Assembly (NCBI RefSeq): GCF_009931435.1
Contig: NZ_CP043414.1
Reading direction: 5' to 3' (one strand)
DNA: 64,000 nucleotides
From: Escherichia coli
GTDB taxonomy: Bacteria; Pseudomonadota; Gammaproteobacteria; Enterobacterales; Enterobacteriaceae
Part shown: piece after piece, positions 1 through 64,000 of the stretch
Layout of the letters: every line of letters starts with the position of its first letter
Position numbering within the stretch: position 1 is the first letter of the stretch
Notes under the pieces: generated by a model
Database searches by the model: none
What the model saw: the letters and a program-made list of their open reading frames with translations, nothing else
Told to the model about the DNA's origin: nothing
Made by a program: the position numbers and the translations under genes

Positions 1-275
1 ACATGCTGCGCTCGGGAAAGCGTGCGTAGCAGAAGTCGTTGCCACAACGATCAGGCCAATCTGGTCTTTATCAATGCCCGCCATCTCAATTGCGCGTGTC
101 GCCGCTTCAAAGCCCATGGTTGAAACGGTTTCGTTTGGTGCAGCAATGTGGCGTTCGCGGATGCCGGTACGAGTGACAATCCACTCGTCAGAGGTATCCA
201 CCATTTTTTCCAAATCGGCGTTTGTCCGCACTTGTTCGGGCAGATAGCTGCCAGTACCAATAATCTTCGTATACA
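1..275 (-). CDS. fabH: 3-oxoacyl-ACP synthase III FabH, N-terminal ~91 codons; gene continues past the window start
   Basis: Minus-strand translation from ATG at 273-275 gives [34 protein letters not shown]...; lies downstream of plsX as in the fatty-acid operon. Not in the ORF track because it has no in-window stop. Confidence 0.9.
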
Positions 276-343
276 TGTACGCTCAGTCACTTTTCGGTTA
301 TATACCGTCACTTGCAAACTGCGAGTTCGCTGGCAGCGTCCTG

Positions 344-1414
344 CTACCGCAGAGTTCCGCTTTTGCCACCGTCCAGCAGCTCAAAACCAGCTGGGTATAC
401 AGATTCCAGGCGAGCGGCAATTCGCTGAGGAACTTGTCGCTGCACCGCCTGCACTGCCTGTTCAATCGCGACCGCAAAAGCTCGCTGATTGGCTGCACCA
501 TGACTTTTTATCACCGTGCCGCGCAATCCTAACAGACAGGCGCCGTTATACTGGTCGGGGTTGAGGTGACTGAATCGCCTCGTCAGGCTCTTTTGTAGCC
601 AACGCTTTAATAACAGTAGCCACCACGACCGTTTTTTCCCTTCACCCTGAGATTTCAGCAGAGAAAGGAACATCCTGACAACACCTTCCATCGTCTTTAA
701 TGTGACATTTCCTGTAAAGCCGTCACAAACCAGCACATCTGTCTTGCCAGTTAACAACTCATTGGCTTCAAGATAGCCGATATAATTGATAGAAGGGATT
801 GTTTTAAGCACTGCTGAGGCATCCCGAATACTGTCGAGACCCTTTACTTCTTCTTCACCAATATTGAGCAACGCCACGCGAGGATTGGGAATTTCCACCA
901 CCTCTTCAGCCAGAACTGAGCCCATAATGGCAAATTGCACCAACATTGTACTGTCACAATCGACGTTGGCCCCTAAATCGAGGACCACCGTTTTGCCCTT
1001 TTGCTGATGCGGTAATACCGTCACCAGCGCCGGACGCTCAATCCCCTCCAGGGGCTTGAGTAATAATTTTGCCAGCCCCATCAGCGCCCCGGTATTACCG
1101 GCACTGACACAGGCTTGCGCTCGACCTTCTTTCACCAGCTCCAGGGCCACGCGCATTGAACTCCCACGACTGGCGCGGATAGCTTGCGAAGGCCGGGCAT
1201 CACTGGCGATAACTGACTGCGCAGGAATAATCTGCAGACGCGAACGTTGTTCAAAGTCAGCTTTAGCAAGTAATGGCGTGATGGCGTCGGGATTGCCGAC
1301 TAAAAGAAGAGTGAGTTGCGAATTAGAATTCAGTGCCTGCAATGCTGCAGGCACTGTCACGGAAGGGCCAAAATCCCCTCCCATGACATCTAACGCCAGG
1401 GTTAGACGTGTCAA
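344..1414 (-). CDS. plsX: phosphate acyltransferase PlsX
   Basis: 356-aa [36 protein letters not shown]..., recognised as PlsX; sits between rpmF and fabH. Confidence 0.95.
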
Positions 1415-1494
1415 GGTATCGTCGCCGCCCGGTTTGGTCTTTCCCCAGTTGCCTGGGGAAAATCCTCACTAAGCTTCATCACGCAGACGCGTGA

Positions 1495-1680
<186 letters not shown>

Positions 1681-1719
1681 TCAATTACGGTTTATCCCCG
1701 ATCCAACGGGGAGCACCAA

Positions 1720-2253
<534 letters not shown>

Positions 2254-2276
2254 TTAACTTTGTAACGTCATAGAGT

Positions 2277-2445
2277 CAAAGAAAAAGGCAGCCTGTGGTT
2301 GCCTTTTGCCAATAATTCGCACACATTGCGGGTTACTGCTTTATTTTCGTTCAGTGCTGATAACGAACATCAACCTGCAAAACGAAGCGCATAGTTTAAA
2401 ATGGCTATCATCAATACGCTATATCTGATGGAAAAAAATATGCCT
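2277..2445 (-). ncRNA. sraB: possible SraB small RNA in the yceD leader region; approximate coordinates
   Basis: From memory, SraB maps between yceF and yceD, co-oriented with yceD. No boundary can be read from sequence alone. Confidence 0.25.
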
Positions 2446-3024
2446 AAACTTATTTTAGCCTCCACCTCGCCCTGGCGTCGCGCTCTTCTGGAAAAACTGC
2501 AAATCTCTTTTGAATGTGCAGAACCCGAGGTCGACGAAACCCCACGCAGCGACGAATCACCGCGACAGTTGGTGCTTCGACTGGCACAAGAAAAAGCGCA
2601 ATCTCTGGCGTCACGTTATCCGGATCATTTAATTATTGGTTCAGACCAGGTATGTGTTCTTGATGGCGAAATCACCGGTAAACCGTTAACGGAAGAAAAT
2701 GCCCGTCTGCAATTACGCAAAGCCAGCGGCAATATCGTCACCTTCTATACTGGACTGGCGTTGTTTAATTCGGCGAATGGGCATCTGCAAACAGAAGTGG
2801 AGCCTTTTGACGTCCATTTCCGTCACCTGAGCGAGGCGGAGATTGATAATTACGTGCGTAAGGAGCATCCCCTGCACTGCGCGGGTAGCTTTAAGAGTGA
2901 AGGATTTGGCATTACGCTGTTTGAGCGTTTAGAAGGGCGTGACCATAACACGCTGGTTGGTTTACCGCTAATCGCGCTGTGTCAGATGTTACGTCGGGAA
3001 GGGAAAAATCCGCTGATGGGATAG
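2440..3024 (+). CDS. yceF: Maf-like nucleotide pyrophosphatase YceF
   Basis: Track ORF 2401-3024 trimmed to internal ATG at 2440 ([21 protein letters not shown]...), giving 194 aa. Confidence 0.9.
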
Positions 3025-3032
3025 TTTTTTAC

Positions 3033-3104
3033 GCCGGATGCAGGTATGTCGCATCCGGCAATCGGTGCTGGCGGCCTGATGCGGCGTAAACGCCTTATCA
3101 GGCC
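3033..3104. repeat. REP/BIME palindromic unit pair
   Basis: gccggatgcaggtatgtcgcatccggc followed by gcctgatgcggcgtaaacgccttatcaggcc between convergent yceF and rluC. Confidence 0.8.
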
Positions 3105-3135
3105 AACCGCCCATTATCAGGTTTATATGCTTGTA

Positions 3136-4095
3136 TTAGCGCGCGTTACGCAGCTTTTGCAAACAACGCTTCAAACCTTCATCCATCGGCGCTTCGATAC
3201 GCATCACCTCACCGGTTCCCGGATGGGTAAACTTCAACGCTGCGGCGTGCAGGAACAGACGATTTAATCCCGTGCCTGCTTCAGTGAGCTGTCTATCAAA
3301 TTCACGGTCACCGTAGCGATCGTCAAAGGCAATCGGATGACCCGCATACTGTGTATGCACACGGATCTGATGAGTACGCCCAGTTACCGGGCTACAACGC
3401 ACCAGGGTGGCAAATGCATAGCGTTCTTCCACTTTAAAGCGTGTTTCCGACGGTTTACCTTCCTGACTCACACGCACGATACGTTCGCCACTTTGCAGAA
3501 TATTTTTCAGCAACGGCGCTTGTACGCTCTTCACATGCGACTGCCACTGACCGCGCACCAGCGCCAGGTAATCTTTTTGCATCCCTTTTTCACGTAATTG
3601 CTCATGCAGAGAACGCAACGCCGAGCGTTTTTTCGCTACCAGCAACACACCGGAAGTGTCCCGGTCGAGACGATGTACCAGTTCAAGGAACCGCGCTTCC
3701 GGGCGCAACGCCCGTAAACCTTCGATAACGCCGAAGCTTAAACCACTGCCGCCATGTACTGCCGTACCGGAAGGTTTATTCAGCACCAGGATATGCTCAT
3801 CTTCATATAAGATGACGTCCGCCAGCGCCGCCACCTTTTGCAGATGTGGCGAAACCGCCTCCTCTTCACGTTCAGCAACGCGAACCGGTGGAATACGCAC
3901 CTCATCACCTGCTTCGAGTTTATATTCAGGCTTAATACGTTTTTTGTTCACCCGCACTTCGCCTTTACGCAAAATACGGTAAATCATACTTTTAGGTACG
4001 CCTTTCAATTGGGTACGCAAAAAGTTGTCGATACGTTGCCCCGCTTCGTCCGCGGTGATAGCAACAATTTTTACGGATGGAGTCTCTGTTTTCAT
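3136..4095 (-). CDS. rluC: 23S rRNA pseudouridine synthase RluC
   Basis: 319-aa ORF MKTETPSVKIVAITADEAGQRIDNFLRTQLKGV... with S4 and pseudouridine synthase motifs (HRLDRDTSG). Confidence 0.95.
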   Translation of the reverse strand: MKTETPSVKIVAITADEAGQRIDNFLRTQLKGVPKSMIYRILRKGEVRVNKKRIKPEYKLEAGDEVRIPPVRVAEREEEAVSPHLQKVAALADVILYEDEHILVLNKPSGTAVHGGSGLSFGVIEGLRALRPEARFLELVHRLDRDTSGVLLVAKKRSALRSLHEQLREKGMQKDYLALVRGQWQSHVKSVQAPLLKNILQSGERIVRVSQEGKPSETRFKVEERYAFATLVRCSPVTGRTHQIRVHTQYAGHPIAFDDRYGDREFDRQLTEAGTGLNRLFLHAAALKFTHPGTGEVMRIEAPMDEGLKRCLQKLRNAR

Positions 4096-4306
4096 GGTGG
4101 GCGATTCTAATTAGCCAACAGGATTCGCGCCACTCATTTTTCTATGCTTATATTTAGTTTTGCACCTTATTACTCCACTACGTCATCACTTTATTGATGG
4201 TTATTAAACCAATCACCATTAAGAAGTGAAAAAACTGTGAGTAAGCGGGTGATAAATGGTAAAAGTCATCTTGCTATAACAAGGCTTGCAGTGGAATAAT
4301 GAGAAC

Positions 4307-4667
4307 GTTTCCGTGTCCATCCTTGTTAAAACAAGAAATTTTACGGAATAACCCATTTTGCCCGACCGATCATCCACGCAGCAATGGCGTAAGACGTATT
4401 GATCTTTCAGGCAGTTAGCGGGCTGCGGGTTGCAGTCCTTACCGGTAGATGGAAATATTTCTGGAGAGTAATACCCAGTCTGTTTCTTTGATAATTGCGC
4501 TGTTTTTCCGCATGAAAAACGGGCAACCGACACTCTGCGCCTCTTTGAGCTGACGATAACCGTGAGGTTGGCGACGCGACTAGACACGAGGCCATCGGTT
4601 CACACCCGGAAAGGCGTTACTTTGCCCGCAGCTTAGTCGTCAATGTAAGAATAATGAGTAAGTTACG
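4307..4667 (+). promoter_or_regulatory. long rne 5' leader (autoregulatory UTR) and promoter region
   Basis: About 570 bp of non-coding sequence precedes the rne ATG; rne is known to have a ~361-nt structured leader. Boundaries estimated, not read from sequence. Confidence 0.5.
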
Positions 4668-7600
4668 ATGAAAAGAATGTTAATCAACGCAACTCAGCAG
4701 GAAGAGTTGCGCGTTGCCCTTGTAGATGGGCAGCGTCTGTATGACCTGGATATCGAAAGTCCAGGGCACGAACAGAAAAAGGCAAACATCTACAAAGGTA
4801 AAATCACCCGCATTGAACCGAGTCTGGAAGCTGCTTTTGTTGATTACGGCGCTGAACGTCACGGTTTCCTCCCACTAAAAGAAATTGCCCGCGAATATTT
4901 CCCTGCTAACTACAGTGCTCATGGTCGTCCCAACATTAAAGATGTGTTGCGTGAAGGTCAGGAAGTCATTGTTCAGATCGATAAAGAAGAGCGCGGCAAC
5001 AAAGGCGCGGCATTAACCACCTTTATCAGTCTGGCGGGTAGCTATCTGGTTCTGATGCCGAACAACCCGCGCGCGGGTGGTATTTCTCGCCGTATTGAAG
5101 GCGACGACCGTACCGAATTAAAAGAAGCACTGGCAAGCCTTGAACTGCCGGAAGGCATGGGGCTTATCGTGCGCACCGCTGGCGTCGGCAAATCTGCAGA
5201 GGCGCTGCAATGGGATTTAAGCTTCCGTCTGAAACACTGGGAAGCCATCAAAAAAGCCGCTGAAAGCCGCCCTGCTCCATTCCTGATTCATCAGGAGAGC
5301 AACGTCATCGTTCGCGCATTCCGCGATTACTTACGTCAGGACATCGGCGAAATCCTTATCGATAACCCGAAAGTGCTCGAACTGGCGCGTCAGCATATCG
5401 CTGCATTAGGTCGCCCGGATTTCAGCAGCAAAATCAAGCTGTACACTGGTGAAATTCCGCTGTTCAGCCACTACCAGATCGAGTCGCAGATCGAGTCCGC
5501 CTTCCAGCGTGAAGTTCGTCTGCCATCCGGTGGTTCCATTGTTATCGACAGCACCGAAGCGTTAACAGCCATCGACATCAACTCCGCACGCGCGACCCGC
5601 GGCGGCGATATCGAAGAAACCGCGTTTAACACCAACCTCGAAGCTGCCGATGAGATTGCTCGTCAGCTGCGCCTGCGTGACCTCGGCGGCCTGATTGTTA
5701 TCGACTTCATCGACATGACGCCAGTACGCCACCAGCGTGCGGTAGAAAACCGTCTGCGTGAAGCGGTGCGTCAGGACCGTGCACGTATTCAAATCAGCCA
5801 TATTTCTCGCTTTGGCCTGCTGGAAATGTCCCGTCAGCGCCTGAGCCCATCATTGGGTGAATCCAGCCATCACGTCTGCCCGCGCTGCTCCGGTACCGGC
5901 ACCGTGCGTGACAACGAATCCCTGTCGCTCTCTATTCTGCGTCTGATTGAAGAAGAAGCGCTGAAAGAGAACACTCAGGAAGTGCATGCCATTGTTCCTG
6001 TACCAATCGCTTCTTACCTGCTGAACGAAAAACGCTCTGCGGTAAATGCCATTGAAACTCGTCAGGACGGCGTGCGCTGTGTGATTGTGCCAAACGATCA
6101 GATGGAAACCCCGCACTACCATGTGCTGCGCGTGCGCAAAGGGGAAGAAACCCCAACCTTAAGCTACATGCTGCCGAAGCTGCATGAAGAAGCGATGGCG
6201 CTGCCGTCTGAAGAAGAGTTCGCTGAACGTAAGCGTCCGGAACAACCTGCGCTGGCAACGTTTGCCATGCCGGATGTGCCGCCAGCGCCAACCCCAGCTG
6301 AACCTGCCGCGCCTGTCGCAGCCCCAGCACCTAAAGCTGCATCAACAACACCAGCAACTCCTGCACAACCTGGGCTGTTGAGCCGCTTCTTCGGCGCACT
6401 GAAAGCGCTGTTCAGCGGTGGTGAAGAAACCAAACCGACCGAGCAACCGGCACCGAAAACTGAAACGAAACCGGAACGTCAACAGGACCGCCGTAAGCCA
6501 CGTCAGAACAACCGTCGTGACCGAAATGAACGCCGCGACACACGTAGCGAACGTAATGAAGGCAGCGATAATCGCGAAGAAAACCGCCGTAATCGTCGCC
6601 AGGCACAGCAGCAGACTGCCGAGACGCGTGAGAGCCGTCAGCAGGCTGAGGTAACGGAAAAAGCGCGTACCACCGACGAGCAGCAAGCGCCGCGTCGTGA
6701 ACGTAGCCGCCGCCGTAATGATGATAAACGTCAGGCGCAACAAGAAGCGAAAGCGCTGAATGTTGAAGAGCAATCTGTTCAGGAAATCGAACAGGAAGAA
6801 CGTGTACGTCCGGTTCAGCCGCGTCGTAAACAGCGCCAGCTGAATCAGAAAGTGCGTTACGAGCAAAGCGTAGCCGAAGAAACGGTAGCCGCACCAGTGG
6901 TTGAAGAAACTGCCGCTGCCGAAACCATCGTTCAGGAAGTGCCTGCTCCGCGTACAGAACTGGCGAAAGTCCCGCTGCCAGTCGTAGCGCAAACTGCGCC
7001 GGAACAGCAGGAAGAGAACAATGCTGATAACCGTGATAACGGTGGCATGCCGCGTCGCTCTCGCCGCTCGCCTCGTCACCTGCGCGTAAGTGGTCAGCGT
7101 CGTCGTCGCTATCGTGACGAGCGTTATCCGACCCAGTCGCCAATGCCGTTAACCGTAGCGTGCGCGTCTCCGGAACTGGCCTCTGGCAAAGTCTGGATCC
7201 GCTATCCGATTGTACGTCCGCAAGATGTACAGGTTGAAGAGCAGCGCGAACAGGAAGAAGTACAAGTGCAACCGATGGTGACTGAGGTCCCTGTCGCCGC
7301 CGCTGTCGAACCTGTTGTTAGCGCGCCGGTTGTTGAAGAAGTGGCTGAAGTCGTAGAAGCCCCCGTTCAGGTTGCCGAACCGCAACCGGAAGTGGTTGAA
7401 ACGACGCATCCTGAGGTGATTGCCGCCGCGGTAACTGAACAGCCGCAGGTGATTACCGAGTCTGATGTTGCCGTAGCCCAGGAAGTTGCAGAACACGCAG
7501 AACCGGTGGTTGAACCGCAGGAAGAGACGGCTGATATTGAAGAAGTTGCCGAAACTGCTGAGGTTGTGGTTGCTGAACCTGAAGTTGTTGCTCAACCTCC

Positions 7601-7853
7601 CGCGCAAATCGTCGCTGAAGTCGCAGCAGAAGTTGAAACGGTAGCCGCTGTTGAACCTGTATTAGCTGTTGAGCATAACCACGCTACCGCGCCAATGACG
7701 CGTGCTCCGGCTCCGGCATATGTTCCGGAGGCACCGCGTCACAGTGACTGGCAGCGCCCTGCTTTTACCTTCGAAGGTAAAGGTGCTGCAGGTGGTCATA
7801 CGGCAACGCATCATGCATCTGCCGCGCCTGCGCGTCCGCAACCTGTTGAGTAA
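4668..7853 (+). CDS. rne: ribonuclease E
   Basis: 1061-aa [64 protein letters not shown]...; catalytic N-terminal half followed by Arg-rich and acidic low-complexity scaffold. Confidence 0.97.
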
Positions 7854-7871
7854 TAATTAGCTCAAGTAATC

Positions 7872-7902
7872 AAGCCCTGGTAACTGCCAGGGCTTTTTTA
7901 TT
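7872..7902 (+). terminator. intrinsic terminator after rne
   Basis: agccctggtaactgccagggc stem-loop followed by ttttttattt, in the convergent rne/flgL gap. Confidence 0.7.
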
Positions 7903-8047
7903 TCATCTTTAAATCAACATATTAAAATTCATCGAATGGCATCCTTGCTAACCAACAATACAAAATAGGCAAAAAAATGCCCGCCCCGGCGATCCCAGAG
8001 CAGGCAGACAAAACATACCCAGTTTCATGATATGTTTTAAAGCGAGC

Positions 8048-9001
8048 TTATTTGTTGAGCTGGAACAGCGACAATCCCTGCATATCGGTAAATGCTTTAT
8101 ACGATGCCTGCAATGCCGTTTGCTGCATGATGTAAGATGAAATAGTTGCATTCCAGTCCACATCAACCAGATCGCTCATCTGCTGCGTTTGCCCTAAAGC
8201 GCGATCGCTACCTAATGAATCCAGCGACTCCAGTTCGTTCAGCTGCGTGCCTAATTCCGCGCGAACGGTCAGCACATTATTCAGCGAATTTTTCAGTCCG
8301 CGGTTGGTTTTATCCAGTGTCGCAGCGGCGGTTTCTTTATCCGCTTCGCTATCCGCGACCGGCGTTTTCAGGGCTGCGATGGCGCTATCCAGCATGGCAA
8401 AAAGATTGGTTTCAGAAGCGCTACCGTCTGGTTCCGCTACCGCGTTGCTGGTAATACTGTCGAAAATTTTGTCACCCGTGTGCCCTATCACCATCGAACG
8501 CGAAGCATCGACCTGTTGTTTAATACTTTCTGCTCCGCCAACATATTCGCCGTCTGCCTCACTAAACGGCGCAGTTTCTGTTTTATAACCGGCAAAAATG
8601 TAGCGCCCGTTACCGTCAGTGGTGTTCGCCAGATTCAGCAACTGGTCACGAAGCCCCTGAATATCCGTAGCCAGTGAGGCCCGGTCATCGTCACTCAAGG
8701 TGCCATTGCTGGCGTAGACAATTTTTTCCTGAGCATTCTGGATAGCAGTGGTGACCTGGCTAAGCACACTCTCTTCCAGTGACACTTTTTGAGTGGCGAA
8801 AGTACGCGCCAGCGTGTACTGACTGTTTTGCGCCTGTGCCTGGGAGAGAACAACAGCTTGTGATGCAGCAATGGGATCATCTGAAGGGTTAACGACTCGC
8901 TTACCCGTCGACATCTGTTCGCCGTACTTCATCCATTCTGCCTGAGAATTGGTGATGCCACGCATGTTTTGCTGGTACATCATCTGGGTACTGAAACGCA
9001 T
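8048..9001 (-). CDS. flgL: flagellar hook-associated protein 3 FlgL
   Basis: 317-aa ORF MRFSTQMMYQQNMRGITNSQAEWMKYGEQ...; last gene of the flgB-L series. Confidence 0.95.
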   Translation of the reverse strand: MRFSTQMMYQQNMRGITNSQAEWMKYGEQMSTGKRVVNPSDDPIAASQAVVLSQAQAQNSQYTLARTFATQKVSLEESVLSQVTTAIQNAQEKIVYASNGTLSDDDRASLATDIQGLRDQLLNLANTTDGNGRYIFAGYKTETAPFSEADGEYVGGAESIKQQVDASRSMVIGHTGDKIFDSITSNAVAEPDGSASETNLFAMLDSAIAALKTPVADSEADKETAAATLDKTNRGLKNSLNNVLTVRAELGTQLNELESLDSLGSDRALGQTQQMSDLVDVDWNATISSYIMQQTALQASYKAFTDMQGLSLFQLNK

Positions 9002-9012
9002 TTTATCTCCCC

Positions 9013-10656
9013 TTAGCGAATGTTAATCAGCGCATCAAAAATCGCGTTTGCCGTCTGCAGAACCTGCGCATTCGCCAGGTAATACTGCTGAAAACGTTGC
9101 AAATTTCCGTACTCCTCATCGAGATTGACACCGGAAATCGACTGCTGCTGATTGGAAAGCTGCGTCACCACATTACCTTGCGTGGCGCTACTGGTTTTCA
9201 ACGTCGCGGTTTTATTACCGATATCACTCACTAACGATGCATAAGCATCGTTAAAGGATTTCGCACCGCCCACCGTTTTACTGTTGCTTTGCAGATCCAG
9301 CAGGGCCTGACCGTTGCGGTTGTCGCTATCACCCGCATCTTCTTCGCTCGCCATGGCGATTTTCGCTTCGTCAGTGATTAATACATCCATGTTGACGATG
9401 GCGTCACTTACCGGTTTCAGCGTGAAGCTGTCGTTAACGGCAGGCGTTCCTGTAAACGTCAACTCCAGACCATCAAATGCCACTTTACCGTTGGCATCCG
9501 GCGCCACCGTAAAAGTGGTATTGCTGGCAAGGCGGGTGACCTGCCACTGATTATTATCGAACGAGATTTTGTAATCTGTCGCCAGTACCGCGGAGGCATC
9601 AGTTACCGTTGCACCGATCGCAACGCCACCATTGTTGTTAGTATTTTGCAGAACCGCGGGCTTACCGATAGCAAAGAAATCCTCCCCTTCTTTACCATTG
9701 GCATCATACCCCTTGTTATGTTGGGCATTGAAAGCCTCGGCAAATGCCAGCGCCAGTTGTCCGAGCGTATTACGCGTCTGGTCGAGATCCTGAGAACGAA
9801 ATGTCAGAATACCGCCCAGTGACCCGGTATTCAGCAATTTCTCCGGGATCTCAAGATTGCCCGCAGTCCCATCAACATAAGCGACAGTCGTACGAGAAGG
9901 GTCGGCGCTGGAAGGAACTGCCGCCAGCTGCCGCGCCGTACTACCCTGAACCAGTGAGTAGCCATTGGCCATCGTGATGTTATAAGTGCCACCATCCTGA
10001 ACGCTGACTTCTACGCCAACAATCTGGTTTAATTCGCTCACCAGTTGATCGCGTTGATCCAGCAGATTGTTAGGTGACGCCCCTGCCCCCACGCCTGTCA
10101 GGCGGGAGATCTGATCGTTCAGGCTGGCGATTTGTTTAGCGTAATTGTTGATCTGATCAACGCTGGCACCTATCGCGATATTGACCTGTTTGTCCTGGTC
10201 GCGCAGATATTGATCGGTGGTTTTAAACTGATTCACCAACCCTTCTGATTTCCCAATCAGCGCCTGGCGTGCTGCCGGGTCTTCCGCGTTACTTACCAGC
10301 GTTTGCAGGCTGGTGAAGAAATCCTGCATCTGTGTTGCCAGCGAAGAGGTACTGGTGGAGAGCATATTGTCGATTTTCGACATCTGCTCATAGCGGGCAG
10401 TCAGGCCGCTACTTTGCGTCTGCGCAGCACGTAACTGGTTGGTAATAAACGCATCATACTCACGCTGCACACCAGAAACGTAGACGCCATTGCCAACCCA
10501 GCCACCCGCGCCCAACGTGCTGTTGGCCTGCGCCATAATAGTGGTTTGGCGGGTATATCCGGCAACGTTATAGCTGGAAATATTATTACTTGCCGTATTT
10601 AACGCCGCCTGAGCCGCGTTCAGTCCGCTCATGGCGTTATTGATCAAGCTGGACAT
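9013..10656 (-). CDS. flgK: flagellar hook-associated protein 1 FlgK
   Basis: 547-aa ORF MSSLINNAMSGLNAAQAALNTASNNISSYNVAGYTRQ... Confidence 0.95.
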   Translation of the reverse strand: MSSLINNAMSGLNAAQAALNTASNNISSYNVAGYTRQTTIMAQANSTLGAGGWVGNGVYVSGVQREYDAFITNQLRAAQTQSSGLTARYEQMSKIDNMLSTSTSSLATQMQDFFTSLQTLVSNAEDPAARQALIGKSEGLVNQFKTTDQYLRDQDKQVNIAIGASVDQINNYAKQIASLNDQISRLTGVGAGASPNNLLDQRDQLVSELNQIVGVEVSVQDGGTYNITMANGYSLVQGSTARQLAAVPSSADPSRTTVAYVDGTAGNLEIPEKLLNTGSLGGILTFRSQDLDQTRNTLGQLALAFAEAFNAQHNKGYDANGKEGEDFFAIGKPAVLQNTNNNGGVAIGATVTDASAVLATDYKISFDNNQWQVTRLASNTTFTVAPDANGKVAFDGLELTFTGTPAVNDSFTLKPVSDAIVNMDVLITDEAKIAMASEEDAGDSDNRNGQALLDLQSNSKTVGGAKSFNDAYASLVSDIGNKTATLKTSSATQGNVVTQLSNQQQSISGVNLDEEYGNLQRFQQYYLANAQVLQTANAIFDALINIR

Positions 10657-10685
10657 GGAGGTTCCTTATAAGCCTTCAATTACAG

Positions 10686-10722
10686 AGTATTATCGGCAGC
10701 GACACGCCGGACTTGAGTTATT
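10686..10722 (-). promoter_or_regulatory. candidate sigma-28 (class 3) promoter for flgKL
   Basis: Minus strand reads ...tcaagtccggcgtgtcgctGCCGATAAtactc; the GCCGATAA -10 motif lies about 35 nt upstream of the flgK ATG. The -35 match is imperfect. Confidence 0.4.
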
Positions 10723-11663
10723 CAGAACAGATTATCAATGTTCATGCTGTAGGTTTTGCTCACCTTGTCGCTTATCGATTTCATCTGCTGAATCATGCTG
10801 GTGAGTTTGCGGGCATAGTGAGGATCGGTGGCATAGCCCGCGTCCTGTAGGGCCTGCGCCCCCTGCTCCGCACTCGCGGCGGTCGTCACGGCAGCGTAGC
10901 GCGGGTTACGTGTTAATAGCCCAACGTAATCCGACAATGCTTCCAGATACGAGCTGTAGACCCGAAACTTCGCTTTTACTTTCTTCGCTTCGCCATTTTC
11001 ATATTCAGTCGTGGTGATTTCAGTGACTGGCCCTTTCCAGTTGCCAGAGGCTTTGACGCCAAACAGGTTATAGCTCGGCTCGCCGTTTTCACGGCGGATT
11101 TGCCGTTGTCCCCAGCCAGATTCCAGCGCCGCCTGAGCGAGGATCAAATGATGTGGCACACCGCTTTGCTGGCTTGCCAGTTGGGCGGGCAACGAGAGTT
11201 GCGCGAGGAATGCTTTACTGTCACCCGGCAGCGAATCATCGTAGTTACGTGGTACGGCCTTTTGCACCAGCTGCGAAAGCGTCTGATTTTGATAACGCAC
11301 CACGGTTTCGAGCGGGAATTTCATCGGTGCTGCTGGCGTGGACTCCTCTGGCGATGGTTGTTCTGGCGTCATCTGTTTAACCATCATCTCTGCCAGCCCC
11401 AGACCTTTGCCCGCCGTCATCTGTTGGGCAATCTGCTGGTCATACATACTGGTATACAGGCGAGTGTGCTCGCTGCTGAACAGGCCATCTTTTGGTAAAG
11501 CGTCGCGCATGCTTTTCAACATCATCTGCACGAACATCCCTTCCACCTGGCGGGCCACCGGACGGATATTTGCCGCCGGATCTTCGCCCGCTTTCGCCTT
11601 AAGTTCGTTGAGCGATTGTGCATCCCAGGCCGCACTTGCCAGTAGTTTGCTGTCGCTGATCAT
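10722..11663 (-). CDS. flgJ: flagellar rod assembly protein / muramidase FlgJ
   Basis: Track ORF trimmed to ATG at 11661-11663 ([22 protein letters not shown]...), 313 aa; the start overlaps the flgI stop as ATGA. Confidence 0.92.
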   Translation of the reverse strand: MISDSKLLASAAWDAQSLNELKAKAGEDPAANIRPVARQVEGMFVQMMLKSMRDALPKDGLFSSEHTRLYTSMYDQQIAQQMTAGKGLGLAEMMVKQMTPEQPSPEESTPAAPMKFPLETVVRYQNQTLSQLVQKAVPRNYDDSLPGDSKAFLAQLSLPAQLASQQSGVPHHLILAQAALESGWGQRQIRRENGEPSYNLFGVKASGNWKGPVTEITTTEYENGEAKKVKAKFRVYSSYLEALSDYVGLLTRNPRYAAVTTAASAEQGAQALQDAGYATDPHYARKLTSMIQQMKSISDKVSKTYSMNIDNLF

Positions 11664-12760
11664 CAGATGATTTCCAGTTTTGCCCGCAGACATCCCGCAC
11701 TTTGCATTGATTGCAGTATGGACATCAGATCCATCGGCGTAGCGCCCAGCGCATTGAGCGCACGCACCACGTTATTGAGGCTGGCGCTGGAACGTACGCT
11801 TTGCAGCGAACCGCCGCTCTGGCGTAAATCGATCTGCGTCTGTGGAGTAACCACAGTCTGCCCGCCACCAAACGGTGTATCTGGCTGGCTGACATTGGCC
11901 TGCCGATTTACCGTAACCGAGAGATTCCCCTGCGCTACCGCGCAGCTGTCGAGGGTCACTTCGCGATTCATCACCACCGAACCAGTGCGCGAGTTAATCA
12001 CTACTTTAGCGTCCTGCGGGGAGACATTAACCTGCATATTCTGGATATCGGCAAGGAAACGGACCTGGGAACTGTTGCCACTCGGTACGCGCACCTGAAT
12101 AGTCCGCGCATCTAACGCGGTGGCGCTGCCATATCCACGCACGCGGTTGATGGTGTCAGCGATTTGCTGCGCCATACTGAAATCTTCGTCGTTAAGTTGC
12201 AAATTAAGGGTATTCCCGACGCCAAACTGGCTGGGCAATTCACGTTCAATAACCGCACCATTGGTGATCCGTCCACCGTTCAGTTGGTTCACCTGAACAC
12301 TGCTACCGCCAGCGGAGGCCCCTGCGCCGCCAACCAGAATATTGCCCTGTGCCAGCGCATACACCTGACTGTCAACGCCCTTAAGCGGTGTCATCAATAA
12401 CGTACCGCCACGCAGACTTTTGGCATTTCCCATGGAAGAAACCACCACGTCAATGGTTTGCCCCTGACGTCCAAACGGTGGAAGTGACGCCGTCACCATT
12501 ACCGCAGCGACGTTTTTTAGCTGCATATTAGTGCCCGTCGGAACGGTAATTCCCAGCTGTGAGAGCATGTTATTAAGCGTTTGTGTGGTAAACGGCGTCT
12601 GAGTTGTCTGGTCACCGGTGCCATCCAGCCCCACCACCAGGCCATAGCCAATCAGTGAGTTTTGCCTTACCCCCTGAACACTGGTGAGATCGCGAATACG
12701 CTCAGCCTGAGCTGCCGTGATAACCAGTAGAAGAATTAATGCAGAGAGAAATTTAATCAC
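11663..12760 (-). CDS. flgI: flagellar P-ring protein FlgI
   Basis: ORF (M)[30 protein letters not shown]...; two consecutive GTG codons at the 5' end, the second chosen to give 365 aa. Signal peptide present. Confidence 0.92.
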
Positions 12761-12771
12761 CACAGCCTCAC

Positions 12772-13470
12772 TTACATTGGCGACAGGTTAAGGAAGAAAC
12801 GCTGCAACCAGCCCATATTTTGCGCTTCGTTAATGTAGCCATTGCCTACGTATTCAATGCGCGCATCCGCCACCTGAGTAGACGGTACGGTATTACTGCC
12901 GCTGATGGTGCGAGGATTAACTACACCAGAGAAGCGAATAAATTCGGTACCCTGATTAATGGCGATCTGTTTTTCACCCACCACATGCAGGTTGCCGTTG
13001 ACCAGTACCTGGTCAACCGTCACCGTCAACGTGCCGCTAAAGGTATTGCTGGCATTGGCCCCGCCTTTTCCGTTGAACGTGTTGCCACCAGAGGCTTCGA
13101 CATCGGCACGAGCGTTACCAAACAGCCCCTGCAAATAGCGCGGCACAGTATCAAAGCCAAAATTAGTTTTACCGTCACGGCTGGCATTCGCAGAGGAGCT
13201 TTTGCTGGCGCTGACGTTCTCCTGCAACACGATGGTCAGCGTATCGCCAATATTGCGTGGTCGACGATCTTCAAACAGCGGTTGATAGCCATAGTTAATC
13301 GGCTGAGCAGACTGGAAAATAGAACCGTTGGCGACGGGCGTCGGACCGGGAACCGGTTGTGCACTGGTCGCCCCCTGTACCAGCGGCGTGGAGGGTATCC
13401 AGGCGCAGCCGGTTAGTGAAAGCACCAACAAGCTGGAAATGGCATAAGTATGCGCAGCGTTTTTTTGCAT
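12772..13470 (-). CDS. flgH: flagellar L-ring lipoprotein FlgH
   Basis: Track ORF trimmed to ATG at 13468-13470 ([24 protein letters not shown]..., lipobox LTGC), 232 aa. Confidence 0.92.
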
Positions 13471-13522
13471 GGCTATCATCTTCAAAAATCAGTAACCCGG
13501 TGAATCTGCCACCGGTTATGCC

Positions 13523-14323
<801 letters not shown>

Positions 14324-14349
14324 TTATTGACAAAATGCATATGTCTTCA

Positions 14350-14393
<44 letters not shown>

Positions 14394-14475
14394 AAAAATC
14401 AATAAATTGCGATGTACCCCGTAGACCGATAAGTTTGCACACCGGGCAACTTACGTTTGTCATGTATCCGTTCAA

Positions 14476-15231
14476 TTAACTCATCGACAGCAGTTGGTTG
14501 GCACGGCCTGCGTTATCATCGACGCTGCTGATCACCTTCATCTGCATTTCAAAACGCCGCGCGCTGGCAATCATGTCGCTCATTGCCGCAACGGCATTGA
14601 CGTTACTGCCTTCCAGAACCCCCGACATCACACGTAAGGTTGGATCTGCCTGCAGTACCGGCCCACGCGTAGCCTGGCTTTCTGCGCTTAAACGAAAAAT
14701 GCCGTCGTCACCGCGCTGCACTTCGCTGCCCGTGGCTTTCACCAGCTTCAGACGCCCCACTGGTGCAACCGTATTTGCCGGATCGCCAGAATTCAGCGCT
14801 GAGATTGTGCCATCGGCAGCAACAGTGATTTCCGCCCCTTCCGGCACAGCAATTGGCCCCGCCTCGCCGATCACCGGATGCCCCTGAATTGTCAGTTGCC
14901 CGGTGGGATCAACCTGAATGCTGCCATTACGCGTATACCCTTCGCTACCGTCATCGGTCTGCACGGCCAGCCAGCCGTCCTGCTGCAACGCGACGTCCAG
15001 CGGGCGCGAGGTGTAATCCATCTTACCGGGCGTCATGTCAGCACCCGGTGTTGACGCCGTAACCAGCGTGCGCGTGGGTAGTGAAAGCCCTTCCACCGGC
15101 ACTGCACGCAAGGCGTTTAACTGTGCGCGAAAACCGGGCGTAGAGGCATTGGCCAGATTACTGGCGGTCACCGCCTGTTGATTCAGCGTCTGGCTGGCTG
15201 CCCCCATCGCGGTATAAATTGCGTGATCCAT
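14476..15231 (-). CDS. flgF: flagellar proximal rod protein FlgF
   Basis: 251-aa ORF MDHAIYTAMGAASQTLNQQAVTASNLANASTPGFRAQ... Confidence 0.95.
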   Translation of the reverse strand: MDHAIYTAMGAASQTLNQQAVTASNLANASTPGFRAQLNALRAVPVEGLSLPTRTLVTASTPGADMTPGKMDYTSRPLDVALQQDGWLAVQTDDGSEGYTRNGSIQVDPTGQLTIQGHPVIGEAGPIAVPEGAEITVAADGTISALNSGDPANTVAPVGRLKLVKATGSEVQRGDDGIFRLSAESQATRGPVLQADPTLRVMSGVLEGSNVNAVAAMSDMIASARRFEMQMKVISSVDDNAGRANQLLSMS

Positions 15232-15250
15232 TGAGCTATCCCGTCAGCGA

Positions 15251-16456
15251 TTAGCGTAAGTTAACCAGCGTGTTGAGGATCTGGTCCTGGGTTTTGATGG
15301 TCTGGGCGTTAGACTGATAGTTACGCTGGGCAACGATCATATTGACCAGTTCTTTGCTGAGATCGACATTGGACGCTTCCAGCGCACCGTTGGTCAGGGT
15401 GCCAAAGTTGCCCGTCCCGGCTGTCCCCAACAGCGCCACGCCAGAAGATTGCGTCGCAGACCAGACGTTGTCGCCTTCGGATGCCAGACCTTCGTTGTTG
15501 GCAAAGTTCGCCAGTACAATCTGCCCCAGCAGTTGGGTTTGTTCGTTGGAATAGTTGCCGACAACCGTACCGTCATCATTGATTTGATAACTCACCAGAT
15601 CGCCCGGTTTGTAGCCGTTCTGGGTGGTTGCCACAATGTTGTTAGCACCGGTATTTTGCTGCATGGAGTTGAGGAAGCTCAGGCTAAACGTGGCGGGATC
15701 TGCGCCGTTAATTGCTCCGGTGGTAATATCCTTTGTTGGATCTGAGGTCAGAACGCCATTGGCATTAAACACCAGCGTCGTTGCAGGGTTAGCTGTGCCT
15801 TTTGGATCACTGCTATCCAGGGTGTAAACATCCCAGTTATTATCCCCGGTCTTCACAAAATAAACGCTCATATCATGAGCATTACCCTGACTATCGAAAA
15901 CAGTCACCGAACCTTTTTTGTTATAGCTATCCGCATTGCTGGCATCGAATCCTTTAACAGAGGGAAGCGGATCACTGGAATTCAGGTTGATCTGCATCGA
16001 CGCCGTGGTGGTAGTTTTCGCTGCCATCAGGGTATTCGGGATCGAAATATTGGTCGGATTCGCCCCTTGTTGAATAGTCGGCGGCGTACCGGTTGCCGGA
16101 TACCCCGTCAGCTGTAATCCTTGCATGTTCACCAGGTTACGATTTTCATCAAGCTTAAATTGTCCATTACGGCTGTAAAAAACCGAACCATTGCTGTCTA
16201 CCAGACGGAAAAAACCATTCTGGCTGATAGCAACGTCCAGACCTCGCCCGGTGTTGGTGGTCGTGCCATCGGTAAAGTCCTGAGTGATACCGGCAACTTT
16301 TACCCCCAGTCCCACTTTCGAACCGGCAAACATATCGGCAAAAGAGGCCGTGCCTGATTTAAAGCCGTAGGTGGCGGAGTTGGCGATATTGTTGCCAATA
16401 ACATCGAGGTTGGTGGCGGCAGCGTTTAATCCGCTAACCGCTTGAGAAAAGGCCAT
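15251..16456 (-). CDS. flgE: flagellar hook protein FlgE
   Basis: 401-aa ORF MAFSQAVSGLNAAATNLDVIGNNIANSATYGFKSG... Confidence 0.95.
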   Translation of the reverse strand: MAFSQAVSGLNAAATNLDVIGNNIANSATYGFKSGTASFADMFAGSKVGLGVKVAGITQDFTDGTTTNTGRGLDVAISQNGFFRLVDSNGSVFYSRNGQFKLDENRNLVNMQGLQLTGYPATGTPPTIQQGANPTNISIPNTLMAAKTTTTASMQINLNSSDPLPSVKGFDASNADSYNKKGSVTVFDSQGNAHDMSVYFVKTGDNNWDVYTLDSSDPKGTANPATTLVFNANGVLTSDPTKDITTGAINGADPATFSLSFLNSMQQNTGANNIVATTQNGYKPGDLVSYQINDDGTVVGNYSNEQTQLLGQIVLANFANNEGLASEGDNVWSATQSSGVALLGTAGTGNFGTLTNGALEASNVDLSKELVNMIVAQRNYQSNAQTIKTQDQILNTLVNLR

Positions 16457-16481
16457 GACTGACTCCTGAAATTTGAGGGCT

Positions 16482-17177
16482 TTAAATTATCTGCCGTACT
16501 TCGTCGAGGGTGGTGGTGCCGTAAGTGCCGAGATCCAGCGTATTACCGTTGTTGCCGCGGATCACACCCTGCACCAGAGCAAACTGCAGCGGCTGGGCAA
16601 CCAGTTGTGTACCACCGCTACTGGCGCTAATCGCTACATTGTAAGAACCGTTCGGCGCAGTGCTGCCGTCAGTCAACGTACCGTCCCAGGTGAAACTGTG
16701 GACTCCGGCAGTCAGTTCACCGATATCAATGGTACGGACAACCGCGCCGTTTTTATCGGTGATGGTGGCCGTAACTTTGTCTGCCGCCTGCTGCAACTCA
16801 ACACCAAACGGTGTGGTCGTGGTCACAGCCCCTTCTTCACTGCCGGTTCCGGCAAGAACTGTGGTGCCGGGGATCATCACACCGTGACCGATCAGGTTAC
16901 TGGCCTGTAACGACTGGCTGTTATCAATCTGTCCGGAAATAGATCCGAGCGTGGTATTGAGTTTTTCAATCCCGCTGACCGTGCTGATTTGTGCCAATTG
17001 CGACGTCAGCTCGTTGTTTTCCATTGGATTGGTCGGGTCCTGGTTTTTCAGCTGCGCCACCAGCAAAGTCAGAAAACTGCTTTGTAAATCTGCGGCGTTG
17101 CTACCCGTGAGTGAGCTACTGCTGGTGGTGCTGACGCCGGTATTTGTCGGATCGGTGGTGGTTACCGCAATGGACAT
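16482..17177 (-). CDS. flgD: flagellar hook capping/assembly protein FlgD
   Basis: 231-aa ORF MSIAVTTTDPTNTGVSTTSSSSLTGSNAADLQSSFLTLLVAQLKNQDP... Confidence 0.95.
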   Translation of the reverse strand: MSIAVTTTDPTNTGVSTTSSSSLTGSNAADLQSSFLTLLVAQLKNQDPTNPMENNELTSQLAQISTVSGIEKLNTTLGSISGQIDNSQSLQASNLIGHGVMIPGTTVLAGTGSEEGAVTTTTPFGVELQQAADKVTATITDKNGAVVRTIDIGELTAGVHSFTWDGTLTDGSTAPNGSYNVAISASSGGTQLVAQPLQFALVQGVIRGNNGNTLDLGTYGTTTLDEVRQII

Positions 17178-17188
17178 AGATTTCTCCT

Positions 17189-17593
17189 TTATTGACCAAG
17201 CGTAAGGGTTTTCAGCATCATGCTTTTCACCGTGTTGAGCACTTCAACATTGGCCTGATAGCTGCGTGACGCCGACATGGTGTTAACCATCTCGCCGACA
17301 ACATCAACGTTTGGCATTTTCACGTAGCCCTTTGCATCCGCCAGCGGATTACCCGGTTCATAAACCAGTTTGTCCGGAGCCTGACTTTCTATAACATCGG
17401 CAACCTTTACGCCGCCTGTCGCAGCGCCTGGCGCAGCGTTCACCTGGAATACCACCTGTTTTGCCCGATATGGCTGTCCATCGGGACCGGTCACGCTATC
17501 AGCATTCGCCAGATTACTGGCCGCCACATTCAGGCGCTGGGACTGGGCAGTTAACGCCGACCCGGCGATATCAAAAATGTTCAGCAGTGCCAT
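17189..17593 (-). CDS. flgC: flagellar proximal rod protein FlgC
   Basis: 134-aa [37 protein letters not shown]... Confidence 0.95.
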
Positions 17594-17596
17594 CCG

Positions 17597-18013
17597 TTAA
17601 TTTCCGCTCTGTAAAACGTTCATCATGCCTTTGATTTGCCCGCTCAACGCGCTAAGGCTCATCTGGTATTGCAGGCTGTTATCGGCAAACTGAGTGCGTT
17701 CGCGATCCATATCGACGGTATTACCGTCCAGCGAAGGCTGGTCCGGAATACGGTATTGCAGTTCTGCGGTAGGAGGCGTCAGCGCCTGCGCCGGAATGTG
17801 TTGCGTTGAGGTCATCGTCAGCGCAACCATGCTGGTTTCATCCCGTCCACGCTGCATGACCTTTTTAAGTTCACTGGCAAAATCGATATCGCGTGCCTGA
17901 TAACCAGGGGTATCGGCATTGGCGATGTTTGCTGCCAGCACTTCCTGACGCTGGGCGCGCAGATTGAGCGCCTCTTGTTGAAAACGTAAGGCGGCGTCGA
18001 GCTTATCGAGCAT
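17597..18013 (-). CDS. flgB: flagellar proximal rod protein FlgB
   Basis: 138-aa [48 protein letters not shown]... Confidence 0.95.
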
Positions 18014-18167
18014 ATCTCCTCCGCAAGTATCAAAATTCTGCCATCAGCTTAAATGCCTTTACGCGCGCGTTATCGGCGGAATAAACGCAAAATGGGTCGC
18101 TATTTATGCCGTTGATGGTCATTGCGTACAGGTACAATTCACGTTGTAGAAATGGCTGGGAGCGAAA
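18014..18167. promoter_or_regulatory. divergent flgB / flgA promoter region (FlhDC-dependent class 2 promoters expected)
   Basis: 154-bp divergent spacer between flgB (-) and flgA (+). The FlhDC dependence comes from established knowledge, not motif matching here. Confidence 0.5.
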
Positions 18168-18827
18168 ATGCTGACAATAAAACGTAGCGTGGCGATCATT
18201 GCGATACTGTTCAGTCCGTTAAGTACGGCGAGCAATCTCACATCGCAGTTACAAACCTTTTTTAGCGCCCAGCTCGCGGGAGTAAGTGATGAGGTTCGTG
18301 TTTCTATTCGTACATCGCCCCATCTACTTCCGCCGTGCGAGCAACCACTGCTTTCGATAAGCAATAATTCCCGCCTGTGGGGAAATGTGAATGTGCTGGC
18401 ACGCTGCGGTAACGACAAACGATATTTGCAAGTCAATGTACAGGCCACAGGAAATTATGTGGTTGCCGCGATGCCCATTGTGCGGGGAGGAAAGCTGGAA
18501 GCTGGCAATGTAAAACTGAAACGCGGACGACTGGACACCTTGCCGCCGCGTACTGTGTTGGATATCAATCAACTTATTGATGCCGTTAGCCTGCGCGATC
18601 TATCACCCGAACAACCTATCCAATTAACCCAGTTGCGCCAGGCCTGGCGTGTAAAAGCGGGACAACGCGTCAACGTGATCGCCAACGGTGATGGATTTAG
18701 CGCCAACGCTGAAGGTCAGGCGTTGAACAATGCTGCCGTCGCACAGAATGCGCGGGTGCGCATGGTATCGGGACAGGTGGTCAGCGGCGTTGTTGATGCA
18801 GATGGGAATATTCTTATAAACCTGTAA
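18168..18827 (+). CDS. flgA: flagellar P-ring assembly chaperone FlgA
   Basis: 219-aa ORF MLTIKRSVAIIAILFSPLSTASNLTSQLQTFFSAQLAGVSDEVRVSIRT... Confidence 0.93.
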   Translation: MLTIKRSVAIIAILFSPLSTASNLTSQLQTFFSAQLAGVSDEVRVSIRTSPHLLPPCEQPLLSISNNSRLWGNVNVLARCGNDKRYLQVNVQATGNYVVAAMPIVRGGKLEAGNVKLKRGRLDTLPPRTVLDINQLIDAVSLRDLSPEQPIQLTQLRQAWRVKAGQRVNVIANGDGFSANAEGQALNNAAVAQNARVRMVSGQVVSGVVDADGNILINL

Positions 18828-18832
18828 GCTGT

Positions 18833-18859
18833 TAAAGATTACCCGACCCATGCCGATAA
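18833..18859 (+). promoter_or_regulatory. sigma-28 (FliA) class 3 promoter for flgMN
   Basis: TAAA-gattacccgacccat-GCCGATAA, an exact match to the TAAA-N15-GCCGATAA consensus, about 45 nt upstream of the flgM ATG. Confidence 0.75.
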
Positions 18860-18902
18860 ATAAGCAACACATGATAAAAGCGCCCTCAATGAGGAATAAA
18901 CC

Positions 18903-19196
18903 ATGAGTATTGACCGCACTTCACCTCTGAAGCCCGTAAGCACCGTTCAACCGCGTGAAACCACTGACGCGCCGGTAACGAATACCCGGGCGGCAAAAAC
19001 AACCGCCGCCACCAGCACCAGTGTGACGTTAAGCGACGCGCAAGCAAAACTAATGCAACCCGGCAGCAGTGATATCAATCTTGAACGTGTCGAAGCGTTA
19101 AAACTGGCGATTCGTAACGGTGAACTAAAAATGGACACCGGCAAAATTGCCGATGCGCTAATCAACGAAGCGCAGCAAGACTTGCAGAGTAACTGA
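18903..19196 (+). CDS. flgM: anti-sigma-28 factor FlgM
   Basis: 97-aa [41 protein letters not shown]... Confidence 0.95.
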
Positions 19197-19200
19197 TCGT

Positions 19201-19617
19201 ATGACGCGTCTTGCAGAGATCCTCGACCAGATGTCCGCAGTGCTTAACGATCTCAAAACAGTAATGGATCAAGAGCAGCAACATCTCTCAATGGGGCAGA
19301 TCAACGGCAGCCAGTTGCAATGGATTACAGAACAAAAAAGCTCACTGCTGGCGACGTTGGATTACCTCGAACAGTTACGCAGAAAAGAACCCAATGCAGA
19401 AAATAGCGTTGATATTAGTCAACGTTGGCAGGAAATTACGGTGCAAACTCAGCAACTACGTCAAATGAATCAACATAATGGCTGGTTACTGGAAGGACAG
19501 ATTGAGCGCAATCAACAGGCGCTGGAAATGTTAAAACCGCATCAGGAACCGACGCTGTACGGGGCGAACGGTCAGACATCAATACCCCATCGCGGCAGTA
19601 AAAAGATTTCGATCTGA
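19201..19617 (+). CDS. flgN: flagellar export chaperone FlgN
   Basis: 138-aa ORF MTRLAEILDQMSAVLNDLKTVMDQEQQHLSMGQINGSQLQ... Confidence 0.95.
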   Translation: MTRLAEILDQMSAVLNDLKTVMDQEQQHLSMGQINGSQLQWITEQKSSLLATLDYLEQLRRKEPNAENSVDISQRWQEITVQTQQLRQMNQHNGWLLEGQIERNQQALEMLKPHQEPTLYGANGQTSIPHRGSKKISI

Positions 19618-19627
19618 AGATTATCTC

Positions 19628-19648
19628 CGGCCTGCAGTGCAGGCCGGA
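19628..19648. terminator. palindromic hairpin in the convergent flgN/murJ spacer (probable bidirectional terminator)
   Basis: ccggcctgc-agt-gcaggccgg, a 9-bp perfect stem; the flanking T-tract is weak. Confidence 0.45.
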
Positions 19649-19656
19649 ATGCATTG

Positions 19657-21279
<1,623 letters not shown>

Positions 21280-21301
21280 CTACCGCCAGATGTTACAGGG
21301 T

Positions 21302-22225
21302 TTATTCACTCATCGCATCGCGCCAGATCTTGTCAACGATACGTTGCGCCAGCACGGCCTGTTCGCCGGCGGTTTGCGGAACTGTCTGATTTTGCACGCA
21401 TTCAATGAAGTGCCGCGCACAGCCGACAAATCCACGTTGCTCAAGAGTACTCTGCCAACCAGGAATCGGTTTATGCACCACGCCCTGCCCGCGCTCCTCA
21501 CGCCATTCGCGCATATCCGTAATGTCGATGAGCGCACCGTCAGTCACGGCCTGCACGGTTTCACGCTGACTTCCGGCACGGCGATGCATACAGGTGGTGA
21601 TCTGCAAAGGACCGGCCGAAAAATGGTGCTCGGCAAACAGCATTTCGCCCGCGTCATTAGTCAGTAGCGTACCGCCATCCAGAGAGGCTTTACCGCCCGA
21701 CAACCACAGCACGGTATCCACCACATGCAGATAATCATCCAGCAACGTGAAATAAAGGTCGTGTGGCCCGACGCTATTACTACGATGTTTATCCATTCTT
21801 AGCGAGGCGGCGGTGGAGAGTTGTGTTTTTAACTCAACGTAGAGTGGTGCGAAGCGACGGTTAAAACCGACCATCAACGTCAGTTTTTTCCGCGCCGCCA
21901 GTTCAACCAGCCGTTCAGCATCGCGCAGATTTTCTGCCAGCGGTTTATCGACACAGACATGCACCCCCGCATTGAGTAACGCACTGACCACGTCAAAGTG
22001 GCTGGCGGTGCTGGAATGCACATAAACAGCGTCACAACAGGCAGCAAGGCTGGATAACGAATCGGCATAAGGAATGCGCCAGCTTTCACAAATTGGCAGG
22101 GCTTTCGCGCGCGTTGGCGACCAGGCGCCTTGTAAGGTCCAGTCAGATGCTGCCGCCAGCACCGGCAACCACGCTTTTTGCGCGATGCCGCCTAATCCCA
22201 CTACGCCGATACGTAATTTTTTCAC
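21302..22225 (-). CDS. yceM: Gfo/Idh/MocA-family oxidoreductase YceM (MviM)
   Basis: ORF contains (V)KKLRIGVVGLGGIAQKAWLPVL... Rossmann motif; GTG start chosen to give 307 aa. The track start is a TTG 11 codons upstream. Confidence 0.85.
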   Translation of the reverse strand: MKKLRIGVVGLGGIAQKAWLPVLAAASDWTLQGAWSPTRAKALPICESWRIPYADSLSSLAACCDAVYVHSSTASHFDVVSALLNAGVHVCVDKPLAENLRDAERLVELAARKKLTLMVGFNRRFAPLYVELKTQLSTAASLRMDKHRSNSVGPHDLYFTLLDDYLHVVDTVLWLSGGKASLDGGTLLTNDAGEMLFAEHHFSAGPLQITTCMHRRAGSQRETVQAVTDGALIDITDMREWREERGQGVVHKPIPGWQSTLEQRGFVGCARHFIECVQNQTVPQTAGEQAVLAQRIVDKIWRDAMSE

Positions 22226-22226
22226 T

Positions 22227-23469
<1,243 letters not shown>

Positions 23470-23704
23470 TCTATACCTACTCCTTCCCGTAACGTCTTTA
23501 ATACGCTGTAAGTATTACTATACCTGCGCAACCAGACCCTGTGAAAAGTCCAGAATGCCGTTTTCTGCATTATTCACATATTTGATAAAAACTCTCTATC
23601 AAAGCGACGTTTTGATAAAAAAATATTGTCCCCGAAGTGATGGGAAAAGTCTTAACGGCAATGCAGAATAGAAAGTGCTCATCTTTTATTTCCCGGGAGG
23701 GGAA

Positions 23705-24913
23705 ATGTCCCGCGTGTCGCAGGCGAGGAACCTGGGTAAATATTTCCTGCTCATCGATAATATGCTGGTCGTGCTGGGGTTCTTTGTTGTCTTCCCGCTG
23801 ATCTCTATCCGCTTCGTTGATCAAATGGGCTGGGCCGCCGTCATGGTCGGTATTGCCCTTGGTCTACGTCAGTTTATTCAGCAAGGTCTGGGGATTTTCG
23901 GCGGCGCAATTGCCGACCGCTTTGGTGCCAAACCGATGATTGTCACCGGTATGCTGATGCGTGCCGCCGGATTCGCCACAATGGGTATCGCCCACGAACC
24001 GTGGCTACTGTGGTTTTCATGCCTGCTTTCGGGACTCGGCGGCACGTTGTTTGATCCTCCGCGTTCGGCGCTGGTGGTGAAACTAATCCGTCCACAACAG
24101 CGTGGTCGTTTTTTCTCGCTGTTAATGATGCAGGACAGTGCCGGTGCGGTCATTGGCGCATTGTTGGGGAGCTGGCTGTTGCAATACGACTTTCGCCTGG
24201 TCTGCGCCACAGGGGCAGTTTTGTTTGTGCTGTGTGCAGCGTTCAATGCGTGGTTGTTACCGGCATGGAAACTCTCCACCGTACGCACGCCCGTTCGCGA
24301 AGGCATGACCCGCGTGATGCGCGACAAGCGTTTTGTCACCTATGTCCTGACGCTGGCGGGTTACTACATGCTGGCTGTACAAGTGATGCTGATGCTGCCA
24401 ATTATGGTCAACGACGTCGCGGGCGCGCCGTCTGCCGTTAAATGGATGTATGCCATTGAGGCGTGTCTGTCGTTAACGTTGCTCTACCCTATCGCCCGCT
24501 GGAGTGAAAAACATTTTCGTCTGGAACACCGATTGATGGCTGGGCTATTAATAATGTCATTAAGCATGATGCCAGTGGGTATGGTCAGCGGCCTGCAACA
24601 ACTTTTCACTCTGATTTGTCTGTTTTATATCGGGTCGATCATTGCTGAGCCTGCGCGTGAAACCTTAAGTGCTTCGCTGGCAGATGCAAGAGCACGCGGC
24701 AGCTATATGGGGTTTAGCCGTCTGGGTCTGGCGATTGGCGGCGCGATTGGTTATATCGGTGGTGGCTGGCTATTTGACTTGGGTAAATCTGCGCACCAAC
24801 CAGAGCTTCCGTGGATGATGCTGGGCATTATTGGCATCTTCACTTTCCTTGCGCTGGGTTGGCAATTTAGCCAGAAACGCACCGCGCGTCGTTTGCTGGA
24901 ACGCGACGCCTGA
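23705..24913 (+). CDS. mdtH: MFS multidrug efflux transporter MdtH
   Basis: Track ORF trimmed to ATG at 23705 ([27 protein letters not shown]...), 402 aa. Confidence 0.92.
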
Positions 24914-24976
24914 TTTGATACTCCCCCCTGACTCCTCCATACTGAAAGTGAACTGACAGCCAAATGGAGGAGTCAC

Positions 24977-25624
24977 GTGAAGCTATACATTTACGATCAC
25001 TGCCCTTACTGCCTCAAAGCCCGCATGATTTTCGGCCTGAAAAATATCCCCGTCGAATTACATGTTCTGCTCAATGACGACGCAGAAACACCCACCCGGA
25101 TGGTCGGTCAAAAACAGGTTCCCATTCTGCAAAAAGATGACAGCCGCTATATGCCAGAAAGCATGGACATCGTTCACTATGTCGATAAACTCGACGGCAA
25201 ACCGTTACTGACCGGCAAACGTTCACCTGCCATTGAAGAATGGCTGCGCAAGGTCAACGGCTACGCCAACAAACTGCTGTTACCGCGTATTGCCAAATCG
25301 GCATTTGATGAGTTTTCTACTCCCGCCGCACGCAAATATTTTGTCGACAAGAAAGAAGCCAGCGCGGGTAATTTTTCCGACCTGCTGGCCCACTCTGACG
25401 GTCTGATTAAGAATATCAGCGATGATTTACGTGCGCTGGACAAACTTATCGTCAAACCGAACGCCGTGAATGGCGAACTTTCGGAAGACGATATTCAGCT
25501 ATTTCCGCTCCTGCGTAATCTGACGCTGGTAGCCGGAATCAACTGGCCAAGCCGCGTTGCTGATTACCGCGATAATATGGCGAAACAGACACAAATCAAT
25601 TTGTTATCATCAATGGCGATTTAA
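24977..25624 (+). CDS. grxB: glutaredoxin 2
   Basis: 215-aa ORF MKLYIYDHCPYCLKARMIFGLKNIPVELHVLLNDD... (CPYC active site). Confidence 0.95.
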   Translation: MKLYIYDHCPYCLKARMIFGLKNIPVELHVLLNDDAETPTRMVGQKQVPILQKDDSRYMPESMDIVHYVDKLDGKPLLTGKRSPAIEEWLRKVNGYANKLLLPRIAKSAFDEFSTPAARKYFVDKKEASAGNFSDLLAHSDGLIKNISDDLRALDKLIVKPNAVNGELSEDDIQLFPLLRNLTLVAGINWPSRVADYRDNMAKQTQINLLSSMAI

Positions 25625-25757
25625 TCCTGACCCGCCGCGGCAGCCTGTATTCGCGGGTTGCCGCCGTTTTCAGTTTTTTCTGCTGGCGAGTTTATCGCTG
25701 GTGACACATGCTGCGTTGTGTCAGGATATTGACGCAGATTTCATGTCGAGGACTACC

Positions 25758-26318
25758 ATGAACAAGTTTTTATTTGCCGCTGTATTGTTCGTCAGTGGCC
25801 TGCTCGTTGGCTGTAATCAACTCACCCAATACACCATCACCGAACAAGAAATTAACCAGTCGCTTGCGAAACATAATAATTTCTCAAAAGATATCGGTTT
25901 ACCCGGCGTGGCTGACGCCCATATTGTTCTGACAAACCTGACCAGCCAAATTGGTCGCGAAGAGCCGAATAAGGTTACCCTAACCGGAGACGCCAATCTG
26001 GACATGAACTCCCTGTTCGGTAGCCAGAAAGCGACCATGAAACTGAAGCTGAAAGCGCTGCCTGTGTTTGATAAAGAAAAAGGCGCGATCTTCCTGAAAG
26101 AGATGGAAGTAGTCGATGCGACGGTACAACCGGAAAAAATGCAAACGGTGATGCAAACGTTGCTTCCCTATTTGAACCAGGCATTACGCAATTACTTTAA
26201 CCAGCAACCTGCTTATGTCCTGCGCGAAGATGGCAGTAAGGGCGAAGCAATGGCGAAGAAACTGGCGAAAGGTATTGAAGTGAAGCCTGGTGAAATTGTC
26301 ATTCCGTTTACTGATTAA
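25758..26318 (+). CDS. yceB: lipoprotein YceB (DUF1439)
   Basis: Track ORF 25557-26318 overlaps grxB; trimmed to ATG at 25758 (MNKFLFAAVLFVSGLLVGCNQ..., lipobox LVGC), 186 aa. Confidence 0.9.
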   Translation: MNKFLFAAVLFVSGLLVGCNQLTQYTITEQEINQSLAKHNNFSKDIGLPGVADAHIVLTNLTSQIGREEPNKVTLTGDANLDMNSLFGSQKATMKLKLKALPVFDKEKGAIFLKEMEVVDATVQPEKMQTVMQTLLPYLNQALRNYFNQQPAYVLREDGSKGEAMAKKLAKGIEVKPGEIVIPFTD

Positions 26319-26321
26319 TCA

Positions 26322-26349
26322 CGAGGGCGCATTTGCGCCCTTTATTTTT
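26322..26349 (+). terminator. intrinsic terminator after yceB
   Basis: gagggcgca-ttt-gcgccct followed by ttatttttc. Confidence 0.7.
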
Positions 26350-26356
26350 CGTGCAA

Positions 26357-26372
26357 AGGAAAACGTTTCCGC
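26357..26372. promoter_or_regulatory. PurR operator-like site upstream of pyrC
   Basis: ggaAAACGTTTccgc resembles the PurR box core AAACGTTT; pyrC is a known PurR regulon member. Confidence 0.5.
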
Positions 26373-26423
26373 TTATCCTTTGTGTCCGGCAAAAACATCC
26401 CTTCAGCCGGAGCATAGAGATTA

Positions 26424-27470
26424 ATGACTGCACCATCCCAGGTATTAAAGATCCGCCGCCCAGACGACTGGCACCTTCACCTCCGCGATGGCGACATGTT
26501 AAAAACTGTCGTGCCTTATACCAGCGAAATATATGGACGGGCTATCGTAATGCCCAATCTGGCTCCGCCCGTGACCACCGTTGAGGCTGCCGAGGCGTAT
26601 CGCCAGCGCATTCTTGACGCCGTACCTGCCGGGCACGATTTCACCCCGCTGATGACCTGTTATTTAACAGATTCGCTGGATCCTAATGAGCTGGAACGTG
26701 GATTTAACGAAGGCGTGTTCACCGCTGCAAAACTTTACCCCGCAAACGCAACAACTAACTCCAGCCACGGCGTGACGTCGGTTGACGCAATCATGCCGGT
26801 ACTTGAGCGCATGGAAAAAATCGGTATGCCGCTACTGGTGCATGGTGAAGTGACACATGCAGATATTGACATTTTTGATCGTGAAGCGCGCTTTATTGAA
26901 AGCGTGATGGAACCGCTGCGCCAGCGCCTGACCGCGCTGAAAGTCGTTTTTGAGCACATCACCACCAAAGATGCTGCCGACTATGTCCGTAACGGAAATG
27001 AACGGCTGGCTGCCACCATCACTCCGCAGCATCTGATGTTTAACCGCAACCATATGCTGGTTGGTGGCGTGCGTCCACACCTGTATTGTCTACCCATCCT
27101 CAAACGCAATATTCACCAACAGGCACTGCGTGAACTGGTCGCCAGCGGTTTTAATCGCGTATTCCTCGGTACGGATTCTGCGCCGCATGCACGTCATCGC
27201 AAAGAGAGCAGCTGCGGCTGCGCGGGCTGCTTCAACGCCCCAACCGCGCTGGGCAGTTACGCTACCGTCTTTGAAGAGATGAATGCTCTGCAGCACTTTG
27301 AAGCATTCTGTTCTGTAAACGGCCCACAGTTCTATGGCTTGCCGGTCAACGACACATTCATCGAACTGGTCCGCGAAGAGCAACAGGTTGCTGAAAGCAT
27401 CGCATTGACTGATGACACACTGGTGCCATTCCTCGCCGGGGAAACGGTACGCTGGTCCGTTAAACAATAA
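26424..27470 (+). CDS. pyrC: dihydroorotase
   Basis: 348-aa [49 protein letters not shown]... Confidence 0.96.
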
Positions 27471-27504
27471 AAATCGTAGCTTCCTGTTGTCATTAGGTTA
27501 TTTT

Positions 27505-27524
27505 AACTGTATAAATAACCAGTA
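27505..27524. promoter_or_regulatory. LexA (SOS) box upstream of dinI
   Basis: aaCTGTataaataacCAGta, CTG-N10-CAG, about 20 nt upstream of the dinI ATG. Confidence 0.75.
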
Positions 27525-27543
27525 TATTCAACAGGGGGCTATT

Positions 27544-27789
27544 ATGCGAATTGAAGTCACCATAGCGAAAACTTCTCCATTGCCAGCTGGGGCTATTGAC
27601 GCCCTGGCTGGCGAACTTTCCCGCCGTATTCAGTATGCGTTTCCTGATAATGAAGGCCACGTATCGGTACGTTATGCCGCAGCGAATAATTTATCGGTTA
27701 TTGGCGCAACAAAAGAAGATAAACAGCGCATTAGCGAAATTCTCCAGGAAACGTGGGAAAGCGCCGATGACTGGTTTGTCAGCGAATAA
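27544..27789 (+). CDS. dinI: DNA damage-inducible protein I
   Basis: Track ORF trimmed to ATG at 27544 (MRIEVTIAKTSPLPAGAIDALAGELSRRIQYAFPDNEGHVSVRYAAANNLSV...), 81 aa. Confidence 0.93.
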   Translation: MRIEVTIAKTSPLPAGAIDALAGELSRRIQYAFPDNEGHVSVRYAAANNLSVIGATKEDKQRISEILQETWESADDWFVSE

Positions 27790-27810
27790 TATGCAGTGAT
27801 TTTTGTTTTT

Positions 27811-27838
27811 GCCGGGTCGCCCCGGCTTTTTTATTTTA
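27811..27838 (+). terminator. intrinsic terminator after dinI
   Basis: gccggg-tcgc-cccggc followed by ttttttatttt. Confidence 0.75.
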
Positions 27839-28078
27839 CTTACGAATTTCGAGTACAAAATTTCTACACTTCCTCAAAATAATTGCACAATATGCTAAAA
27901 AAATATGAATGACATGCTGTTTTATTGTTCATATAAATCTTAAAAGCAAAAATTTATCTGTTCCCCCCTTTAAAAATTCGGTGAATACCCTTACTTATTG
28001 GTATACTGAAGTTGCTTCAGATAAAAACGCATTGAACCTCGAATAACGTTGTCTAGTAACACGAATTAGGGGGCCATG

Positions 28079-28333
28079 ATGGAAAAAAATAATGAAGTCA
28101 TTCAGACTCATCCGCTCGTAGGGTGGGACATCAGCACCGTTGATAGCTATGATGCGCTGATGTTGCGTTTGCACTACCAGACCCCAAATAAGTCCGAGCA
28201 GGAAGGGACTGAAGTTGGTCAGACGCTCTGGTTAACCACTGATGTTGCCAGACAATTTATTTCGATATTAGAAGCAGGAATCGCCAAAATTGAATCCGGT
28301 GATTTCCCGGTAAACGAGTATCGGCGTCATTAA
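28079..28333 (+). CDS. bssS: biofilm regulator BssS (YceP)
   Basis: ORF (M)MEKNNEVIQTHPLVGWDISTVDSYDALMLRLHYQTPNKSEQ...; tandem ATG at 28076/28079, the second chosen to give 84 aa. Confidence 0.88.
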   Translation: MEKNNEVIQTHPLVGWDISTVDSYDALMLRLHYQTPNKSEQEGTEVGQTLWLTTDVARQFISILEAGIAKIESGDFPVNEYRRH

Positions 28334-28447
28334 CATGACATGACCATCCACCCAAAAGGCACCTCACTGGTGCCTTTACCATTTCTGGGTTGTATATCTG
28401 CATTCAGTTAATTACTCTGCTTAAACCATGAGAGCAGAGAGAAAAAA

Positions 28448-29566
28448 ATGAAATACGATCTCATCATTATTGGCAGCGGTTCCGTAGGCGCTGCCGCCGG
28501 GTATTATGCAACCCGTGCCGGTTTAAACGTGCTAATGACCGACGCCCATATGCCACCGCATCAACACGGCAGCCACCACGGCGATACGCGATTAATTCGC
28601 CATGCTTATGGTGAAGGCGAAAAGTATGTCCCGCTGGTCCTCCGCGCGCAAACGCTGTGGGATGAACTCTCCCGCCACAACGAAGAAGATCCCATTTTTG
28701 TACGCTCGGGTGTCATTAACCTTGGCCCGGCTGATTCCGCATTTCTCGCCAACGTCGCCCACAGCGCTGAACAGTGGCAACTCAACGTTGAAAAGCTCGA
28801 TGCGCAAGGGATTATGGCACGCTGGCCAGAAATACGCGTCCCGGACAACTACATCGGCTTATTTGAGACTGATTCCGGCTTTTTACGCAGCGAACTGGCG
28901 ATTAAAACCTGGATCCAACTGGCGAAGGAAGCGGGTTGTGCGCAGTTGTTCAACTGCCCGGTCACCGCAATTCGTCATGACGATGATGGCGTAATTATTG
29001 AAACGGCTGACGGTGAGTATCAGGCGAAAAAAGCGATCGTCTGCGCGGGAACATGGGTAAAAGATCTGCTCCCGGAACTGCCTGTCCAGCCCGTACGCAA
29101 AGTATTTGCCTGGTATCAGGCCGATGGTCGCTATAGCGTGAAGAATAAATTCCCGGCGTTTACCGGTGAACTGCCCAATGGCGATCAATATTATGGTTTT
29201 CCGGCAGAAAACGACGCGTTGAAGATTGGCAAACATAACGGAGGCCAGGTTATCCATTCAGCGGATGAACGTGTTCCGTTTGCGGAAGTCGTCAGCGATG
29301 GCTCGGAAGCCTTCCCGTTCTTGCGCAATGTGTTGCCGGGTATCGGTTGCTGCCTGTACGGCGCTGCCTGCACCTATGATAATTCGCCTGACGAAGATTT
29401 TATTATCGATACTCTACCCGGCCACGATAATACACTGCTCATTACCGGCCTGAGCGGGCACGGTTTTAAATTTGCGTCAGTTTTAGGGGAAATAGCTGCC
29501 GATTTTGCGCAAGACAAAAAAAGCGATTTTGATTTGACGCCATTCAGGCTTTCCCGCTTCCAATAA
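28448..29566 (+). CDS. solA: N-methyl-L-tryptophan oxidase
   Basis: 372-aa [51 protein letters not shown]... (FAD-binding GSGSVG). Confidence 0.95.
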
Positions 29567-29576
29567 TCATCATTAC

Positions 29577-29600
29577 GGCCTCCAGAATGAGGCCGTTTTT
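29577..29600 (+). terminator. intrinsic terminator after solA
   Basis: cggcctc-cagaatg-aggccg followed by ttttt. Confidence 0.6.
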
Positions 29601-29727
29601 ACAGGAGTATTTAATGCGTCGGCTGTTGCACTATCTCATCAATAATATTCGCGAGCATCTGATGCTTTATCTTTTTCTCTGGGGACTGTTGGCAATTATG
29701 GACCTGATCTACGTGTTTTATTTTTAG
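29587..29727 (+). CDS. yceO: small membrane protein YceO (46 aa if ATG 29587; 37 aa if ATG 29614)
   Basis: Manual translation: (MRPFLQEYL)[37 protein letters not shown]. The internal ATG at 29614 has an AGGAG Shine-Dalgarno 7 nt upstream; the upstream ATG lies inside the solA terminator hairpin. Below the ORF-track size cut-off. Confidence 0.6.
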
Positions 29728-29988
29728 TTTTTCCGCACTGACATAAACTGACAAATATTTAATCTCCCTTTCATTTAGCGTGAAAAATTGAATGAGATTC
29801 TTCCTACCTCTACAGCACTCACCAGACCTTCCAGATGCTGAACCCACTAAACTTATGAAGATTCTTTCATTATTAATTCAAAATTATTGAAATAAAAATA
29901 AATATCATTCAATTTGTTATTTTTGTGTTGCAATTCATTCTCCGACACGCCATTTTCTTTCTCTCGCAAATTCGTTTTGGATGCACTT

Positions 29989-30555
29989 ATGTCATTCACA
30001 AATACCCCTGAACGCTATGGTGTTATATCTGCGGCCTTCCATTGGCTAAGCGCAATTATTGTCTATGGCATGTTTGCTTTAGGTCTGTGGATGGTCACGC
30101 TCAGTTATTACGATGGCTGGTACCACAAAGCACCCGAATTGCATAAAAGCATCGGCATTTTGTTAATGATGGGGCTGGTTATTCGCGTTCTTTGGCGTGT
30201 CATATCTCCACCGCCGGGTCCGCTGCAAAGTTATTCGCCCATGACTCGTGTTGGCGCAAAGGCTGGACATCTTGCATTGTACCTATTGCTCTTTGCCATC
30301 GGCATCAGCGGCTATCTGATCTCCACTGCCGATGGTAAACCGATCAGCGTTTTTGGCTGGTTTGACGTCCCCGCGACCCTTGCCGATGCAGGCGCACAGG
30401 CTGACTTTGCCGGTGCCCTGCATTTTTGGCTCGCGTGGAGCGTCGTAGTACTGTCCGTTATGCACGGATTTATGGCCCTGAAGCATCATTTCATCGATAA
30501 GGACGACACTCTGAAGCGCATGCTGGGAAAGTCGTCATCTGACTATGGAGTATAA
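29989..30555 (+). CDS. yceJ: cytochrome b561-family protein YceJ
   Basis: Track ORF trimmed to ATG at 29989 (MSFTNTPERYGVISAAFHWLSAIIVYGMFALGLWMV...), 188 aa. Confidence 0.9.
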   Translation: MSFTNTPERYGVISAAFHWLSAIIVYGMFALGLWMVTLSYYDGWYHKAPELHKSIGILLMMGLVIRVLWRVISPPPGPLQSYSPMTRVGAKAGHLALYLLLFAIGISGYLISTADGKPISVFGWFDVPATLADAGAQADFAGALHFWLAWSVVVLSVMHGFMALKHHFIDKDDTLKRMLGKSSSDYGV

Positions 30556-30558
30556 AAA

Positions 30559-31134
30559 ATGAAAAAAAGCCTGCTTGGTTTAACCTTCGCTTCCTTGATG
30601 TTCTCTGCGGGTTCAGCGGTTGCCGCCGATTACAAAATTGACAAAGAAGGTCAGCACGCCTTTGTTAACTTCCGCATCCAGCATCTTGGCTATAGCTGGT
30701 TATATGGCACCTTTAAAGATTTCGACGGTACTTTTACCTTTGATGAAAAAAATCCCGCTGCTGATAAAGTGAATGTGACAATTAACACCACCAGCGTCGA
30801 TACTAATCACGCCGAACGCGATAAACATCTTCGCAGTGCAGATTTCCTCAATACCGCAAAATATCCACAGGCAACATTCACCTCCACCAGCGTGAAGAAA
30901 GACGGTGACGAACTGGATATTACCGGCGATCTGACGCTGAACGGGGTCACCAAACCCGTCACGCTGGAAGCGAAATTAATTGGTCAGGGCGACGACCCGT
31001 GGGGCGGTAAACGTGCAGGCTTTGAGGCCGAAGGCAAAATTAAGCTCAAAGACTTCAATATCAAGACAGATTTAGGTCCAGCTTCTCAGGAAGTGGACCT
31101 GATTATTTCAGTGGAAGGCGTACAGCAGAAGTAA
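30559..31134 (+). CDS. yceI: periplasmic YceI-family protein
   Basis: 191-aa [49 protein letters not shown]... Confidence 0.93.
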
Positions 31135-31146
31135 GCGTGAAATGTT

Positions 31147-31170
31147 GCCGGATGACACGCATCCGGCAAT
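31147..31170. repeat. REP palindromic unit
   Basis: gccggatgacacgcatccggc between convergent yceI and yceA. Confidence 0.75.
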
Positions 31171-31175
31171 GATAT

Positions 31176-32228
31176 TTATTCTGTTGGATCAGGAATGCCC
31201 AGTGTTGTATTCAGACGTCCACGAGACTTATTAAAGATCTTATTGCCATTTTCACGTCCTGCCCGACGGCGTCGCTGTTCTTCTGGCGGTAACGCGCTTT
31301 CTTCGCAGCAAATCTCACTGCAACAACCTTTGTATTTTTCTGCACATACTGGACACTGAATAAACAGCAGGTGGCAGCCATCATTTTTACAGTTGGTATG
31401 GCTGTCGCACGGCGCACCGCACTGGTGGCAATGCGCGATAATCTCATCAGATATACGTTCGCCCATCCGCTCGTCAAACACAAAATTTTTGCCAATAAAA
31501 CGCACCGGTAAGCCCTGCTCGCGCGCCTTACGGGCGTATTCAATAATTCCGCCTTCGATATGCCAGACTTTATTGAATCCGTTATGTTTCATCCAGGCAC
31601 TGGCCTTTTCACAACGAATGCCGCCGGTGCAGTACATAACGATTTTTTTATCTTTATGTTCCTGCATCATCTCGACTGCTTTTGGCAGCTGCTCACGGAA
31701 GGTATCTGCCGGAATTTCCAGCGCGTTTTCAAAGTGCCCCACTTCATACTCATAATGATTACGCATGTCGATAAACAGAGCATCGGGATCGTCAAGCATG
31801 GCGTTCACTTCTGCCGCTTGCAGATACTCACCAACATTGCTGGCATCAAAGTGAGGATCGTCAATACCGTCGGCTACGATGCGATCGCGCACCTTCATGC
31901 GCAGTACCCAGAAGGATTTCCCGTCATCATCCAACGCGATGTTCAGGCGTAAGCCATCTAAAGCCGGGTCGAAGCCGTATAGCTGTGCGCGAAATGTTTC
32001 AACATTGCTCGCAGGTACACTGACTTGCGCGTTAATCCCCTCATGCGCCAGATACACTCGCCCAAAAATATTCAGCGCGGTAAACAGCTGATATAAAGCG
32101 TCACGGGTCGCTTTCGGATCGGCGATGTGGAAATACTTATAAAACGAAATGGTGGTGCGCGGTTCACGCTCAGCCAACATTTTGGCTTTCAGCGCGTCGT
32201 TGGAAATGCGGTTGTGTAACACTGGCAT
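31176..32228 (-). CDS. trhO: rhodanese-domain tRNA uridine(34) hydroxylase YceA (TrhO)
   Basis: Track ORF trimmed to ATG at 32226-32228 ([24 protein letters not shown]...), 350 aa; rhodanese Cys motif CTGGIRC and C-terminal Cys-rich region. Confidence 0.9.
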
Positions 32229-32452
32229 GGTGTACGGTTCCTGCGAGATGGGAAAGTAAAAATCCGCGGCATGATATAGCAATTATCGATAATTAACATC
32301 CACACATTTTACGCTACATTTGCGCATTAAAAATTATTTATTATTTACAAGCGCGGTAATTTCGCCCAGTCTTCAGCCACAAATTTTGGTTGCGGGCGAA
32401 AAAATGCGACAATACATACAATTGCCCGAATAGGTTGAAAAACAGGATTGAT

Positions 32453-33373
32453 ATGACGAATCTACCCAAGTTCTCCACCGCACTGCTTCATCCGCGTTAT
32501 TGGTTAACCTGGTTGGGTATTGGCGTACTTTGGTTAGTCGTGCAATTGCCCTACCCGGTTATCTACCGCCTCGGTTGTGGATTAGGAAAACTGGCGTTAC
32601 GTTTTATGAAACGACGCGCAAAAATTGTGCATCGCAACCTGGAACTGTGCTTCCCGGAAATGAGCGAACAAGAACGCCGTGAAATGGTGGTGAAGAATTT
32701 CGAATCTGTTGGTATGGGGCTGATGGAAACCGGCATGGCGTGGTTCTGGCCAGACCGCCGGATCGCCCGCTGGACGGAAGTGATCGGCATGGAACACATT
32801 CGTGACGTGCAGGCGCAACAACGCGGCATCCTGTTAGTTGGCATCCATTTTCTGACTCTGGAGCTGGGTGCGCGGCAATTTGGTATGCAGGAACCCGGGA
32901 TTGGCGTTTACCGCCCGAACGATAACCCACTGATTGACTGGCTACAAACCTGGGGCCGTTTGCGCTCAAATAAATCGATGCTCGACCGCAAAGATTTAAA
33001 AGGCATGATTAAAGCCCTGAAAAAAGGCGAAGTGGTTTGGTACGCACCGGATCATGATTACGGCCCGCGCTCAAGCGTTTTCGTCCCGTTGTTTGCCGTT
33101 GAGCAGGCGGCGACCACCACCGGAACCTGGATGCTGGCGCGGATGTCCGGCGCATGTCTGGTGCCCTTCGTTCCACGCCGTAAGCCAGATGGCAAAGGGT
33201 ATCAGTTGATTATGCTACCGCCAGAGTGTTCTCCGCCGCTGGATGATGCCGAAACCACCGCCGCGTGGATGAACAAAGTGGTCGAAAAATGCATCATGAT
33301 GGCACCAGAGCAGTATATGTGGTTACACCGTCGCTTTAAAACACGTCCGGAAGGCGTTCCTTCACGCTATTAG
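32453..33373 (+). CDS. lpxL: lipid A biosynthesis lauroyltransferase LpxL (HtrB)
   Basis: Track ORF trimmed to ATG at 32453 ([30 protein letters not shown]...), 306 aa. Confidence 0.93.
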
Positions 33374-33382
33374 ATCTCCCAT

Positions 33383-33410
33383 GCCGGATGCTTCAAAATG
33401 GCATCCGGCA
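33383..33410. repeat. REP palindromic unit
   Basis: gccggatgcttcaaaatggcatccggc downstream of lpxL. Confidence 0.75.
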
Positions 33411-33544
33411 TTCCCACAGCAAATCCTCCTGATTTAGCGATAAAAGCTCTCTGGATTGCGCCCCCTGGAAGTCGGGCGCATAATTAGTGTGCTTATCTTT
33501 TCTTCTTATGTTCACCGCGCCTGGCGCACCAACAGCGGATTGCT

Positions 33545-34771
33545 ATGTCACCCTGTGAAAATGACACCCCTATAAACTGGAAACGAAACCTGATCGTCGC
33601 CTGGCTAGGCTGTTTTCTTACCGGTGCCGCCTTCAGCCTGGTAATGCCCTTCTTACCCCTCTACGTTGAGCAGCTTGGCGTTACCGGCCACTCCGCCCTG
33701 AATATGTGGTCCGGTATTGTCTTCAGCATTACATTTTTATTTTCGGCCATCGCCTCACCGTTTTGGGGTGGACTCGCCGACCGTAAAGGCCGAAAACTCA
33801 TGCTATTACGCTCTGCCCTCGGCATGGGCATCGTGATGGTGTTGATGGGGCTGGCACAAAATATCTGGCAGTTTTTGATCCTGCGGGCGCTTCTTGGTTT
33901 ACTTGGCGGATTTGTCCCCAACGCTAATGCTCTTATCGCCACACAAGTACCGCGTAATAAAAGCGGCTGGGCGCTGGGTACGCTCTCCACAGGCGGCGTT
34001 AGCGGTGCGTTGCTCGGCCCAATGGCTGGCGGTTTGCTTGCCGATAGCTACGGCTTACGTCCGGTATTCTTTATTACCGCCAGTGTGCTGATACTTTGCT
34101 TTTTCGTCACCCTGTTTTGCATCCGAGAAAAATTCCAGCCAGTCAGCAAAAAAGAGATGCTGCATATGCGGGAAGTGGTGACATCACTTAAAAACCCGAA
34201 ACTGGTACTCAGCCTGTTTGTCACCACGTTAATCATCCAGGTGGCGACGGGTTCAATTGCCCCTATTCTGACGCTGTATGTCCGCGAACTGGCGGGTAAC
34301 GTCAGTAATGTCGCCTTTATCAGCGGCATGATCGCCTCGGTGCCTGGCGTGGCTGCTCTGCTGAGTGCACCACGACTCGGCAAACTTGGCGATCGAATCG
34401 GACCCGAAAAGATCCTGATTACAGCGTTGATCTTTTCTGTACTGCTGTTGATCCCAATGTCTTACGTTCAGACACCGTTACAACTTGGGATCTTACGCTT
34501 TTTGCTCGGTGCTGCCGATGGTGCACTACTCCCCGCCGTACAGACACTGTTGGTTTACAACTCGAGCAACCAAATCGCCGGGCGTATCTTCAGCTATAAC
34601 CAATCGTTTCGTGATATTGGCAACGTTACCGGGCCATTGATGGGAGCGGCGATTTCGGCGAACTACGGTTTCAGAGCGGTATTCCTCGTCACCGCTGGCG
34701 TAGTGTTATTCAACGCCGTCTATTCATGGAACAGTCTGCGCCGTCGTCGGATACCCCAGGTATCAAACTGA
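33545..34771 (+). CDS. mdtG: MFS multidrug efflux transporter MdtG
   Basis: 408-aa [48 protein letters not shown]... Confidence 0.93.
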
Positions 34772-34853
34772 TTTTTCGCCTTTCATACTTGCAATAGCGG
34801 AGAATCAGCTATCCTTTTCCCTGAAACCTCATCAACTCAAAGGGAGAATCGTG

Positions 34854-35228
34854 ATGACCATGTACGCAACGCTTGAAGAAGCCATTGACGCTGCACGCGA
34901 AGAATTTCTTGCAGACAACCCCGGCATCGACGCCGAAGACGCGAATGTGCAACAGTTCAATGCCCAAAAATACGTTTTGCAGGACGGCGACATCATGTGG
35001 CAAGTTGAGTTTTTTGCCGACGAAGGGGAAGAAGGTGAATGTTTACCCATGCTTAGCGGTGAAGCCGCGCAAAGTGTCTTTGACGGCGACTATGATGAGA
35101 TAGAGATCCGCCAGGAGTGGCAGGAAGAGAATACATTACATGAATGGGACGAGGGGGAATTTCAGCTTGAGCCACCGCTGGATACGGAAGAAGGACGGGC
35201 AGCGGCTGATGAGTGGGATGAACGCTAA
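34854..35228 (+). CDS. msyB: acidic protein MsyB
   Basis: ORF (M)MTMYATLEEAIDAAREEFLADNPGIDAEDANV...; ATG at 34854 chosen (124 aa); the track start is a GTG one codon upstream. Confidence 0.9.
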   Translation: MTMYATLEEAIDAAREEFLADNPGIDAEDANVQQFNAQKYVLQDGDIMWQVEFFADEGEEGECLPMLSGEAAQSVFDGDYDEIEIRQEWQEENTLHEWDEGEFQLEPPLDTEEGRAAADEWDER

Positions 35229-35456
35229 TTACTCATACGGGCCATGATGAATGTCGATCGGCAGCAGTAAAGTATCAAAAACCAGGGAGAATGGCAGATC
35301 AAGGATCGTGACATAACGCCAGGCGGAGTCACGCACATCCCATTGCACACCAGGATAATATTGGTTGCCATGCCCCTGCCCCGGTATAGTGCGACTAATA
35401 ATACTGCCGCAGCCACTCAACAAGGTCACCATAATACTGACCATGATGAAACGCAT
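35229..35456 (-). CDS. yceK: lipoprotein YceK
   Basis: 75-aa ORF MRFIMVSIMVTLLSGCGSIISRTIPGQGHGNQYYPGVQW... (lipobox LSGC); its stop abuts the msyB stop. Confidence 0.9.
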   Translation of the reverse strand: MRFIMVSIMVTLLSGCGSIISRTIPGQGHGNQYYPGVQWDVRDSAWRYVTILDLPFSLVFDTLLLPIDIHHGPYE

Positions 35457-35520
35457 TTGATACCTCTCCCGTAAAAAAATACCGGCATAACGCCGGTATT
35501 TTTATTGGCTCGTTGATTTT

Positions 35521-35618
35521 GCCGGATGCAGCGTGACCGCCTTGTCCGACCTACAAAATATTGCAAAATCAATACATCGTAGAACGTTGTAGGCCTGATA
35601 AGCGTAGCGCATCAGGCC
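35521..35618. repeat. REP/BIME palindromic units
   Basis: gccggatgcagcgtgaccgccttgtccgacctac ... gtaggcctgataagcgtagcgcatcaggcc downstream of opgH. Confidence 0.8.
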
Positions 35619-35626
35619 ACTACGTT

Positions 35627-39809
<4,183 letters not shown>

Positions 39810-40091
39810 TCAGCACGCTGGCTCATGGATTAAGCACCTGATTGCAACCGTTTTCACTTTCCGTGCTTCTCCTAAAGACAGAAGCATCGACTTCGTGTAG
39901 GGTTTGCCAGCAAATTTATTTATCAACCGTCTTACAGACGCTTCCATTCTGGTTAGTGGTAGCGATGATGCTATGCATAAAAACCTTGAAGCCTGCGTCT
40001 GGCGCGGTCAGGTCGGTGTCGCTATGGCAACAAGCCTAAAGGCATAACCCGACAGGGATAAGACGAAAAATCCGAGATTAGTTAACCATAT

Positions 40092-41249
40092 ATGAATCCA
40101 GTACCCGCGCAACGTGAATATTTCCTCGACTCCATCCGCGCCTGGCTGATGTTGTTAGGGATCCCTTTTCATATTTCTTTAATCTATTCGAGCCATACAT
40201 GGCATGTGAATAGCGCCGAACCGTCATTGTGGCTGACCCTTTTTAATGACTTCATCCACTCGTTCCGCATGCAGGTATTTTTCGTTATATCCGGGTACTT
40301 TTCTTACATGCTTTTTTTACGCTATCCCCTGAAAAAATGGTGGAAAGTACGTGTCGAACGTGTAGGGATCCCGATGTTAACAGCCATCCCCCTACTGACA
40401 TTGCCGCAATTTATTATGCTGCAATACGTCAAAGGGAAAGCGGAAAGTTGGCCTGGGCTGTCATTGTATGACAAATATAATACGTTGGCCTGGGAATTAA
40501 TATCACACCTGTGGTTTTTACTGGTGTTAGTGGTCATGACGACGCTGTGCGTATGGATATTTAAACGCATCAGAAATAATTTAGAAAATTCTGATAAAAC
40601 GAATAAAAAATTCTCGATGGTAAAATTATCGGTGATTTTTTTGTGCCTCGGCATCGGTTATGCGGTAATAAGAAGAACGATTTTTATTGTGTATCCACCC
40701 ATTCTGAGTAACGGCATGTTCAATTTTATTGTCATGCAAACGTTATTTTATTTGCCGTTCTTTATCCTCGGCGCACTGGCTTTCATTTTCCCTCATCTTA
40801 AAGCCTTGTTTACCACGCCGTCTCGTGGCTGTACCCTTGCAGCAGCATTGGCGTTTGTCGCTTATTTACTCAACCAGCGCTATGGCAGTGGCGATGCCTG
40901 GATGTACGAAACCGAGTCGGTGATCACCATGGTCCTCGGTCTGTGGATGGTGAATGTGGTCTTCTCCTTCGGCCACCGTTTGCTTAACTTCCAGTCAACG
41001 CGGGTAACTTACTTTGTTAACGCATCGCTATTTATCTATCTGGTTCACCACCCGTTAACGCTGTTTTTCGGCGCGTACATTACACCGCACATCACCTCCA
41101 ACTGGCTTGGTTTTCTCTGTGGCCTGATATTCGTAGTAGGGATTGCGATAATTCTGTATGAAATTCATTTACGCATCCCGTTACTGAAGTTTTTGTTCTC
41201 TGGTAAACCGGTTGTTAAGCGTGAGAACGATAAAGCACCAGCCCGTTAA
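40092..41249 (+). CDS. opgC: OPG succinyltransferase OpgC (MdoC), membrane acyltransferase family
   Basis: 385-aa [44 protein letters not shown]... Confidence 0.93.
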
Positions 41250-41256
41250 GCCGCGT

Positions 41257-42687
41257 TTACAATAACCATTCCACAGGCAATATCGACGCCAGTCTGACCA
41301 TAACCCGCTTCCAGAAACTGGTAGCGGGTTCTTTTTTGAGAACAATTTCTTTCTTTGCATGACGATCAACCCAGTTGATCCGCCCCCACCTGTCCAGACG
41401 GAGCTGCCAGGCCGCATCATACTGGCTCTGAATAAAGCGTTTATCAATTAACTGTGCCAGCGTTTCGCTCTCTATCACGAACCCCATTTCAGTATTGAGC
41501 AATGTCGAACGTGGATCGAAATTGAAAGAGCCAATAAACACCGTTTTACCATCGATGCTAAAGGTTTTAGCATGCAGGCTGGCACCGGAATTACCGGTTA
41601 TGCCGCGATCGTGTAACGTACTACTTTGTTCACGCGTCGGCTTGAGTTCATATAACTCCACGCCGTAGCGGAGCAATTTTTTGCGCCAGCGCGCGTATCC
41701 GGCATGGACGACAGCAACATCGTTAGCGGCAAGAGAATTGGTTAGGATCGCAATCTTTACCCCTTTTCTCACCATCCGTAAGAGTTGCGCCACACCTGCG
41801 CGTGTCGGTACAAAATAGGAAGAGATAATATCGATGCGTTCACTGGGTGAGCCCATGATATCGAACAGGCGCTGCGGTAACAGTGAATGCCGTTTTGCCT
41901 TGCCTTCCCCTTTCGCCGGATCATCACTTAATAAACGTGTTTTCGCCCAGATAAGCGGCAACGTTCCATCAACCAGATGATTTATAAACGGGCTGGATTC
42001 CATTTTGCGTAAATAACGATGCGTCATGGCATCGTCATGCCAGGAGGCGGGTAACTCGATGCGATCCGCCATTTCACCTTCCGGGACATCCAGCACCTGC
42101 TGTAAGGGTGAAACCGATTTACAATACCAGTAGCGGGCGAAATCATCGGCAACGTCCTCTACAACTGGTCCTATTGCCATGACATCTAAATCCGAAAAAA
42201 GTGGCTCTTCCCCTGCACCAAAATAGGCATCACCAATATTTCGTCCCCCCACCAGAGTCACCACACCATCGACGGTGAAACTTTTATTGTGCATACGGCG
42301 ATTGAGACGGGAAAAGTCGGTGATATAACCAAGCGGACGTAGCAGTCGAAACGAAAAAGGATTAAAAAGCCGGACTTCAATGCGGGGATGACTGTCAAGC
42401 AAGCGTAAAATGTCGTCAAGTCCGGGTGTATTGTTGTCGTCCAGCAACAAACGGACGCGAACGCCACGCTTTGCTGCGGCTAACAGGGCGGAAAACAGTA
42501 ACCGACCCGACATATCGTCCTGCCAGATGTAATACTGAACATCCAGCGTATGCTCTGCCATTTCGGCCAGACGATACCGGGCGGCAAACGCATCCAGACT
42601 TTTCTCCAGAGGGAAAAGGCCACACTGACCGGGATGTTGCGAACACAGTGGCAGCACCGCGCTCGCCAGCCGGGGCAAATCATTCAT
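41257..42687 (-). CDS. clsC: cardiolipin synthase C ClsC (YmdC), two PLD/HKD domains
   Basis: Track ORF (496 aa) trimmed to ATG at 42685-42687 ([21 protein letters not shown]...), whose start overlaps the ymdB stop as ATGAATGA. Exact start uncertain by a few codons. Confidence 0.85.
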
Positions 42688-43213
42688 CTCCTTGTTGGGT
42701 AAGGAGTCTTTCGTAGAGGTGGGCGTTTTCTTCATCATAACAGACAAAGTATACCTGTTCGGGTAAAGCGTGACGGGTAATAAATTCTGAAACGGTTTTT
42801 ACTGCGATTTCAGCCGCTGCCGCACGAGGGTAACCATAAACCCCAGTACTAATTGCAGGAAAAGCCACTGACGTATAGCTGTTTGCCGCCACCAGTCGTA
42901 GGCTATTGAGATAGGCATCCTGCAAAAGCTGGTCTTCGTTTTGTTCACCACCACGCCAGACTGGCCCGACGGTGTGCACTACGGCTTTAGCGGGAAGATC
43001 GCCTGCAAGCGTAATAACGGCATGCCCCGTAGGGCAATCGCCCTGCTGTTGCCTGACTTTTAAACAGGCATCCAGAAGGGCCGGACCCGCTGCGCGATGA
43101 ATGGCTCCATCGACGCCGCCGCCTCCCATTAATGACGGATTAGCCGCATTCACAATCACATCAACGGCCAGTTTGGTAATATCACCCTGCACAACATGAA
43201 TACGCGTTTTCAT
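42680..43213 (-). CDS. ymdB: macrodomain O-acetyl-ADP-ribose deacetylase YmdB
   Basis: 177-aa [46 protein letters not shown]... Confidence 0.95.
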
Positions 43214-43307
43214 AACGCCTCCTTACACCTTCTTGTTTCTTAAGTGTACAGCAGGCTTTTTGGTTAAATCGCATTTTTCTGCTCAGCAAGGTGAGTTGTT
43301 CAGAAAC

Positions 43308-43687
<380 letters not shown>

Positions 43688-43688
43688 C

Positions 43689-44072
<384 letters not shown>

Positions 44073-44130
44073 ATTCTTCTCCCGAAAAAAAACAGGGCTT
44101 GCGCCCTGTTTCTTTAATACAGAGGATGTA

Positions 44131-44586
44131 TTAGTACTGATGAGCGGTCGCGTTGTTACCAAAGCCAACCTGAGTGACGTTAACGCTGGAGTTAGATGCA
44201 GTCTGGTCAACAGCAGCACCGTTACCGCCACCGAACTGTTTAACAGTCATAGTAGAATCTTTACCATTCCACTGATCAAGAGTGGCGCTGTTACCGAAGC
44301 CACGCTGAGTCAGATCGATTGAGCTGTCATCTGAGCCCTGACCAACATCTGCACCGTTACCACCGCCATGCTGGGTAATAGTCAAGTCAGAGTTACGGGC
44401 ATCAGTTTGCAGAGCAAGTGCAGAGTTACCGCCACCGTACTGGTAAATGTTCAGCTCTGAATTTGGGCCGCTATTATTACCGCCACCACCGTGGTTACCG
44501 CCGCCGCCGTACTGAGGAACAACACCTGCCAGAGCGCTACCAGAGAATACGATTGCTGCAATTGCTGCTACTTTTAAAAGTTTCAT
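44131..44586 (-). CDS. csgA: major curlin subunit CsgA
   Basis: 151-aa ORF MKLLKVAAIAAIVFSGSALAGVVPQYGGGGNHGGGGNNSGPNSELNIYQYGGGNSALALQ... with five imperfect Q/N-rich amyloid repeats. Confidence 0.96.
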   Translation of the reverse strand: MKLLKVAAIAAIVFSGSALAGVVPQYGGGGNHGGGGNNSGPNSELNIYQYGGGNSALALQTDARNSDLTITQHGGGNGADVGQGSDDSSIDLTQRGFGNSATLDQWNGKDSTMTVKQFGGGNGAAVDQTASNSSVNVTQVGFGNNATAHQY

Positions 44587-44626
44587 GTAAAACCCCCATC
44601 GGATTGATTTAAAAGTCGAATGGAAA

Positions 44627-45082
44627 TTAACGTTGTGTCACGCGAATAGCCATTTGCGACTGTCTCTGCACTACAATTGCCGTTTTTTGAGTACCATACT
44701 GTGTAATATTTGCTTTATTACCAGAACCTTTCTGGATAATCATCGCAGTATTACCATAAGCACCTTGCGAAATACTGGCATCGTTGGCATTGCCCGCCTG
44801 ATCAATATATGCAAGGTTATAATCTCCTGTCTGGTCAATCTTTGCCCGGTTGCTACTACCTTCTTGCGCAACAACCGCCAAAAGTTTTGAGCCTCCCTGC
44901 CGTAACTGAGCACTATTATTAGTCCCAGCTTGACCAATTATGGCTGCCTGATTAAATGAAGACTTACTCAATTCATTTACCGCGAAGTTATATTCTGAAT
45001 TAGCTAAATCATAACCTGCTGCGGCTGCAATCCCAGGCGCACCCAGTATTGTTAACATCATAAATAACAATTTGTTTTTCAT
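44627..45082 (-). CDS. csgB: minor curlin subunit / nucleator CsgB
   Basis: Track ORF trimmed to ATG at 45080-45082 (MKNKLLFMMLTILGAPGIAAAAGYDLANSEYNF...), 151 aa. Confidence 0.93.
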   Translation of the reverse strand: MKNKLLFMMLTILGAPGIAAAAGYDLANSEYNFAVNELSKSSFNQAAIIGQAGTNNSAQLRQGGSKLLAVVAQEGSSNRAKIDQTGDYNLAYIDQAGNANDASISQGAYGNTAMIIQKGSGNKANITQYGTQKTAIVVQRQSQMAIRVTQR

Positions 45083-45837
45083 GTTGTCACCCTGGACCTG
45101 GTCGTACATTTAAGAAATTAAATCATTTCAACTTAGTTGTTAACGCAACCTGTATTTTGTTAACGCCGCGTTACGATGGAAAGTATGTCTGCGGAAATAT
45201 TTTTAATAACTCACCCGCGCGTTGTATTTTTCTTTTTTTGTTCATACCAAAGTATTAAAACCCACGTAAATACGCTGTTATCTACGCAAAAAAAATATTT
45301 TGTTTTCTTTTAAATTTCGGTTTTCCGCAATCAAAAATCACCAGACAGTCATTCTTCTTGCCCGTCGCTGATTGCTGCGATATGTCTTGCGCACAAGCCG
45401 TGACAAACCTCGTCTTTTTGCAGTAAAAAATTGTCCACGGAGGTGTGGAGAAAAAACAAGAACGTTTTACATGACGAAAGGACTACACCGAAATATTTTT
45501 TATATGCATTATTAGCAAGTTAGCACCATTTGTATGATTTTTTAAAATTGTGCAAGAAAAACCAAATGTACAACTTTTCTATCATTTCTAAACTTAATAA
45601 AACCTTAAGATTAACATTTTAATATAACAAGTTACATTTAGTTACATGTTTAACACTTGATTTAAGATTTGTAATGGCTAGATTGAAATCAGATGTAATC
45701 CATTAGTTTTATATTTTACCCATTTAGGGCTGATTTATTACTACACACAGCAGTGCAACATCTGTCAGTACTTCTGGTGCTTCTATTTTAGAGGCAGCTG
45801 TCAGGTGTGCGATCAATAAAAAAAGCGGGGTTTCATC
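45083..45837. promoter_or_regulatory. csgBAC / csgDEFG divergent control region
   Basis: 755-bp AT-rich divergent spacer; the csgD -10 candidate TAGATT at 45679-45684 places the start site about 148 nt upstream of the csgD ATG. Confidence 0.7.
45631..45656 (+). promoter_or_regulatory. OmpR-binding site of the csgD promoter
   Basis: gttacatttagttacatgtttaacac, tandem GTTACAT half-sites just upstream of the csgD -35 region. Confidence 0.6.
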
Positions 45838-46488
<651 letters not shown>

Positions 46489-46492
46489 AGCC

Positions 46493-46882
46493 ATGAAACG
46501 TTATTTACGCTGGATTGTGGCGGCAGAATTCCTGTTCGCCGCAGGGAATCTTCACGCCGTTGAGGTAGAAGTCCCGGGCTTGTTAACTGACCATACTGTT
46601 TCATCAATTGGCCATGATTTTTACCGAGCCTTTAGTGATAAATGGGAAAGTGACTATACGGGTAACTTAACGATTAATGAAAGGCCCAGTGCACGATGGG
46701 GAAGTTGGATCACAATAACGGTCAATCAGGACGTTATTTTCCAGACTTTTTTATTCCCGTTGAAAAGAGACTTCGAAAAAACTGTCGTCTTTGCACTGAT
46801 TCAAACTGAAGAAGCACTAAATCGTCGCCAGATAAATCAGGCGTTATTGAGTACGGGCGATTTGGCGCATGATGAATTCTAA
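46493..46882 (+). CDS. csgE: curli secretion specificity factor CsgE
   Basis: 129-aa [41 protein letters not shown]... Confidence 0.95.
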
Positions 46883-46906
46883 ATAAAAAATTGTTCGGAG
46901 GCTGCA

Positions 46907-47323
46907 ATGCGTGTCAAACATGCAGTAGTTCTACTCATGCTTATTTCGCCTTTAAGTTGGGCTGGAACCATGACTTTCCAGTTCCGTAATCCAAACTTTG
47001 GTGGTAACCCAAATAATGGCGCTTTTTTATTAAATAGCGCCCAGGCACAGAACTCGTATAAAGATCCGAGCTATAACGATGACTTTGGTATTGAAACGCC
47101 ATCAGCGTTAGATAACTTTACCCAGGCCATCCAGTCACAAATTTTAGGTGGGCTACTGTCGAATATTAATACCGGTAAACCGGGCCGCATGGTGACCAAC
47201 GATTATATTGTCGATATCGCTAACCGCGATGGTCAATTGCAGTTGAATGTGACGGATCGCAAAACCGGACAAACCTCGACCATCCAGGTTTCGGGTTTAC
47301 AAAATAACTCAACCGATTTTTAA
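46907..47323 (+). CDS. csgF: curli assembly protein CsgF
   Basis: 138-aa [47 protein letters not shown]... Confidence 0.95.
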
Positions 47324-47349
47324 GCCCCAGCTTCATAAGGAAAATAATC

Positions 47350-48183
47350 ATGCAGCGCTTATTTCTTTTGGTTGCCGTCATGTTACTGAGCGGATGCTTA
47401 ACCGCCCCGCCTAAAGAAGCCGCCAGACCGACATTAATGCCTCGTGCTCAGAGCTACAAAGATTTGACCCATCTGCCAGCGCCGACGGGTAAGATCTTTG
47501 TTTCGGTATACAACATTCAGGACGAAACCGGGCAATTTAAACCCTACCCGGCAAGTAACTTCTCCACTGCTGTTCCGCAAAGCGCCACGGCAATGCTGGT
47601 CACGGCATTGAAAGATTCTCGCTGGTTTATACCGCTGGAGCGCCAGGGCTTACAAAACCTGCTTAACGAGCGCAAGATTATTCGTGCAGCACAAGAAAAC
47701 GGCACGGTTGCCATTAATAACCGAATCCCGCTGCAATCTTTAACGGCGGCAAATATCATGGTTGAAGGTTCGATTATCGGTTATGAAAGCAACGTTAAAT
47801 CGGGCGGTGTTGGGGCAAGATATTTTGGGATCGGTGCCGACACGCAATACCAGCTCGATCAGATTGCCGTGAACCTGCGTGTCGTCAATGTGAGTACCGG
47901 TGAGATCCTCTCCTCGGTGAACACCAGTAAGACGATACTTTCCTATGAAGTTCAGGCGGGGGTCTTCCGCTTTATTGACTACCAGCGCTTGCTGGAAGGG
48001 GAAGTAGGTTACACCTCGAACGAACCCGTTATGCTGTGCCTGATGTCGGCTATCGAAACAGGCGTCATTTTCCTGATTAATGATGGTATCGACCGCGGTC
48101 TTTGGGATTTGCAGAACAAAGCAGAACGGCAGAATGACATTCTGGTGAAATACCGCCATATGTCGGTTCCACCGGAATCCTGA
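47350..48183 (+). CDS. csgG: curli secretion channel lipoprotein CsgG
   Basis: 277-aa ORF MQRLFLLVAVMLLSGCLTAPPKEAARPTLMPRAQSYKDL... (lipobox LSGC). Confidence 0.96.
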   Translation: MQRLFLLVAVMLLSGCLTAPPKEAARPTLMPRAQSYKDLTHLPAPTGKIFVSVYNIQDETGQFKPYPASNFSTAVPQSATAMLVTALKDSRWFIPLERQGLQNLLNERKIIRAAQENGTVAINNRIPLQSLTAANIMVEGSIIGYESNVKSGGVGARYFGIGADTQYQLDQIAVNLRVVNVSTGEILSSVNTSKTILSYEVQAGVFRFIDYQRLLEGEVGYTSNEPVMLCLMSAIETGVIFLINDGIDRGLWDLQNKAERQNDILVKYRHMSVPPES

Positions 48184-48192
48184 TAGATAAAA

Positions 48193-48220
48193 ATGCCGGA
48201 ATTATCATCCGGCATTTTAC
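48193..48220 (+). terminator. intrinsic terminator after csgG
   Basis: atgccgga-attatca-tccggcat followed by tttac. Confidence 0.65.
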
Positions 48221-48233
48221 TGTTCAAGCGAAA

Positions 48234-48261
48234 GCGTGAGTGCCCCTCACGCTTTATTTTT
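48234..48261 (+). terminator. second hairpin/T-tract terminator; overlaps the ycdZ stop codon
   Basis: gcgtgag-tgccc-ctcacgc followed by tttatttttg. Confidence 0.55.
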
Positions 48262-48738
48262 GATTTGCTGCTCACGGTGAGCCGTCTTTGCACTACGCGC
48301 CGCCAGCCACAAGCCGCTGTTTTTCATTGCGTAACCAAATACCAGTCCAAGCGCCAGCGAAGGTAACACCAGTTTCCAGTCACCCTGCCCGGCAAACGTC
48401 GCGCATGCGCCTATAAACGTCCCCGGAACAAATGAAAGCAGCAGCTGTTTCGCCTGAATACACATCAGAAACGCGACAATACCGGTTATGACATAACCGA
48501 GAATTTCCAGATGTGGTGCCAGTGCACTACCGTAAATAATGACCATCGCCCACACCACGCCACTAAGCAGGGTTGCAGCGGAGATCGCCAGCCCTTTCAG
48601 CCCACCTTGCGGGCAGGCAAAGTAGGCCGTACAGCCCAGGAAGCCCGCCCAGCTTAGTAAGCCCAGGGAAACAGCCACCCATCCCCAGATACCGGAGAGA
48701 ATGCCTGTTGTGATTGCAATAGAGAGAAGTATGTTCAT
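48247..48738 (-). CDS. ycdZ: inner-membrane protein YcdZ (DUF1097)
   Basis: Track ORF trimmed to ATG at 48736-48738 (MNILLSIAITTGILSGIWGWVAVSLGLL...), 163 aa. Confidence 0.88.
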   Translation of the reverse strand: MNILLSIAITTGILSGIWGWVAVSLGLLSWAGFLGCTAYFACPQGGLKGLAISAATLLSGVVWAMVIIYGSALAPHLEILGYVITGIVAFLMCIQAKQLLLSFVPGTFIGACATFAGQGDWKLVLPSLALGLVFGYAMKNSGLWLAARSAKTAHREQQIKNKA

Positions 48739-48839
48739 GCCGCGCATGATAGCAGAAAACGCGGCCATGAATGAGATCGAGCACACATTTTATGCAACAA
48801 CAAATTATCTGTTGCAGTTATGAGTGATGGAGATCACAT

Positions 48840-49394
48840 TTACTCTTCAGAATCTTCTTCCAGCTCGTCCCACATTGCACTAATAGCATCGCGGGTTAGC
48901 GGTGCCATGGTGCGCCAGAAAGGCGTAGTTGCATGGGCCTCCACTTTGCCAAGGAACGCACCACACCAGGGTAACAGATACTCACTGAACAGTGTTTCCA
49001 GTGCTTCGCTCTCATCTTCCGTTGACTGATCTTCCAGCCAGGAAGCCGCGAGCAGCAATGTACCGATGTGATCGGCTGGCGTATCCGCTAATGGCATCCC
49101 TCGTTCGGAAAGAAAAGCGCGCACTTCCGCTTCCGTCGCGCCCTCAACCCATGCGCTACGATATGGCGGCACAGCACATTCATCGCCGATAAACAACGCA
49201 TTGTATTCGGCAGAGACTTGCGCCATATCACAGCTTTTCTGTAAACGTGTCAGTAACTCATCCTGCTCCAGTGGCCAGTTCGCAGCCAGTTTCCCCTCAC
49301 GAATCAGGGTAAACAGCGGCACCAGTAAAGGATCTTGCGGTTGGCGGTAATAGAGCGAACCCAGCACACGACAGAGGATAGAAAACTCGTTCAT
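48840..49394 (-). CDS. ycdY: TorD-family redox enzyme maturation chaperone YcdY
   Basis: 184-aa ORF MNEFSILCRVLGSLYYRQPQDPLLVPLFTLIREGKLAANWPLEQ... Confidence 0.92.
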   Translation of the reverse strand: MNEFSILCRVLGSLYYRQPQDPLLVPLFTLIREGKLAANWPLEQDELLTRLQKSCDMAQVSAEYNALFIGDECAVPPYRSAWVEGATEAEVRAFLSERGMPLADTPADHIGTLLLAASWLEDQSTEDESEALETLFSEYLLPWCGAFLGKVEAHATTPFWRTMAPLTRDAISAMWDELEEDSEE

Positions 49395-49417
49395 TAATAT
49401 ATTTCCATTACTAGTAA

Positions 49418-50155
49418 TTAAAGGTCTGCAAATTCCGCAATCGGTGCCATACCACGAGATTCAAGGAAGTTCAGTAAGCGGCGCGGAGAAACATTCAAAA
49501 TGCGCTCTGGCGGAAAATCTACCGCGTCGAGGATTTTAAGACACTCTTCAAATTCACCCATGGTAAACGCGGTGTGAGAATCCGAGCCTAATGCCACCCA
49601 ACCTCCAGCGTCACGTACCGCTGCGGCTACCGCACGACAGTTGTCTTCACTGCCCTTACGTGAGTGTAAAAATGAGGAATTATTGATTTCCAGCGCCACC
49701 TGATGTTTCGCAGCTGCTTCAGCAACGGCTTTAACATCTATTTCATATTTCGGATTTCCGGGATGGCTTATTATATGCACATTGCCGCTGGCGATAGTGG
49801 CGATCATCGCTTGCGTATTGGTCGCTTTGTCATGCGGCGCAAACACCGGCTCATGAAAACCGGCAATAATCAGATCCAGCGAATCAAACATTTTGCCACT
49901 GCAGTCAATTTCACCGTCAACATTTTTAATGTTAGCTTCGATCCCGCGCAGGATCCCAACCCCATCAACCACTCGCGGCCAGATACGCATGTTAATGAAG
50001 TGCCAGTGATGCGGCGCATCTTCCATATCCGGGCCATGATCGGTGATCGCAAAAAGTTTAATGCCCTTTTGTTTGGCCTGGGCAATGTAATCACTCAATG
50101 TGCTATATGCATGCGTGCTAGCAACGGTATGCATATGAAGGTCGACGGGATACAT
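49418..50155 (-). CDS. ycdX: PHP-domain zinc phosphatase YcdX
   Basis: 245-aa [56 protein letters not shown]... Confidence 0.93.
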
Positions 50156-50209
50156 AACTCTCTCCTGTATTCAATTCCCGCCAAGGATAGCAGGAAACCT
50201 GATGCTTTA

Positions 50210-51187
<978 letters not shown>

Positions 51188-51381
51188 TTATCGTTATGAT
51201 CTACAAAGGCCACCAGCATAACAAATCCGTGGTCGGTGGCAAAAAAAGCAGATTTCGCTTATTAAAACTGCATATTGATTGAAGTTTGAATAAACGCGCG
51301 ATTTTTTTAAAAAGTTTGTTGACCTCAGGTCATGATTTCCCTAAATTAGCGCCCGTTCCAGCAAGACAGGAACGACAATTT

Positions 51382-51469
51382 GGTGAGGTGTCCGAGTGGC
51401 TGAAGGAGCACGCCTGGAAAGTGTGTATACGGCAACGTATCGGGGGTTCGAATCCCCCCCTCACCGCCA
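51382..51469 (+). tRNA. serX: tRNA-Ser (anticodon GGA), CCA encoded
   Basis: ggtgaggtgtccgagtggctgaaggagcacgcctggaaagtgtgtatacggcaacgtatcgggggttcgaatccccccctcaccgcca; long variable arm, T-loop GGTTCGAATCC, anticodon GGA. Confidence 0.93.
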
Positions 51470-51931
51470 TCTTTAAAGAAGAGCTCGTACGAAAGTACGG
51501 GCTTTTTTTTCGTATATTGCACACACCGGGGGGATGAGAAGCCCCGACAGGGGTTCGACAACTGGCGACAGCCAGTTGGACAGACCGTGAACGCAGTGAG
51601 CGGGCTGCCCGCAGGGCGAGCGAAGCGAGTCAATCCCCCCCTCACCGCCATCTTTAAAGAAGAGCTCGTACGAAAGTACGGGCTTTTTTTTTGTATATTG
51701 CACACACCGGGGGGATGAGAAGCCCCGACAGGGGTTCGACAACTGGCGACAGCCAGTTGGACAGACCGTGAACGCAGTGAGCGGGCTGCCCGCAGGGCGA
51801 GCGAAGCGAGTCAATCCCCCCCTCACCGCCATCTTTAAAGAAGAGCTCGTACGAAGGTACGGGCTTTTTTTTCGTATATTGCACACACCGGGGGATGAAA
51901 AGCCCCGACCGGGGTTCGACAACTGGCGACA
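51470..51931 (+). repeat. tRNA-linked tandem direct repeat array: about 2.5 copies of a 181-bp unit, each ending with the 3'-terminal 19 nt of serX
   Basis: Copies at 51470-51650, 51651-51831 and a truncated copy at 51832-51931. Copies 1 and 2 differ by one C/T; copy 3 has about four substitutions or indels. The tRNA 3'-end motif aatccccccctcaccgcca recurs at 51451-51469, 51632-51650 and 51813-51831. Confidence 0.9.
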
Positions 51932-51934
51932 AAC

Positions 51935-53302
51935 TCAATCATCATCCTTGCAGTTGATAAGAATTTCTGCCTCTTTTACAACTATCTTATTACGTCCGGT
52001 TTCTTTCGCTTCATATAGTGCATTATCAGCCATTCGATAGATTTCATTCGGATTTAACGCACTTCCCTGAGTCACCACAGCGCCAATGCTAATCGTCACT
52101 TTTTGCGGTATGGCGTATTCAGGATTATCGCCTGTCAAACGCTCTACATTTGCCCTTATCCTTTCGGCTAAAACTTTCGCGCTTTCAGTATCGGTCTCCG
52201 TCAGCAAGACGCCAAACTCTTCGCCGCCAACGCGTGCTAAAAGGTCATTTGGTCGTATGCTTTTCCCAATGATGCTCACCACTGTTTTTATCACCTGATC
52301 GCCAACCGGATGCCCCCACGTATCGTTAACTTTTTTAAAGTGATCGATATCCATAATCATGACACAATAAGACGTTTTTTGGGCTGATGCTGATTGAGCC
52401 TTCAGTTCATTGAAAAAATAATTCCTGTTAAATATATTAGTTAATGGATCGCGATGGGCAATGTTCTTTGTTACTCGTAGCGCACTGAAAATATGGCACA
52501 TAAATATTACCATAACGGTTAATTTACTGACTACTTCAATAGTGCGGCTAATATACCAAGTGGACACACTATACCTGCTCATAAATAACAGAGAGATATT
52601 ATACAGCACGGCACAGAAAGCAATCACTGATACTCCATTCCAGATATCACAGCGTAAACCATTAAAGTATAGATTAACCAAAAGCAAGATTAACCACATG
52701 AAAATTATTATGGTAACATATGAGGTTTTCCAGACTACCTGACCATTTTCATTTGTTAACTCGGCAATATGTAAACTGTAGTCATCATAATGACTACTTA
52801 GCATGTGAGCAACTGCCGCCCCCCCATAAATAAAAAATAGGCTTATACACAATGTCATTTTTTTGGAAAAAAAACAGCGTTTCTTATTGTTTTCACTAAC
52901 TTTATTCACCAGCGCTAGCAATATTAACATGCACAAACTCATCTGACGAAACAAATAATAAATTGCAATATCATTTTGTACAACGCTGCTTATCAAATGC
53001 CCCTCAATAAATTGCTGAATGATAATGACAGTTTTAACAAAGTAAATCAAACAACTCAGAAACGCTAAACTAAGTATACAGTTTGAAAATTGCACACGAT
53101 CATAAATGAAATACAATTGCATGAAAATAAATGCAACGGTATCGATAAAAAATAAAGCAATCATAACCATTAGATAGGTTGATCGTGGAACAACCTCCTC
53201 AACGGTTGGCTGATTAAACCAACTATTTACCAAAACGAATGCAAGCCCAAACAATAAGCTCACCAATACAGTACTACTAATTCCCAAATAGTCTTTTTCC
53301 AT
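51935..53302 (-). CDS. dgcT: diguanylate cyclase DgcT (YcdT), MASE4 membrane domain plus GGDEF
   Basis: Track ORF trimmed to ATG at 53300-53302 (MEKDYLGISSTVLVSLLFGLAFVLVNSWF...), about 455 aa; GGDEF active-site variant RVGGEEFGVLL. Confidence 0.9.
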   Translation of the reverse strand: MEKDYLGISSTVLVSLLFGLAFVLVNSWFNQPTVEEVVPRSTYLMVMIALFFIDTVAFIFMQLYFIYDRVQFSNCILSLAFLSCLIYFVKTVIIIQQFIEGHLISSVVQNDIAIYYLFRQMSLCMLILLALVNKVSENNKKRCFFSKKMTLCISLFFIYGGAAVAHMLSSHYDDYSLHIAELTNENGQVVWKTSYVTIIIFMWLILLLVNLYFNGLRCDIWNGVSVIAFCAVLYNISLLFMSRYSVSTWYISRTIEVVSKLTVMVIFMCHIFSALRVTKNIAHRDPLTNIFNRNYFFNELKAQSASAQKTSYCVMIMDIDHFKKVNDTWGHPVGDQVIKTVVSIIGKSIRPNDLLARVGGEEFGVLLTETDTESAKVLAERIRANVERLTGDNPEYAIPQKVTISIGAVVTQGSALNPNEIYRMADNALYEAKETGRNKIVVKEAEILINCKDDD

Positions 53303-53649
53303 AAAGCTACACCAATCTGTAGGTTGTAGATCCCTTTCTGTCACTAATAGATATAAGAACTGTACTGTTGTCAATATAAAAATCCACCACAAACAATACC
53401 AATGATGATAGTTGCAGACCGCAATTATTATTACCTTAGTGCTTTATACATTCTTCGCGACAAGACAGGCTTGCAAATACATATAAATGGTTATAAGGAA
53501 ATCCTTATAAAACATTAATTCATAGATATATTAGGAATAACAATTGAATCCGTGAGTACAGTAACGCTGCATTTCATCAGGACTTTCGAAAAATCCGATA
53601 TCATGCATCGGAATTTACTGATTTAATTATTTTAATCCTAATTTATTTT

Positions 53650-53891
53650 GAAAAAGGCATTGGAATTTATGCCGTATTCCTGAAGTTCCTCATCATTGGA
53701 ATGGATTTTCGGGCGAGAAAAGGATTTTATATGGATACTCTACTCATCATTTCTTCTTCTCATCATCAACAATTCACGTCTCTCTTCCGCGTTTAATAAC
53801 GGATTATGATGTGCATAAAAAATATCTTTCGTTTCAGTTACCTGTAATTAGATACAGAGAGAGATTTTGGCAATACATGGAGTAATACAGG
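53650..53891 (+). promoter_or_regulatory. pgaA 5' leader with multiple GGA motifs (CsrA-type)
   Basis: GGA motifs recur in ...ttggaatggatt..aaaggatt..tatggata..cggattatg..catggagtaatacaggATG, including one in the Shine-Dalgarno. The pgaA leader is a known CsrA target; boundaries estimated. Confidence 0.5.
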
Positions 53892-56315
53892 ATGTATTCA
53901 AGTAGCAGAAAAAGGTGCCCGAAAACCAAATGGGCTTTGAAAATTCTTACTGCCGCATTTTTAGCAGCGAGTCCCGCGGCGAAGAGTGCTGTTAATAATG
54001 CCTATGATGCATTGATTATCGAAGCTCGCAAGGGAAATACTCAGCCAGCTTTGTTATGGTTTGCACAAAAATCAGCACTCAGTAATAACCAAATTGCTGA
54101 CTGGTTACAGATTGCCTTATGGGCCGGGCAAGATAAACAGGTTATTACCGTTTACAACCGCTACCGTCATCAGCAATTACCAGCGCGTGGTTATGCAGCT
54201 GTCGCCGTCGCTTATCGTAACCTGCAACAATGGCAAAACTCGCTTACACTGTGGCAAAAGGCACTCTCTCTGGAGTCGCAAAATAAGGATTATCAACGGG
54301 GACAAATTTTAACCCTGGCAGATGCGGGTCACTATGATTCTGCGCTGGTTAAACTTAAGCAGCTTAACTCTGGAGCACCGGACAAAGCTAATTTACTCGC
54401 AGAAGCCTATATCTATAAACTGGCGGGGCGGCATGAGGATGAATTACGGGCGATGACAGGGTCATTACCTGAAAATGCCTTAACGCAACAATATCCCACA
54501 GAATACGTGCAGGCATTACGGAATAATCAACTTGCTGCCGCGATTGACGATGCCAATTTAACGCCAGATATTCGCGCTGATATTCATGCCGAACTGGTCA
54601 GACTGTCGTTTATGCCTACGCGCAGTGAAAGTGAACGTTATGCCATTGCCGATCGCGCCCTCGCCCAATACGCTGCATTAGAAATTCTGTGGCATGATAA
54701 CCCTGACCGCACTGCCCAGTACCAGCGTATTCAGGTTGATCATCTTGGCGCGTTATTAACTCGCGATCGTTATAAAGACGTTATTTCTCACTATCAGCGT
54801 TTAAAAAAGACGGGGCAAATTATTCCGCCCTGGGCGCAATATTGGGTTGCGTCGGCTTATCTCAAAGAACATCAGCCAAAAAAAGCACAGTCAATAATGA
54901 CAGAGATCTTTTATCACAAGGAGACCATTGCCCCGGATTTATCCGATGAAGAACTTGCGGATCTCTTTTACAGCCACCTGGAGAGTGAAAATTATCCCGG
55001 CGCGCTAACTGTCACCCAACATACCATTAATACTTCGCCGCCTTTCCTTCGGTTAATGGGCACGCCTACGAGCATCCCGAATGATACCTGGTTACAGGGG
55101 CATTCGTTTCTCTCAACCGTAGCAAAATATAGTAATGATCTTCCTCAGGCTGAAATGACAGCCAGAGAGCTTGCTTATAACGCACCAGGAAATCAGGGAC
55201 TGCGCATTGATTACGCGAGTGTGTTACAAGCCCGCGGTTGGCCTCGTGCGGCAGAAAATGAATTAAAAAAAGCAGAAGTGATCGAGCCACGTAATATTAA
55301 TCTGGAGGTTGAACAAGCCTGGACAGCATTAACGTTACAAGAATGGCAGCAGGCAGCGGTCTTAACGCACGATGTTGTCGAACGTGAACCGCAAGATCCC
55401 GGCGTTGTACGTTTAAAACGTGCGGTTGATGTACATAATCTTGCAGAGCTTCGTATCGCTGGTTCAACAGGAATTGATGCCGAAGGTCCGGATAGTGGCA
55501 AACATGATGTCGACTTAACCACCATCGTTTATTCACCACCGCTGAATGATAACTGGCGCGGTTTTGCTGGATTCGGTTATGCCGATGGACAATTTAGCGA
55601 AGGAAAAGGGATTATTCGCGACTGGCTTGCGGGTGTTGAGTGGCGGTCACGTAATATCTGGCTTGAGGCGGAGTACACCGAACGCTTTTTCAATCATGAG
55701 CATAAACCCGGCGCGCGCCTGTCTGGCTGGTATGATTTTAATGATAACTGGCGTATTGGTTCGCAACTGGAACGCCTCTCTCACCGCGTTCCATTACGGG
55801 CAATGAAAAATGGTGTTACAGGCAACAGTGCACAGGCTTATGTTCGCTGGTATCAAAATGAGCGGCGTAAGTACGGTGTCTCTTGGGCTTTCACTGATTT
55901 TTCTGACAGTAATCAGCGTCATGAAGTCTCACTTGAGGGTCAGGAACGCATCTGGTCTTCACCATATTTGATTGTCGATTTCCTCCCCAATCTGTATTAC
56001 GAACAAAATACAGAACACGACACCCCATACTACAACCCTATAAAAATGTTCGATATTGTTCCGGCATTTGAGGCAAGTCATTTGTTATGGCGAAGCTATG
56101 AAAATAGCTGGGAGCAAATCTTCAGCGCAGGTGTTGGTGCCTCCTGGCAAAAACATTATGGCACGGATGTCGTCACCCAACTCGGCTACGGGCAACGCAT
56201 TAGCTGGAATGACGTGATTGATGCTGGCGCAACGCTACGCTGGGAAAAACGACCTTATGACGGTGACAGAGAACACAACTTATACGTTGAATTCGATATG
56301 ACATTCAGATTTTAA
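53892..56315 (+). CDS. pgaA: poly-beta-1,6-N-acetylglucosamine outer-membrane export porin PgaA
   Basis: 807-aa ORF MYSSSRKRCPKTKWALKILTAAFLAASPAAKSAVNNAYDALIIEARKGN... (TPR region plus C-terminal beta-barrel). Confidence 0.96.
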   Translation: MYSSSRKRCPKTKWALKILTAAFLAASPAAKSAVNNAYDALIIEARKGNTQPALLWFAQKSALSNNQIADWLQIALWAGQDKQVITVYNRYRHQQLPARGYAAVAVAYRNLQQWQNSLTLWQKALSLESQNKDYQRGQILTLADAGHYDSALVKLKQLNSGAPDKANLLAEAYIYKLAGRHEDELRAMTGSLPENALTQQYPTEYVQALRNNQLAAAIDDANLTPDIRADIHAELVRLSFMPTRSESERYAIADRALAQYAALEILWHDNPDRTAQYQRIQVDHLGALLTRDRYKDVISHYQRLKKTGQIIPPWAQYWVASAYLKEHQPKKAQSIMTEIFYHKETIAPDLSDEELADLFYSHLESENYPGALTVTQHTINTSPPFLRLMGTPTSIPNDTWLQGHSFLSTVAKYSNDLPQAEMTARELAYNAPGNQGLRIDYASVLQARGWPRAAENELKKAEVIEPRNINLEVEQAWTALTLQEWQQAAVLTHDVVEREPQDPGVVRLKRAVDVHNLAELRIAGSTGIDAEGPDSGKHDVDLTTIVYSPPLNDNWRGFAGFGYADGQFSEGKGIIRDWLAGVEWRSRNIWLEAEYTERFFNHEHKPGARLSGWYDFNDNWRIGSQLERLSHRVPLRAMKNGVTGNSAQAYVRWYQNERRKYGVSWAFTDFSDSNQRHEVSLEGQERIWSSPYLIVDFLPNLYYEQNTEHDTPYYNPIKMFDIVPAFEASHLLWRSYENSWEQIFSAGVGASWQKHYGTDVVTQLGYGQRISWNDVIDAGATLRWEKRPYDGDREHNLYVEFDMTFRF

Positions 56316-56323
56316 GGATAAAT

Positions 56324-58342
56324 ATGTTACGTAATGGAAATAAATATCTCCTGATGCTGGTGAGTATAATTATGCTCACTGCGTGCATTAGCCAGTCAAG
56401 AACATCATTTATACCGCCACAGGATCGCGAATCTTTACTCGCCGAGCAACCGTGGCCGCATAATGGTTTTGTGGCGATTTCATGGCATAACGTTGAAGAC
56501 GAAGCTGCCGACCAGCGTTTTATGTCAGTGCGGACATCAGCACTGCGTGAACAATTTGCCTGGCTGCGCGAGAACGGTTATCAACCGGTCAGTATTGCTC
56601 AAATTCGTGAAGCACATCGAGGAGGAAAACCGCTACCGGAAAAAGCAGTAGTGCTGACTTTTGATGACGGCTACCAGAGTTTTTATACCCGCGTCTTCCC
56701 AATTCTTCAGGCCTTCCAGTGGCCTGCTGTATGGGCCCCCGTCGGCAGTTGGGTCGATACGCCAGCGGATGAACAAGTAAAATTTGGCGATGAGATGGTC
56801 GATCGAGAATATTTTGCCACGTGGCAACAAGTGCGAGAAGTTGCGCGTTCCCGGCTCGTTGAGGTCGCTTCTCATACATGGAATTCTCACTACGGTATTC
56901 AGGCTAATGCCACCGGCAGCTTATTGCCTGTATATGTAAATCGTGCATATTTTACTGACCACGCACGGTATGAAACCGCAGCAGAATACCGGGAAAGAAT
57001 GCGTCTGGATGCTGTAAAAATGACGGAATACCTGCGTACAAAGGCTAAGGTAAATCCACACGTTTTTGTTTGGCCTTATGGTGAAGCGAATGGCATAGCG
57101 ATAGAGGAATTAAAAAAACTCGGTTATGACATGTTCTTCACCCTTGAATCAGGTTTGGCAAATGCGTCACAATTGGATTCCATTCCGCGAGTATTAATCG
57201 CCAATAATCCCTCATTAAAAGAGTTTGCCCAGCAAATTATTACCGTACAGGAAAAATCATCACAACGGGTAATGCATATCGATCTTGATTACGTTTATGA
57301 CGAAAACCGCCAGCAAATGGATCGCAATATTGATGTGCTAATTCAGCGGGTGAAAGATATGCAAATATCAACCGTGTATTTGCAGGCATTTGCTGATCCC
57401 GATGGTGATGGGCTGGTCAAAGAGGTCTGGTTTCCAAATCGTTTGCTACCAATGAAAGCAGATATTTTTAGTCGGGTTGCCTGGCAATTACGTACCCGCT
57501 CAGGTGTAAACATCTATGCGTGGATGCCGGTATTAAGCTGGGATTTAGATCCCACATTAACGCGAGTAAAATATTTACCAACAGGGGAGAAAAAAGCACA
57601 AATTCATCCTGAACAATATCGCCGTCTATCTCCTTTTGATGACAGGGTCAGAGCACAAGTTGGCATGTTATATGAAGATCTTGCCGGACATGCTGCTTTT
57701 GATGGCATATTGTTCCACGATGATGCTTTGCTTTCAGATTATGAAGATGCCAGTGCACCGGCTATCACGGCTTATCAGCAAGCAGGCTTTAGCGGGAGTC
57801 TGAGCGAAATTCGACAAAACCCGGAGCAATTTAAACAGTGGACCCGCTTTAAAAGTCGTGCGTTAACTGACTTCACTTTAGAACTTAGTGCGCGCGTAAA
57901 AGCCATTCGCGGTCCACATGTTAAAACTGCACGAAATATTTTTGCACTTCCGGTAATACAACCTGAAAGTGAAGCCTGGTTTGCACAGAATTATGCTGAT
58001 TTCCTAAAAAGCTATGACTGGACCGCTATTATGGCTATGCCTTATATGGAAGGTGTCGCAGAAAAATCGGCTGACCAATGGTTAATACAATTGACCAATC
58101 AAATTAAAAACATCCCTCAGGCTAAAGACAAATCTATTTTAGAATTACAGGCACAAAACTGGCAGAAAAATGGTCAGCATCAGGCTATTTCTTCGCAACA
58201 ACTCGCTCACTGGATGAGCCTATTACAACTGAATGGAATGAAAAACTATGGTTATTATCCCGACAATTTTCTGCATAACCAACCTGAAATAGACGTTATT
58301 CGTCCTGAGTTTTCAACAGCCTGGTATCCGAAAAATGATTAA
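56324..58342 (+). CDS. pgaB: poly-beta-1,6-N-acetylglucosamine N-deacetylase lipoprotein PgaB
   Basis: 672-aa [51 protein letters not shown]... Confidence 0.96.
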
Positions 58343-59660
58343 TCGCATCGTATCGTTTTTTATATTATGTCTGGTGTTATGCATACCCCTATGCGTAGCG
58401 TACTTTCACTCTGGTGAACTGATGATGAGGTTCGTTTTCTTCTGGCCGTTTTTTATGTCCATTATGTGGATTGTTGGCGGCGTCTATTTCTGGGTATATC
58501 GTGAACGCCACTGGCCGTGGGGAGAAAACGCACCAGCTCCCCAGTTGAAAGATAATCCGTCTATCTCCATTATCATTCCCTGTTTTAATGAGGAGAAAAA
58601 CGTTGAGGAAACCATACACGCCGCTTTAGCACAGCGTTATGAGAACATTGAAGTTATTGCCGTAAATGACGGTTCAACAGACAAAACCCGTGCCATCCTG
58701 GATCGCATGGCTGCACAAATTCCCCACCTGCGGGTCATTCATCTGGCGCAAAACCAGGGGAAAGCCATTGCGCTTAAAACCGGAGCTGCCGCGGCGAAAA
58801 GTGAATATCTGGTGTGCATTGATGGCGATGCGTTATTAGACCGCGATGCGGCGGCATATATTGTGGAACCGATGTTGTACAACCCGCGTGTGGGTGCCGT
58901 AACCGGTAATCCTCGTATTCGAACACGTTCTACCCTGGTGGGTAAAATTCAGGTTGGCGAGTATTCCTCAATTATTGGTTTGATCAAGCGAACCCAGCGT
59001 ATCTATGGAAACGTATTTACCGTTTCTGGTGTTATTGCCGCATTTCGTCGCAGCGCCCTGGCAGAAGTGGGTTACTGGAGTGACGATATGATCACCGAAG
59101 ATATTGATATTAGCTGGAAGCTGCAGTTGAATCAGTGGACGATTTTTTACGAGCCACGGGCGCTGTGCTGGATATTAATGCCTGAAACGTTAAAAGGGCT
59201 GTGGAAACAGCGCCTGCGCTGGGCTCAGGGCGGTGCAGAAGTATTCCTCAAAAATATGACAAGGCTATGGCGCAAAGAAAACTTTCGAATGTGGCCACTG
59301 TTTTTTGAATACTGTCTGACGACAATATGGGCCTTTACCTGCCTGGTCGGTTTCATTATTTACGCAGTCCAACTTGCAGGTGTACCGTTAAATATTGAAT
59401 TGACACATATCGCTGCGACACATACTGCCGGAATATTATTGTGTACGTTATGTTTACTGCAATTTATTGTCAGCCTGATGATCGAGAATCGCTATGAGCA
59501 TAATCTGACTTCATCGCTTTTCTGGATTATTTGGTTCCCGGTTATTTTCTGGATGCTGAGCCTGGCAACGACATTGGTATCATTTACACGAGTCATGTTG
59601 ATGCCTAAAAAGCAACGCGCCCGTTGGGTAAGTCCCGATCGAGGGATTCTGAGAGGTTAA
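58335..59660 (+). CDS. pgaC: poly-beta-1,6-N-acetylglucosamine synthase PgaC (GT2)
   Basis: 441-aa [52 protein letters not shown]...; its start overlaps the pgaB stop. Confidence 0.96.
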
Positions 59661-59661
59661 T

Positions 59662-60075
59662 ATGAACAATTTAATTATTACGACCCGACAATCGCCAGTA
59701 CGTTTAATGGTTGATTATGTTGCCACAACCATCTTATGGACATTATTTGCTTTGTTCATATTCTTATTCACCATGGATCTGCTGACGGGTTATTACTGGC
59801 AAAGTGAGGCCAGAAGCCGACTTCAGTTCTATTTTTTGCTGGCAGTGGCGAATGCCGTCGTGTTAATTGTCTGGGCGCTGTACAATAAGCTGCGTTTTCA
59901 AAAACAGCAGCATCATGCAGCCTACCAATATACGCCGCAAGAATATGCAGAGAGCTTAGCAATACCTGATGAGCTCTATCAGCAACTACAAAAAAGCCAC
60001 AGGATGAGCGTACACTTCACCAGCCAGGGGCAAATAAAAATGGTTGTTTCAGAAAAAGCGCTAGTCCGGGCATAA
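59662..60075 (+). CDS. pgaD: PGA synthase accessory membrane protein PgaD
   Basis: 137-aa [50 protein letters not shown]... Confidence 0.95.
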
Positions 60076-60089
60076 ACACCCAAAACAAA

Positions 60090-60106
60090 GCCCGGTTCGC
60101 CCGGGC
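60090..60106 (-). terminator. hairpin terminator in the convergent pgaD/phoH spacer
   Basis: gcccgg-ttcgc-ccgggc; on the minus strand it is followed by tttgttttgggtgttt, so it likely terminates phoH and may act bidirectionally. Confidence 0.55.
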
Positions 60107-60124
60107 TCTGCGCCGATAATACAC

Positions 60125-61189
60125 TTAACTGTATGCATGTAGCGTACGTTGGCAAAGTGCCGAACGTACGCAATCCTCTTTACCGAATCGGACGATCCCG
60201 ACCATTTCATCTTCTTCGAAACGTTCCAGCGCGTCACTTAATCCGGAGCGCACGCCGCGAGGCAAATCGCATTGCGTGATATCACCGTTGACGATAACCG
60301 TCACGTTCTCCCCGAGGCGGGTTAAAAACATTTTCATTTGCGCGGCAGTCACATTCTGCGCCTCGTCAAGAATGACGACTGCATTTTCAAAGGTACGTCC
60401 ACGCATATAGGCGAACGGCGCGATTTCCACCTTCCCTATTTCCGGTCGCAGGCAGTACTGCATAAAGGAAGCCCCTAAGCGCCGGACCAGCACGTCGTAG
60501 ACCGGACGAAAATAGGGAGCAAACTTTTCTGCGATATCTCCAGGTAAGAAGCCAAGATCTTCATCGGCTTGCAGAACTGGACGGGTGACGATAATCCTGT
60601 CGACATCCTTATGTATCAGGGCCTCTGCCGCTTTTGCTGCGCTGATCCAGGTTTTTCCGCACCCGGCTTCGCCGGTGGCGAATATCAGCTGCTTACTCTC
60701 AATAGCCTTCAGATAGTGCAATTGCGCTTCATTTCGCGCGAGGATGGGCGAGGTATCGCGACTGTCGCGGGCCATACCAATGGCTTCTACGCCGCTCATC
60801 TGCACAAGCGAGGTGACCGATTCTTCTTCACGCTGCTTATGGCTGCGCGAATCCCGTCTCAGCACACGTTTTGCCTCGCGACGAGCTTTGATCACTGCTT
60901 TTTGTCTTCCCATGGAGAGCACCTTGAGTTGTTTGTATTCATCACACGCGCCGTTGGCAGCGCGATTATGCGCACGAACATCAGAGGGTTGGCTTCCTTG
61001 TAAGCCATAGTTTGCTTTTGGATAAAATGCCGAAAAACGGCTACGCGCACCGTTTACGGCGTCGGTAACACATGAAAAGAAAGGTTGAGGTTGAAAATGC
61101 AAAGTGACGAGATGACTACCGGAGGAGAAATCTCCGCGAGTGGTGGAGCGTTGCTTAACAAAACATTGTCCAGTACAGGACGTTACCAT
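60125..61189 (-). CDS. phoH: phosphate starvation-inducible ATPase PhoH
   Basis: 354-aa ORF MVTSCTGQCFVKQRSTTRGDFSSGSHLVTLHFQ...; Walker A GEAGCGKT in the C-terminal domain. Confidence 0.93.
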   Translation of the reverse strand: MVTSCTGQCFVKQRSTTRGDFSSGSHLVTLHFQPQPFFSCVTDAVNGARSRFSAFYPKANYGLQGSQPSDVRAHNRAANGACDEYKQLKVLSMGRQKAVIKARREAKRVLRRDSRSHKQREEESVTSLVQMSGVEAIGMARDSRDTSPILARNEAQLHYLKAIESKQLIFATGEAGCGKTWISAAKAAEALIHKDVDRIIVTRPVLQADEDLGFLPGDIAEKFAPYFRPVYDVLVRRLGASFMQYCLRPEIGKVEIAPFAYMRGRTFENAVVILDEAQNVTAAQMKMFLTRLGENVTVIVNGDITQCDLPRGVRSGLSDALERFEEDEMVGIVRFGKEDCVRSALCQRTLHAYS

Positions 61190-61336
61190 CCGCGATCTCC
61201 ATAGTGACTGACTATCACTGCCGGGAACTTCCGCTGCTACTTAATAATTACAACAGATCTCGCATTCATTGCAACAATATATTCACTTATATTTAACTAT
61301 AAAACACCATTTCAGTGACATTAGTTTCTACTGGAA

Positions 61337-61358
61337 AGATGACAGAGTGATGACAGTG
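61337..61358 (-). promoter_or_regulatory. Pho box (PhoB binding site) upstream of phoH
   Basis: Minus strand reads aCTGTCATcactCTGTCATctt, two direct CTGTCAT repeats spaced 11 bp, about 150 nt upstream of the phoH start. Confidence 0.65.
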
Positions 61359-61387
61359 ATGAAAAAAGCTGTGTGCTTTCAGCAGGA

Positions 61388-61552
61388 TTCGCATCAGGCA
61401 TCAACGCACGAACGCCGGATGCGGCGTGACCGCCTTATCCTGCCTACCAAACCCGCACCGATTGTAGGCATGATAAGACGCGCAAGCGTCGCATCAGGCA
61501 TCAGCGCACGAGCGCACGAACGCCTGGTACGGCGTAAACGCCTTATACGCCT
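61388..61552. repeat. cluster of REP/BIME palindromic units
   Basis: gcatcaggcatcaacgcacgaacgccggatgcggcgtgaccgccttatcc ... gtaggcatgataagacgcgcaagcgtcgcatcaggca ... ggcgtaaacgccttatacgcc between efeB and phoH. Confidence 0.8.
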
Positions 61553-61559
61553 AAAAACA

Positions 61560-62831
61560 TTAAACCCGCAATAATGCGCTTCCGAGATAATCGCTCGCGT
61601 CCTTCACCCCCGGCAGCGCAAAAAAATAACCGCCGCCGATGGGTTTAACGTATTCCTCCAGCGCTTCACCATTGAGCCTTTTTTGTACTGTCAGGAAGCC
61701 CTTTTCCAGATCGTGTTGGTAGCAGACAAACAGCAACCCCATATCCAGTTGCCCGGAATTGGTGACGCCCAACGAATAACTGTAGCCACGACGCAGCATC
61801 AGGCTGGACTCGCTCTCCGCCGTGCGGGGATTCGCCAGCCGGATATGGCTGTCCAGCGCGATCACCTTCCCTTCCGGATCACTGGCATAATCGGGAACAT
61901 CATGCTCATGCTGCATTCCCAGCGGCGCACCGGTTTGCTTATCGCGACCAAAAATTGTCTGCTGTTCTTTCAGCGGCGTTCTGTCCCAAAATTCCACTCG
62001 AAACTGAATCAAACGCACCGCCTGGTAGCTGCCACCGATTGTCCACGCAGGCTCCTGCTGATCTGCCGTTACCCACACCACTTTTTGCATCAACTTATCA
62101 TTCTGGCTATCGGGATTGGCAGTGCCGTCTTTGAAACCCAGCAAATTAATCGGCGTCTCTTTGCCTTTACTACGCGCTGCGTGATCGGAAATAAACCCTT
62201 CCCGCTTCCAGCGCACACTGAGCAAATCCGGCGTATGTTTGATGATATCGCGCAGCGCATGGATCACCGTGTCCTGGGTGTTGGCGCAAATTTGTAGCAA
62301 CACATCACCATGACATAACGCCGCATCCAGCGAGTCGTTGGGGAAACGCGTCATCTTCTGCAACTTTTTCGGCATCTGTGGCGCAAGACCAAACCGTTCA
62401 TCAAACAACGAGTGACCAACTGACAACGTGATGGTGAGATTGTCGGGCGCAATGTAGCCGCCAAGAATGCCGGAATCGAGTGGTGGCAGGCGCGGATTTG
62501 GCGTTTCTGGTGCTGCTCCGCCCTGAGTCAGAAAAGCAAAACGCTGAGTCAACAAGCGAAACAATCGCTCAAGATCAGCTTTATCGCTGGCAAGCACATC
62601 AAACGCCACCAGCATCATTGCCGCCTGCTGCGGCGTCAGAATACCCGCCTGATGTTCGCCATAAAACGGCTGCGCTTCACTGCGCGCATCCGGTGAAAGC
62701 GTCCCCGGCGCACTTTGCGTTTTTTGAGCATGCGCTACCGGACAACTTCCTGCCAGTGCCAGCGCGCCAATCCCTTTCAGTAAACGTCGGCGTGACGGTT
62801 CATTCACGCCGTTTTCATCTTCATACTGCAT
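61560..62831 (-). CDS. efeB: Tat-exported DyP-type haem peroxidase EfeB
   Basis: 423-aa [39 protein letters not shown]... (twin-arginine signal SRRRLLK). Confidence 0.95.
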
Positions 62832-62836
62832 AACGC

Positions 62837-63964
62837 TTAATCCAGTCCCAGCACACCACGAAGTTGCGCCAGATCTTCCGCCAGCGCAGTAATCGGCCCT
62901 TTCAGCGCATTACGGTCGGCATCGGTCAGCTTGTCGTAAGTTTCATAACCGTCTTTGGTTCGGTATTTCGCCAGAATGGTATCTACCTTTTTGAAGTTGG
63001 CATCGACTTTTGCCAGCAGTTCCGGGTTGGCTTTTTGCAGTTGCGGACGCAGCAGATCGACAATTTTCTGCGAGCCTTCAACGTTAGCCTGGAAGTCCCA
63101 CAGATCGGTGTGGCTGTAGCGATCTTCTTCACCGCTGATTTTGCTGGCTGCCACTTCCTCAATCAGTCCGGCTGCGCCGCCGACCACTTTTGAAGGTGGG
63201 AAAGCCAGTTCACTGATCCGTTTTTGTAAATCGACCACATCGGTATAAAGCTGGTCAGCATACTGATCCATTCCTTTGGTGGTGTTGTCGCCAAACAATG
63301 CTTTTTCCAGACGGTGGAAACCGGTGAATTTCGGATCGCCGGCTTTTTGCTCGTAATCATCTTCACGGGCGTCAATGCTACCATCCAGATCAGAGAACAG
63401 CTCAGCAATCGGTTCAATGCGCTCATAGTGCTGGCGCGTCGGCGCATACAGTGCTTTCGCTTTTTCGATATCGCCTGCTTTAATAGCGTCGGTAAATGCT
63501 TTGGTGTCGGTCACCAGCTGCGTGGTTTCCGCCATGACATACGCTTTATATGCAGTAATTGCACCACCAAGACTTAACAGCGCATCACTTTGCGTCGCAT
63601 CCGCCGTTGCTTCACCTTTAACGATCAACTTCCCTTTCGGGTTAGTCAGCAGACCGCAGGTCATATCGTATTCGCCAGGCTGTAAATTCGCCGTCATTTT
63701 CTGGCTAAAACCAGGGGCGATATTTTCCCGCTCTTCCACCACCATCACGCCTTTGAGGATCTCCCACTCCAGCGCCTTCTGGCTGTGGTTCTGAATAATG
63801 AACTGTGTTTTCCCGGCGTTAACCGTAATGGTCATCGGTTCGCACTGTTTATCCGTCACGGTCACTTTGACCTGCGGAACATCAGCAGCGTTAGCCATAA
63901 AAGCAGAGGAGAACAGCGCAGCCACGCTTAATTGCAGTGCACTATGGCGGAAGTTAATGGTCAT
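62837..63964 (-). CDS. efeO: periplasmic iron-uptake component EfeO
   Basis: 375-aa [52 protein letters not shown]... Confidence 0.95.
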
Positions 63965-64000
63965 GACGAGACTATCCCTTTAAAGTATGTTGTAACTAAG
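63961..64000 (-). CDS. efeU: 3' end of ferrous iron permease gene efeU (gene continues past the window end)
   Basis: Minus-strand frame ends ...GIVSS* with its TGA overlapping the efeO ATG (ATGA). Only about 13 codons are in the window, so the call rests on operon context. Confidence 0.4.

Follow-up and report, generated by a model that had tools for sequence, protein, structure and literature searches.

From where, and by which form of RNA polymerase, flgM and flgN are transcribed is the question raised by the short spacer between flgA and flgM in the 64-kb stretch of Escherichia coli DNA analysed here (the window), in which a sigma-28-like motif had been pointed out. The sequence TAAAGATTACCCGACCCATGCCGATAA lies exactly at 18833-18859 on the plus strand and is laid out as TAAAGATT-N11-GCCGATAA, which matches 15 of the 16 positions of the consensus TAAAGTTT-N11-GCCGATAA with exact spacing. 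It is on the same strand as flgM, and 43 nt separate the end of the octamer from the flgM ATG, rather than the 45 nt originally given. The whole flgA-flgM spacer measures 75 nt, and five bases (GCTGT) stand between the flgA stop and the T that opens the -35 element. With the stop at 18825-18827 and the first base of the motif at 18833, the promoter is wholly intergenic; the original prediction was thus mistaken in describing it as embedded in the last codons of flgA and overlapping its 3' end, and right where its own body text placed the motif after the stop. The gene context is unambiguous, as flgA, flgM, flgN, flgK and flgL each exceed the NCBIfam cut-offs, with murJ convergent in this neighbourhood and flgB through flgJ, followed by flgK and flgL, on the opposite strand. 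The site at 18833-18859 is almost certainly the flgMN class 3 FliA (sigma-28) promoter, composed of TAAAGATT and GCCGATAA 11 nt apart and predicted to start transcription at A18866 or A18867, with its flgKL equivalent at 10716-10690 on the minus strand (Table 1).

Table 1. Coordinates of the promoter elements, genes and RNA features of the window.
Feature	Position	Strand	Basis or remark
-35 of the flgMN class 3 (sigma-28) promoter, TAAAGATT	18833..18840	+	7/8 against TAAAGTTT; identical in K-12
11-nt spacer of the flgMN promoter	18841..18851	+	both K-12 differences (18846, 18850) fall here
-10 of the flgMN promoter, GCCGATAA	18852..18859	+	8/8 against consensus; equals the K-12 FliA ChIP-seq motif
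Predicted class 3 flgMN transcription start, A18866 or A18867	18866..18867	+	Romilly et al. constructs; 1-nt uncertainty
Predicted flgM 5'UTR, 36-37 nt	18866..18902	+	CCUC-AAU-GAGG mini-hairpin and Shine-Dalgarno at 18884-18895
flgA, upstream gene, stop TAA 18825-18827	18168..18827	+	ORF listing and NCBIfam above cut-off
flgM and flgN, operon from the flgMN promoter	18903-19196, 19201-19617	+	TIGR03824, 71 bits; NF012003, 276 bits
flgKL class 3 promoter: -35 TCAAGTCC 10716-10709, 11-nt spacer, -10 GCCGATAA 10697-10690	10690..10716	-	matrix; K-12 ChIP-seq and SELEX
flgK	9013-10656	-	ORF listing, NCBIfam
flgL	8048-9001	-	ORF listing, NCBIfam
FlgO sRNA, from the flgL 3'UTR, with terminator	~7971-8048	-	comparison with K-12 flgO (b4826)
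SraB sRNA	2278-2446	-	Rfam gathering threshold
rne 5'UTR element	4307-4643	+	Rfam gathering threshold
PyrC leader	26374-26423	+	Rfam gathering threshold
ES056 sRNA	45691-45782	+	Rfam gathering threshold
tRNA	51382-51466	+	Rfam gathering threshold
Ysr251, antisense to the 3' end of a 354-aa gene (60125-61189)	60130-60323	+	Rfam gathering threshold

The pattern TAAA-N15-GCCGATAA, in whose terms the site had first been described, has a single match on the two strands of the window, namely the flgMN site, and none in 100 dinucleotide-preserving shuffles, which bears out that part of the claim. The octamer GCCGATAA without a -35 element is not specific. Indeed, it is present in seven copies where 2.2 are expected, a number reached by 2 of 100 shuffles, and most of the copies lack a -35 element, a circumstance that would favour reading 18833-18859 as a chance AT-rich motif in an intergenic spacer, devoid of promoter function. 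The absence of the bipartite motif from the shuffles argues against this, and so does its score in a sigma-28 weight matrix of 28 columns built from 47 published E. coli FliA ChIP-seq sites, from which flgM and flgK were excluded (PMC4183435, Table 2). The flgMN site is the top match of the matrix in the window, with 24.6 bits, and exceeds all of 50 random 64-kb sequences (first-order Markov), whose maxima average 14.6 bits and reach at most 20.8. The second of the two strongest sigma-28 motifs precedes flgK, so that both sit at the places expected for flgMN and flgKL and can serve, as had been proposed, as an internal check of the flg annotation.

Conservation is equally difficult to reconcile with a chance origin. 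The flgM loci were gathered by a degenerate pattern for the FlgM N-terminus only, with one genome per species, and since such a pattern is confined to coding sequence, the promoter played no role in locus selection. The scan returned 120 loci, 119 of which encode FlgM; these represent at least 27 named Enterobacterales genera, including Yersinia, Pantoea, Erwinia, Brenneria, Salmonella, Citrobacter, Enterobacter, Kosakonia, Cedecea and Buttiauxella. A sigma-28 site is found upstream of flgM in 115 of the 115 loci with enough upstream DNA, at 15.2-27.7 bits as against a median of -0.6 bits and a 99th percentile of 10.5 in shuffled flgM upstream regions, and TAAAG-N14-GCCGAT is likewise carried by every one of these usable loci. 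When 103 unique flgM upstream regions are anchored on the site, TAAAG shows no variation and GCCGAT is 98-100% conserved, the extended T-GCCGAT-A being conserved at 95-100% and the T just before the octamer (T18851) at 99%. Information amounts to about 2.0 bits per column in both elements versus 0.1-1.0 bit in the spacer and flanks; in other words, across at least 27 genera the elements are invariant or nearly so while the neighbouring bases vary. The position is kept as well: by a strict ORF criterion the -35 T begins 4-6 nt past the flgA stop in 82 of 96 loci, and the -35 truly overlaps the stop in a single one (L049). An apparent identity of the flgA stop TAA with the TAA of TAAAG in Pantoea, Erwinia and Yersinia was rejected as an artefact of the longest-open-frame rule, which the strict ORF analysis contradicts. 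All in all, the cross-genus alignment outlines a sigma-28 promoter as a clean phylogenetic footprint, conserved start nucleotide included.

The comparison with E. coli K-12 ties this deep conservation to an experimentally characterized promoter. The K-12 flgMN class 3 promoter (TAAAGATTACCCGTCCCTTGCCGATAAA; Fitzgerald et al. 2014, Table 2) shares with the window its position between flgA and flgM, its -35, its -10 and its 11-nt spacer length, and the flgM 5'UTR and Shine-Dalgarno sequence of K-12 MG1655 are identical to those of the window. Only two spacer bases differ, K-12 having T at the positions of A18846 and A18850. Similarly, the K-12 flgKL class 3 promoter (TCAAGTCCGGCGGGTCGCTGCCGATAAT) has in common with its counterpart the position between flgJ and flgK, the -35 TCAAGTCC and the -10 GCCGATAA, whereas one base of the spacer is T in the window and G in K-12. 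FliA ChIP-seq peaks with these motifs have been reported in K-12 at flgM (FAT 48) and flgK (FAT 47) (PMC4183435), and genomic SELEX with the reconstituted sigma-28 holoenzyme gave intensities of 15.0 for the flgA/flgM spacer and 27.2 for the flgJ/flgK spacer (Shimada et al., PMC5493296). Both sites are therefore orthologous to established K-12 FliA promoters, with identical -35 and -10 elements, which supports their original reading as the expected class 3 promoters. [quoted passage not shown] FliA binding, dependence on fliA and the 5' end are known from the K-12 literature and would be expected to be the same in the window strain.

The flgMN and flgKL sites are already known, so that the flgMN site is a known promoter and neither a new member nor a variant of the class. 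The sole strain-specific feature of the flgMN promoter is the pair of spacer substitutions, both of them at positions that differ from genus to genus and are not conserved. The region is matched in 5,425 of 5,426 complete E. coli genomes, and A18846 and A18850 occur together in none of these 5,425. Over the 91 nt of 18815-18905 the best E. coli match reaches 98.9% and most reach 97.8%, and with a 1.3-kb query just 12 genomes are found at 99% or above. The absence of the spacer pair from 5,425 genomes points to a source strain from a sparsely sampled lineage.

As to the point of initiation, a start about 7 nt past the octamer had been foreseen. The flgM 5'UTR primers of Romilly et al. begin AACACATGATAAAAGCG, with the start AACACATGAT corresponding to window position 18866, while their fusion described as "+1 to 105 = first 23 codons" yields a 36-nt leader and places +1 at 18867. 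Mapped on the window, the published flgM +1 thus falls 7-8 nt after the octamer, in agreement with what had been foreseen for flgM. In parallel, the A eight bases past the octamer (18867) is 92% conserved across genera among the 103 unique flgM upstream regions, and since this column is outside the anchoring weight matrix, it provides independent support for the start. By comparison, Hollands et al. (2010), who give the sigma-28 consensus as TAAAGTTT-n11-GCCGATAA, locate the aer start 6 bp beyond the octamer (PMC2859248). The agreement does not extend to the transcription start catalogue of Kim et al. (2012), from which the sigma-28 flgM start is absent and in which one weak flgM start is listed, with 14 reads and 66 nt upstream (PMC3415461); in the window this is G18837, the last base of TAAAG and part of the sigma-28 -35. 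The 18837 end could be a minor additional 5' end, deriving from a sigma-70 start or from processing of the flgAMN transcript.

Taken further, the listing of G18837 and of nothing at the sigma-28 position would be in line with flgM 5' ends arising altogether from a sigma-70-type promoter or from processing of the flgAMN transcript, the sigma-28 motif contributing little in vivo. A comparable picture is obtained from the K-12 conditions of Fitzgerald et al., in which deletion of fliA barely affects flgM RNA (451 to 318) and deletion of flhDC abolishes it (PMC4183435); the small effect of the fliA deletion implies that class 2 read-through can dominate. However, the 18837 start is represented by 14 reads only, and an additional minor start would supplement the sigma-28 promoter without replacing it. 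Moreover, fliA overexpression in an flhD mutant restores the expression of flgM and flgK, and not that of flgA and flgB, with flgM rescued to the wild-type level or above (PMC4183435), and in the study by Zhao et al. fliA deletion lowered flgM 6.9-fold, flgN 4.6-fold, flgK 5.5-fold and flgL 4.9-fold (PMC1935009). A negligible role of the sigma-28 motif is thus very unlikely, and initiation from the sigma-28 promoter at A18866 or A18867 is the reading retained.

According to this reading, with steps taken from K-12, the sigma-28 form of RNA polymerase (E-sigma-28) would bind both elements in the window strain and initiate at 18866/18867, producing a class 3 mRNA with a leader of 36-37 nt that would encode the anti-sigma factor FlgM and the export chaperone FlgN. 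Because the promoter lies inside the flgA-flgM spacer, 5 nt past the flgA stop, flgMN receives two inputs. The first would be read-through from the FlhDC/sigma-70 class 2 flgA promoter, and the second FliA-dependent initiation, which would set in after export of FlgM through the finished hook-basal body. As FliA transcribes its own inhibitor, the arrangement closes a negative feedback loop. In the established flagellar cascade, as summarised in PMC4183435, flgMN is also made by read-through, FlgM export frees FliA and the transcription of FlgM and FlgN is thereby raised; the overlapping operons flgAMN/flgMN and flgB-J/flgKL have been confirmed (PMC4183435). The flgK promoter, placed just past flgJ, where the class 2 flgB operon ends, would do likewise for the hook-filament junction proteins and hence for FlgO.

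The promoter might be intact and yet silent in the window strain if flhDC or fliA were inactive, as is the case in numerous non-motile lineages of E. coli and Shigella; both loci lie outside the window, and the spacer variant without a counterpart among the complete E. coli genomes would be compatible with such a state. On the other hand, every flg gene inspected in the window is complete in length and scores at the equivalog level, and all conserved promoter positions are intact with no sign of decay, so that silence seems improbable and a working promoter is the preferred reading. The current understanding of flagellar regulation is left unchanged by these results, whose value is that of a sanity check that confirms the flg gene assignments, the strand and the window's identity as E. 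coli.

The flgK site had been described as a weaker element at 10690-10697 on the minus strand. The element is present there, 33 nt upstream of the flgK ATG (10656), with TCAA in place of TAAA at the -35, and the site begins 5 nt past the flgJ stop (10722-10724). It is the second-best matrix match in the window, with 18.7 bits, a score above the mean random maximum and below the largest; since the score falls within the range of random maxima, the reality of this promoter rests on its position, its conservation and published binding. In particular, TCAAGT-N13-GCCGATA is present in 15 of 18 loci that reach flgK, and CTCAAGT and GCCGATA are both invariant in 15 unique flgK sequences, the window included. 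The invariance of CTCAAGT indicates that the C of the flgK -35 reflects a conserved variant rather than erosion. Downstream, FlgO is known as a sigma-28-dependent sRNA processed from the flgL mRNA (PMC10578931), and its processing from the flgL 3'UTR implies that the flgK promoter also drives FlgO. Within the annotated span of K-12 flgO (b4826), the window copy carries three single-base substitutions; Rfam 15 holds no family matching FlgO.

Folding of the window's flgM leader is no better than that of shuffled sequences (z = +0.58), and RNAalifold, applied to 66 other flgM leaders from Enterobacteriaceae, found the CCUC/GAGG hairpin that holds the Shine-Dalgarno sequence, invariant and alone, with no covariation. 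Immediately downstream, the published OmrA/OmrB pairing site corresponds to flgM codons 1-9, at 18903-18929 on the plus strand (PMC7549644); it differs from K-12 by one base, codon 4 being GAC in the window and GAT in K-12.

Outside Escherichia the leader differs in length. The distance from octamer to ATG is 43 nt in Escherichia, about 60 nt in most Enterobacteriaceae, 70-74 nt in Pantoea and Erwinia, and 96-121 nt in Yersinia, the Escherichia leader being about 17 nt shorter than most Enterobacteriaceae leaders. The segment missing in Escherichia forms elsewhere a small GC-rich hairpin with stems that depend on the genus (GUAGC/GCUAC, GGCG/CGCC or UGGC/GCCA; loci L038, L013, L035 and others), and its mean z is -1.0 versus shuffles. 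Some Buttiauxella likewise lack this segment, while the CCUC-NNN-GAGG hairpin with the Shine-Dalgarno sequence is invariant everywhere among the compared flgM leaders. In Salmonella, the class 3 flgM transcript reportedly shows a distinct translational or stability behaviour (Karlinsey et al. 2000). If the GC-rich hairpin is what confers this behaviour, E. coli may have lost or rewired a hairpin layer of FlgM control, a doubtful proposition.

The Salmonella enterica flgM class 3 promoter has the architecture of the window site, 5 nt after the flgA stop, with the same -35, TAAAGATT (loci L038 and L095). In the sampled Salmonella subspecies, by contrast, the -10 is GCCGATGA and the leader contains an additional hairpin and exceeds that of Escherichia by about 16 nt, so that the octamer lies 59 nt from the flgM ATG as compared with 43 nt in Escherichia. 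To the extent that its citation in PMC2859248 tells, this Salmonella promoter is the object of Wozniak and Hughes (2008). The sigma-28 promoter of E. coli aer follows the same TAAAGTTT-n11-GCCGATAA consensus but requires CRP, whereas no CRP binding was seen with flgMN or flgKL fragments (Hollands et al. 2010, PMC2859248).

Other sigma-28-like sequences are present in the window. A third exact GCCGATAA, overlooked in the original prediction, is found at 18070-18077 on the minus strand, in the divergent flgA-flgB spacer (18014-18167) and 56 nt upstream of the flgB ATG. As a sigma-28 promoter it was rejected, with CCCA at the -35 position and 10.3 bits, and across 92 unique flgB upstream regions CGAT is the sole conserved part of the octamer. 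Strongly conserved AAATAGCG...TTTTGCG.TTATTC blocks, which resemble an FlhDC box, adjoin it. In K-12 there is no FliA ChIP peak at this octamer and flgB is not rescued by FliA (PMC4183435). Most likely, 18070-18077 is a sigma-28-like -10 of the FlhDC/sigma-70 class 2 flgB promoter.

The remaining octamer copies, at 17679 on the minus strand and at 19984, 49185 and 60112 on the plus strand, lack a -35 element and were set aside as chance occurrences. The third matrix match, CAAAGTTACGGCCACCATCACCGATAAA at 16752-16779 on the minus strand, sense inside flgD, was also rejected, as its 15.8-17.6 bits lie within the random maxima and K-12 has no ChIP-seq peak there. For the 170-nt flgF/flgG spacer of K-12, Shimada et al. 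(2017) describe a SELEX peak of intensity 6.7 with the sigma-28 holoenzyme (PMC5493296); the flgF-flgG spacer of the window (14306-14475) contains no sigma-28-like motif, its best score being -0.1 bits. The copy at 60112, without TAAA, is located beside a terminator and 11 nt before the Rfam match to Ysr251, the last of six Rfam matches, from SraB to Ysr251, all of them expected for this region of the E. coli chromosome.

Follow-up and report, generated by a model that had tools for sequence, protein, structure and literature searches.

The window, a stretch of 64,000 nucleotides of genomic DNA, is from Escherichia coli, as a query of 551 bp finds a match in 5,424 of the 5,426 complete genomes of this species, the best of them at 99.8%. 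On its plus strand, the coding sequence of solA (N-methyl-L-tryptophan oxidase; 28448-29566, as given by the open reading frame list and, in near-identical E. coli records, by RefSeq) ends at a TAA stop codon (29564-29566) and is followed by a 46-codon open reading frame (29587-29727 in the same list) that corresponds to yceO as annotated from its longer start. An in-frame ATG at 29614-29616 opens a shorter form of 37 codons and a TAG stop codon (29725-29727), and it is this yceO coding sequence (29614-29727) that is the best supported. The two forms differ by a nine-codon extension (29587-29613; ATG AGG CCG TTT TTA CAG GAG TAT TTA), which is part of the 46-aa annotation only and within which lies the Shine-Dalgarno sequence of the short start, AGGAG (29603-29607), at a spacer of 6 nt from the ATG. 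Further downstream on the same strand, and relevant as context only, is the cytochrome b561 homologue yceJ (29989-30555, PGAP coordinates transferred from locus L001), separated from yceO by an AT-rich spacer of 261 nt (29728-29988). The order solA-yceO-yceJ-yceI in the window is the same as in E. coli K-12.

For comparison with relatives, a core alignment of 16 sequences was used to fetch 80 loci from species-representative Enterobacteriaceae genomes, giving 81 with the window; the genera among the 80 include Escherichia, Citrobacter, Salmonella, Enterobacter, Klebsiella, Raoultella, Kosakonia, Leclercia, Lelliottia, Cedecea and Buttiauxella. A SolA homologue lies immediately 5' of yceO in all 81 loci, with 10-115 nt between its end and the yceO start, and in 68 of them a yceJ homologue follows yceO in the same orientation. 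Between 29300 and 30100 of the window, a promoter scan returned no plus-strand sigma-70-like site, so that an internal yceO promoter is without support, and Rfam gave no credible match across the same interval. The sole promoter-like match in the yceO-yceJ spacer is on the minus strand (29912-29883), and a 78-aa minus-strand open reading frame (29611-29847), a purely mechanical call, overlaps yceO.

The hairpin downstream of solA

Between solA and the body of yceO there is a GC-rich hairpin followed by a T run (29575-29600, plus strand), a putative intrinsic terminator of solA that every yceO 5' leader would have to include. The 5' arm (ACGGCCTC, 29575-29582) and the 3' arm (GAGGCCGT, 29589-29596) form a perfect 8-bp stem with six G-C pairs, closed by a 6-nt loop (CAGAAT, 29583-29588); the foot of the stem is 8 nt past the solA stop codon, and the run of five T (29596-29600) has one T paired in the stem. 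The centroid structure calculated by RNAfold is exactly this hairpin, at -14.5 kcal/mol. The ATG of the longer start (29587-29589) is contained within it: its first two bases, A and T, are loop residues and its G opens the 3' arm. The codons that follow, AGG CCG TTT TTA, correspond to the 3' arm followed by the T run. The initial annotation had described the longer-start ATG as embedded in a hairpin with a T run, and all of these elements were located as claimed. It had further stated that the hairpin terminates solA: the location of the hairpin was borne out, and termination itself is better worded as a putative activity, given that a consensus scan called 0 terminators at this site, where the stem has just four or five T after it.

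Folded alone, the 81-nt context of the hairpin in the window does not give a significant structure (z = -1.39). Among relatives, a stable hairpin, defined as one for which no more than 5 of 100 dinucleotide shuffles are equally stable, recurs at this site in 71 of the 80 distinct intergenic regions from orthologous loci (mean z = -3.0), against 3 of 81 (mean z = +0.17) for control segments of the same length inside solA. Despite the weak single-window z, the hairpin therefore exceeds chance expectation. The stems at this position differ by lineage (ggcctc/gaggcc, ggctccg/cggagcc, gtggcgg/ccgccac, gcgaccc/gggtcgc and others), the hairpin being kept in place among relatives by compensatory change. 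The stem begins at a median of 7 nt past the solA stop codon, 66 of 73 loci having it at 3-12 nt, and with one exception 15-32 nt lie between its end and the yceO start; a T-rich tail is present in 55 of 73 orthologues. This pattern of sequence change supports a conserved structure that would be real, selected and solA-terminator-like, and the ending of solA transcription is its presumed role.

Two departures from the common arrangement were observed. In Klebsiella and Raoultella (L030, L065, L068, L069, L072, L080 and L082), where the gap between solA and yceO is 79-82 nt, the hairpin (aacggcctc...gaggccgtt) has an A run before it and no T run after it; it resembles a terminator of the opposite strand, yet there is no minus-strand gene that obviously needs one. 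Buttiauxella sp. A111 (L078) is the sole locus without an intergenic hairpin, has 10 nt between the end of solA and the ATG of yceO and resembles a plain, directly coupled operon.

The distance from the hairpin to the start codon at 29614 is just 17 nt, too short for a promoter, and hence every yceO mRNA would have to begin 5' of the hairpin or result from read-through of it. It is probable that yceO is expressed from solA read-through transcripts, and this dependence would explain the very low level of yceO. Storz and co-workers (2025; PMC12529367) found by immunoblotting that chromosomal YceO-SPA is present but at least 10,000-fold less abundant than the protein from a weakly induced plasmid, which fits expression through a terminator. 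The Term-seq supplementary tables of PMC7815308, as far as they go, have no 3' end for yceO and for solA have one internal Rho-dependent region only; low expression may account for the missing ends. The Rho-dependent region is at K-12 position 1120419 (approximately 28615 of the window), about 167 nt into solA, and would further cut the transcription that reaches yceO in LB.

The conserved spacing from the solA stop codon through the hairpin to the yceO start may simply be that of a well-placed terminator, or it may mark a control point for read-through into yceO. Beyond termination, it is conceivable, if rather doubtful, that the hairpin is a translation-sensitive attenuator, in which a ribosome ending solA at the foot of the stem would set the amount of read-through into yceO. 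The constancy of the stop-hairpin-start geometry despite the turnover of the stem is compatible with such an attenuator and, were it true, the synthesis of YceO would be tied to that of SolA.

Comparison of the two starts across Enterobacteriaceae

At the position of the short start, 74 of the 81 loci have ATG and five have GTG, and 61 of the 77 distinct orthologues carry a Shine-Dalgarno-like purine 4-mer at -15 to -5. The homologues retrieved by exhaustive HMMER and by word-indexed searches begin with MRR, and the N-terminal extensions that gene callers have added to some of them are mutually unrelated. ATG is found at codon -9 in just four of the 81 loci, those of the window, two other Escherichia genomes and E. 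albertii, and an in-frame stop codon falls inside the nine upstream codons in 24, both Salmonella representatives having theirs at -2. Entropy by codon position is flat from -27 to -1 (1.76/1.73/1.82) and periodic in the core (0.81/0.24/1.32), and, compared in pairs, the translations share on average 12% of residues over the nine codons and 68% over the core. Conservation of the upstream codons against that of the core had been put forward in the initial annotation as a check on its preference for the shorter start, and both measures point to that start. Within Escherichia, five lineages differ from the window, and in four of them the extension has at least as many non-synonymous as synonymous codon differences; in the core the synonymous differences are at least as numerous as the non-synonymous in every lineage. 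The tetrapeptide RPFL, which recurs in some extensions, is the translated 3' stem arm and T run.

It might be argued that the native product is nevertheless the annotated 46-aa protein from ATG 29587, perhaps made by re-initiation 20 nt past the solA stop codon through translational coupling, and indeed E. coli and E. albertii have an uninterrupted long frame that begins with ATG. However, outside Escherichia the extension is missing or interrupted by stop codons, in three further lineages of Escherichia codon -9 reads TTG, and the extension carries no coding signature. Across the 81 loci, the upstream start and the extension are not conserved in relatives, which also speaks against assigning yceO to the class of genes with two functional starts.

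A few loci depart from the common form at the short start itself. In Citrobacter sp. wls619 (L024, position 1322) the core start codon is ATA, and in Cedecea colo (L084, position 1477) the N-terminus is divergent, the aligned codon being TAT and an ATG lying one codon upstream; each may be a pseudogene, a sequencing error or a shifted start. The GTG codons at the conserved start belong to some Citrobacter lineages and one Leclercia (L032, L036, L037, L055 and L058) and are preceded by strong Shine-Dalgarno sequences, with anti-Shine-Dalgarno duplexes of up to -8.8 kcal/mol; at such loci gene callers push the open reading frame upstream, as in P0100.

The same alignments bear on the question of whether yceO is a gene at all. 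The frame is very small and very weakly expressed, it has no known function and it lacks an in-vivo ribosome-profiling start peak, as would be expected of a fortuitous frame in the spacer between solA and yceJ. However, purifying selection on it is strong across approximately 80 species, as seen in the low entropy at the second codon position and in six residues that are invariant in the 16-sequence alignment, the start codon and Shine-Dalgarno sequence are conserved, and YceO has been detected both as the chromosomal SPA-tagged protein on immunoblots and, as mentioned in PMC12529367, by top-down mass spectrometry. A spurious frame is thus the least probable of all the readings weighed here, and it was rejected on conservation and on the published immunoblots.

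Translation initiation at the two candidate starts

The energetics of ribosome binding agree in favouring the start at 29614. The duplex between the upstream 20 nt and the 3' end of 16S rRNA is just -1.7 kcal/mol for ATG 29587, which has no Shine-Dalgarno sequence, and -6.9 kcal/mol for ATG 29614, and the cost of holding the region from -15 to +13 single-stranded is 17.5 kcal/mol for the former against 5.3 kcal/mol for the latter. The initial annotation had given the longer start as lacking a Shine-Dalgarno sequence and the shorter one as preceded by AGGAG and encoding 37 residues, and it was right on both counts. A point on the side of the 46-aa protein is that the solA stop codon is 8 nt from the stem, so that a ribosome terminating there reaches the hairpin and could in principle melt it; against this stand the missing Shine-Dalgarno sequence and the high unfolding cost.

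Initiation-site profiling, which had also been named as a check, is available from INRI-seq (Hör et al., NAR 2022; PMC9825163), a cell-free method in which retapamulin Ribo-seq is performed on a synthetic E. coli transcriptome in PURExpress. The transcripts carry 30 nt of native leader and 51 codons, and the yceO template (Table S6) holds the full hairpin. At the annotated yceO start (1119447, minus strand) Table S2, whose columns were interpreted by analogy with the header of Table S3 and the methods text, records 0 CPM in five of five replicates and the call FALSE, and at the in-frame ATG at +27 Table S3 records a peak of 22.65 CPM in five of five replicates and the call TRUE (PMC9825163). 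Given that the 27-nt extension of K-12 is identical to that of the window and that the differences in the core, of which there are three, are synonymous, these K-12 data apply to the window. The profile thus bore out the proposed shorter start and, taken together with the comparative pattern, leaves the 46-aa protein from ATG 29587 a very improbable native product. A second and weaker INRI-seq peak, at an ATT 98 nt into yceO (K-12 1119348, approximately 29685 of the window; 9.66 CPM, three of five replicates, frame 'undefined'), is probably noise or an internal pause (PMC9825163).

In-vivo data sets are silent or uninformative as to the start. The INRI-seq tables re-score the Ribo-RET data of Meydan et al. 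and give 0/FALSE at both yceO starts (PMC9825163), yceO is absent from the TetRP tables (PMC4909307), TRAINSPOTTER N-terminomics has no yceO entry, and acid-stress Ribo-seq tables give yceO just at its annotated coordinates. The very weak expression of yceO accounts for the lack of an in-vivo initiation signal at either start.

It could be that both starts are used in E. coli, with the 37-aa protein as the major form and the 46-aa protein as a minor, lineage-specific proteoform. Rare initiation or re-initiation at 29587 on a solA read-through mRNA is allowed, the in-vivo data are silent at both sites, and E. coli genes often have alternative starts in frame (PMC9825163). However, initiation at both starts was not seen, since the INRI-seq peak is at +27 only and Ribo-RET is 0 at both; the extension is without selection and the upstream start codon is buried in a stable stem. 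A long product would in any case be non-conserved and probably without a function of its own. Use of both starts is therefore improbable, although less so than exclusive use of the upstream one.

Annotation and predicted features of YceO

The gene in the window is the same as b1058 of K-12 and biologically there is no difference between the two; they differ in the choice of start, which gives 46 aa in one and 37 aa in the other. The curated K-12 record (NC_000913.3) holds a 141-nt yceO and is the only record seen here with 46 aa, and the retention of this length by curators is a further point in favour of the long form as the native product. RefSeq, by way of PGAP, instead gives a coding sequence of 114 nt (37 codons and the stop codon) for the 'YceO family protein' WP_001253418.1, a call that was checked in three genomes, namely the best-matching strain, a K-12 MG1655 derivative and a third strain. 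Pfam DUF2770 (PF10968) matches residues 10-45 of the annotated protein with positions 1-36 of its 36-position profile (79.1 bits against a cut-off of 25; E = 2.4e-22) and, as the full profile aligns from residue 10, the family model begins at the internal methionine. Both boundaries leave the extension out. The family length of approximately 36-38 aa with an MRR start is matched only by the start at 29614, and homologues in Escherichia, Citrobacter, Enterobacter, Klebsiella, Salmonella and others begin at the aligned methionine or valine. NCBIfam has no HMM for the YceO family. The correction of the start is thus already known, in that Pfam, PGAP/RefSeq and a published supplementary table embody the short form.

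The 37-aa product consists of a polar N-terminus (residues 1-15, mean Kyte-Doolittle hydropathy -0.63) and a single hydrophobic helix (residues 16-37, mean 2.05), from which YceO is predicted to be a single-pass small membrane protein with its N-terminus inside and its C-terminus outside. In the 16-sequence alignment N10, N11, R13, E14, H15 and W23 (numbered from the short start) are invariant. The invariant polar motif NN[IV]REH adjoins the hydrophobic helix, within which D30 is nearly invariant (29641-29703 of the window), and the motif together with the aspartate in the helix points to interaction with a specific partner. Among E. coli variants of YceO, P0010, P0018, P0036 and P0052 have in-frame indels in the LYLF stretch of the helix (29665-29685, ctttatctttttctc), comprising deletion of LF and insertion of F, LY and LYLY, which suggest slippage on a CT-rich repeat and tolerance of helix length.

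Two YceO reporter peptides, of 10 and 11 aa, were seen only when the annotated 46-codon open reading frame was expressed from pBAD24 (PMC12529367). The long form, which accumulates from the plasmid and to that extent favours a 46-aa product, can be made from the ribosome-binding site of the vector and is stable; its production from the chromosome is not implied.

Discussion

The preferred reading is that the native product of yceO is a 37-aa small membrane protein of the DUF2770/YceO family that starts at ATG 29614, and a probability of about 0.9 is given to it. It draws on the observed anatomy of the sequence, the comparative pattern, initiation in vitro at +27 and the boundaries set by RefSeq and Pfam. 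The initial annotation had judged the shorter start to be the more plausible from the sequence, and the comparative pattern, the lack of a coding signature upstream, the Pfam boundary and INRI-seq are all in favour of that judgement.

In the mechanism proposed, AGGAG at 29603-29607 would drive initiation at ATG 29614, and the nine upstream 'codons' would be a non-coding leader made up of loop, 3' arm, T run and Shine-Dalgarno sequence. ATG 29587 would be a chance product of the hairpin, formed by two free loop bases and the first G of the 3' arm, and to use it a 30S subunit would need to melt a hairpin of approximately -14 kcal/mol. Given a start codon that is formed by chance, lacks a Shine-Dalgarno sequence and is locked in the hairpin, the 46-aa annotation is best seen as a longest-open-reading-frame artefact in the curated K-12 record.

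The consequences are mainly those of annotation hygiene, this being an ordinary correction of the start codon of K-12 b1058. The first nine residues of the 46-aa b1058 protein are probably never made from the chromosome. On the short-start reading, the 11-aa reporter peptide of the 2025 targeted-proteomics study would be undetectable in wild-type cells at any sensitivity, and the 46-codon pBAD24 construct would make a non-native protein (PMC12529367). For functional or structural work on YceO, an uncharacterised yet well-conserved small protein, the corrected start fixes the predicted N-terminus (MRR, positive-inside).

Compared with intrinsic terminators that lie just past stop codons, and with those inside operons that set how strongly a downstream gene is expressed, the hairpin after solA is alike in its GC-rich 8-bp stem, its 6-nt loop, its T run and a position conserved across genera; it is unlike them in having a tract of only 5 T, which a consensus scan does not call, and in that the Klebsiella and Raoultella versions have no T tail. 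The annotated yceO start can likewise be set beside the too-long annotated starts found by Ribo-RET, TetRP and INRI-seq. It differs from others that emerged from profiling in that its support is in vitro only, yceO being too weakly expressed for the in-vivo sets, but it shares with them the defining pattern of a downstream in-frame ATG with a Shine-Dalgarno sequence as the sole detected site and a silent annotated ATG, and it is among the 279 putative new sites that INRI-seq identified in genes with a silent annotated start (PMC9825163).

Follow-up and report, generated by a model that had tools for sequence, protein, structure and literature searches.

Where translation of clsC begins in Escherichia coli is a question to which the public annotations give different answers. 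The gene, also named ymdC, encodes one of the three cardiolipin synthases of E. coli and is the same-strand neighbor of ymdB, with which its frame overlaps (RefSeq and MG1655 annotations). Expression of clsC is induced in stationary phase or under high osmolarity. It is known that ymdB and clsC form an operon and that ymdB is needed for full ClsC function (Tan 2012, cited in PMC4966929 and PMC8027125), and ymdB provided in cis leads to higher levels of ClsC (PMC8027125). This dependence on ymdB is treated as an open question in the field's review. A preliminary description of the window, i.e., the whole stretch of 64,000 nucleotides analyzed here, placed the clsC start at an ATG that overlaps the ymdB stop codon, suggested translational coupling of the two genes and regarded the 20 codons by which an ORF track extended clsC further into ymdB as an artifact of ORF calling.

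Sequence Sets and Searches

The pooled set consisted of 57 ymdB-clsC loci of Enterobacteriaceae (25 from genomes and 32 from metagenomes) with 50 distinct junction sequences. For the genome set, one genome per species was used, which yielded 80 ClsC loci, 23 of them with ymdB upstream; Salmonella enterica and two further lineages were added. The DNA of Salmonella, L085 and L086 was reached via a homologue search with the N-terminal 137 amino acids of ClsC, whose matches were all shorter than about 240 amino acids, with several being partial. The metagenome set was collected with a pattern for VQYYIWEDDM, a motif about 50 codons downstream of the junction, with E. coli excluded, so that the set was unbiased with respect to the junction itself; 34 loci were found, of which 32 could be analyzed. 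For the codon-shuffle null, each YmdB protein was kept and its codons were resampled according to the codon usage of the same species. The census of ClsC forms was made by exact-sequence match among about 15 billion proteins and counted by contig.

The ymdB-clsC Locus and Its Candidate Start Codons

The two genes and the five in-frame clsC start candidates are as follows.

42680..43213, minus strand: ymdB CDS, a 177-aa macrodomain O-acetyl-ADP-ribose deacetylase (ORF list, RefSeq and MG1655 annotations)
41257..42738, minus strand: clsC CDS in its long form, 493 aa and 55.9 kDa (RefSeq/PGAP WP_001307714.1), overlapping ymdB by 59 nt
42745..42747, minus strand: TTG, start of the mechanical ORF, 496 aa; formed by ymdB Phe156 TTT plus G, with AGGU 4-5 nt upstream
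42736..42738, minus strand: ATG, conserved embedded candidate and RefSeq/PGAP choice, 493 aa; formed by ymdB Tyr159 TAT plus the G of Asp160
42733..42735, minus strand: ATG, second of the embedded cluster, 492 aa; the site of a published TetRP signal, at -57 from the annotated TTG
42685..42687, minus strand: ATG, the choice of the preliminary description, 476 aa; inside ATGAATGA
42676..42678, minus strand: TTG, curated MG1655 start (b1046, NP_415564.2), 473 aa; 1 nt after the ymdB stop

In minus-strand reading, ymdB ends with CAA CAA GGA GAT GAA TGA (QQGDE and the stop TGA at 42682-42680). A 601-nt query spanning the junction matched 5423 of 5426 complete E. coli genomes and was 100% identical to strain RM14723. 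Two HxKxxxxD (HKD) motifs, HNKSFTVD and HAKTFSID, were found in ClsC, which together with the clsC label in RefSeq and MG1655 identify it as a cardiolipin synthase of the PLD superfamily. Among the NCBIfam profiles, no ClsC-specific model matched ClsC and the scores of other Cls models did not reach their cut-offs, which is what would be expected of a paralogue. Scanning of ymdB for an internal promoter revealed no minus-strand promoter-like site, no convincing terminator was found at the ymdB/clsC junction, and an Rfam search of the junction and initiation region matched no RNA family.

Three public annotations thus give ClsC three different N-termini, i.e., 473 aa in MG1655, 493 aa in PGAP and 496 aa in the ORF list, and the preliminary description adds a fourth (476 aa). 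It was correct that the ORF track extends clsC 20 codons into ymdB, as the mechanical ORF begins at TTG 42747. The TTT codon underlying this TTG is found in 18 of 20 species, and the start codon is lost or replaced by a stop in L019, L101 and three Citrobacter. In the exact-sequence census, contig counts were at least 1000 for the 493-aa form, 139 for the 473-aa form and one for the 476-aa form, while the 492-aa and 496-aa forms were absent from these about 15 billion proteins. The junction ATG is almost never chosen by annotators. The mass of ClsC quoted in the field is 53,666 Da (PMC8027125), and the mass computed for the 473-aa form is 53,652 Da, which is close to that value; the products of the two embedded ATGs would have 55.9 and 55.8 kDa, and that of ATG 42687 would have 54.0 kDa.

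Start Codons in the Surveyed Loci

At the position of 42738, an ATG or TTG was found in 57 of 57 loci (50 of 50 distinct junction sequences), and the clsC frame was open from this codon in 54 of the 57. In 29 of 57 loci, the conserved xRL motif, which lies near the ymdB stop, had no ATG, GTG or TTG at a distance of up to 8 codons. The three loci in which the long frame was broken (L008, L086, and L123) all had junction starts, and no locus among the 57 was without both an embedded and a junction start. Among the metagenome loci, ymdB and the embedded start were present in all, 23 lacked a start at up to 8 codons from the motif, and a dead long frame was found only in L123, which has junction starts.

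Both types of start were found in Escherichia (three loci with ATGAATGA, the TTG being lost in E. albertii), in L085 (ATGAATGA with CTG in place of TTG), in four Citrobacter with TGA-T-ATG, and in Dryocola, Cedecea and Buttiauxella with a stop-N-GTG arrangement. Only a junction start was found in C. werkmanii, where the genes overlap by ATGA and a 2-nt indel brings a TAA into the clsC frame three codons upstream, and in L086, where the junction reads ATGAGTGA and a TGA occupies codon 13 of the long frame. No stop-adjacent start was found in Salmonella, Leclercia, two Enterobacter, Escherichia sp. ESNIH1, Pseudescherichia, Superficieibacter, Kosakonia, two Atlantibacter and Siccibacter. In these loci the codon after stop+1 is ACG, ACA, ACC, TCC or AAA, and in some of them an occasional GTG or TTG lies 7-8 codons ahead of the conserved motif. 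In Salmonella, Leclercia and Enterobacter sp. ENT03, the embedded cluster, located inside ymdB and 19-26 codons upstream of the (T/P)RL motif, is the only canonical start.

This distribution shows the embedded [A/T]TG to be the conserved clsC start, which in many relatives is obligatory. Stop-adjacent starts have arisen several times and, as seen in L008, L086 and L123, suffice where the long frame has been lost. The E. coli copy of the upstream start is undamaged and agrees perfectly with the conserved consensus.

Constraint on ymdB around the Embedded Start

The embedded start is formed by the YmdB residues Cys-(Tyr/Phe)-Asp, encoded as TGY-T(A/T)T-GAY, and lies in a block that is conserved at the level of synonymous sites.

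42728..42754, minus strand: initiation-region block GTATACTTTGTCTGTTATGATGAAGAAAA, with invariant ymdB synonymous sites at 42749 (TAC), 42737 (TAT) and 42728 (GAA), and a nearly invariant one at 42746 (TTT)

The third base of codon 159 (Tyr/Phe) is T in 20 of 20 dereplicated species, and other two-fold sites mostly have 2-10 minor alleles. Among two-fold sites of ymdB that are conserved as one residue, only Q57 and the cluster of Y155 (TAC), Y/F159 and E162 (GAA) are invariant; GAA at E162 produces AAA as the fourth codon of ClsC. In Fisher tests, 3 invariant sites of 6-7 near the start were compared with 1-2 of 17-39 upstream, with modest p-values of 0.02-0.04. It should be noted that these synonymous-site statistics are modest and that the species are not fully independent.

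TAC and GAA are preferred codons, and TAT/TTT at codon 159 and TTT at codon 156 are non-preferred ones. Because non-preferred codons are conserved at 159 and 156, accuracy-driven codon preference does not explain them. Under the codon-shuffle null, the probability of obtaining both a start and an open frame was 0.11-0.2 for most species. The product over nine independent lineages without a junction start was about 1e-7, a value to be read with the imperfect independence of the lineages, although two-fold sites look nearly saturated. Within Escherichia the comparative test is powerless, with the probability of both being about 0.2. The dismissal of the upstream 20 codons as an ORF-caller artifact therefore did not hold, as the frame is open far beyond the codon-shuffle expectation and the [A/T]TG is present in every surveyed locus.

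A Phytobacter-like clade (L019, L100, L105, and L121) provides the cleanest control. Here the intact ymdB stop lies 184-300 nt upstream of the clsC start region, and a decayed copy of the ymdB 3' end (ending in DIYFDSYDNKNIR and a stop) at the clsC start keeps ATATACTTTG..GCTATGAC and the ATG. As this relic no longer overlaps ymdB, its conservation cannot stem from YmdB. Further downstream, in ymdB codons 163-177, third positions vary normally except at T172, which is polymorphic within E. coli, and a Pro-to-Leu change in the ClsC extension is a common polymorphism of the species. The constrained element thus appears to be the initiation region and not a folded segment, and past about codon 4 the extension evolves freely. 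The Pro/Leu polymorphism is in keeping with weaker constraint on the extension in the presence of a junction start.

The ymdB Stop and the Junction Codons

The following features of the junction, and the overlap with which it had been compared, were confirmed in the window.

42680..42687, minus strand: ATGAATGA octamer, in which the junction ATG overlaps the ymdB stop; the ATG gives a 476-aa ClsC (direct sequence reading)
42688..42693, minus strand: AAGGAG, Shine-Dalgarno-like; anti-SD duplex of -7.3 / -8.5 kcal/mol
38163..38170, minus strand: ATGAATAA overlap of the opgG stop and the opgH start (sequence reading and MG1655 annotation)

The 8-nt overlap of ymdB and clsC is present exactly as it had been described, and so is that of opgG and opgH, which agrees with the curated MG1655 coordinates (opgG 1109335..1110870, opgH from 1110863). 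In the clsC frame, the junction reads AAG GAG ATG AAT GAT TTG CCC CGG (KEMNDLPR), with the ATG at 42687-42685. This ATG begins 5 nt ahead of the ymdB TGA, and TTG 42678 begins 1 nt past it. The ATG consists of the YmdB Asp176 codon GAT and the G of Glu177, and is a by-product of the Asp-Glu-stop codons; GAT and GAC are about equally used for Asp176 in related species. The octamer occurs five times in the window, with 2.5 copies expected, and 8 of 100 shuffles reach five. Its frequency is no more than chance, and its position beside the stop codon is the sole notable point.

The ATGAATGA-type geometry is also found in L004, L005, L085, L086, L093, L113, L114 and L123. Among six distinct lineages whose ymdB ends in QGDE, the junction ATG is kept in five and the K-12 TTG in four. 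The ATG is absent from L098, which has only the TTG-type junction codon, and the TTG is absent from E. albertii and the L085 group. TTG 42678 aligns with the conserved Citrobacter ATG in TGA-T-ATG, and reads TTA in E. albertii and CTG in the L085 group.

AAGGAG directly abuts ATG 42687, with a spacing of 0 nt, and is separated from TTG 42678 by 8-9 nt (-8.5 kcal/mol). Because of the 0-nt spacing it cannot serve ATG 42687, to which it is too close. It is reduced to AAGGCG in E. albertii and L085. For the embedded ATGs, the nearest SD-like motif is only AGGU, 13-16 nt off (-3.8 kcal/mol), and the same AGGU is 4-5 nt from TTG 42747. A hairpin that would sequester the SD by pairing CUCCUU (42701-42706) with AAGGAG (42688-42693) was considered as a coupling device and rejected. 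Its energy of -6.2 kcal/mol was equaled in 53 of 200 shuffles (z = -0.59), and the stem sequences differ among related junctions.

Published Initiation Data and the Choice among Candidate Starts

In the study by tetracycline-inhibited ribosome profiling (TetRP) in E. coli K-12, every in-frame NUG codon no more than 60 nt away from an annotated start was screened, and signals at two sites were obtained in 22 E. coli genes (Nakahigashi 2016; PMC4909307). For ymdC (= clsC), a new ATG was reported at -57, i.e., at window position 42735 (Table S2, row 99), with reads of 0/30.1/16.1 compared to 0/0/5.7 at the annotated TTG (PMC4909307). This entry was flagged by its authors as "5. not conclusive (5' ORF)", the site being inside the translated ymdB (PMC4909307). 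No second ymdC candidate was called, so there was none at the junction ATG, which is at -9 (PMC4909307). The TRAINSPOTTER and Salmonella riboproteogenomics supplements contain no entry for clsC, ymdC or ymdB, and no N-terminal peptide or Ribo-RET entry for ClsC was found in the accessible literature.

The best reading of these observations, to which we assign a probability of roughly 0.6, is that clsC originally started inside ymdB, at the embedded codon, and that the junction ATG and TTG are younger and possibly secondary coupling starts. With similar confidence, E. coli itself may be expected to initiate clsC at the embedded start (42738/42735). There it is probably still the main one, with the junction codons being secondary. 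The observations that count against the embedded start include the weak AGGU of the upstream ATGs, whereas TTG 42678 has AAGGAG at a workable 8-9 nt, the Pro-to-Leu polymorphism in the extension, the loss of the long form in two lineages with junction starts, and the rating of the TetRP signal for ymdC as inconclusive by its own authors. The preliminary description had itself named conservation and translation of the upstream codons as what would speak against its choice of start. Both were largely found, conservation in 57 of 57 loci and translation through the TetRP signal at ATG 42735, subject to the authors' own rating of that signal.

The curated K-12 model, in which TTG 42678 with AAGGAG 8-9 nt upstream is the main start of a 473-aa protein of about 53.7 kDa, appears unlikely to us. 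This codon has the MG1655 annotation, the best SD pairing and spacing of all candidates, alignment with the ATG of four Citrobacter species and with the stop-N-GTG of Dryocola, Cedecea and Buttiauxella, and sole occupancy of the junction in L098 in its favor, and one TetRP replicate of three gave it 5.7 reads. As a start codon, however, TTG is weak; E. albertii has TTA in its place and the group of L085, L093, L113 and L114 has CTG, the SD is weakened in E. albertii and L085, and the reads at 42678 fall below those at -57. Somewhat more doubtful still is the model of the preliminary description, in which ATG 42687 would be the main start of a 476-aa protein, reached by re-initiation from the TGA 5 nt downstream, with the upstream 20 codons untranslated. 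The overlap on which it was based is real, the genes do overlap on the same strand, and the ATGA(A/G)TGA geometry recurs in most lineages with the QGDE ending (Escherichia, L085, L086, L093, L113, L114, and L123), L098 being the exception. The long frame is closed by TGA in L086 and L123, so that a junction start must serve there, as it must in L008, and a gene caller chose this very ATG in L086; opgG and opgH in the same window share the geometry. Against this model, the ATG follows from Asp-Glu codons in which GAT and GAC alternate freely, it is gone in L098, its AAGGAG has no spacing, TetRP listed no candidate at -9 despite screening NUGs within 60 nt, and its product is found on a single contig. 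An upstream [A/T]TG is moreover universal in the survey and matches the consensus perfectly in E. coli, and Salmonella and Leclercia have no junction start at all. What stands of the earlier proposal is that the two genes are tightly linked and that a junction start is the only usable one in C. werkmanii and two metagenomic lineages (L008, L086, and L123). A start of this type can therefore drive the synthesis of ClsC, but E. coli does not necessarily use one.

It is very improbable, finally, that the conservation at 42728-42754 is unrelated to clsC, reflecting instead YmdB constraint with codon preference or an RNA element, with relatives initiating at non-canonical codons near the stop. The YmdB segment there is conserved, TAC and GAA are preferred, and the Fisher p-values are only 0.02-0.04. 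This explanation is nevertheless at odds with the non-preferred TAT/TTT and TTT that are invariant or nearly so, with a clsC frame open at about 1e-7 under the shuffle null, with the persistence of the block on a relic whose YmdB coding has decayed, with the absence of an Rfam match, and with the variable codon after stop+1, which offers no consistent non-canonical start.

A Model for clsC Initiation

In the reading that we prefer, i.e., an ancestral start embedded in ymdB, initiation would occur at ATG 42738 and the adjacent ATG 42735, out of the ymdB frame, to give a ClsC of 493 or 492 aa. The first approximately 20 residues would then be a variable polar tail, probably disordered, that is overprinted on the YmdB C-terminal helix. 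Initiation at this site may be SD-independent, in keeping with a U/A-rich unstructured block, no good SD and the invariant AAA-type codons that follow. It would probably be weak and exposed to the traffic of ribosomes translating ymdB, which would fit a low-abundance enzyme. In some lineages, including Escherichia, a younger junction start may have arisen when the end of ymdB was remodeled. In E. coli this would be ATG 42687 and/or TTG 42678, the latter served by AAGGAG, and would be used by re-initiation of ribosomes that finish ymdB. The long form has been lost independently in two lineages that carry junction starts, and is thus dispensable once such a start exists.

Coupling through overlapping stop and start codons is well known in operons, with ATGA, TGATG and ATGnnTGA junctions such as those of trpE-trpD and trpB-trpA. 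Like these pairs and opgG-opgH, ymdB and clsC are same-strand genes with a clsC junction start a few nt from the ymdB stop. Unlike them, the clsC junction ATG is not the start in either major annotation, is conserved in only a few lineages and faces competition from a start codon 48-51 nt upstream that is both intact and conserved. Long gene overlaps, in turn, are often mis-annotations. The ymdB-clsC pair resembles embedded out-of-frame starts in its 59-nt overlap, in the ClsC tail overprinted on the YmdB C-terminus and in the constrained ymdB synonymous sites, and differs from typical mis-annotated overlaps in being backed by obligatory use in relatives, by the shuffle test and by the relic clade. 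Dual in-frame starts that yield long and short proteoforms are known for IF2 alpha/beta from infB and for ClpB 93/79. As in those genes, clsC has several in-frame starts that may be used together; the ClsC isoforms, by contrast, would differ only by a polar tail of about 20 residues without an evident domain.

ClsO, an outer-membrane lipoprotein cardiolipin synthase of Acinetobacter (PMC12846801), is among the closest relatives of ClsC. Distant ClsC homologues likewise carry lipoprotein signal peptides, with an LPSLExR linker before the TRLGRA motif; unlike in ClsO, the signal peptide has been lost in enterobacterial ClsC. A lipoprotein reading of the E. coli ClsC N-terminus (LPLC) was also considered and rejected, its box being non-canonical and its Cys unconserved in relatives. 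In Erwiniaceae, ClsC starts with M[TAS]EAF, and the ymdB-clsC spacer of Mixta is 32 nt. The N-terminus of enterobacterial ClsC was built anew in two steps, as M[TAS]EAF in Erwiniaceae and subsequently through overprinting on ymdB in the Enterobacteriaceae.

Implications

The feature is ordinary in kind, combining overlapping operon genes, start-codon turnover and possible dual starts. What the analysis exposes is a three-way annotation conflict on the ClsC N-terminus. For ClsC itself, the true start decides the identity of the protein, the design of constructs, whether the K-12 annotation is to be corrected, and whether the ymdB effect is one of the YmdB protein or of the mRNA in cis. A start and initiation region located inside ymdB would give a requirement for ymdB in cis without the YmdB protein, which is a link of our own making. 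We therefore suggest, tentatively and as a possibility that we hold well below the embedded start itself, that the long-unexplained requirement for ymdB DNA to be cloned along with clsC, if ClsC is to be made or to function well, may be a start-site effect. The native initiation region and the first approximately 20 codons would lie inside ymdB, YmdB itself would be dispensable as a protein, the reference start would be either incorrect or secondary, and the Enterobacteriaceae would have undergone repeated hand-over between embedded and re-initiation starts. If this is true, constructs and mass estimates based on the K-12 TTG start (473 aa, 53.7 kDa) would lack the native initiation region and these codons.

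Sequence Variation at the ymdB/clsC Junction in E. coli

The ACC/ACT difference at position 42698 of the window is a common E. coli polymorphism. It leaves Thr172 of ymdB unchanged and places either Pro or Leu in the N-terminal tail of long ClsC, the 493-aa form annotated to start at ATG 42738 inside ymdB. The polymorphism was found in all four of the sequenced variant haplotypes (4/4), and about one third of the sampled genomes carried one or more base differences relative to the window within the 111-nt stretch around it. In 12 other species with Thr at the position of Thr172, the codon was always ACC. In E. coli NCTC11151 (locus L087), one base is deleted in the CCCC run directly past the TTG (equivalent to window positions ~42672-42675), because of which RefSeq flagged clsC as frameshifted; this deletion is probably a homopolymer sequencing error.

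Upstream Extent of the clsC Frame and the ymdB Relic

In four loci (L084 of Salmonella enterica, L095, L097, and L122), the open clsC frame runs back 148 codons from the conserved TRL motif, across most of ymdB, while in other genera it is much shorter (37-77 codons). The 148-codon open frames may reflect chance or something more. In the Phytobacter-like clade, the intact ymdB stops 184-300 nt upstream of clsC, and a duplicated, decayed ymdB 3' end (..DIYFDSYDNKNIR*) lies at the clsC start, where it preserves the start-codon block.

Position of the decayed ymdB 3'-end duplicate
L019: 2400-2470
L100, L105, L121: ~100 nt ahead of the TRL motif in clsC

Longest ORFs, Curated Starts and Rfam Matches

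As further cases in which the curated start disagrees with the longest ORF, the mechanical ORF list extended opgH to GTG 38200 (857 aa), whereas the curated MG1655 start is ATG 38170, and gave opgG 517 aa, compared to 511 aa from the curated MG1655 start. None of the six Rfam matches that reached the gathering score elsewhere in the window was close to the ymdB/clsC junction.

Features in the window
38170-38200 and 39699-39716: opgH and opgG start discrepancies, ORF list versus MG1655
42426-42716, plus strand: GTG-start ORF of 96 aa, antisense over the ymdB/clsC junction, mechanical ORF call only
2278-2446: SraB sRNA (Rfam)
4307-4643: rne 5' UTR element (Rfam)
26374-26423: PyrC leader (Rfam)
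45691-45782: ES056 sRNA, near csgD/csgB (Rfam)
51382-51466: tRNA (Rfam)
60130-60323: Ysr251 (Rfam)

N-Termini of Distant ClsC Homologues

Lipoprotein-type signal peptides (LLGGC, LIAGC, LIAC) were found at the N-termini of distant ClsC homologues from Burkholderiales, Cupriavidus, Idiomarina, and others (L044-L083, e.g., L057, L058, L066, L078, and L080; upstream of locus position ~2501). After the signal peptide, these homologues (L044-L083) share a conserved LPSLExR motif, ~20 residues ahead of TRLGRA. In Pantoea (MTEAFELSPSLER), the motif is retained and the signal peptide is absent. The combination of signal peptide and LPSLExR motif in the distant homologues matches the ClsO class of outer-membrane lipoproteins (PMC12846801).

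Follow-up and report, generated by a model that had tools for sequence, protein, structure and literature searches.

Two stem-loops between csgG and ycdZ of Escherichia coli are probably crossed, opposite-facing intrinsic terminators of the convergent genes

Background

Canonical intrinsic terminators such as lambda tR2 consist of a G+C-rich stem-loop and a U-tract directly behind it, situated just past a stop codon, and the distance from that codon matters: Li et al. reported that tR2 is almost fully repressed when it lies 8-9 bp from the stop codon and reaches maximal activity beyond ~30 bp, the cause being that the terminating ribosome blocks hairpin folding (PMC4824070). Several relatives of this arrangement have been described. 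Convergent genes may share a bidirectional terminator, including the overlapping ones detected by SEnd-seq (Ju et al. 2019, as related in bioRxiv 10.1101/2022.10.23.513370), and for such overlapping sites, e.g., ynaJ-uspE, it has been proposed that converging polymerases collide and release (bioRxiv 10.1101/2022.10.23.513370). Tandem or clustered hairpins have been catalogued behind stop codons (Gupta and Pal 2021, PMC8355165), REP elements in 3′ UTRs have been discussed as terminators and stabilisers (bioRxiv 10.64898/2026.03.23.713779), and in Rho-dependent transcripts stem-loops have been described as exonuclease barriers (PMC6061677).

Here, we analyze the spacer between two convergent genes, csgG and ycdZ, in a window of E. 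coli DNA (the whole stretch analyzed, 64,000 nucleotides). The csgDEFG genes are active in curli-inducing stationary-phase conditions, and the csg locus is silenced by H-NS. An original prediction had read the spacer as two csgG terminators in series, the second of which, containing the ycdZ stop codon, made the zone bidirectional. For ycdZ, others have predicted a conserved CRP/CytR operator cassette upstream of the gene (PMC3454398), which would give it a promoter of its own.

Results

Two stable stem-loops in a 63-nt spacer

Genome comparison showed that positions 47900-48560 of the window match strain 2013C-4282 of E. coli at 100% identity and almost all other complete E. coli genomes at 95-99%. 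In the annotation of 2013C-4282, csgD, csgE, csgF, and csgG run on the plus strand and face the convergent minus-strand genes ycdZ, ycdY, ycdX, and ghrA, and the csgG/ycdZ spacer measures 63 nt from stop codon to stop codon. The genes and the elements between them are as follows.

47350-48183, plus strand: csgG coding sequence (open reading frame list and annotation of the identical genome 2013C-4282); curli secretion channel, last gene of csgDEFG
48181-48183, plus strand: csgG stop codon TGA (sequence)
48190-48218, minus strand: hairpin 1, proposed intrinsic terminator of ycdZ; perfect inverted repeat that folds in either transcript
48181-48193, minus strand: U-rich tail of hairpin 1 in the ycdZ transcript (UUUUUAUCUAUCA, 48193 down to 48181; sequence)
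48231-48255, plus strand: hairpin 2, proposed intrinsic terminator of csgG (csgDEFG); terminator scan, fold, and inverted repeat
48253-48266, plus strand: U-rich tail of hairpin 2 in the csgG transcript (UUUAUUUUUGAUUU; sequence and terminator scan match)
48247-48738, minus strand: ycdZ coding sequence (as annotated in the identical genome); an inner-membrane protein with DUF1097, for which the name nupT has been proposed
48247-48249, minus strand: ycdZ stop codon UGA, reading tca on the plus strand

The inverted-repeat search resolved hairpin 1 into an 11-bp stem with arms at 48190-48200 (AAAATGCCGGA) and 48208-48218 (TCCGGCATTTT) around a 7-nt loop (ATTATCA), its G+C core being TGCCGGA/TCCGGCA (48194-48200 and 48208-48214). 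Hairpin 2, 12 nt away, is a perfect 10-bp stem (48231-48240, AAAGCGTGAG; 48246-48255, CTCACGCTTT) with the core GCGTGAG/CTCACGC and a 5-nt loop, TGCCC. The original prediction had thus located both stem-loops correctly, its spans of 48193-48220 and 48234-48261 corresponding to the G+C cores plus T-runs, and it had also recognized that the second one overlaps the ycdZ stop codon: 48247-48249 lie inside the 3′ arm of hairpin 2, or at positions 7-9 of the 5′ arm as read in the ycdZ transcript. Its count of two terminator-type stem-loops in the spacer likewise stands, as does its view of the spacer as a compact zone in which both of the convergent genes would terminate.

Folding energies were -15.5 kcal/mol (z -5.0) for hairpin 1 on the plus strand and -15.9 (z -5.4) on the minus strand, compared with -14.4 (z -3.6) and -15.3 (z -4.6), respectively, for hairpin 2. 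The entire spacer folded with z-scores of -5.3 (plus) and -6.8 (minus), and none of 200 shuffles was as stable. Both hairpins are stable, G+C-rich stem-loops of the kind found in intrinsic terminators, far above chance, and conserved (see below), even if the G+C core of hairpin 1 is short (6-7 bp) and its U run of five is interrupted.

Other identities were considered for these elements and set aside. A search of Rfam 15 over 47000-49500 returned nothing at the gathering score, the best match being STnc400 at 26.1 bits against 80; STnc400, AgrB, and Thr leader are weak, generic hairpin-plus-U matches (STnc400 a generic two-hairpin one), and no STnc400 match was found at the orthologous Salmonella locus. 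A plus-strand promoter-like match at 48180-48208 (9 of 12 positions) was taken as chance, as the region holds 4 such matches against 6.3 in shuffles; a 57-codon plus-strand open reading frame that runs antisense to ycdZ (48193-48366) is a mechanical reading frame without support; and a palindromic operator for a dimeric regulator was set aside for hairpin 1, given its place where both genes end and the lack of a nearby promoter.

One credible terminator on each strand

We scored every hairpin with its tail using a d'Aubenton-Carafa-type score, modelled on the published formula, and ViennaRNA energies; its calibration consists only of our own dinucleotide shuffles (8 shuffled versions of the 64-kb strand). 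The four combinations of hairpin and strand gave the following results.

Hairpin 1, minus strand: tail UUUUUAUCUAUC, score 28.0
Hairpin 2, plus strand: tail UUUAUUUUUGAU, score 24.3
Hairpin 1, plus strand: tail UUUUACUGUUCA, score 12.7
Hairpin 2, minus strand: tail UUUCGCUUGAAC, score 9.2

Scores of at least 24 were observed at 17 sites on the two strands of the window versus 0.125 per shuffled 64-kb strand, and the values of 28.0 and 24.3 exceed all but one of the eight shuffled strands. Sites with scores of 9-12 number 1.6-2.8 per shuffled strand, and the plus-strand value of hairpin 1 (12.7) and the minus-strand value of hairpin 2 (9.2) fall within the range that shuffles reach. Judged by these hairpin-plus-tail scores against shuffles, there is one credible terminator per strand, and each is the hairpin farther from its own gene's stop codon. 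A built-in terminator scan of the plus strand called hairpin 2 alone, and terminator-like sites in its scan of the region were no more frequent than in shuffles.

The difference between strands lies in the tails. On the plus strand, the T-run that the original prediction placed after each hairpin is indeed long behind hairpin 2 (TTTATTTTTGATTT), but hairpin 1 is followed there by only four T (48215-48218, then ACTGTT; tail UUUUAC, UUUUACUGUU), which also pair with the upstream A-run; the good U-tract of hairpin 1 is that of the minus strand. The minus-strand tail of hairpin 1 and the plus-strand tail of hairpin 2 have the same weight (5.04), and it is these two hairpin-strand combinations that carry a U-tract of ~7-9 nt right after the stem (UUUUUAU and UUUAUUUUU, respectively), while the hairpin proximal to each gene has a tail (UUUUACUGUU for csgG, UUUCGCUUG for ycdZ) whose score stays in shuffle range. 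Upstream of hairpin 2 there is only a short A-run, AAA. Neither hairpin consequently behaves as a single bidirectional terminator, the plus/minus scores being 24.3/9.2 for hairpin 2 and 12.7/28.0 for hairpin 1.

These values bear directly on the original reading, in which both hairpins terminate csgG in series and the zone is bidirectional only insofar as hairpin 2 also stops ycdZ. Hairpin 1 does form an 11-bp stem with four U on the plus strand of the window (hence the 12.7), the minimum-energy fold of the plus-strand RNA contains both hairpins, and hairpin clusters after stop codons are reportedly common (PMC8355165). Against these points stand the tail asymmetry just described and, on the ycdZ side, a hairpin 2 that has a poor tail, scores at most 9.7 in every Escherichia sequence, and contains the ycdZ stop codon. 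Given in addition the conservation and the stop-codon distances presented below, we regard two serial csgG terminators as unlikely; they are conceivable in the lineage of the window but lack support across Escherichia.

Hairpin 1 and its strand within Escherichia

Among the loci compared, hairpin 1 is restricted to Escherichia (E. coli, E. albertii, and related species), and of 5426 complete E. coli genomes, 5396-5401 (>99%) carry its region. In all 12 Escherichia sequences scored, hairpin 2 reached 22.8 to 40.4 on the plus strand and 0.9 to 9.7 on the minus strand, and the hairpin adjacent to the csgG stop codon scored on the minus strand (12.3 to 34.8). The plus-strand score of hairpin 1, by comparison, fell under the cutoff of -10 in K-12, KL53, S7, L004, L006, and L012, and ranged from -2.6 to 14 in the remaining six. 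The alignment is consistent with these numbers: the A-run that encodes the minus-strand U-tract of hairpin 1 is invariant in the 12 sequences and its plus-strand T-run is variable (ATTTTAC, ATTTAC, CCTTTAC, TTTTC), whereas the tail columns of hairpin 2 (TTTATTTTT) are invariant. Position 48194 is T in the window and A in K-12; with A there, the K-12 stem comes down to a G+C core of 6 bp, behind which the ycdZ strand has six U, and it scores 32.5.

Two further cases are informative about strand. In L006, a stem position of hairpin 1 reads A.C when transcribed as plus-strand RNA and G.U as minus-strand RNA. The 5′ arm of hairpin 1 has been lost in E. whittamii and Escherichia sp. E1V33, where a 44-nt relic of an insertion-sequence (IS) end takes its place, and this relic brings its own hairpin and T-run, which face the minus strand and score 23.3. 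Since a palindrome can fold whichever strand is transcribed, covariation does not tell the strands apart, and the assignment that we propose rests on the tails, this one wobble case, and this one replacement event. Taken with the distance from the csgG stop codon (next section), the tail strand, the A-run conservation, and the scores suggest that hairpin 1 is better read as the ycdZ terminator than as a second csgG terminator. In the lineage of the window, with T at 48194 and a plus-strand score of 12.7, it may add some csgG termination.

The sequence of hairpin 1 also raises the question of its origin. Its basal stem, TGCCGGA...ATCCGGCA, is common to the REP-type hairpins of the same window, where the pattern GCCGGA-N(3-30)-TCCGGC occurs 5 times against 0.11 expected, one of these being a canonical REP at 14351. 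Like the REP elements discussed as 3′-UTR terminators and stabilisers (bioRxiv 10.64898/2026.03.23.713779), it has a GCCGGA/TCCGGC basal stem and lies between convergent genes, and true REP-like inserts occur in the same spacer of some Citrobacter and Phytobacter genomes. Hairpin 1 itself is not a member of the REP/BIME family of multicopy, imperfect palindromes of ~35 nt: at 19-29 nt it is smaller, it occurs in single copy (the median is one place per genome), A- and T-runs border it, it has only the basal stem in common with them, and K-12 carries no REP or other repeat annotation there. A REP origin is plausible as history from this likeness. It could be argued further that hairpin 1 is what remains of a REP-like palindrome in decay, or of some other insertion, and is without selected function, so that hairpin 2 alone matters, and the turnover of the spacer through REP-like and IS insertions would agree with this. 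We consider such a loss of function extremely improbable, given that the flanking A-run is conserved, the element is kept in >99% of E. coli genomes, and a different hairpin, with its T-run on the minus strand, succeeded it where the 5′ arm was lost.

Distances from the stop codons

The A-U extension of hairpin 1 starts 6 nt past the csgG stop codon and its core 10-11 nt past it, whereas the core of hairpin 2 starts 50 nt past it. On the ycdZ side, the stop codon is located within hairpin 2, and 32 nt intervene before the core of hairpin 1. Compared with the distances established for tR2 (PMC4824070), the proximal hairpin of each gene would be masked by the terminating ribosome and the distal hairpin would be free to fold; in particular, at 6-11 nt hairpin 1 lies in the range in which a ribosome could repress it as a csgG terminator. 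Ribosome geometry and tail asymmetry thus agree in pointing to two crossed terminators, each gene using its distal hairpin.

Hairpin 2 across Enterobacteriaceae

A CsgG scan of one genome per species yielded 80 loci, with csgG and ycdZ convergent in 78. Outside Escherichia, the spacer is typically 30-50 nt long and holds a single hairpin between an A-run and a T-run, with the ycdZ stop codon either within the 3′ arm (tcaCGCTTT) or right behind the T-run (TTTTTtta). This single hairpin, at the position of hairpin 2, scores at least 20 on both strands in 59 of 74 non-Escherichia loci, and in those loci it is therefore a classical bidirectional terminator. Stem sequences vary by genus with pairing retained (GCGTGAG, GCGTGGGG, GCGAGGC, GGCGAGA, GCGTGAC, CCAGC, CCGGC, and others). 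In an alignment of 47 orthologues, 97.2% of the stem cells are paired versus 80.8% in shuffles and 33-68% in slid controls, and 8 of the 10 pairs show changes on both sides; covariation as strong as this was seen in none of 500 shuffles. The single bidirectional A-tract/hairpin/T-tract terminator found across Enterobacteriaceae has its orthologue, in the window, in hairpin 2. Wobble pairs that are possible on one strand only favor the plus-strand RNA over the minus-strand RNA by 12 to 1, an excess which suggests that what hairpin 2 has kept constant is its action in the csgG direction.

Apart from these hairpins, the spacer has taken up other sequences: REP-like elements are inserted there in Citrobacter koseri, C. 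sedlakii, and Phytobacter massiliensis, and IS elements in Escherichia.

Published 3′ ends and Rho-dependent termination

Published 3′-end resources were searched for the locus. Supplementary files 1 and 3 of Adams et al. 2021 have no entry for ycdZ, csgG, or K-12 positions 11006xx-11009xx, the TERMITe tables and SMRT-Cappable-seq supplements have no 3′ end in the csgG/ycdZ spacer, the PLoS Comput Biol 2022 terminator paper (PMC9262186) has no entry for the spacer, and a literature search for a csgDEFG terminator gave nothing specific. Supplementary file 2 of Adams et al. 2021, on the other hand, includes a region of Rho termination on the ycdZ strand, antisense to csgG (K-12 1101050), with upstream/downstream reads of 183/14 in untreated cells and 379/288 under bicyclomycin (Rho score 9.9, p 4e-24). 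This position corresponds to ~47984 of the window, ~200 nt beyond hairpin 1. The bicyclomycin counts mean that ycdZ-sense RNA is abundant well past both hairpins when Rho is blocked, and intrinsic termination on the ycdZ strand may be incomplete. This RNA could stem either from a leaky hairpin 1 with Rho as a backstop or from antisense transcripts starting inside csgG, the 800-nt counting windows of that study being too wide to separate the two.

These data could also be taken to mean that ycdZ-direction termination, and perhaps csgG-direction termination too, is mainly Rho-dependent and takes place downstream, with the hairpins serving chiefly as barriers to 3′-to-5′ exonucleases that define stable ends. 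The Rho region on the ycdZ strand ~200 nt past the spacer fits such a scheme; untranslated RNA antisense to csgG would be a natural Rho substrate, and the C/G ratio on that strand is 1.3 (modest) at 48160-48043 and 2.7 (strong) at 47840-47763. The arrangement resembles the stem-loops of Rho-dependent transcripts in that a stable stem-loop lies upstream of a Rho-dependent region. However, the protective stem-loops of Dar and Sorek are without a U-rich sequence after them, whereas each hairpin here has a conserved U-tract on one strand (for hairpin 1, the ycdZ strand), and the orthologous single hairpin of other genera has full A- and T-tracts; moreover, the bicyclomycin signal possibly arises from antisense promoters inside the H-NS-silenced csg locus. 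On balance, hairpins that act mainly as exonuclease barriers seem improbable to us.

Another mechanism to be weighed between convergent genes is collision, in which converging polymerases pause at the hairpins, meet head-on, and release. The convergent orientation and the overlap of the predicted 3′ ends would suit it, and the mechanism has been described for sites such as ynaJ-uspE, yet those known sites are described as unlike intrinsic terminators (bioRxiv 10.1101/2022.10.23.513370), which the csgG/ycdZ hairpins resemble. It further requires both genes to be active simultaneously, with csgDEFG expressed in curli-inducing stationary phase and ycdZ under predicted CRP/CytR control, and we give collision hardly any weight.

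Discussion

The stem-loop pair is a real and conserved feature that almost certainly functions in transcription termination or 3′-end formation. We think it probable that the spacer holds two crossed, opposite-facing, mostly unidirectional Rho-independent terminators, one per gene, with the distal hairpin used in each case. A polymerase leaving csgG would meet hairpin 1 first, partly covered by the ribosome and with a poor U-run (UUUUAC), and would then stop mainly at hairpin 2, which offers the long U-tract. A polymerase leaving ycdZ would meet hairpin 2 first, with the ycdZ stop codon inside it and a poor tail, and would then stop mainly at hairpin 1. From these assignments, the csgG mRNA is predicted to end at ~48259-48262, inside the last ycdZ codons of the other strand, and the ycdZ mRNA at ~48186-48188, adjoining the csgG stop codon; the K-12 equivalents would be ~1100772-1100775 (minus strand) for csgDEFG and ~1100846-1100848 (plus strand) for ycdZ. 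The two predicted 3′ ends delimit one more feature.

48186-48262, no single strand: predicted zone of complementarity between the csgG and ycdZ 3′ UTRs, ~75 nt

The pair is an ordinary instance of a well-known terminator class, and it resembles canonical intrinsic terminators such as lambda tR2 in that hairpin 2 (plus strand) and hairpin 1 (minus strand) each join a G+C-rich stem-loop to a direct U-tract. It differs from them in that the csgG/ycdZ stems also fold in the opposite transcript, with a poor tail there, and the terminators of this locus are predicted ones. With bidirectional terminators, including the overlapping ones from SEnd-seq (as related in bioRxiv 10.1101/2022.10.23.513370), it has in common the convergent genes, the common zone, and the overlapping predicted 3′ ends; unlike them, Escherichia appears to use two separate crossed hairpins, with a predicted overlap of ~75 nt instead of one hairpin length. 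Tandem or clustered hairpins also place two hairpins within 80 nt of a stop codon, but the hairpins here, 12 nt apart, have their U-tracts on opposite strands and fit one terminator for each strand better than a co-directional cluster.

In evolutionary terms, hairpin 2 would derive from the single bidirectional A-tract/hairpin/T-tract terminator that most Enterobacteriaceae still possess; in Escherichia, its A-run would have been shortened to AAA, with the second hairpin providing the signal in the ycdZ direction. A bolder extension is that this split of the ancestral terminator has regulatory consequences, the ~75-nt complementary 3′ ends possibly forming an RNase III-sensitive duplex, and CRP/CytR-controlled ycdZ being coupled to the curli secretion genes through that duplex or through Rho-policed readthrough antisense to csgG; this we put forward as speculation and rate as very unlikely.

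Beyond annotation, the significance of the crossed arrangement is small, its immediate use being to correct which hairpin is assigned to which gene. For curli biology, the insulation of csgG from convergent ycdZ transcription may partly need Rho. The locus can also serve as an example of terminator turnover, with one bidirectional terminator in most Enterobacteriaceae, two that are probably crossed in Escherichia, and an IS leader hairpin in two species.

Small-element turnover between csgG and ycdZ

The 63-nt spacer between the convergent genes csgG (plus strand) and ycdZ (minus strand), which carries hairpin 1 next to the csgG stop and hairpin 2 around the ycdZ stop codon, is a place of recurrent small-element turnover. 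At orthologous loci of other genomes it holds REP/BIME-like palindromes, of which GCCCGATGGCGCAGACTTATCGGGCCTAC and CCGGATGCGGCGACACGCCTTATCCGGGCTAC are examples:

L005 3335-3420, REP/BIME-like palindromes, Citrobacter koseri
L007 3335-3381, REP/BIME-like palindromes, C. sedlakii
L050 3335-3473, REP/BIME-like palindromes, Phytobacter massiliensis

In C. koseri the palindrome comes on top of an A-tract/hairpin/T-tract terminator, and the scan for terminator-like hairpins scored none in the spacers of C. sedlakii and P. massiliensis.

At two further loci, the 5' arm of hairpin 1 (window 48194-48200) is replaced by a 44-nt segment, CTGCACCTTAATCAGTTGGGTGTCCAACTTTTGGGGTGCAGTCC:

L008 3345-3390, 44-nt segment, Escherichia whittamii
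L012 3345-3390, 44-nt segment, Escherichia sp. E1V33

Among 5426 E. coli genomes, 645 also carry these 44 nt, at one to five scattered places, and some plasmids have them too. In the three contexts examined an IS3-family transposase gene follows, its ATG 6 nt downstream of the segment; from these scattered copies and this position we identify the segment as an insertion sequence leader or end, consisting of a hairpin followed by a U-run. Because the segment and the csgG 3' flank have CATAAAAAA microhomology in common, a deletion is suggested to have left it behind as a relic, and the role of ycdZ-direction terminator seems to have passed to the relic's hairpin.

A complete IS3-family element was found in E. 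coli UTME-10:

L087 1885-3195, complete IS3-family element inserted at window 48233/48234

With ends TGAACCGCCCCGGG... and a 3-bp duplication (AAG), it is inserted exactly between the two hairpins, which now lie ~1.3 kb apart.

Variation and relatives of hairpin 1

Within E. coli, window position 48194 is T in this window, PU-1, and O157:H7, A in K-12 and KL53, and C in S7. Only T allows A48214 to pair in both RNAs, extending the 6-bp core of hairpin 1 to 11 contiguous pairs and conferring some plus-strand terminator score; with C, the minus-strand RNA alone keeps a pair there, as G.U.

Hairpins of the form GCCGGA...TCCGGC number five in the window, including hairpin 1, versus 0.11 expected by chance. 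The others are:

3033-3059, shorter GCCGGATG...CATCCGGC stem-loop without U-tract
14351-14380, the one canonical REP
31147-31167, shorter stem-loop of the same kind
33383-33409, shorter stem-loop of the same kind

Other terminators and RNA elements in the window

Four single hairpins elsewhere score as terminators on both strands:

2286 (-)/2304 (+)
28357 (-)/28375 (+)
35479 (-)/35499 (+)
44092 (-)/44109 (+)

These represent the single-hairpin bidirectional type, whereas csgG/ycdZ has two hairpins. Three strong, near-identical plus-strand terminator hairpins, GCTCGTACGAA[A/G]GTACGGGC, follow at ~181-nt spacing 3' of the tRNA gene at 51382-51466 (at 51503, 51684, and 51865), and RtT sRNA is annotated around them in E. 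coli 2013C-4282, which is identical to the window at csgG/ycdZ.

A Rho termination region at K-12 1101050 (plus strand, Rho score 9.9; Adams et al. 2021, supplementary file 2) corresponds to window ~47984 on the minus strand, beyond the 3' end of ycdZ and antisense to csgG, and suggests that Rho keeps csgG-antisense RNA in check.

Rfam matches above the gathering score were:

2278-2446, -, SraB
4307-4643, +, rne 5' UTR element
26374-26423, +, PyrC leader
45691-45782, +, ES056 sRNA, immediately upstream of csgD
60130-60323, +, Ysr251

Citrobacter, Salmonella, and Enterobacter loci carry ES056 at the equivalent place.

Follow-up and report, generated by a model that had tools for sequence, protein, structure and literature searches.

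The 64,000-nucleotide stretch of Escherichia coli DNA analysed here – hereafter the window – very probably carries the empty allele at a locus that varies within E. coli, and this is the explanation that best accounts for the observations as a whole. In this compact arrangement serX and dgcT stand next to one another, separated by little more than a short array of repeats, and the segment that lies between the two genes in K-12 and O157 is missing.

ARAGORN found a single tRNA across the window, an intact tRNA-Ser(GGA) at 51382-51469 on the plus strand (53.8 bits against the Rfam tRNA model), identical at 88 of 88 nucleotides to serW of K-12. Flanked by ghrA, ycdX, ycdY and ycdZ to one side and by dgcT and pgaA to the other, it is recognisable as serX. 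A consensus scan placed a sigma-70-like sequence (TTGACC, a 17-nt spacer and TAAATT) at 51319-51347 (+), a position that fits the tRNA start at 51382, and from this we infer a promoter. Convergent with serX is dgcT (ycdT; 51935-53302, minus strand), which was taken from the list of open reading frames and encodes a 455-aa diguanylate cyclase with MASE4 and GGDEF domains (Pfam, 5.9e-64 and 3.2e-50, respectively); dgcT is also the RefSeq name for the 455-aa MASE4+GGDEF protein in related strains. The conserved flank of serX is formed by ghrA (50210-51148, minus strand; assigned by its reading frame, by colinearity and by the annotation of L001 and L002), while pgaA (53892-56315, plus strand; assigned by its reading frame and the annotation of L002 and L003) is divergent from dgcT. 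The gap between serX and dgcT measures 465 bp (51470-51934), of which 462 bp (51470-51931) belong to the repeat array, so that the dgcT stop codon is reached only three nucleotides (AAC) beyond the end of the array. The first-pass annotation, which had described the two genes as abutting across a 462-bp array, was thus right in both coordinates and array length. Open reading frames within the array were discarded as spurious because they cross the repeats; one example is a 149-aa frame on the minus strand at 51473-51922, which opens with TTG.

The departure from K-12 is confined to this one point. As stated in the same annotation, K-12 carries some 3 kb of IS3, ymdE and ycdU at the locus: in MG1655 the distance from dgcT to serX is 3,330 bp, and the order is dgcT, 10 bp, IS3D (1,258 bp), the ymdE pseudogene, ycdU, 131 bp, a 3.4-unit array and serX. 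A local BLAST comparison of the whole window (query) with K-12 1,076,000-1,150,000 (subject) showed the window to be colinear with K-12 1,082,207-1,149,034, from just upstream of efeO into fabH. Two alignments, one pairing window 1-51931 with K-12 1,149,034-1,097,102 and the other window 51978-64000 with K-12 1,094,200-1,082,207, leave only 51932-51977 uncovered. The window is 2,828 bp shorter than the K-12 interval, close to the 3 kb that had been estimated from efeO to fabH, and the entire difference falls at the serX-dgcT locus. Nothing in the window aligned to K-12 1,094,201-1,096,960, and ycdU, ymdE and the genes of O-island 47 (OI-47) are absent between the array and dgcT. The absence of IS3D, the only mobile element annotated there in K-12, agrees indirectly with the earlier statement that the window contains no mobile-element genes. 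At the slot where K-12 and O157 carry the segment running from ycdU to OI-47, the window has 85 nt of its own (51893-51977; BLAST breakpoints at 51892 and 51978) that have no counterpart in K-12 or O157 and that comprise the distal part of a truncated repeat unit together with the last 14 codons of dgcT.

The nature of the missing DNA is evident from O157:H7 strain TT12A, where the intact segment – OI-47 plus ymdE and ycdU – extends over about 33 kb; OI-47 itself has been defined as z1528-z1556, 31,727 bp (PMC8565820). Reading from dgcT, TT12A carries an EAL gene (vmpA/pdeT in the literature), a regulator, fimbrial genes and a two-partner secretion pair, followed by a fatty-acid/polyketide-synthesis-like cluster, a full-length ymdE, ycdU and a remnant of the repeat array. 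The O157 ymdE encodes a full-length ACP S-malonyltransferase (Pfam Acyl_transf_1). OI-47 and the IS3D-ymdE'-ycdU stretch of K-12 sit at one and the same place in the chromosome, between dgcT and the array at serX, and the K-12 stump is colinear with the end of the O157 segment at 97% identity, whereas the window contains neither and is a segment-free allele with its own 85 nt at the junction. One edge of the segment lies within the last repeat unit and the other within the final 14 codons of dgcT; neither falls at a tRNA-end core. The K-12 IS3 is flanked by TTT and GTG, and hence by no target duplication, and its two flanks lie 31,741 bp apart in contiguous O157 sequence. These two observations mark IS3-ymdE'-ycdU, as judged from aligned genomes, as the leftover of an IS3-associated deletion in the 33-kb segment and not an island at serX. 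The presence of IS3 10 bp downstream of dgcT is associated with a loss of about 31.6-31.7 kb that left ymdE' and ycdU in K-12 and many other strains. A second, widespread variant in L004 (O103) and L037 has the same IS3-dgcT junction, keeps 185 bp more of ymdE and is missing 31,556 bp.

Junction probes applied to 5,426 complete E. coli genomes (about 6% of which match none of the three junction probes) revealed several junction types, as expected of the variable locus that the first-pass annotation had supposed. The K-12/O157 junction, from array to ycdU, is found in 2,657 genomes (49%), and the IS3/ymdE' junction as in K-12 in 2,181 (40%). The compact junction from array to dgcT is present in 1,479 (27%), and a further arrangement, in which the array leads to a DUF2726 gene and then phoH with neither dgcT nor pgaABCD, in 972 (18%). 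Within the compact class serX continues uninterrupted to dgcT in 1,159 genomes (21% of the 5,426); nearly all of these contain no full repeat unit, a type known from B2 strains, JJ1887 for instance. Most of the genomes that make up the gap between 1,479 and 1,159 have an island between serX and a displaced core, as in ATCC 25922. The compact layout is therefore far from universal, given the frequencies of the ycdU-side junction and of the uninterrupted form, and the position that the first-pass annotation gave for the K-12 insert stands. Equally, the compact serX-dgcT junction is a common and already documented polymorphism.

A further point is the polarity of the change. The compact junction reads ...GGCGACA followed by (A/G)A(C/A)T(C/T)A(A/T)TCATCATCC, and this junction, along with a DgcT tail ending in KDDD, is common to the window, to B2 strains, to a cryptic Escherichia lineage (L008 and L005) and to two plasmid-like contigs (L047 and L048). 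From a comparison of tails, the DgcT C-terminus of the window, ...KEAEILINCKDDD, is probably of the ancestral type; the tail of both K-12 and O157 reads ...NFCESP. Nucleotide identity between the cryptic lineage and the window is about 90% in the flank with ghrA and about 80% in the flank with dgcT and pga; in L008 the locus is compact, and in L005 and L007 a 2.1-kb insert stands upstream of the same truncated unit. The plasmid-like contigs carry pgaABCD-dgcT and the truncated unit at 91% identity. Because both the junction and the DgcT C-terminus of the compact state match the cryptic lineage and the plasmid-borne pga-dgcT, the compact allele is probably ancestral, a polarity drawn from one outgroup lineage (at 98.8% identity in the ghrA flank, L005 and L008 count as one) together with a mobilised plasmid copy. 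A scan of contigs with DgcT peptide patterns yielded one true orthologue, that of L008, the other 26 loci encoding unrelated GGDEF proteins. DgcT homologues from the protein database added three contexts, all uninformative on polarity. In the first, a distant pga-dgcT locus (L044), serX is not adjacent, so the arrangement is untraceable beyond Escherichia; the second, L045, is an uncommon variant of the K-12 type in which serX is truncated and a GmrSD gene is present; the third, L046, is a short recombinant contig.

With the compact allele as the probable starting point, the 33-kb segment would be a later, replacement-type insertion, and the window lineage would either never have had it or have lost it by allelic replacement. 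The converse – that the window descends from a carrier of the ycdU/OI-47 segment, or of its K-12 stump, and became compact by deletion – draws some credit from the frequency of deletions at the locus (two nested IS3-associated events and the type without dgcT and pga) and from the presence of the segment in about half of all E. coli genomes. We nevertheless consider it unlikely: a deletion from a K-12 or O157 haplotype would recreate neither the 85 nt at 51893-51977 nor the KDDD tail, both of which the window shares with the cryptic lineage and the plasmid copy. The first-pass annotation had called the locus 'unoccupied or resolved'; the first term holds, while the second fails with respect to the 33-kb segment, for which the compact state looks ancestral. 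With respect to integrase islands at the serX of the window, 'resolved' is indistinguishable from 'never occupied'.

The array itself is a separate matter. Tandem Repeats Finder (TRF) delimited it at 51451-51931 (+) with a period of 181, 2.7 copies (2.66 units), 98% matches and a score of 927, and a repeat search resolved it into two full units, 51451-51631 and 51632-51812, and a truncated third (51813-51931) that terminates at ...GGCGACA. Every unit opens with the 19 nt that close serX, AATCCCCCCCTCACCGCCA. A motif search located three copies, all on the plus strand: 51451-51469, which is the genuine serX 3' end and includes the 14-bp repeat of serX islands; 51632-51650, the 3' end of unit 1; and 51813-51831, the 3' end of unit 2.

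These features are those of the tRNA-linked repeats (TLRs; RtT in Rfam). [quoted passage not shown] Their prototype is the tyrT-tyrV array of 178 bp x 3.14, known since 1978 (Egan & Landy 1978; Rudd 1999; PMC8144298). In the window the motifs at 51632 and 51813 are identical to serX 51451-51469 and lie directly downstream of the tRNA gene, as is characteristic of TLRs. RtT-like RNA elements were recognised at 51514-51650 and 51695-51831 (both +), in units 1 and 2, each at 41.7 bits against RF00391 (E=6e-6), slightly under the gathering score of 45; the orthologous K-12 units, about 98% identical, gave 46.3, 46.3 and 36.1 bits against the same gathering score. An 'RtT sRNA' is annotated 3' of serX by RefSeq/PGAP in L004 and L042, and a literature search pairing serX with RtT found nothing. 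Weak Rfam matches to sX4, Thr_leader and a plastid 3' UTR family, all in the region of the tRNA and terminator, were set aside as chance or tRNA-driven. By sequence and position, then, the array is a member of the TLR family, and one that is found whether or not the locus carries an insert.

Comparison with tyrT strengthens the assignment. The tyrT-tyrV array extracted from K-12 consists of three 178-bp units, each opening with the last 19 nt of tRNA-Tyr; like it, the serX array is composed of tandem units of about 180 bp, directly downstream of the tRNA gene, in the orientation of the tRNA and bearing the cognate 19-nt end. The bodies of the two units are homologous (GGATGAGAAGC..CGAC..GGTTCGA...). 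A single serX unit is predicted to fold into a three-way junction closed by the stem GGGGGGAU/AUCCCCCC (z=-3.4), and the tyrT unit has the same closing stem, in which the 5' strand follows the tRNA-specific 3' strand. Both stems are preserved through compensatory changes that track the cognate tRNA: GGGGGG/CCCCCC at serX versus GGAAGG/CCUUCC at tyrT. Of 24 pairs predicted from the two loci by MAFFT and RNAalifold, five have changed on both sides, a covariation that compares two independent lineages only and is supportive, not statistical.

One feature sets the loci apart. After each 19-nt motif the serX units carry a strong hairpin followed by a T8 tract, whereas the tyrT spacer, inspected by eye, has no such hairpin and T-tract. 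The first of these hairpins stands directly 3' of serX at 51475-51510 (+) and recurs at 51656-51691 and 51837-51872; a terminator scan flagged 51656-51691 on the plus strand along with three minus-strand sites, and the plus-strand hairpins at 51475-51510 and 51837-51872 were placed via the 181-nt register. From its sequence, the hairpin and T8 tract probably ends transcription of serX and perhaps also that of dgcT. Three such predicted terminators stand between serX and the distal units. Three parts make up each unit: the tRNA-derived 19 nt, the hairpin and T8 tract of the predicted terminator, and an RtT-like element, structured and about 120 nt long.

The number of full units varies from strain to strain: none in L003, one in L002 (which, at 99.3%, is most closely related to the window), two in the window, three in K-12 and five to six in EA7. 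Unequal recombination between units probably accounts for such changes in array length, from zero to about six full units across strains. How the first unit arose is a deeper question, on which several observations are suggestive. Each unit corresponds to the last 27 nt of the cognate tRNA with the T-loop split by about 74 nt; the inserts of the serX and tyrT loci are partly homologous to each other, and L008 has one unit of 106 nt that lacks exactly the insert of about 74 nt. In addition, four unrelated haplotypes – the compact one, that with ycdU/OI-47, that with the DUF2726 gene and no pga, and that with the 2.1-kb insert of the cryptic clade – all have their breakpoints within some 90 nt of the terminal unit. 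The split T-loop, the 106-nt unit and the breaks at the terminal unit may bear on TLR origin, and the first TLR unit may have had an ancient, integrase-related origin. The broader proposition, that TLRs are fossils of a small element that targeted the T-loop, or else recombination-prone boundaries that seed the turnover of accessory genes beside tRNA genes, is speculative, and we give it little weight.

That serX is an integration site, as the first-pass annotation held, is borne out. The islands OI-43, OI-48, SpLE1 and SRL-PAI are flanked by the 14-bp repeat CCCCCTCACCGCCA, which is the last 14 nt of serX (PMC3064760), and we observed serX islands in L006, L036 and L041. In L041 a CP4-like island starts exactly at the 14-bp core, directly after an intact serX; in L006 and L036 the integrase adjoins the displaced core (next to dgcT or ycdU), beyond which comes the truncated unit. 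The core of these P4-type islands (the tellurite-resistance and adherence island OI-48/SpLE1, SRL-PAI and the CP4-like island) occurs three times in the window, at 51456, 51637 and 51818. No integrase island is present in the window, where only the TLR array lies between serX and dgcT; unlike the serX or serW of genomes in which P4-type islands have integrated, the serX of the window is an intact, unoccupied attB. Such islands recombine at the genuine serX end, and all island junctions detected begin at the motif inside the annotated tRNA-Ser.

The presence of a core in every unit invites the view, put forward in the first-pass annotation, that the 19-nt repeats are iterated att cores. The array would then have been built by successive rounds of integration and excision, and the internal copies would serve as secondary attachment sites. 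Beyond the exact match of each unit to the repeat flanking OI-48, OI-43 and SRL-PAI, two points speak in its favour: serX is occupied in about one-fifth of genomes (13 of 60 evenly spaced rows), and a 27-nt tRNA end interrupted in its T-loop by about 74 nt looks like the result of a small insertion where an integrase typically crosses over. Against it, the same repeat family is found at ten K-12 loci, rRNA operons included, and arrays occur with or without islands; the motif is a hallmark of TLRs, and K-12 has more units than the window. The integrase-proximal arm of the islands is unrelated to the TLR body. A search for islands joined to an internal motif was made with a chimeric probe (60 nt from the end of the TLR body, then the 19-nt motif, then 140 nt of one type of island end) and at a probe coverage of at least 80% returned none of the 5,426 genomes, the junctions lying instead at the genuine tRNA end. 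The pseudo-site within a TLR reads GAGTCAATCC... where the genuine serX end reads GGTTCGAATCC... At serW, which is the same tRNA and shares the first 49 nt downstream, terminator included, a TLR array is lacking although islands of the same family (OI-43) integrate there. Given the absence of internal-core junctions, and given that serW receives the same islands without an array, the array is, so far as genome comparison indicates, not a by-product of the integrase of serX/serW islands, and its internal cores give no sign of use. Iterated att cores are accordingly a quite improbable account of the repeats, which we ascribe to the TLR family.

A further premise of the first-pass annotation, that the IS3-ymdE-ycdU stretch of K-12 entered the serX 3' end as a small island in its own right, is scarcely credible: it adjoins a tRNA gene and is low in G+C, but no integrase gene is found in it or annotated in the intact O157 segment of TT12A, a motif search found no copy of the 19-nt core on its dgcT side, its array-side edge falls 61 nt beyond a core, and in contiguous O157 sequence its truncated ymdE continues, full-length, into a 31.7-kb cluster – all in keeping with the IS3-truncated end of a 33-kb segment.

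The components of the locus – TLR/RtT repeats, OI-47 and serX islands – have all been described already, and the finding is in this sense an ordinary one, of little importance beyond annotation. For annotation it carries two lessons: repeats of a tRNA end beside a tRNA gene are not necessarily att scars and in enterobacteria are usually TLR/RtT units, and ymdE and ycdU, 'genes' in K-12, amount to a stump of the O-island 47 region of O157. The frequencies of the alleles at the serX-dgcT-pga locus are relevant to c-di-GMP and PGA biofilm genotypes. Finally, with zero to six units and several junction types, the serX locus offers a handy natural series for studies of the function and origin of TLRs.

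Every unit of the tRNA-linked repeat (TLR) carries within it the 3′-terminal 27 nt of the cognate tRNA, both downstream of serX (51514-51650 and 51695-51831 in the window) and in the K-12 tyrT array. The segment is split – GGGGTTCGA and ATCCCCCCCTCACCGCCA in the serX units, AAGGTTCGA and ATCCTTCCCCCACCACCA in those of tyrT – by an insert of some 74 nt that interrupts it in the T-loop and shows partial homology from one locus to the other. The split segment is preceded by a T-arm-like hairpin whose loop is altered. An array from the cryptic Escherichia lineage includes a 106-nt unit (L008, 11672-11778) that lacks exactly the 74-nt insert, with GGGGTTCGAATCCCCCCC restored. This short unit likely arose by unequal exchange between a TLR body and the T-arm of the tRNA.

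K-12 serW is identical to serX at 88 of 88 positions, and the two genes share approximately the first 49 nt downstream, the terminator hairpin included; no TLR body or array follows K-12 serW. At a serX occupied by a CP4-like island (L041, 9471-9520), the island end brings its own hairpin and T-tract directly after the tRNA, in place of the TLR terminator.

The breakpoints of four different haplotypes all fall inside about 90 nt of one TLR unit, which in the window is the truncated unit at 51813-51931. With the break marked by a slash, these are ...CACCGGG/TGCCCC in the K-12/O157 haplotype (L001), ...GACCGGG/ATACTT in strain EA7 (L042), ...GGCGACA/AACTCA in the compact haplotype of the window and ...CGCAGTG/CCCCGAC in L005, of the cryptic lineage. 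The EA7 locus (L042, 10383-12917) runs from serX through five to six TLR units to a DUF2726 gene and phoH and is without dgcT and pgaABCD; its junction, array to DUF2726 gene, was found in 972 of 5,426 complete E. coli genomes. The cryptic lineage (L005, 3668-5924, and L007) has a 2.1-kb insert with two hypothetical genes, one of them weakly matching DUF1878; this insert separates the TLR unit nearest serX from the truncated one adjoining dgcT.

Two further arrangements were observed. A rare variant (L045, 6400-10015) consists of dgcT with a K-12-type tail, IS3, a GmrSD-family gene and, last, a serX without its 3′ end, at which ARAGORN called no tRNA; and in strain 47538 an IS200C copy is inserted in the interval from serX to dgcT, the locus being in other respects compact and of B2 type (hit H181, NZ_CM135149.1, 3027637-3028769).

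The G+C content of dgcT and the dgcT-pgaA intergenic region (window 52000-54000) is 34-38%, against about 50% in the flanks, and nucleotide identity between the window and the cryptic lineage is lower on the side of dgcT-pga (about 80%) than on that of ghrA (about 90%). pgaABCD-dgcT and a truncated TLR unit are also present on two plasmid-like contigs labelled Salmonella enterica (L047 and L048, 1-6540), which carry TraG/TraT, or Rep3 and an integrase. There homology stops within the TLR terminator, adjoining GCACTGTTGCAAA, which is similar to an IS6-family terminal repeat. These features suggest mobilisation of the pgaABCD-dgcT module from an Escherichia chromosome.

Follow-up and report, generated by a model that had tools for sequence, protein, structure and literature searches.

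The 64,000-nt stretch of Escherichia coli DNA analysed here, referred to below as the window, carries a tandem array of tRNA-linked repeat units between the serine tRNA gene serX and the diguanylate cyclase gene dgcT. The gene order is ycdY, ycdX and ghrA (all on the minus strand), serX and the repeats (plus strand), dgcT (minus strand) and pgaA (plus strand). Tandem Repeats Finder reports the array as a period of 181 with 2.7 copies and 98% matches (51451-51931, score 927); counted as units that begin at the base right after the serX CCA, on the same strand as the tRNA and 3' of it, the array comprises 2.55 units of 181 bp, the full units finishing with the last 19 nt of the tRNA. This 19-mer, AATCCCCCCCTCACCGCCA, is present exactly three times, starting at 51451, 51632 and 51813 (0 expected from 100 shuffles), and both copies downstream of the gene are identical to the serX 3' end at 19 of 19 positions. 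Units 1 and 2 differ by a single C/T at unit position 42, and unit 3 has three substitutions and lacks one nucleotide relative to unit 1. An earlier note, made from the sequence alone, had described the 181-bp tandem period with the tRNA end at three sites, the one C/T difference, about four changes in the third copy and a terminator-like hairpin followed by T8-9 in each unit, all of which are confirmed here; it placed the third copy 4 nt from the dgcT stop codon (51935-51937), a distance that has to be corrected to 3 nt. The coordinates of all features are collected in Table 1.

Table 1. Features of the serX-dgcT region of the window. R1 is a model built only from serX-type cores; positions are those of the window.
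Feature	Position	Strand	Evidence or remark
ghrA, conserved upstream neighbour of serX, context only	50210-51187	-	ORF list
Promoter-like site upstream of serX (TTGACC, 17-nt spacer, TAAATT)	51319-51347	+	consensus scan 9/12; pattern match only
serX, tRNA-Ser(GGA)	51382-51469	+	ARAGORN; Rfam tRNA 53.8 bits; K-12 serX locus 98% identity (whole array stretch)
Repeat unit 1, 181 bp	51470-51650	+	core 156 bits on R1, 41.7 bits on Rfam RtT
Unit 1, AU-rich linker	51470-51482	+	
Unit 1, terminator hairpin	51483-51502	+	
Unit 1, T8	51503-51510	+	
Unit 1, core	51514-51650	+	
Unit 1, closing helix	51528-51641	+	G-run 51528-51533 pairs with tRNA-derived C-run 51635-51641
Unit 1, arm 1	51542-51553	+	minimum-energy fold, covariation
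Unit 1, arm 2	51559-51578	+	minimum-energy fold, covariation
Unit 1, arm 3	51581-51607	+	minimum-energy fold, covariation
Unit 1, arm 4	51608-51616	+	minimum-energy fold, covariation
Unit 1, arm 5	51617-51629	+	minimum-energy fold, covariation
Unit 1, copy of serX last 19 nt	51632-51650	+	exact match
Repeat unit 2, 181 bp	51651-51831	+	
Unit 2, terminator hairpin	51664-51683	+	
Unit 2, T9	51684-51692	+	
Unit 2, core	51695-51831	+	
Unit 2, tRNA 3'-end copy	51813-51831	+	
Truncated unit 3, 100 nt, more diverged	51832-51931	+	R1 partial match 30.7 bits; core stops inside arm 2 loop
Unit 3, terminator hairpin	51845-51864	+	
Unit 3, T8	51865-51872	+	
dgcT (ycdT), GGDEF diguanylate cyclase gene, convergent with array, context only	51935-53392	-	ORF list; annotation

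The array is not new, and as a discovery it carries little weight: it is a catalogued feature of the reference genome E. coli K-12 and is annotated by RefSeq in many strains. By definition, a tRNA-linked repeat (TLR) contains 18-19 bp copied from the 3' terminus of the tRNA or rRNA that precedes it (PMC8144298). The first TLRs came to light at tyrT in 1978 (Egan & Landy), and Rudd 1999 listed 22 of them at ten K-12 loci (PMC8144298). In the strain table of the same publication, 'rsX1-4' denotes a deletion of U00096.2 1096182-1096779, that is 598 bp (PMC8144298); this length corresponds to 3.3 units, and the deleted segment adjoins serX. K-12 MG1655 carries three full units and a partial fourth after serX (3.3 copies), to which the window array is ~98% identical; both have the same locus, the 181-bp unit, the terminator, the core and the 19-nt tRNA end, and they differ in copy number. 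The RefSeq (PGAP) label on the serX units in many E. coli genomes is 'RtT sRNA'. The earlier note was not aware of a described equivalent at serX; the array is listed as rsX1-4 among the 22 K-12 TLRs (Rudd 1999; EcoGene; Stenum et al. 2021, PMC8144298). Literature searches on serX with rtT and on rttR gave nothing about serX, and it was the term 'tRNA-linked repeat' that led to PMC8144298.

With the Rfam RtT model (RF00391), the window units score 41.7 bits (E=4e-6), which is 3.3 bits under the gathering threshold of 45, compared with 46.3 bits for the serX units of K-12 and 133-137 bits for the tyrT units. The sole difference between the window and K-12 cores is an A for C in the loop of arm 1 (51549 and 51730). 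As this substitution drops the score below the threshold, the window lineage (for example strain WL297) is without the 'RtT sRNA' annotation; a single-base miss of the Rfam threshold thus leaves serX units silently unannotated in some genomes.

Repeats after serX are found in K-12 and other strains, whereas copy number and the junction with dgcT differ. In K-12, ycdU, ymdE and IS3D sit between the repeats and dgcT, and the last unit is cut at the G-run; in the window, where dgcT lies right beside the repeats, the last unit breaks off within arm 2. Positions 51300-52150 are covered to at least 80% in 96 of 5,426 complete E. coli genomes, and the repeat-dgcT junction itself is present in 41, at 100% identity in 16: a direct junction of the window type is rare among complete E. 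coli genomes. Strain WL297 shows the junction as in the window with one unit fewer (1.55 copies). In the divergent Escherichia lineage L028 (E. coli SCPM-O-B-8794), whose DgcT is only 77% identical, the last unit is truncated at the same point beside dgcT. Because so divergent a lineage has the identical cut point, the junction is old, and the window arrangement is probably ancestral and the K-12 insertion probably derived. In amino-acid sequence, the DgcT protein of the window is 90% identical to its K-12 counterpart and 99.6% identical to that of WL297. The dgcT allele of the window is only ~90% identical to that of K-12; its last ~43 bp (51935-51977, C-terminus ...EILINCKDDD) have no counterpart in K-12 (compared with L001, 3201-3235), and this window-type 3' end is common to L028, for which reason too K-12 looks derived. 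It should be noted that G+C falls to 31-39% across the 5' half of dgcT and the intergenic stretch between dgcT and pgaA (52300-53900), against ~50% nearby.

Each unit is ordered as an AU-rich linker (TCTTTAAAGAAGA), an intrinsic terminator, ~17 variable nt and a core of 137 nt, the last part of which is the tRNA 3'-end copy. The terminator, one per unit, is the hairpin GCTCGTAC-GAAA-GTACGGGC with an 8-bp stem and a GAAA loop (-12 kcal/mol), followed by T8-9. Of 134 distinct spacers, 116 retain both the hairpin and the T-run, and the stem shows compensatory changes. As a strong terminator precedes each core, expression of the core may be very low. An A-tract upstream can lengthen the terminator hairpin to 16 pairs, flagged on both strands; hairpins flanked in this way by an A-tract and a T-tract lie at 51475-51510, 51656-51692 and 51837-51872, and the terminator copies of the array may also end the convergent dgcT transcript. 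A separate observation concerns Citrobacter sp. Cu233 (~5150-5230 of locus L015), in which the terminator hairpin and T-run alone are tandemly duplicated upstream of the core, with no tRNA-end copy between the two. An internal promoter was considered and rejected: the unit contains TATATT, which is not conserved, is unflagged by the scan and has no -35 element.

The core is predicted to fold at -60.2 kcal/mol, and folding of the complete unit gives z=-5.45 relative to shuffled sequences. Minimum-energy folding and covariation together give a closing helix around five hairpin arms; the closing helix pairs GGGGGG with CCCCCC and, in addition, UGA with UCA, its C strand coming from the tRNA-end copy. 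Covariation was tested on 85 distinct aligned cores, with a structure obtained by refining the results of RNAalifold and of an all-pairs scan. Standard pairs make up 97.1% of cells, changes on both sides are seen in 14 pairs (130 cells), and the covariation score of 0.140 compares with 0.056 in shuffles (reached by 0 of 500) and with at most 0.029 when partners are slid, figures to be read in light of a search pattern that fixes 21 positions and a structure partly derived from the same sequences. Compensatory changes affect seven of the eight pairs of arm 2 and five of the six pairs in the main stem of arm 3. A tRNA-linked structured RNA family, one of the two candidate readings offered by the earlier note, is thus backed by strong covariation. 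Of the three small stem-loops it had picked out, ccccgacagggg and caactggc-gaca-gccagttg are parts of the conserved fold, whereas gcggg-ctg-cccgc is not conserved, only 60.6% of cells pairing across the 85 relatives, no better than in shuffled controls. A further helix proposed by RNAalifold, GUUCG:CGAGC (columns 44-48 with 110-114), was replaced by the small arm 5, because column 110 changes in concert with column 123 (CG in 76 sequences, UA in 7). A likeness of GAUGAGAA to the hammerhead or the K-turn (box C/D), judged by eye, was discarded, as the CUGA or helix-adjacent tandem G-A pairs that these motifs require are absent.

Species-representative genomes were scanned with the pattern GATGAGAANNNNCGACNGGGGTTCGA, which returned 147 units at 98 loci in ~20 genera. 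Following tRNA-Ser(GGA), the core is conserved throughout the Enterobacteriaceae, and its base pairs show compensatory changes. These include Citrobacter, Enterobacter, Klebsiella, Raoultella and Kosakonia, and further Salmonella, Pluralibacter, Atlantibacter, Franconibacter and Pantoea. Where the fetched DNA contained an upstream tRNA, the nearest was tRNA-Ser (GGA; once CGA), located ~63 nt upstream of the first unit, with more units following in ~181-nt steps up to four copies. The order ghrA-serX-repeat is held in more than 45 loci from many genera. Matches of the unit filed under 'plasmids' come for the most part from records of megabase size or of otherwise chromosome-like character; in these, serX is followed by tandem units, 179 bp long in Klebsiella and 184 bp long in Salmonella.

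Comparison of distinct copies gave a median identity of 96.4% within a locus and 80.7% between loci. Lineage-specific substitutions are found in all copies of an array (CCATCTTT in the window vs CCATATTT in K-12), and the truncated edge copy, unit 3, is the most diverged. The serX arrays show a pattern of concerted evolution: copies are alike within an array while species diverge. Unequal recombination or gene conversion between units would expand, contract and homogenise the array.

The likeness to the tyrT repeats that the earlier note had drawn reflects true homology, since the RtT match of the window units is reciprocated by R1, which finds the four tyrT units at 40.5-45.7 bits (E around 1e-10, ranging from 1e-9 to 4e-11). 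Like the serX array, the 178-bp repeats of tyrT/tyrV (rtT/RttR RNA, Tpr) are tandem units of ~180 bp that end in the last 19 nt of the tRNA and use a tRNA-derived strand for the closing helix; the cores have in common the motifs GATGAGAA, CGAC, GGTTCGAC, CCCG.AGGGCGA and GAGT.AATCC. The tyrT spacer, in contrast, is without a hairpin and T-run, whereas each serX unit has its intrinsic terminator; the segments related to the T-stem are Tyr-specific at tyrT, the Tpr frame is not conserved at serX, and the tyrT RNA has been observed experimentally, whereas the serX RNA is a prediction. The proK repeat (rpK) is a single copy with terminator, core and tRNA-end copy in the same order as at serX and with Pro-specific segments; it scores 101 bits on Rfam RtT and 27.5 bits on R1, on which the window units reach 156 bits. 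The lys repeats (47-60 bits on Rfam RtT) and arg repeats (23-31 bits, a weak match) belong to the lys/val and arg operons of K-12, where, unlike the serX units, they separate one tRNA gene of the operon from the next and have a more degenerate sequence. A restriction of the family to class II tRNAs, Ser and Tyr with their long variable arm, was rejected, as the proK, lys and arg repeats also match RtT. RrA, RrB and RrF, unlike the tRNA-linked serX units, are repeats associated with 5S rRNA and bind both Hfq and CsrA in vitro; the tRNA-linked members including rsX score <0.01 in a CsrA-binding predictor (PMC8144298). In the clpA-serW spacer of K-12 (locus L108, 354-381) we noted an Rfam CRISPR-DR4 match of 50.1 bits (threshold 35); no CRISPR array is annotated for this region in the K-12 record, and the match is probably a false positive caused by a palindromic repeat.

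Reading the serX, tyrT and proK versions side by side, four segments vary with the T-stem of the linked tRNA. Segments 1-4 are GGGGGG, CCCC, GGGG-TTCGA and AAT-CCCCCCC in the Ser version; GGGGAAGG, CTTC, AAGG-TTCGA and AAT-CCTTCCCC in the Tyr version; and GAGGA, CCTCC, GGAGG-TTCGA and AAT-CCTCT in the Pro version. The unit thus holds both halves of the tRNA T-arm, ~75 nt apart. The pairing of segments 1 and 4 is backed by compensatory changes in Citrobacter werkmanii and in Pantoea, in which the closing helix is GAGGGGG with CCCCCTC. A two-state switch, in which the four mutually complementary segments would alternate between the pairings 1:4 with 2:3 and 1:2 with 3:4, was rejected on constrained folding (-60.2 vs -48.0 kcal/mol). 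Lineage L028 additionally contains a short unit of 106 bp (~7650-7790, minus strand), in which GGGGTTCGA is joined straight to ATCCCCCCCTCACCGCCA; the ~75-nt interior is missing and an intact T-arm, GGGGTTCGAATCCCCCCC, is restored. This short unit apparently arose by recombination between a unit and the T-arm sequence of a tRNA.

A related element appears to be the Xanthomonas sRNA sX4 (RF02223), which has tRNA-Ser, terminator, G-run and UGAGA in a serX-like order; it differs in that the tRNA is tRNA-Ser(CGA) and that no downstream copy of the tRNA 3' end was seen. The Rfam sX4 model scores 32.6 bits on serX and the start of unit 1 in the window, below its threshold of 70. In Stenotrophomonas maltophilia (locus L095, 12150-12435, minus strand), tRNA-Ser(CGA) is followed by a terminator and an RtT-like 5' half; this locus reaches 106 bits on Rfam sX4, and R1 matches its downstream part at 28.9 bits. 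Rfam RtT and sX4 appear from these matches to describe related tRNA-linked elements. For the Xanthomonas sX4, 156 nt were expected from sequencing and 280-300 nt were seen on northern blots (PMC3300014); we infer that the northern size fits a read-through transcript of tRNA, terminator and core.

Could the array instead be selfish or neutral DNA, duplications seeded by the tRNA 3' end that expand and contract by slippage or unequal crossing-over, with an RNA product that has no function? Copy number does vary, from 1.55 in WL297 through 2.55 in the window and 3.3 in K-12 to as many as 4 in other genera, the copies within an array are homogenised, and the terminator before each core should limit expression. 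A viable K-12 strain from which all 22 TLRs are missing has been constructed (PMC8144298), and TLRs are therefore dispensable in the laboratory; they have no known function according to Stenum et al. 2021, an early functional claim for rtT having been withdrawn (PMC8144298). Neutral DNA would not, however, be expected to retain 14 compensatory base pairs and long invariant unpaired motifs over ~20 genera and as far as Stenotrophomonas, nor to maintain the ghrA-serX-repeat arrangement at the level of the family, and we regard this explanation as unlikely.

Roles at the level of DNA or transcription seem quite improbable. Under these, the units would serve as spare attB sites at which an element could land without hitting the tRNA gene, or as stacked bidirectional terminators insulating serX from dgcT. 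The presence in each unit of the 14-bp core used by an integrase, the A-tract/T-tract-flanked hairpin of up to 16 pairs flagged on both strands, and the end of dgcT only 3 nt from unit 3 are all in keeping with such a role, which would account for the terminator and the 19-mer but not for the ~110 covarying nt between them; in the one island-bearing strain examined, moreover, the island sits in serX itself and not in a repeat. That strain is E. coli O111:H11 88.0502 (locus L003), where positions 1441-3260 contain an integrase gene, an attR with CCCCCTCACCGCCA, a terminator and two units beside phoH; the island parts the repeats from serX, and pga-dgcT is absent.

The second candidate reading of the earlier note, a tandem array of att-core scars, is very improbable; such scars would be what remains when islands targeting serX integrate again and again and are lost imprecisely. 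It is true that islands are known to integrate at serX, 14-bp direct repeats being reported there for the SRL island, that the 14-bp core CCCCCTCACCGCCA recurs in each unit, and that an integrase gene adjoins the units in 88.0502. The unit, however, has no match in 50,697 phage records (E<=0.01), and the true attR of 88.0502 (L003, position 2810) shares only the 14-bp core, whereas the units share 19 nt and a further 162 bp. Unrelated DNA of the island lies before this attR, and the native terminator with its repeats lies beyond it; the 14-bp core agrees with the direct repeats reported for the SRL island. Homologous units follow proK, the lys genes and tyrT, and the covariation in the interior of the unit is of the RNA type. 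That each unit encodes a small peptide like Tpr, an analogy also raised by the earlier note, is scarcely credible: the ATG of GGATGAGAAG is invariant and the first residues are similar (MRSPDRGST in the window vs MRSFDQGST in Tpr), but the frame has 18 codons in the window (MRSPDRGSTTGDSQLDRP) and 10 to >100 codons among 135 variants of its relatives, indels shift it after about residue 11, the product is not basic, and the G-run directly adjoins the ATG, which leaves no room to space a ribosome-binding site.

We therefore return to a structured RNA element. The serX array is very likely a member of the TLR/RtT family orthologous to K-12 rsX1-4, a structured module likely to act as RNA. Because its base pairing is conserved, the element itself probably acts as an RNA, for example in binding a protein or in a manner linked to processing. 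In the mechanism that we envisage, the core would be transcribed only upon read-through of the serX terminator by RNA polymerase; the read-through transcript would then be cleaved within the AU-rich linker that follows each CCA, and the enzymes of tRNA 3'-end maturation would trim it back to the CCA. The product would be a discrete RNA of ~140-180 nt, as documented for the tyrT rtT RNA, and would here end in ...CACCGCCA; in K-12, rttR has its 3' end at the CCA of the tRNA-end copy. By this analogy, we infer release of the serX unit RNA by processing of the tRNA transcript.

More speculatively, rsX/RtT could be a functional structured RNA class of the gamma-proteobacteria, from Enterobacteriaceae to Xanthomonadaceae, that links RtT and sX4. 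In such a class, the closing helix would be adapted anew to the T-stem and 3' end of the linked tRNA, and production of the RNA would be coupled to terminator read-through and the tRNA 3'-end machinery, the RNA reporting on or modulating tRNA transcription or processing, or binding a protein partner; this is offered tentatively, as a possibility that we hold to be doubtful as it stands. Strong selection for base pairing in the serX subtype across many genera argues against junk, and a tested secondary structure is now at hand. The closing helix and the T-arm-like segments track the linked tRNA, and together with the link to sX4 this may help to explain the origin and role of the family.

Follow-up and report, generated by a model that had tools for sequence, protein, structure and literature searches.

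The locus behind the tRNA gene serX raises the question of whether an 18-codon reading frame, repeated in a tandem array, encodes a tiny peptide or is an accident of a structured RNA. The window, a 64,000-nucleotide stretch of Escherichia coli DNA (contig NZ_CP043414.1), contains serX between ghrA and dgcT, and the final 19 nt of the tRNA form the beginning of the array. Each 181-bp unit combines a copy of the serX terminator with an RNA module (RtT) of ~137 nt, whose own last 19 nt copy the tRNA 3' end (end of the T-loop, 3' strands of the T-stem and acceptor stem, G, and CCA). The features, with positions in the window, are as follows.

51319..51347, + strand: candidate sigma-70-like promoter upstream of serX, TTGACC-17-TAAATT, by consensus match only
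51382..51469, + strand: tRNA-Ser(GGA) gene serX (ARAGORN; Rfam tRNA 53.8 bits; K-12 synteny)
51451..51931, no strand assigned: 181-bp tandem repeat, 2.7 copies, 98% identical (TRF)
51475..51510, + strand: intrinsic terminator hairpin with U8, directly 3' of the tRNA CCA and present in each unit (fold)
51514..51650, + strand: RtT RNA unit 1 (RF00391)
51534..51590, + strand: micro-ORF copy 1, 18 codons and stop, judged non-coding
51632..51650, + strand: 19-nt copy of the serX 3' end, 19/19 nt identical to 51451-51469
51656..51691, + strand: terminator hairpin, copy 2 (terminator scan)
51695..51831, + strand: RtT RNA unit 2
51715..51771, + strand: micro-ORF copy 2, identical to copy 1
51837..51872, + strand: terminator hairpin, copy 3, with one loop substitution (in register with the other copies; minus-strand match)
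51876..51931, + strand: truncated RtT unit 3, 5' 56 nt only, ending at a deletion junction with the 3' end of dgcT
51895..51957 including the stop, + strand: variant ORF of the truncated unit, 20 codons and stop
51935..53392, - strand: dgcT, GGDEF diguanylate cyclase, longest ORF, converging on the array (RefSeq label; dgcT of K-12)

We conclude that the micro-ORF is almost certainly not a gene. Our preferred reading, to which we assign a probability of roughly 0.85, is that it is an accidental frame inside RtT RNA elements, and that a function, if there is one, is exerted by the RNA and not by a peptide.

The frame itself exists as described in an earlier, sequence-only reading of this DNA. 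Both positions given for the full copies were confirmed, as was the sequence, ATG AGA AGC CCC GAC AGG GGT TCG ACA ACT GGC GAC AGC CAG TTG GAC AGA CCG TGA, which translates to MRSPDRGSTTGDSQLDRP*. For the truncated unit that reading had placed a variant frame at 51895-51956; the frame (MKSPDRGSTTGDKLNHHPCS*) and its start were recovered, but its end was off by one and lies at 51957. The variant does run antisense over the dgcT stop codon (51935-51937), as had been noted. It exists only because of the deletion junction, which is found in 41/5426 complete E. coli genomes, and its exact peptide was not found in a collection of 15 billion proteins. The 20-, 26- and 40-aa variants of the peptide were likewise not found in that collection, in which only tpr was present.

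A frame of this length is not beyond chance expectation. At the composition of the unit, a given ATG is followed by 17 or more sense codons with a probability of 0.54, and when the 181-bp unit was shuffled 2000 times with its dinucleotides preserved, 1105 of the shuffles (55%) had an ATG-initiated ORF of 18 codons or more on the same strand. Other ORFs crossing the array are longer, up to 149 aa on the minus strand. The frame had been called conserved, but its agreement between the two full copies carries no weight because these are near-identical tandem duplicates.

The repeat units are RtT RNA elements, members of an already known family that includes rttR/tpr of the tyrT operon. Both full units match the RF00391 covariance model end to end (1-130 of 130) with 41.7 bits and an E-value of 4e-6, and unit 1 starts 45 nt past the serX CCA on the same strand. 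The curated Rfam gathering score for this family is 45, and the units of this strain, 3.3 bits lower, are missed at the "gathering" threshold. K-12 serX units, which differ by one base, score 46.3 and exceed it; the tyrT units score 133–137 bits. One loop substitution, placing the units 3 bits under the Rfam cut-off, is therefore the reason why the serX RtT units of this strain escape standard annotation. In other strains the serX repeats carry the RefSeq label "RtT sRNA", including units that are 99.3% identical. Two other identities were considered for the region. ARAGORN on positions 49000-54000 gave serX only, and no match to an Rfam tmRNA was obtained. A hammerhead and a K-turn or loop-E motif were each tried for the UGAGAA core and rejected, as key positions misfit by eye; there was no match to an Rfam ribozyme.

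Membership in RtT turns the proposed analogy with tpr of tyrT into a true homology, since the micro-ORF AUG is the homologous AUG of tpr and lies inside the conserved RUGAGAA core. The tyrT element (rttR/rtT; Bosl & Kersten 1991) likewise sits 3' of a tRNA as tandem units with a tRNA 3'-end copy including CCA, and it shares with the serX units the closing helix and the core motifs RUGAGAA, GGUUCGA, and CCCGNAGGGYGA. Because the host tRNA of serX is Ser(GGA) and not Tyr, all tRNA-matched segments differ between the two. P3 and P4 of the serX units (see below) are longer and of different sequence, and each serX unit has an intrinsic terminator, whereas the 178-bp tyrT units have none.

The reading frame is not conserved among paralogous and orthologous copies. 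In K-12 the ORFs of the four tyrT copies measure 29, 5, 5, and 9 aa (one starts with GTG), so that the 29-aa tpr frame is kept in 1/4 copies. The E. coli serW paralogues carry a 1-nt deletion in the P3 loop that leads to unrelated ORFs of 40–81 aa, and indels of 1–2 nt occur in these paralogues and in most other species. Within serX, one copy is frameshifted and one has GTG. Among 30 distinct Ser-type units, 21 have indels in the ORF columns that are not multiples of three; variable columns number 11/12/8 by codon position, without an excess at the third; and the encoded peptides are alike over only ~10 N-terminal residues. Across 150 unique family members, the ORF in frame 0 ranges from 4 to more than 95 codons with a median of 31, as compared with 34 in a control frame. 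The substitution pattern between copies thus ignores the frame, with frameshifts, premature stops, and stop loss, and the suggestion that a tiny peptide is made from the tRNA transcript did not hold.

An ATG or GTG stands at the homologous position in 146/150 family members. Base pairing accounts for this retention, as the A pairs with a U, or in GTG variants the G pairs with the first C of the T-stem. The same retention would also fit a start codon. The E. coli/E. albertii serX lineage keeps the frame mostly intact, and its few differences are synonymous (AGG/CGG, GGT/GGG) or conservative; the divergence there is too low for the intact frame to serve as a test. The variable sites within this lineage fall in hairpin loops.

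As an RNA, unit 1 folds with a minimum free energy (MFE) of -60.2 kcal/mol (z -3.4). The helices of this unit are listed below.

51528..51535, + strand: 5' strand of P1, the G-run with the A and U of the AUG (MFE)
51538..51556, + strand: P2 hairpin, GAA-N-CCCC / GGGG-UUC (alignment fold); its 3' strand with UUCGA is a copy of the 5' half of the tRNA T-arm
51559..51578, + strand: P3 hairpin, CAACUGGC-GACA-GCCAGUUG, spanning ORF codons 9-15; the frame-shifting 1-nt indels of relatives sit in its loop
51582..51606, + strand: P4 helix, whose 5' strand includes ORF codons 17-18 and the stop codon's first base
51607..51617, + strand: GCCC-GNA-GGGC hairpin with the conserved CCCGNAGGG motif (alignment and fold)
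51633-51640, + strand: 3' strand of P1, within the 19-nt tRNA 3'-end copy

The fold is conserved with covariation. In an alignment of the 30 distinct Ser-type units (A2), tested against 500 shuffles and slid controls, 95.3% of the cells were paired, as compared with 32–55% in the slid controls. Compensatory changes occurred at 12 pairs versus 5.7 in the shuffles, and the observed values were reached in 0/500. P1 was 93% paired with 4 compensatory pairs and P3 97% paired, while P4 showed compensatory changes in 6/6 pairs. The A of the AUG was paired in 30/30 units (AU 22, GU 6, GC 2) and the U in 30/30 (pairs 13-114 and 14-113). P1 was also present in the separately predicted minimum-energy folds of 62/68 diverse RtT members. 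The MFE pairing of the 3' half of the window's own unit was discarded, as its helices 4-6 were paired in only 73–91% of the cells of the Ser-type units; the hand-derived P4, GNA hairpin, and mini-hairpin fit this half far better. When the family-wide alignment (A1) was folded with RNAalifold, P2 and the GNA hairpin were the only helices recovered, since MAFFT aligns poorly both the variable helices and the register of P1 (A versus G variants). The sequence-only reading had held a structural RNA role to be at least as likely as a peptide, and the MFE, the per-sequence folds, and the covariation bear out this alternative, leaving the peptide unsupported.

The RtT module is best described as a multi-helix RNA in which P1 joins the 5' G-run and the AU of the "start codon" to the tRNA-derived C-run, enclosing hairpins P2, P3, and P4 and the GNA-loop hairpin. 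The AUG belongs to the RUGAGAA core, and the "codons" are helix strands and loops.

A translated frame could still coexist with this fold, if RtT of the serX lineage were a dual-function RNA that also yields the 18-aa peptide as a young, lineage-specific counterpart of Tpr. The AUG is shared with the annotated tpr; nearly every E. coli serX unit examined has an intact frame, as does one Kosakonia locus (L053), and in E. albertii the frame is lengthened to 21 aa; and the G-run could serve as a weak element of Shine-Dalgarno type. That G-run, however, abuts the AUG with a spacing of zero, and together with the AU of the AUG it is sequestered in an 8-bp G-C-rich helix, P1, which confirms the ribosome-binding context as poor, as had been noted. 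A terminator precedes every unit, third-position bias is absent, and the frame does not survive in most other genera or in the serW paralogues that share a genome with these serX units. The unit is moreover missing from 1671 of the 5426 complete E. coli genomes (31%) and so is dispensable; where it is present, the copy number ranges from 1 to 12.

The peptide also differs from its supposed counterpart. BLASTP aligned only residues 1-9 with Tpr, with no similarity beyond; these are 7/9 identical (MRSPDRGST in serX and MRSFDQGST in tpr, b1229, "protamine-like protein") and are encoded by the RNA-constrained core. The changes F to P and Q to R from tpr to serX are compensatory changes in a stem (CUU..AAG to CCCC..GGGG), in step with the T-stem of the host tRNA. 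The serX peptide has 18 aa, with 3 Arg and 3 Asp and a net charge of ~0, versus 29 aa with 9 Arg and a net charge of ~+6 for Tpr (PRTL_ECOLI); by residue count, the arginine-rich "protamine-like" composition is absent from it. The accessible parts of the supplements of Stringer 2021 and "Cryptic Bacterial Microproteome" list neither the serX peptides, nor the K-12 serX ORF coordinates, nor tpr among translated small ORFs; this silence is weak evidence because standard pipelines discard reads from identical repeats. Taken together, we regard a dual-function RNA as highly improbable.

The preferred reading, a structured RNA with an accidental frame, is further supported by the distribution of the family. 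A same-strand tRNA lies within 1.5 kb upstream of 162/179 RtT elements; of the remaining 17, 15 are no more than about 200 nt from where the available sequence begins, and an island separates the other 2 from serW. In 113/157 elements the terminal sequence is an exact 16-nt copy of the upstream tRNA's 3' end. Across Gammaproteobacteria, no fewer than 12 tRNA species (isoacceptors) are followed by RtT elements, and RtT-like units also occur in Stenotrophomonas and Pseudoxanthomonas.

Because the 3' end of a tRNA, copied at the end of each unit, is the usual integrase target, the units could instead be pure DNA relics: scars or duplicated attachment sites of elements integrating at tRNA-Ser 3' ends, amplified by unequal crossing-over and without an RNA function. 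serX and serW are island integration sites, and in one genome (L126) an integrase-bearing island lies between serW and its RtT units. The copy number is highly variable, and a raised mobilome signal has been reported over the tyrT/rttR region under stress (10.1101/2024.07.17.603846). Attachment-site repeats of islands likewise place a tRNA 3'-end copy of 16–19 nt downstream of an intact tRNA. In RtT, unlike in such repeats, the copy lies inside a structured module with a co-varying 5' strand, and the units form a regular tandem with no island between them. The crossover of the L126 island is in the tRNA end itself, outside the RtT units. A relic would also not explain the compensatory covariation in P1, P3, and P4, the G-U pairs in the tRNA-sense strand of the Ser-type units, or the conservation of the core over Gammaproteobacteria. 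P1 is kept over 12 tRNA identities by matched changes in its 5' strand, which is not contiguous in any tRNA gene. In addition, experiments in other species, A. pleuropneumoniae and K. pneumoniae, have detected RtT RNAs (PMC4986893; PMC4147364). We thus consider the DNA-relic explanation very unlikely.

Another possibility is that the elements act only in cis, the terminator and RtT block insulating serX from the convergent dgcT (or ycdU) and protecting or guiding the maturation of the tRNA 3' end, with no trans-acting RNA. Rfam types RtT as "Cis-reg", and the array lies between convergent genes. Every Ser-type unit has a hairpin with an A-tract and a U-tract that is terminator-like on both strands; here, the A-tract 5' of the hairpin makes the terminator potentially bidirectional. 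RtT copies are also found between tRNA genes of one operon, in the tyrT-tyrV spacer. One terminator would be enough for insulation, however, and the multi-helix core is far too elaborate for this purpose. The Tyr-type units keep the same core without an intrinsic terminator, and the many E. coli that lack the units seem unharmed. A purely cis-acting role is therefore unlikely.

For the RNA favored here, the units would be transcribed by read-through of the serX terminator; no promoter within the unit was found by a consensus scan of the array. The machinery that processes tRNA 3' ends may then trim each unit at its tRNA-like CCA terminus, as accounts of rtT of tyrT describe. A strong RNA 3' end lies 4 nt past the CCA of the RtT copy in the K-12 tyrT-tyrV spacer, and no 3' ends are listed near serX, in the supplement of PMC7815308. 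Given the strong intrinsic terminator before each unit, the serX RtT RNA may be low-level. The array would grow and shrink via unequal recombination between units. Any function would be exerted by the RNA and not by the peptide, and the accessible literature links the rtT RNA of tyrT to the amino-acid starvation response.

Small RNAs can arise from the spacers and trailers of tRNA precursors, an example in E. coli being 3'ETS-leuZ. RNAs of this type and RtT would share excision from a tRNA primary transcript by tRNA-processing enzymes. The former is a short unstructured base-pairing sponge, whereas RtT, which is not known to have a target, is large, has a conserved fold of several helices that ends like a tRNA at its 3' side, and occurs at many tRNA loci.

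Four segments of RtT, namely the 5' strand of P1, both strands of P2, and the 3' tail, track the T-stem of the host tRNA in all the tRNA contexts encountered (Ser, Tyr, Lys, Pro, Arg, Glu, and Gln). The RNA might therefore switch from the P1+P2 fold to a true T-arm with an insert of ~75 nt, and back. On a wider reading that we put forward as a long shot, RtT units would go beyond processing by-products and be tRNA-matched mimics of the acceptor and T-arm, with, as a small part of this reading, the AUG also used in the serX lineage as in a dual-function RNA. If so, RtT in the T-arm state could serve as a sensor of, or a decoy for, factors recognizing the T-arm, acceptor, or CCA end, candidates being processing nucleases, the CCA-adding enzyme, T-loop modification enzymes, and RelA on the ribosome. 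The re-tailoring of several segments to each host T-stem may aid in finding the function of this long-known RNA.

The main value of the analysis is a negative result, which blocks a spurious small-protein annotation. By extension, with its frame in 1/4 K-12 tyrT units, the legacy call of tpr as a "protamine-like protein" is also questioned. tpr of tyrT is still listed as a protein in the K-12 annotation and UniProt.

Two minor observations were also made. The true start of dgcT is probably internal to the longest ORF. The Xanthomonas sRNA family sX4 (RF02223) matched weakly over a stretch comprising tRNA-Ser, the terminator, and the beginning of the RtT unit (GGGGGGAUGAGA), with 32.6 bits here and 34 in K-12, far under the family cut-off of 70; this match probably reflects a shared tRNA and the start of an RtT-like element.

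The micro-ORF lies in a tandem repeat downstream of a tRNA-Ser(GGA) gene, whose neighbours ghrA and dgcT (both on the minus strand) identify the serX position of E. coli. The features of the locus are as follows.

Features of the serX locus (window coordinates).
51382-51469: tRNA-Ser(GGA) gene (ARAGORN and Rfam)
51451-51931: tandem repeat, 181-bp unit, 2.7 copies, 98% identity; the first copy starts with the last 19 nt of the tRNA
51514-51650 and 51695-51831: RtT units (Rfam RF00391, permissive scan)
51528-51556 and 51632-51650: host-matched segments of the first RtT unit
51534-51590 and 51715-51771: micro-ORF, MRSPDRGSTTGDSQLDRP*, in the two full units
51895-51957: variant ORF, MKSPDRGSTTGDKLNHHPCS*, in the third, truncated unit
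51935-51937, minus strand: dgcT stop codon

Both full-unit micro-ORFs were found where the sequence-only reading had placed them. The third ORF was also present, with the proposed start at 51895 and the proposed antisense overlap with the dgcT stop codon, and only its end had been set one base short of the true position (51957). The truncated RtT unit adjoins the 3' end of dgcT, 3 nt beyond the stop codon, and this deletion junction (51931/51932) is found in just 41 of the 5426 complete genomes of E. coli; at the matching place in K-12, IS3D, ymdE, and ycdU separate dgcT from the array. The variant ORF is a product of the junction.

The length of the micro-ORF is no more than chance gives. At the composition of the unit (59% G+C), the probability of at least 17 sense codons after a given ATG is 0.54, and 1105 of 2000 dinucleotide-preserving shuffles had an ATG ORF of 18 or more codons on the same strand. 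Other frames of the array contain longer ORFs. A minus-strand ORF of 149 aa (51473-51922) traverses the entire array in antisense, and further long ORFs have 94 and 119 aa. All three are artefacts of a stop-poor, G+C-rich repeat, in which ORF length means little. The micro-ORF recurs across the repeats because the tandem duplicates are near-identical, and its supposed conservation in each repeat carries nothing beyond that.

In a permissive Rfam scan, both full units matched the tRNA-linked RNA family RtT (RF00391) across the whole model (41.7 bits, E = 4e-6). The curated cut-off is 45 bits, and the units were missed by the gathering-threshold scan of the window because they lie 3.3 bits below it. 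K-12 serX is followed by three RtT units, two of which score 46.3 bits and are identical to the window units except for one hairpin-loop base (GACC in K-12, GACA in the window). This single base lowers the score from 46.3 to 41.7 bits, so that standard annotation misses the window units. A genomic hit 100% identical to the window unit (H31) has no annotated feature, hits with 99.3% identity carry the label “RtT sRNA”, and RefSeq applies this label to the same post-serX repeats in many strains. The 178-bp repeats in the tyrT operon, the site of annotated rttR and tpr, served to define the family (Rfam/K-12 annotation). The serX array is a member of this known RNA family, already named by public annotation at the same locus. 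A weak match to the Xanthomonas sRNA sX4 (RF02223; 32.6 bits against a cut-off of 70) covers the tRNA-Ser and the terminator and reaches into the first part of the RtT unit (51371-51539). The sX4 family may overlap an RtT-like element, since RtT-like units occur in Stenotrophomonas (L094) and Pseudoxanthomonas (L033).

The AUG of the micro-ORF is that of tpr, the ORF annotated as a “protamine-like protein” in the K-12 tyrT operon; both lie inside the conserved GGAUGAGAA motif, and seven of the first nine residues of the serX peptide and Tpr are identical. The analogy drawn with tyrT and tpr is thus one of homology at the shared AUG and core, but it does not extend to a Tpr-like peptide, as the frames are broken among relatives. 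The check on frame conservation, set beforehand as a refutation of the peptide, found abundant frameshifts and stops in related copies. The four RtT copies of K-12 tyrT contain ORFs of 29 (tpr), 5, 5, and 9 aa, one with a GTG start. The paralogous units at E. coli serW, 92–93% identical to those of serX, have a 1-nt deletion in a hairpin loop that shifts the frame past codon 11 into unrelated ORFs of 40–81 aa running through the tRNA-like end and terminator. GTG replaces ATG in one serW unit, and one serX unit of strain PSJ-22 is frameshifted.

A pattern scan of one genome per species, with TGAGAA and GGTTCGA fixed but any first base allowed in the “start codon” and no constraint on the rest of the ORF interior, gave at least 120 loci. 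In 150 unique elements among the matches listed, the frame-0 ORF ranged from 4 to more than 95 codons with a median of 31, compared with 34 in the control frame. The Ser-type “peptides” have only MR(S/T)PDRGSTTG in common and then continue in several registers. When 30 distinct Ser(GGA)-type units were aligned, the net indel length within the ORF columns was not divisible by three in 21 of them, and the variable columns are distributed 11/12/8 over codon positions 1/2/3, i.e., without a third-position excess. The only two N-terminal differences from Tpr within the shared nine residues, F to P and Q to R, are paired changes in a hairpin stem (CUU..AAG to CCCC..GGGG), and the serX peptide, with 3 Arg and 3 Asp, is not basic, whereas Tpr has 9 Arg in 29 residues. 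The only annotated protein is tpr, within a cluster of 9 E. coli entries, and the 20-, 26-, and 40-aa serX/serW ORF variants were absent from a collection of 15 billion proteins. The Tpr-like peptide reading fails on three of four testable membership features, and the broken frames, lack of third-position excess, and non-basic composition speak against it. Most serX units of E. coli do retain an unbroken frame, as a lineage-specific translated peptide would have it, and we give that explanation hardly any weight. The micro-ORF is without coding constraint, and we regard it as a non-coding frame within the RtT RNA element with a probability of roughly 0.85.

The structural RNA role that the sequence-only reading had held at least as likely is supported. 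The minimum free energy of the unit is −60.2 kcal/mol (z = −3.4), which no shuffle equals. In the predicted fold, the tRNA-derived C-run is the partner of the G-run and of the A and U of the AUG. Together these strands make up the closing helix P1, inside which lie the P2 and P3 hairpins and the 3' domain; the terminator hairpin is separate when the preceding spacer is included. The poor ribosome-binding context noted earlier was borne out, as the G-run abuts the AUG and belongs to P1. In the refined structure, counted on 30 Ser-type units, 95.3% of the cells have standard pairs (32–55% with partners slid), 12 pairs show compensatory changes (5.7 in shuffles, none of 500 reaching 12), and 38 cells are changed on both sides (9.3 in shuffles). 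All six pairs of P4, whose 5' strand contains the last two codons of the ORF and the first base of its stop codon, covary. Both the A (AU 22, GU 6, GC 2) and the U of the AUG are paired in 30 of 30 units. Pairing in P1 explains why a purine precedes UGAGAA in 146 of 150 family members among the matches listed; a start codon need not be invoked. The core GAA pairs with the UUC of GGUUCGA, and P1 is present in the minimum-energy fold of 62 of 68 diverse representatives among the matches listed. P3 is a hairpin whose sequence is very different by lineage (e.g., CAACUGGC.., CAAAACGG.., CUGAAUCG.., CUCUUGCG..).

Among the matches listed, 162 of 179 elements have a same-strand tRNA within 1.5 kb upstream; 15 of the remaining 17 lie within ~200 nt of the sequence start, and two are split from serW by an integrated island. 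The hosts in these matches are mostly Ser(GGA) (63), Tyr (47), Pro (20), and Lys (16), followed by Arg (7), other Ser (7), Glu (1), and Gln (1), and the taxa beyond Enterobacterales are Marinobacterium, Idiomarina/Aliidiomarina, Kangiella, Thioalkalivibrio, Stenotrophomonas, and Pseudoxanthomonas. A metagenome-assembled genome labelled Candidatus Auribacterota, a bin assigned outside Proteobacteria, has an RtT-like unit after tRNA-Ser(GCU) (L113), which may reflect a binning error or a genuinely wider distribution. An exact 16-nt copy of the host tRNA 3' terminus (T-stem 3' strand, acceptor 3' strand, discriminator, and CCA) was found in 113 of 157 elements among the matches listed. The P1 5' strand varies with the host, keeping its pairing to this copy, and so reads like acceptor positions 5–7 plus the T-stem 5' strand. 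The P2 3' strand and UUCGA copy the 5' half of the host T-arm (2.08 of 3 free positions match, versus 0.87 in controls). Across the family (L004–L123), the host T-stem is tracked by four segments (3' tail, P1 5' strand, and the two strands of P2), and P3 is free to vary. It is very improbable that the units are purely a DNA relic left by integrase activity, which is at odds with the covariation and with a 5' strand that could come from no tRNA gene. The four host-matched segments are mutually complementary, so an alternative fold, with a hairpin G1:C1 and a T-arm G2:C2 carrying a ~75-nt insert in its T-loop, is possible in every tRNA context. One could read the units as mimics of the acceptor/T-arm, matched to their host, that have two alternative folds and act on factors binding tRNA; this seems to us distinctly doubtful.

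The units are RtT modules that combine a conserved, covarying fold with a tRNA-like 3' terminus. A consensus scan found no internal promoter in the units, and the serX array would be transcribed by read-through of the serX terminator. In every Ser-type unit, a hairpin accompanied by an A-tract and a U8 tract has terminator-like scores on both strands. That the array acts mainly in cis, as a terminator or processing element, is an unlikely account, though one that overlaps with a non-coding RtT RNA and is inseparable from it here. The RtT RNA may be excised and trimmed to CCA by tRNA-maturing enzymes. Such processing fits the release of rtT from the tyrT transcript, as told in citing literature (PMC4986893), and a strong RNA 3' end at 1287359 (minus strand), 4 nt beyond the CCA of the RtT in the K-12 tyrT-tyrV spacer (PMC7815308). 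This spacer between two tRNA-Tyr genes (L001, the K-12 tyrT locus, 1864-1995) is a full RtT unit (132.9 bits). RtT RNA expression is detectable in A. pleuropneumoniae (PMC4986893) and K. pneumoniae (PMC4147364). The tyrT rtT has been linked, according to the same citing literature, to the amino-acid limitation and stringent responses (PMC4986893); we hold any specific trans function far less firmly than the non-coding reading.

Of 5426 complete E. coli genomes, 3755 carry the unit, at 1–12 places per genome. The serX array is dispensable and variable; units may be gained and lost through unequal recombination. serW, located between infA and clpA, has its own paralogous RtT units (L126 1-1213; L127, L128, L129). 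In strain 4069 (L126), an island with a tyrosine integrase separates serW from these units, and its crossover lies within the 3' end of the tRNA (...GGTCCCCCTCACCGCCA). The gathering-threshold Rfam scan of the window (1-64000) gave the rne 5' UTR element (4307-4643), SraB (2278-2446, minus strand), ES056 (45691-45782), the PyrC leader (26374-26423), and a Ysr251 match (60130-60323), a set that fits the E. coli rne-to-pgaA region. At another serW locus, the RtT units are separated from clpA by three CRISPR-DR4 repeats (L127 1316-1463, minus strand), and the RefSeq “hypothetical protein” WP_012602745.1 that overlaps these repeats is probably a spurious call.
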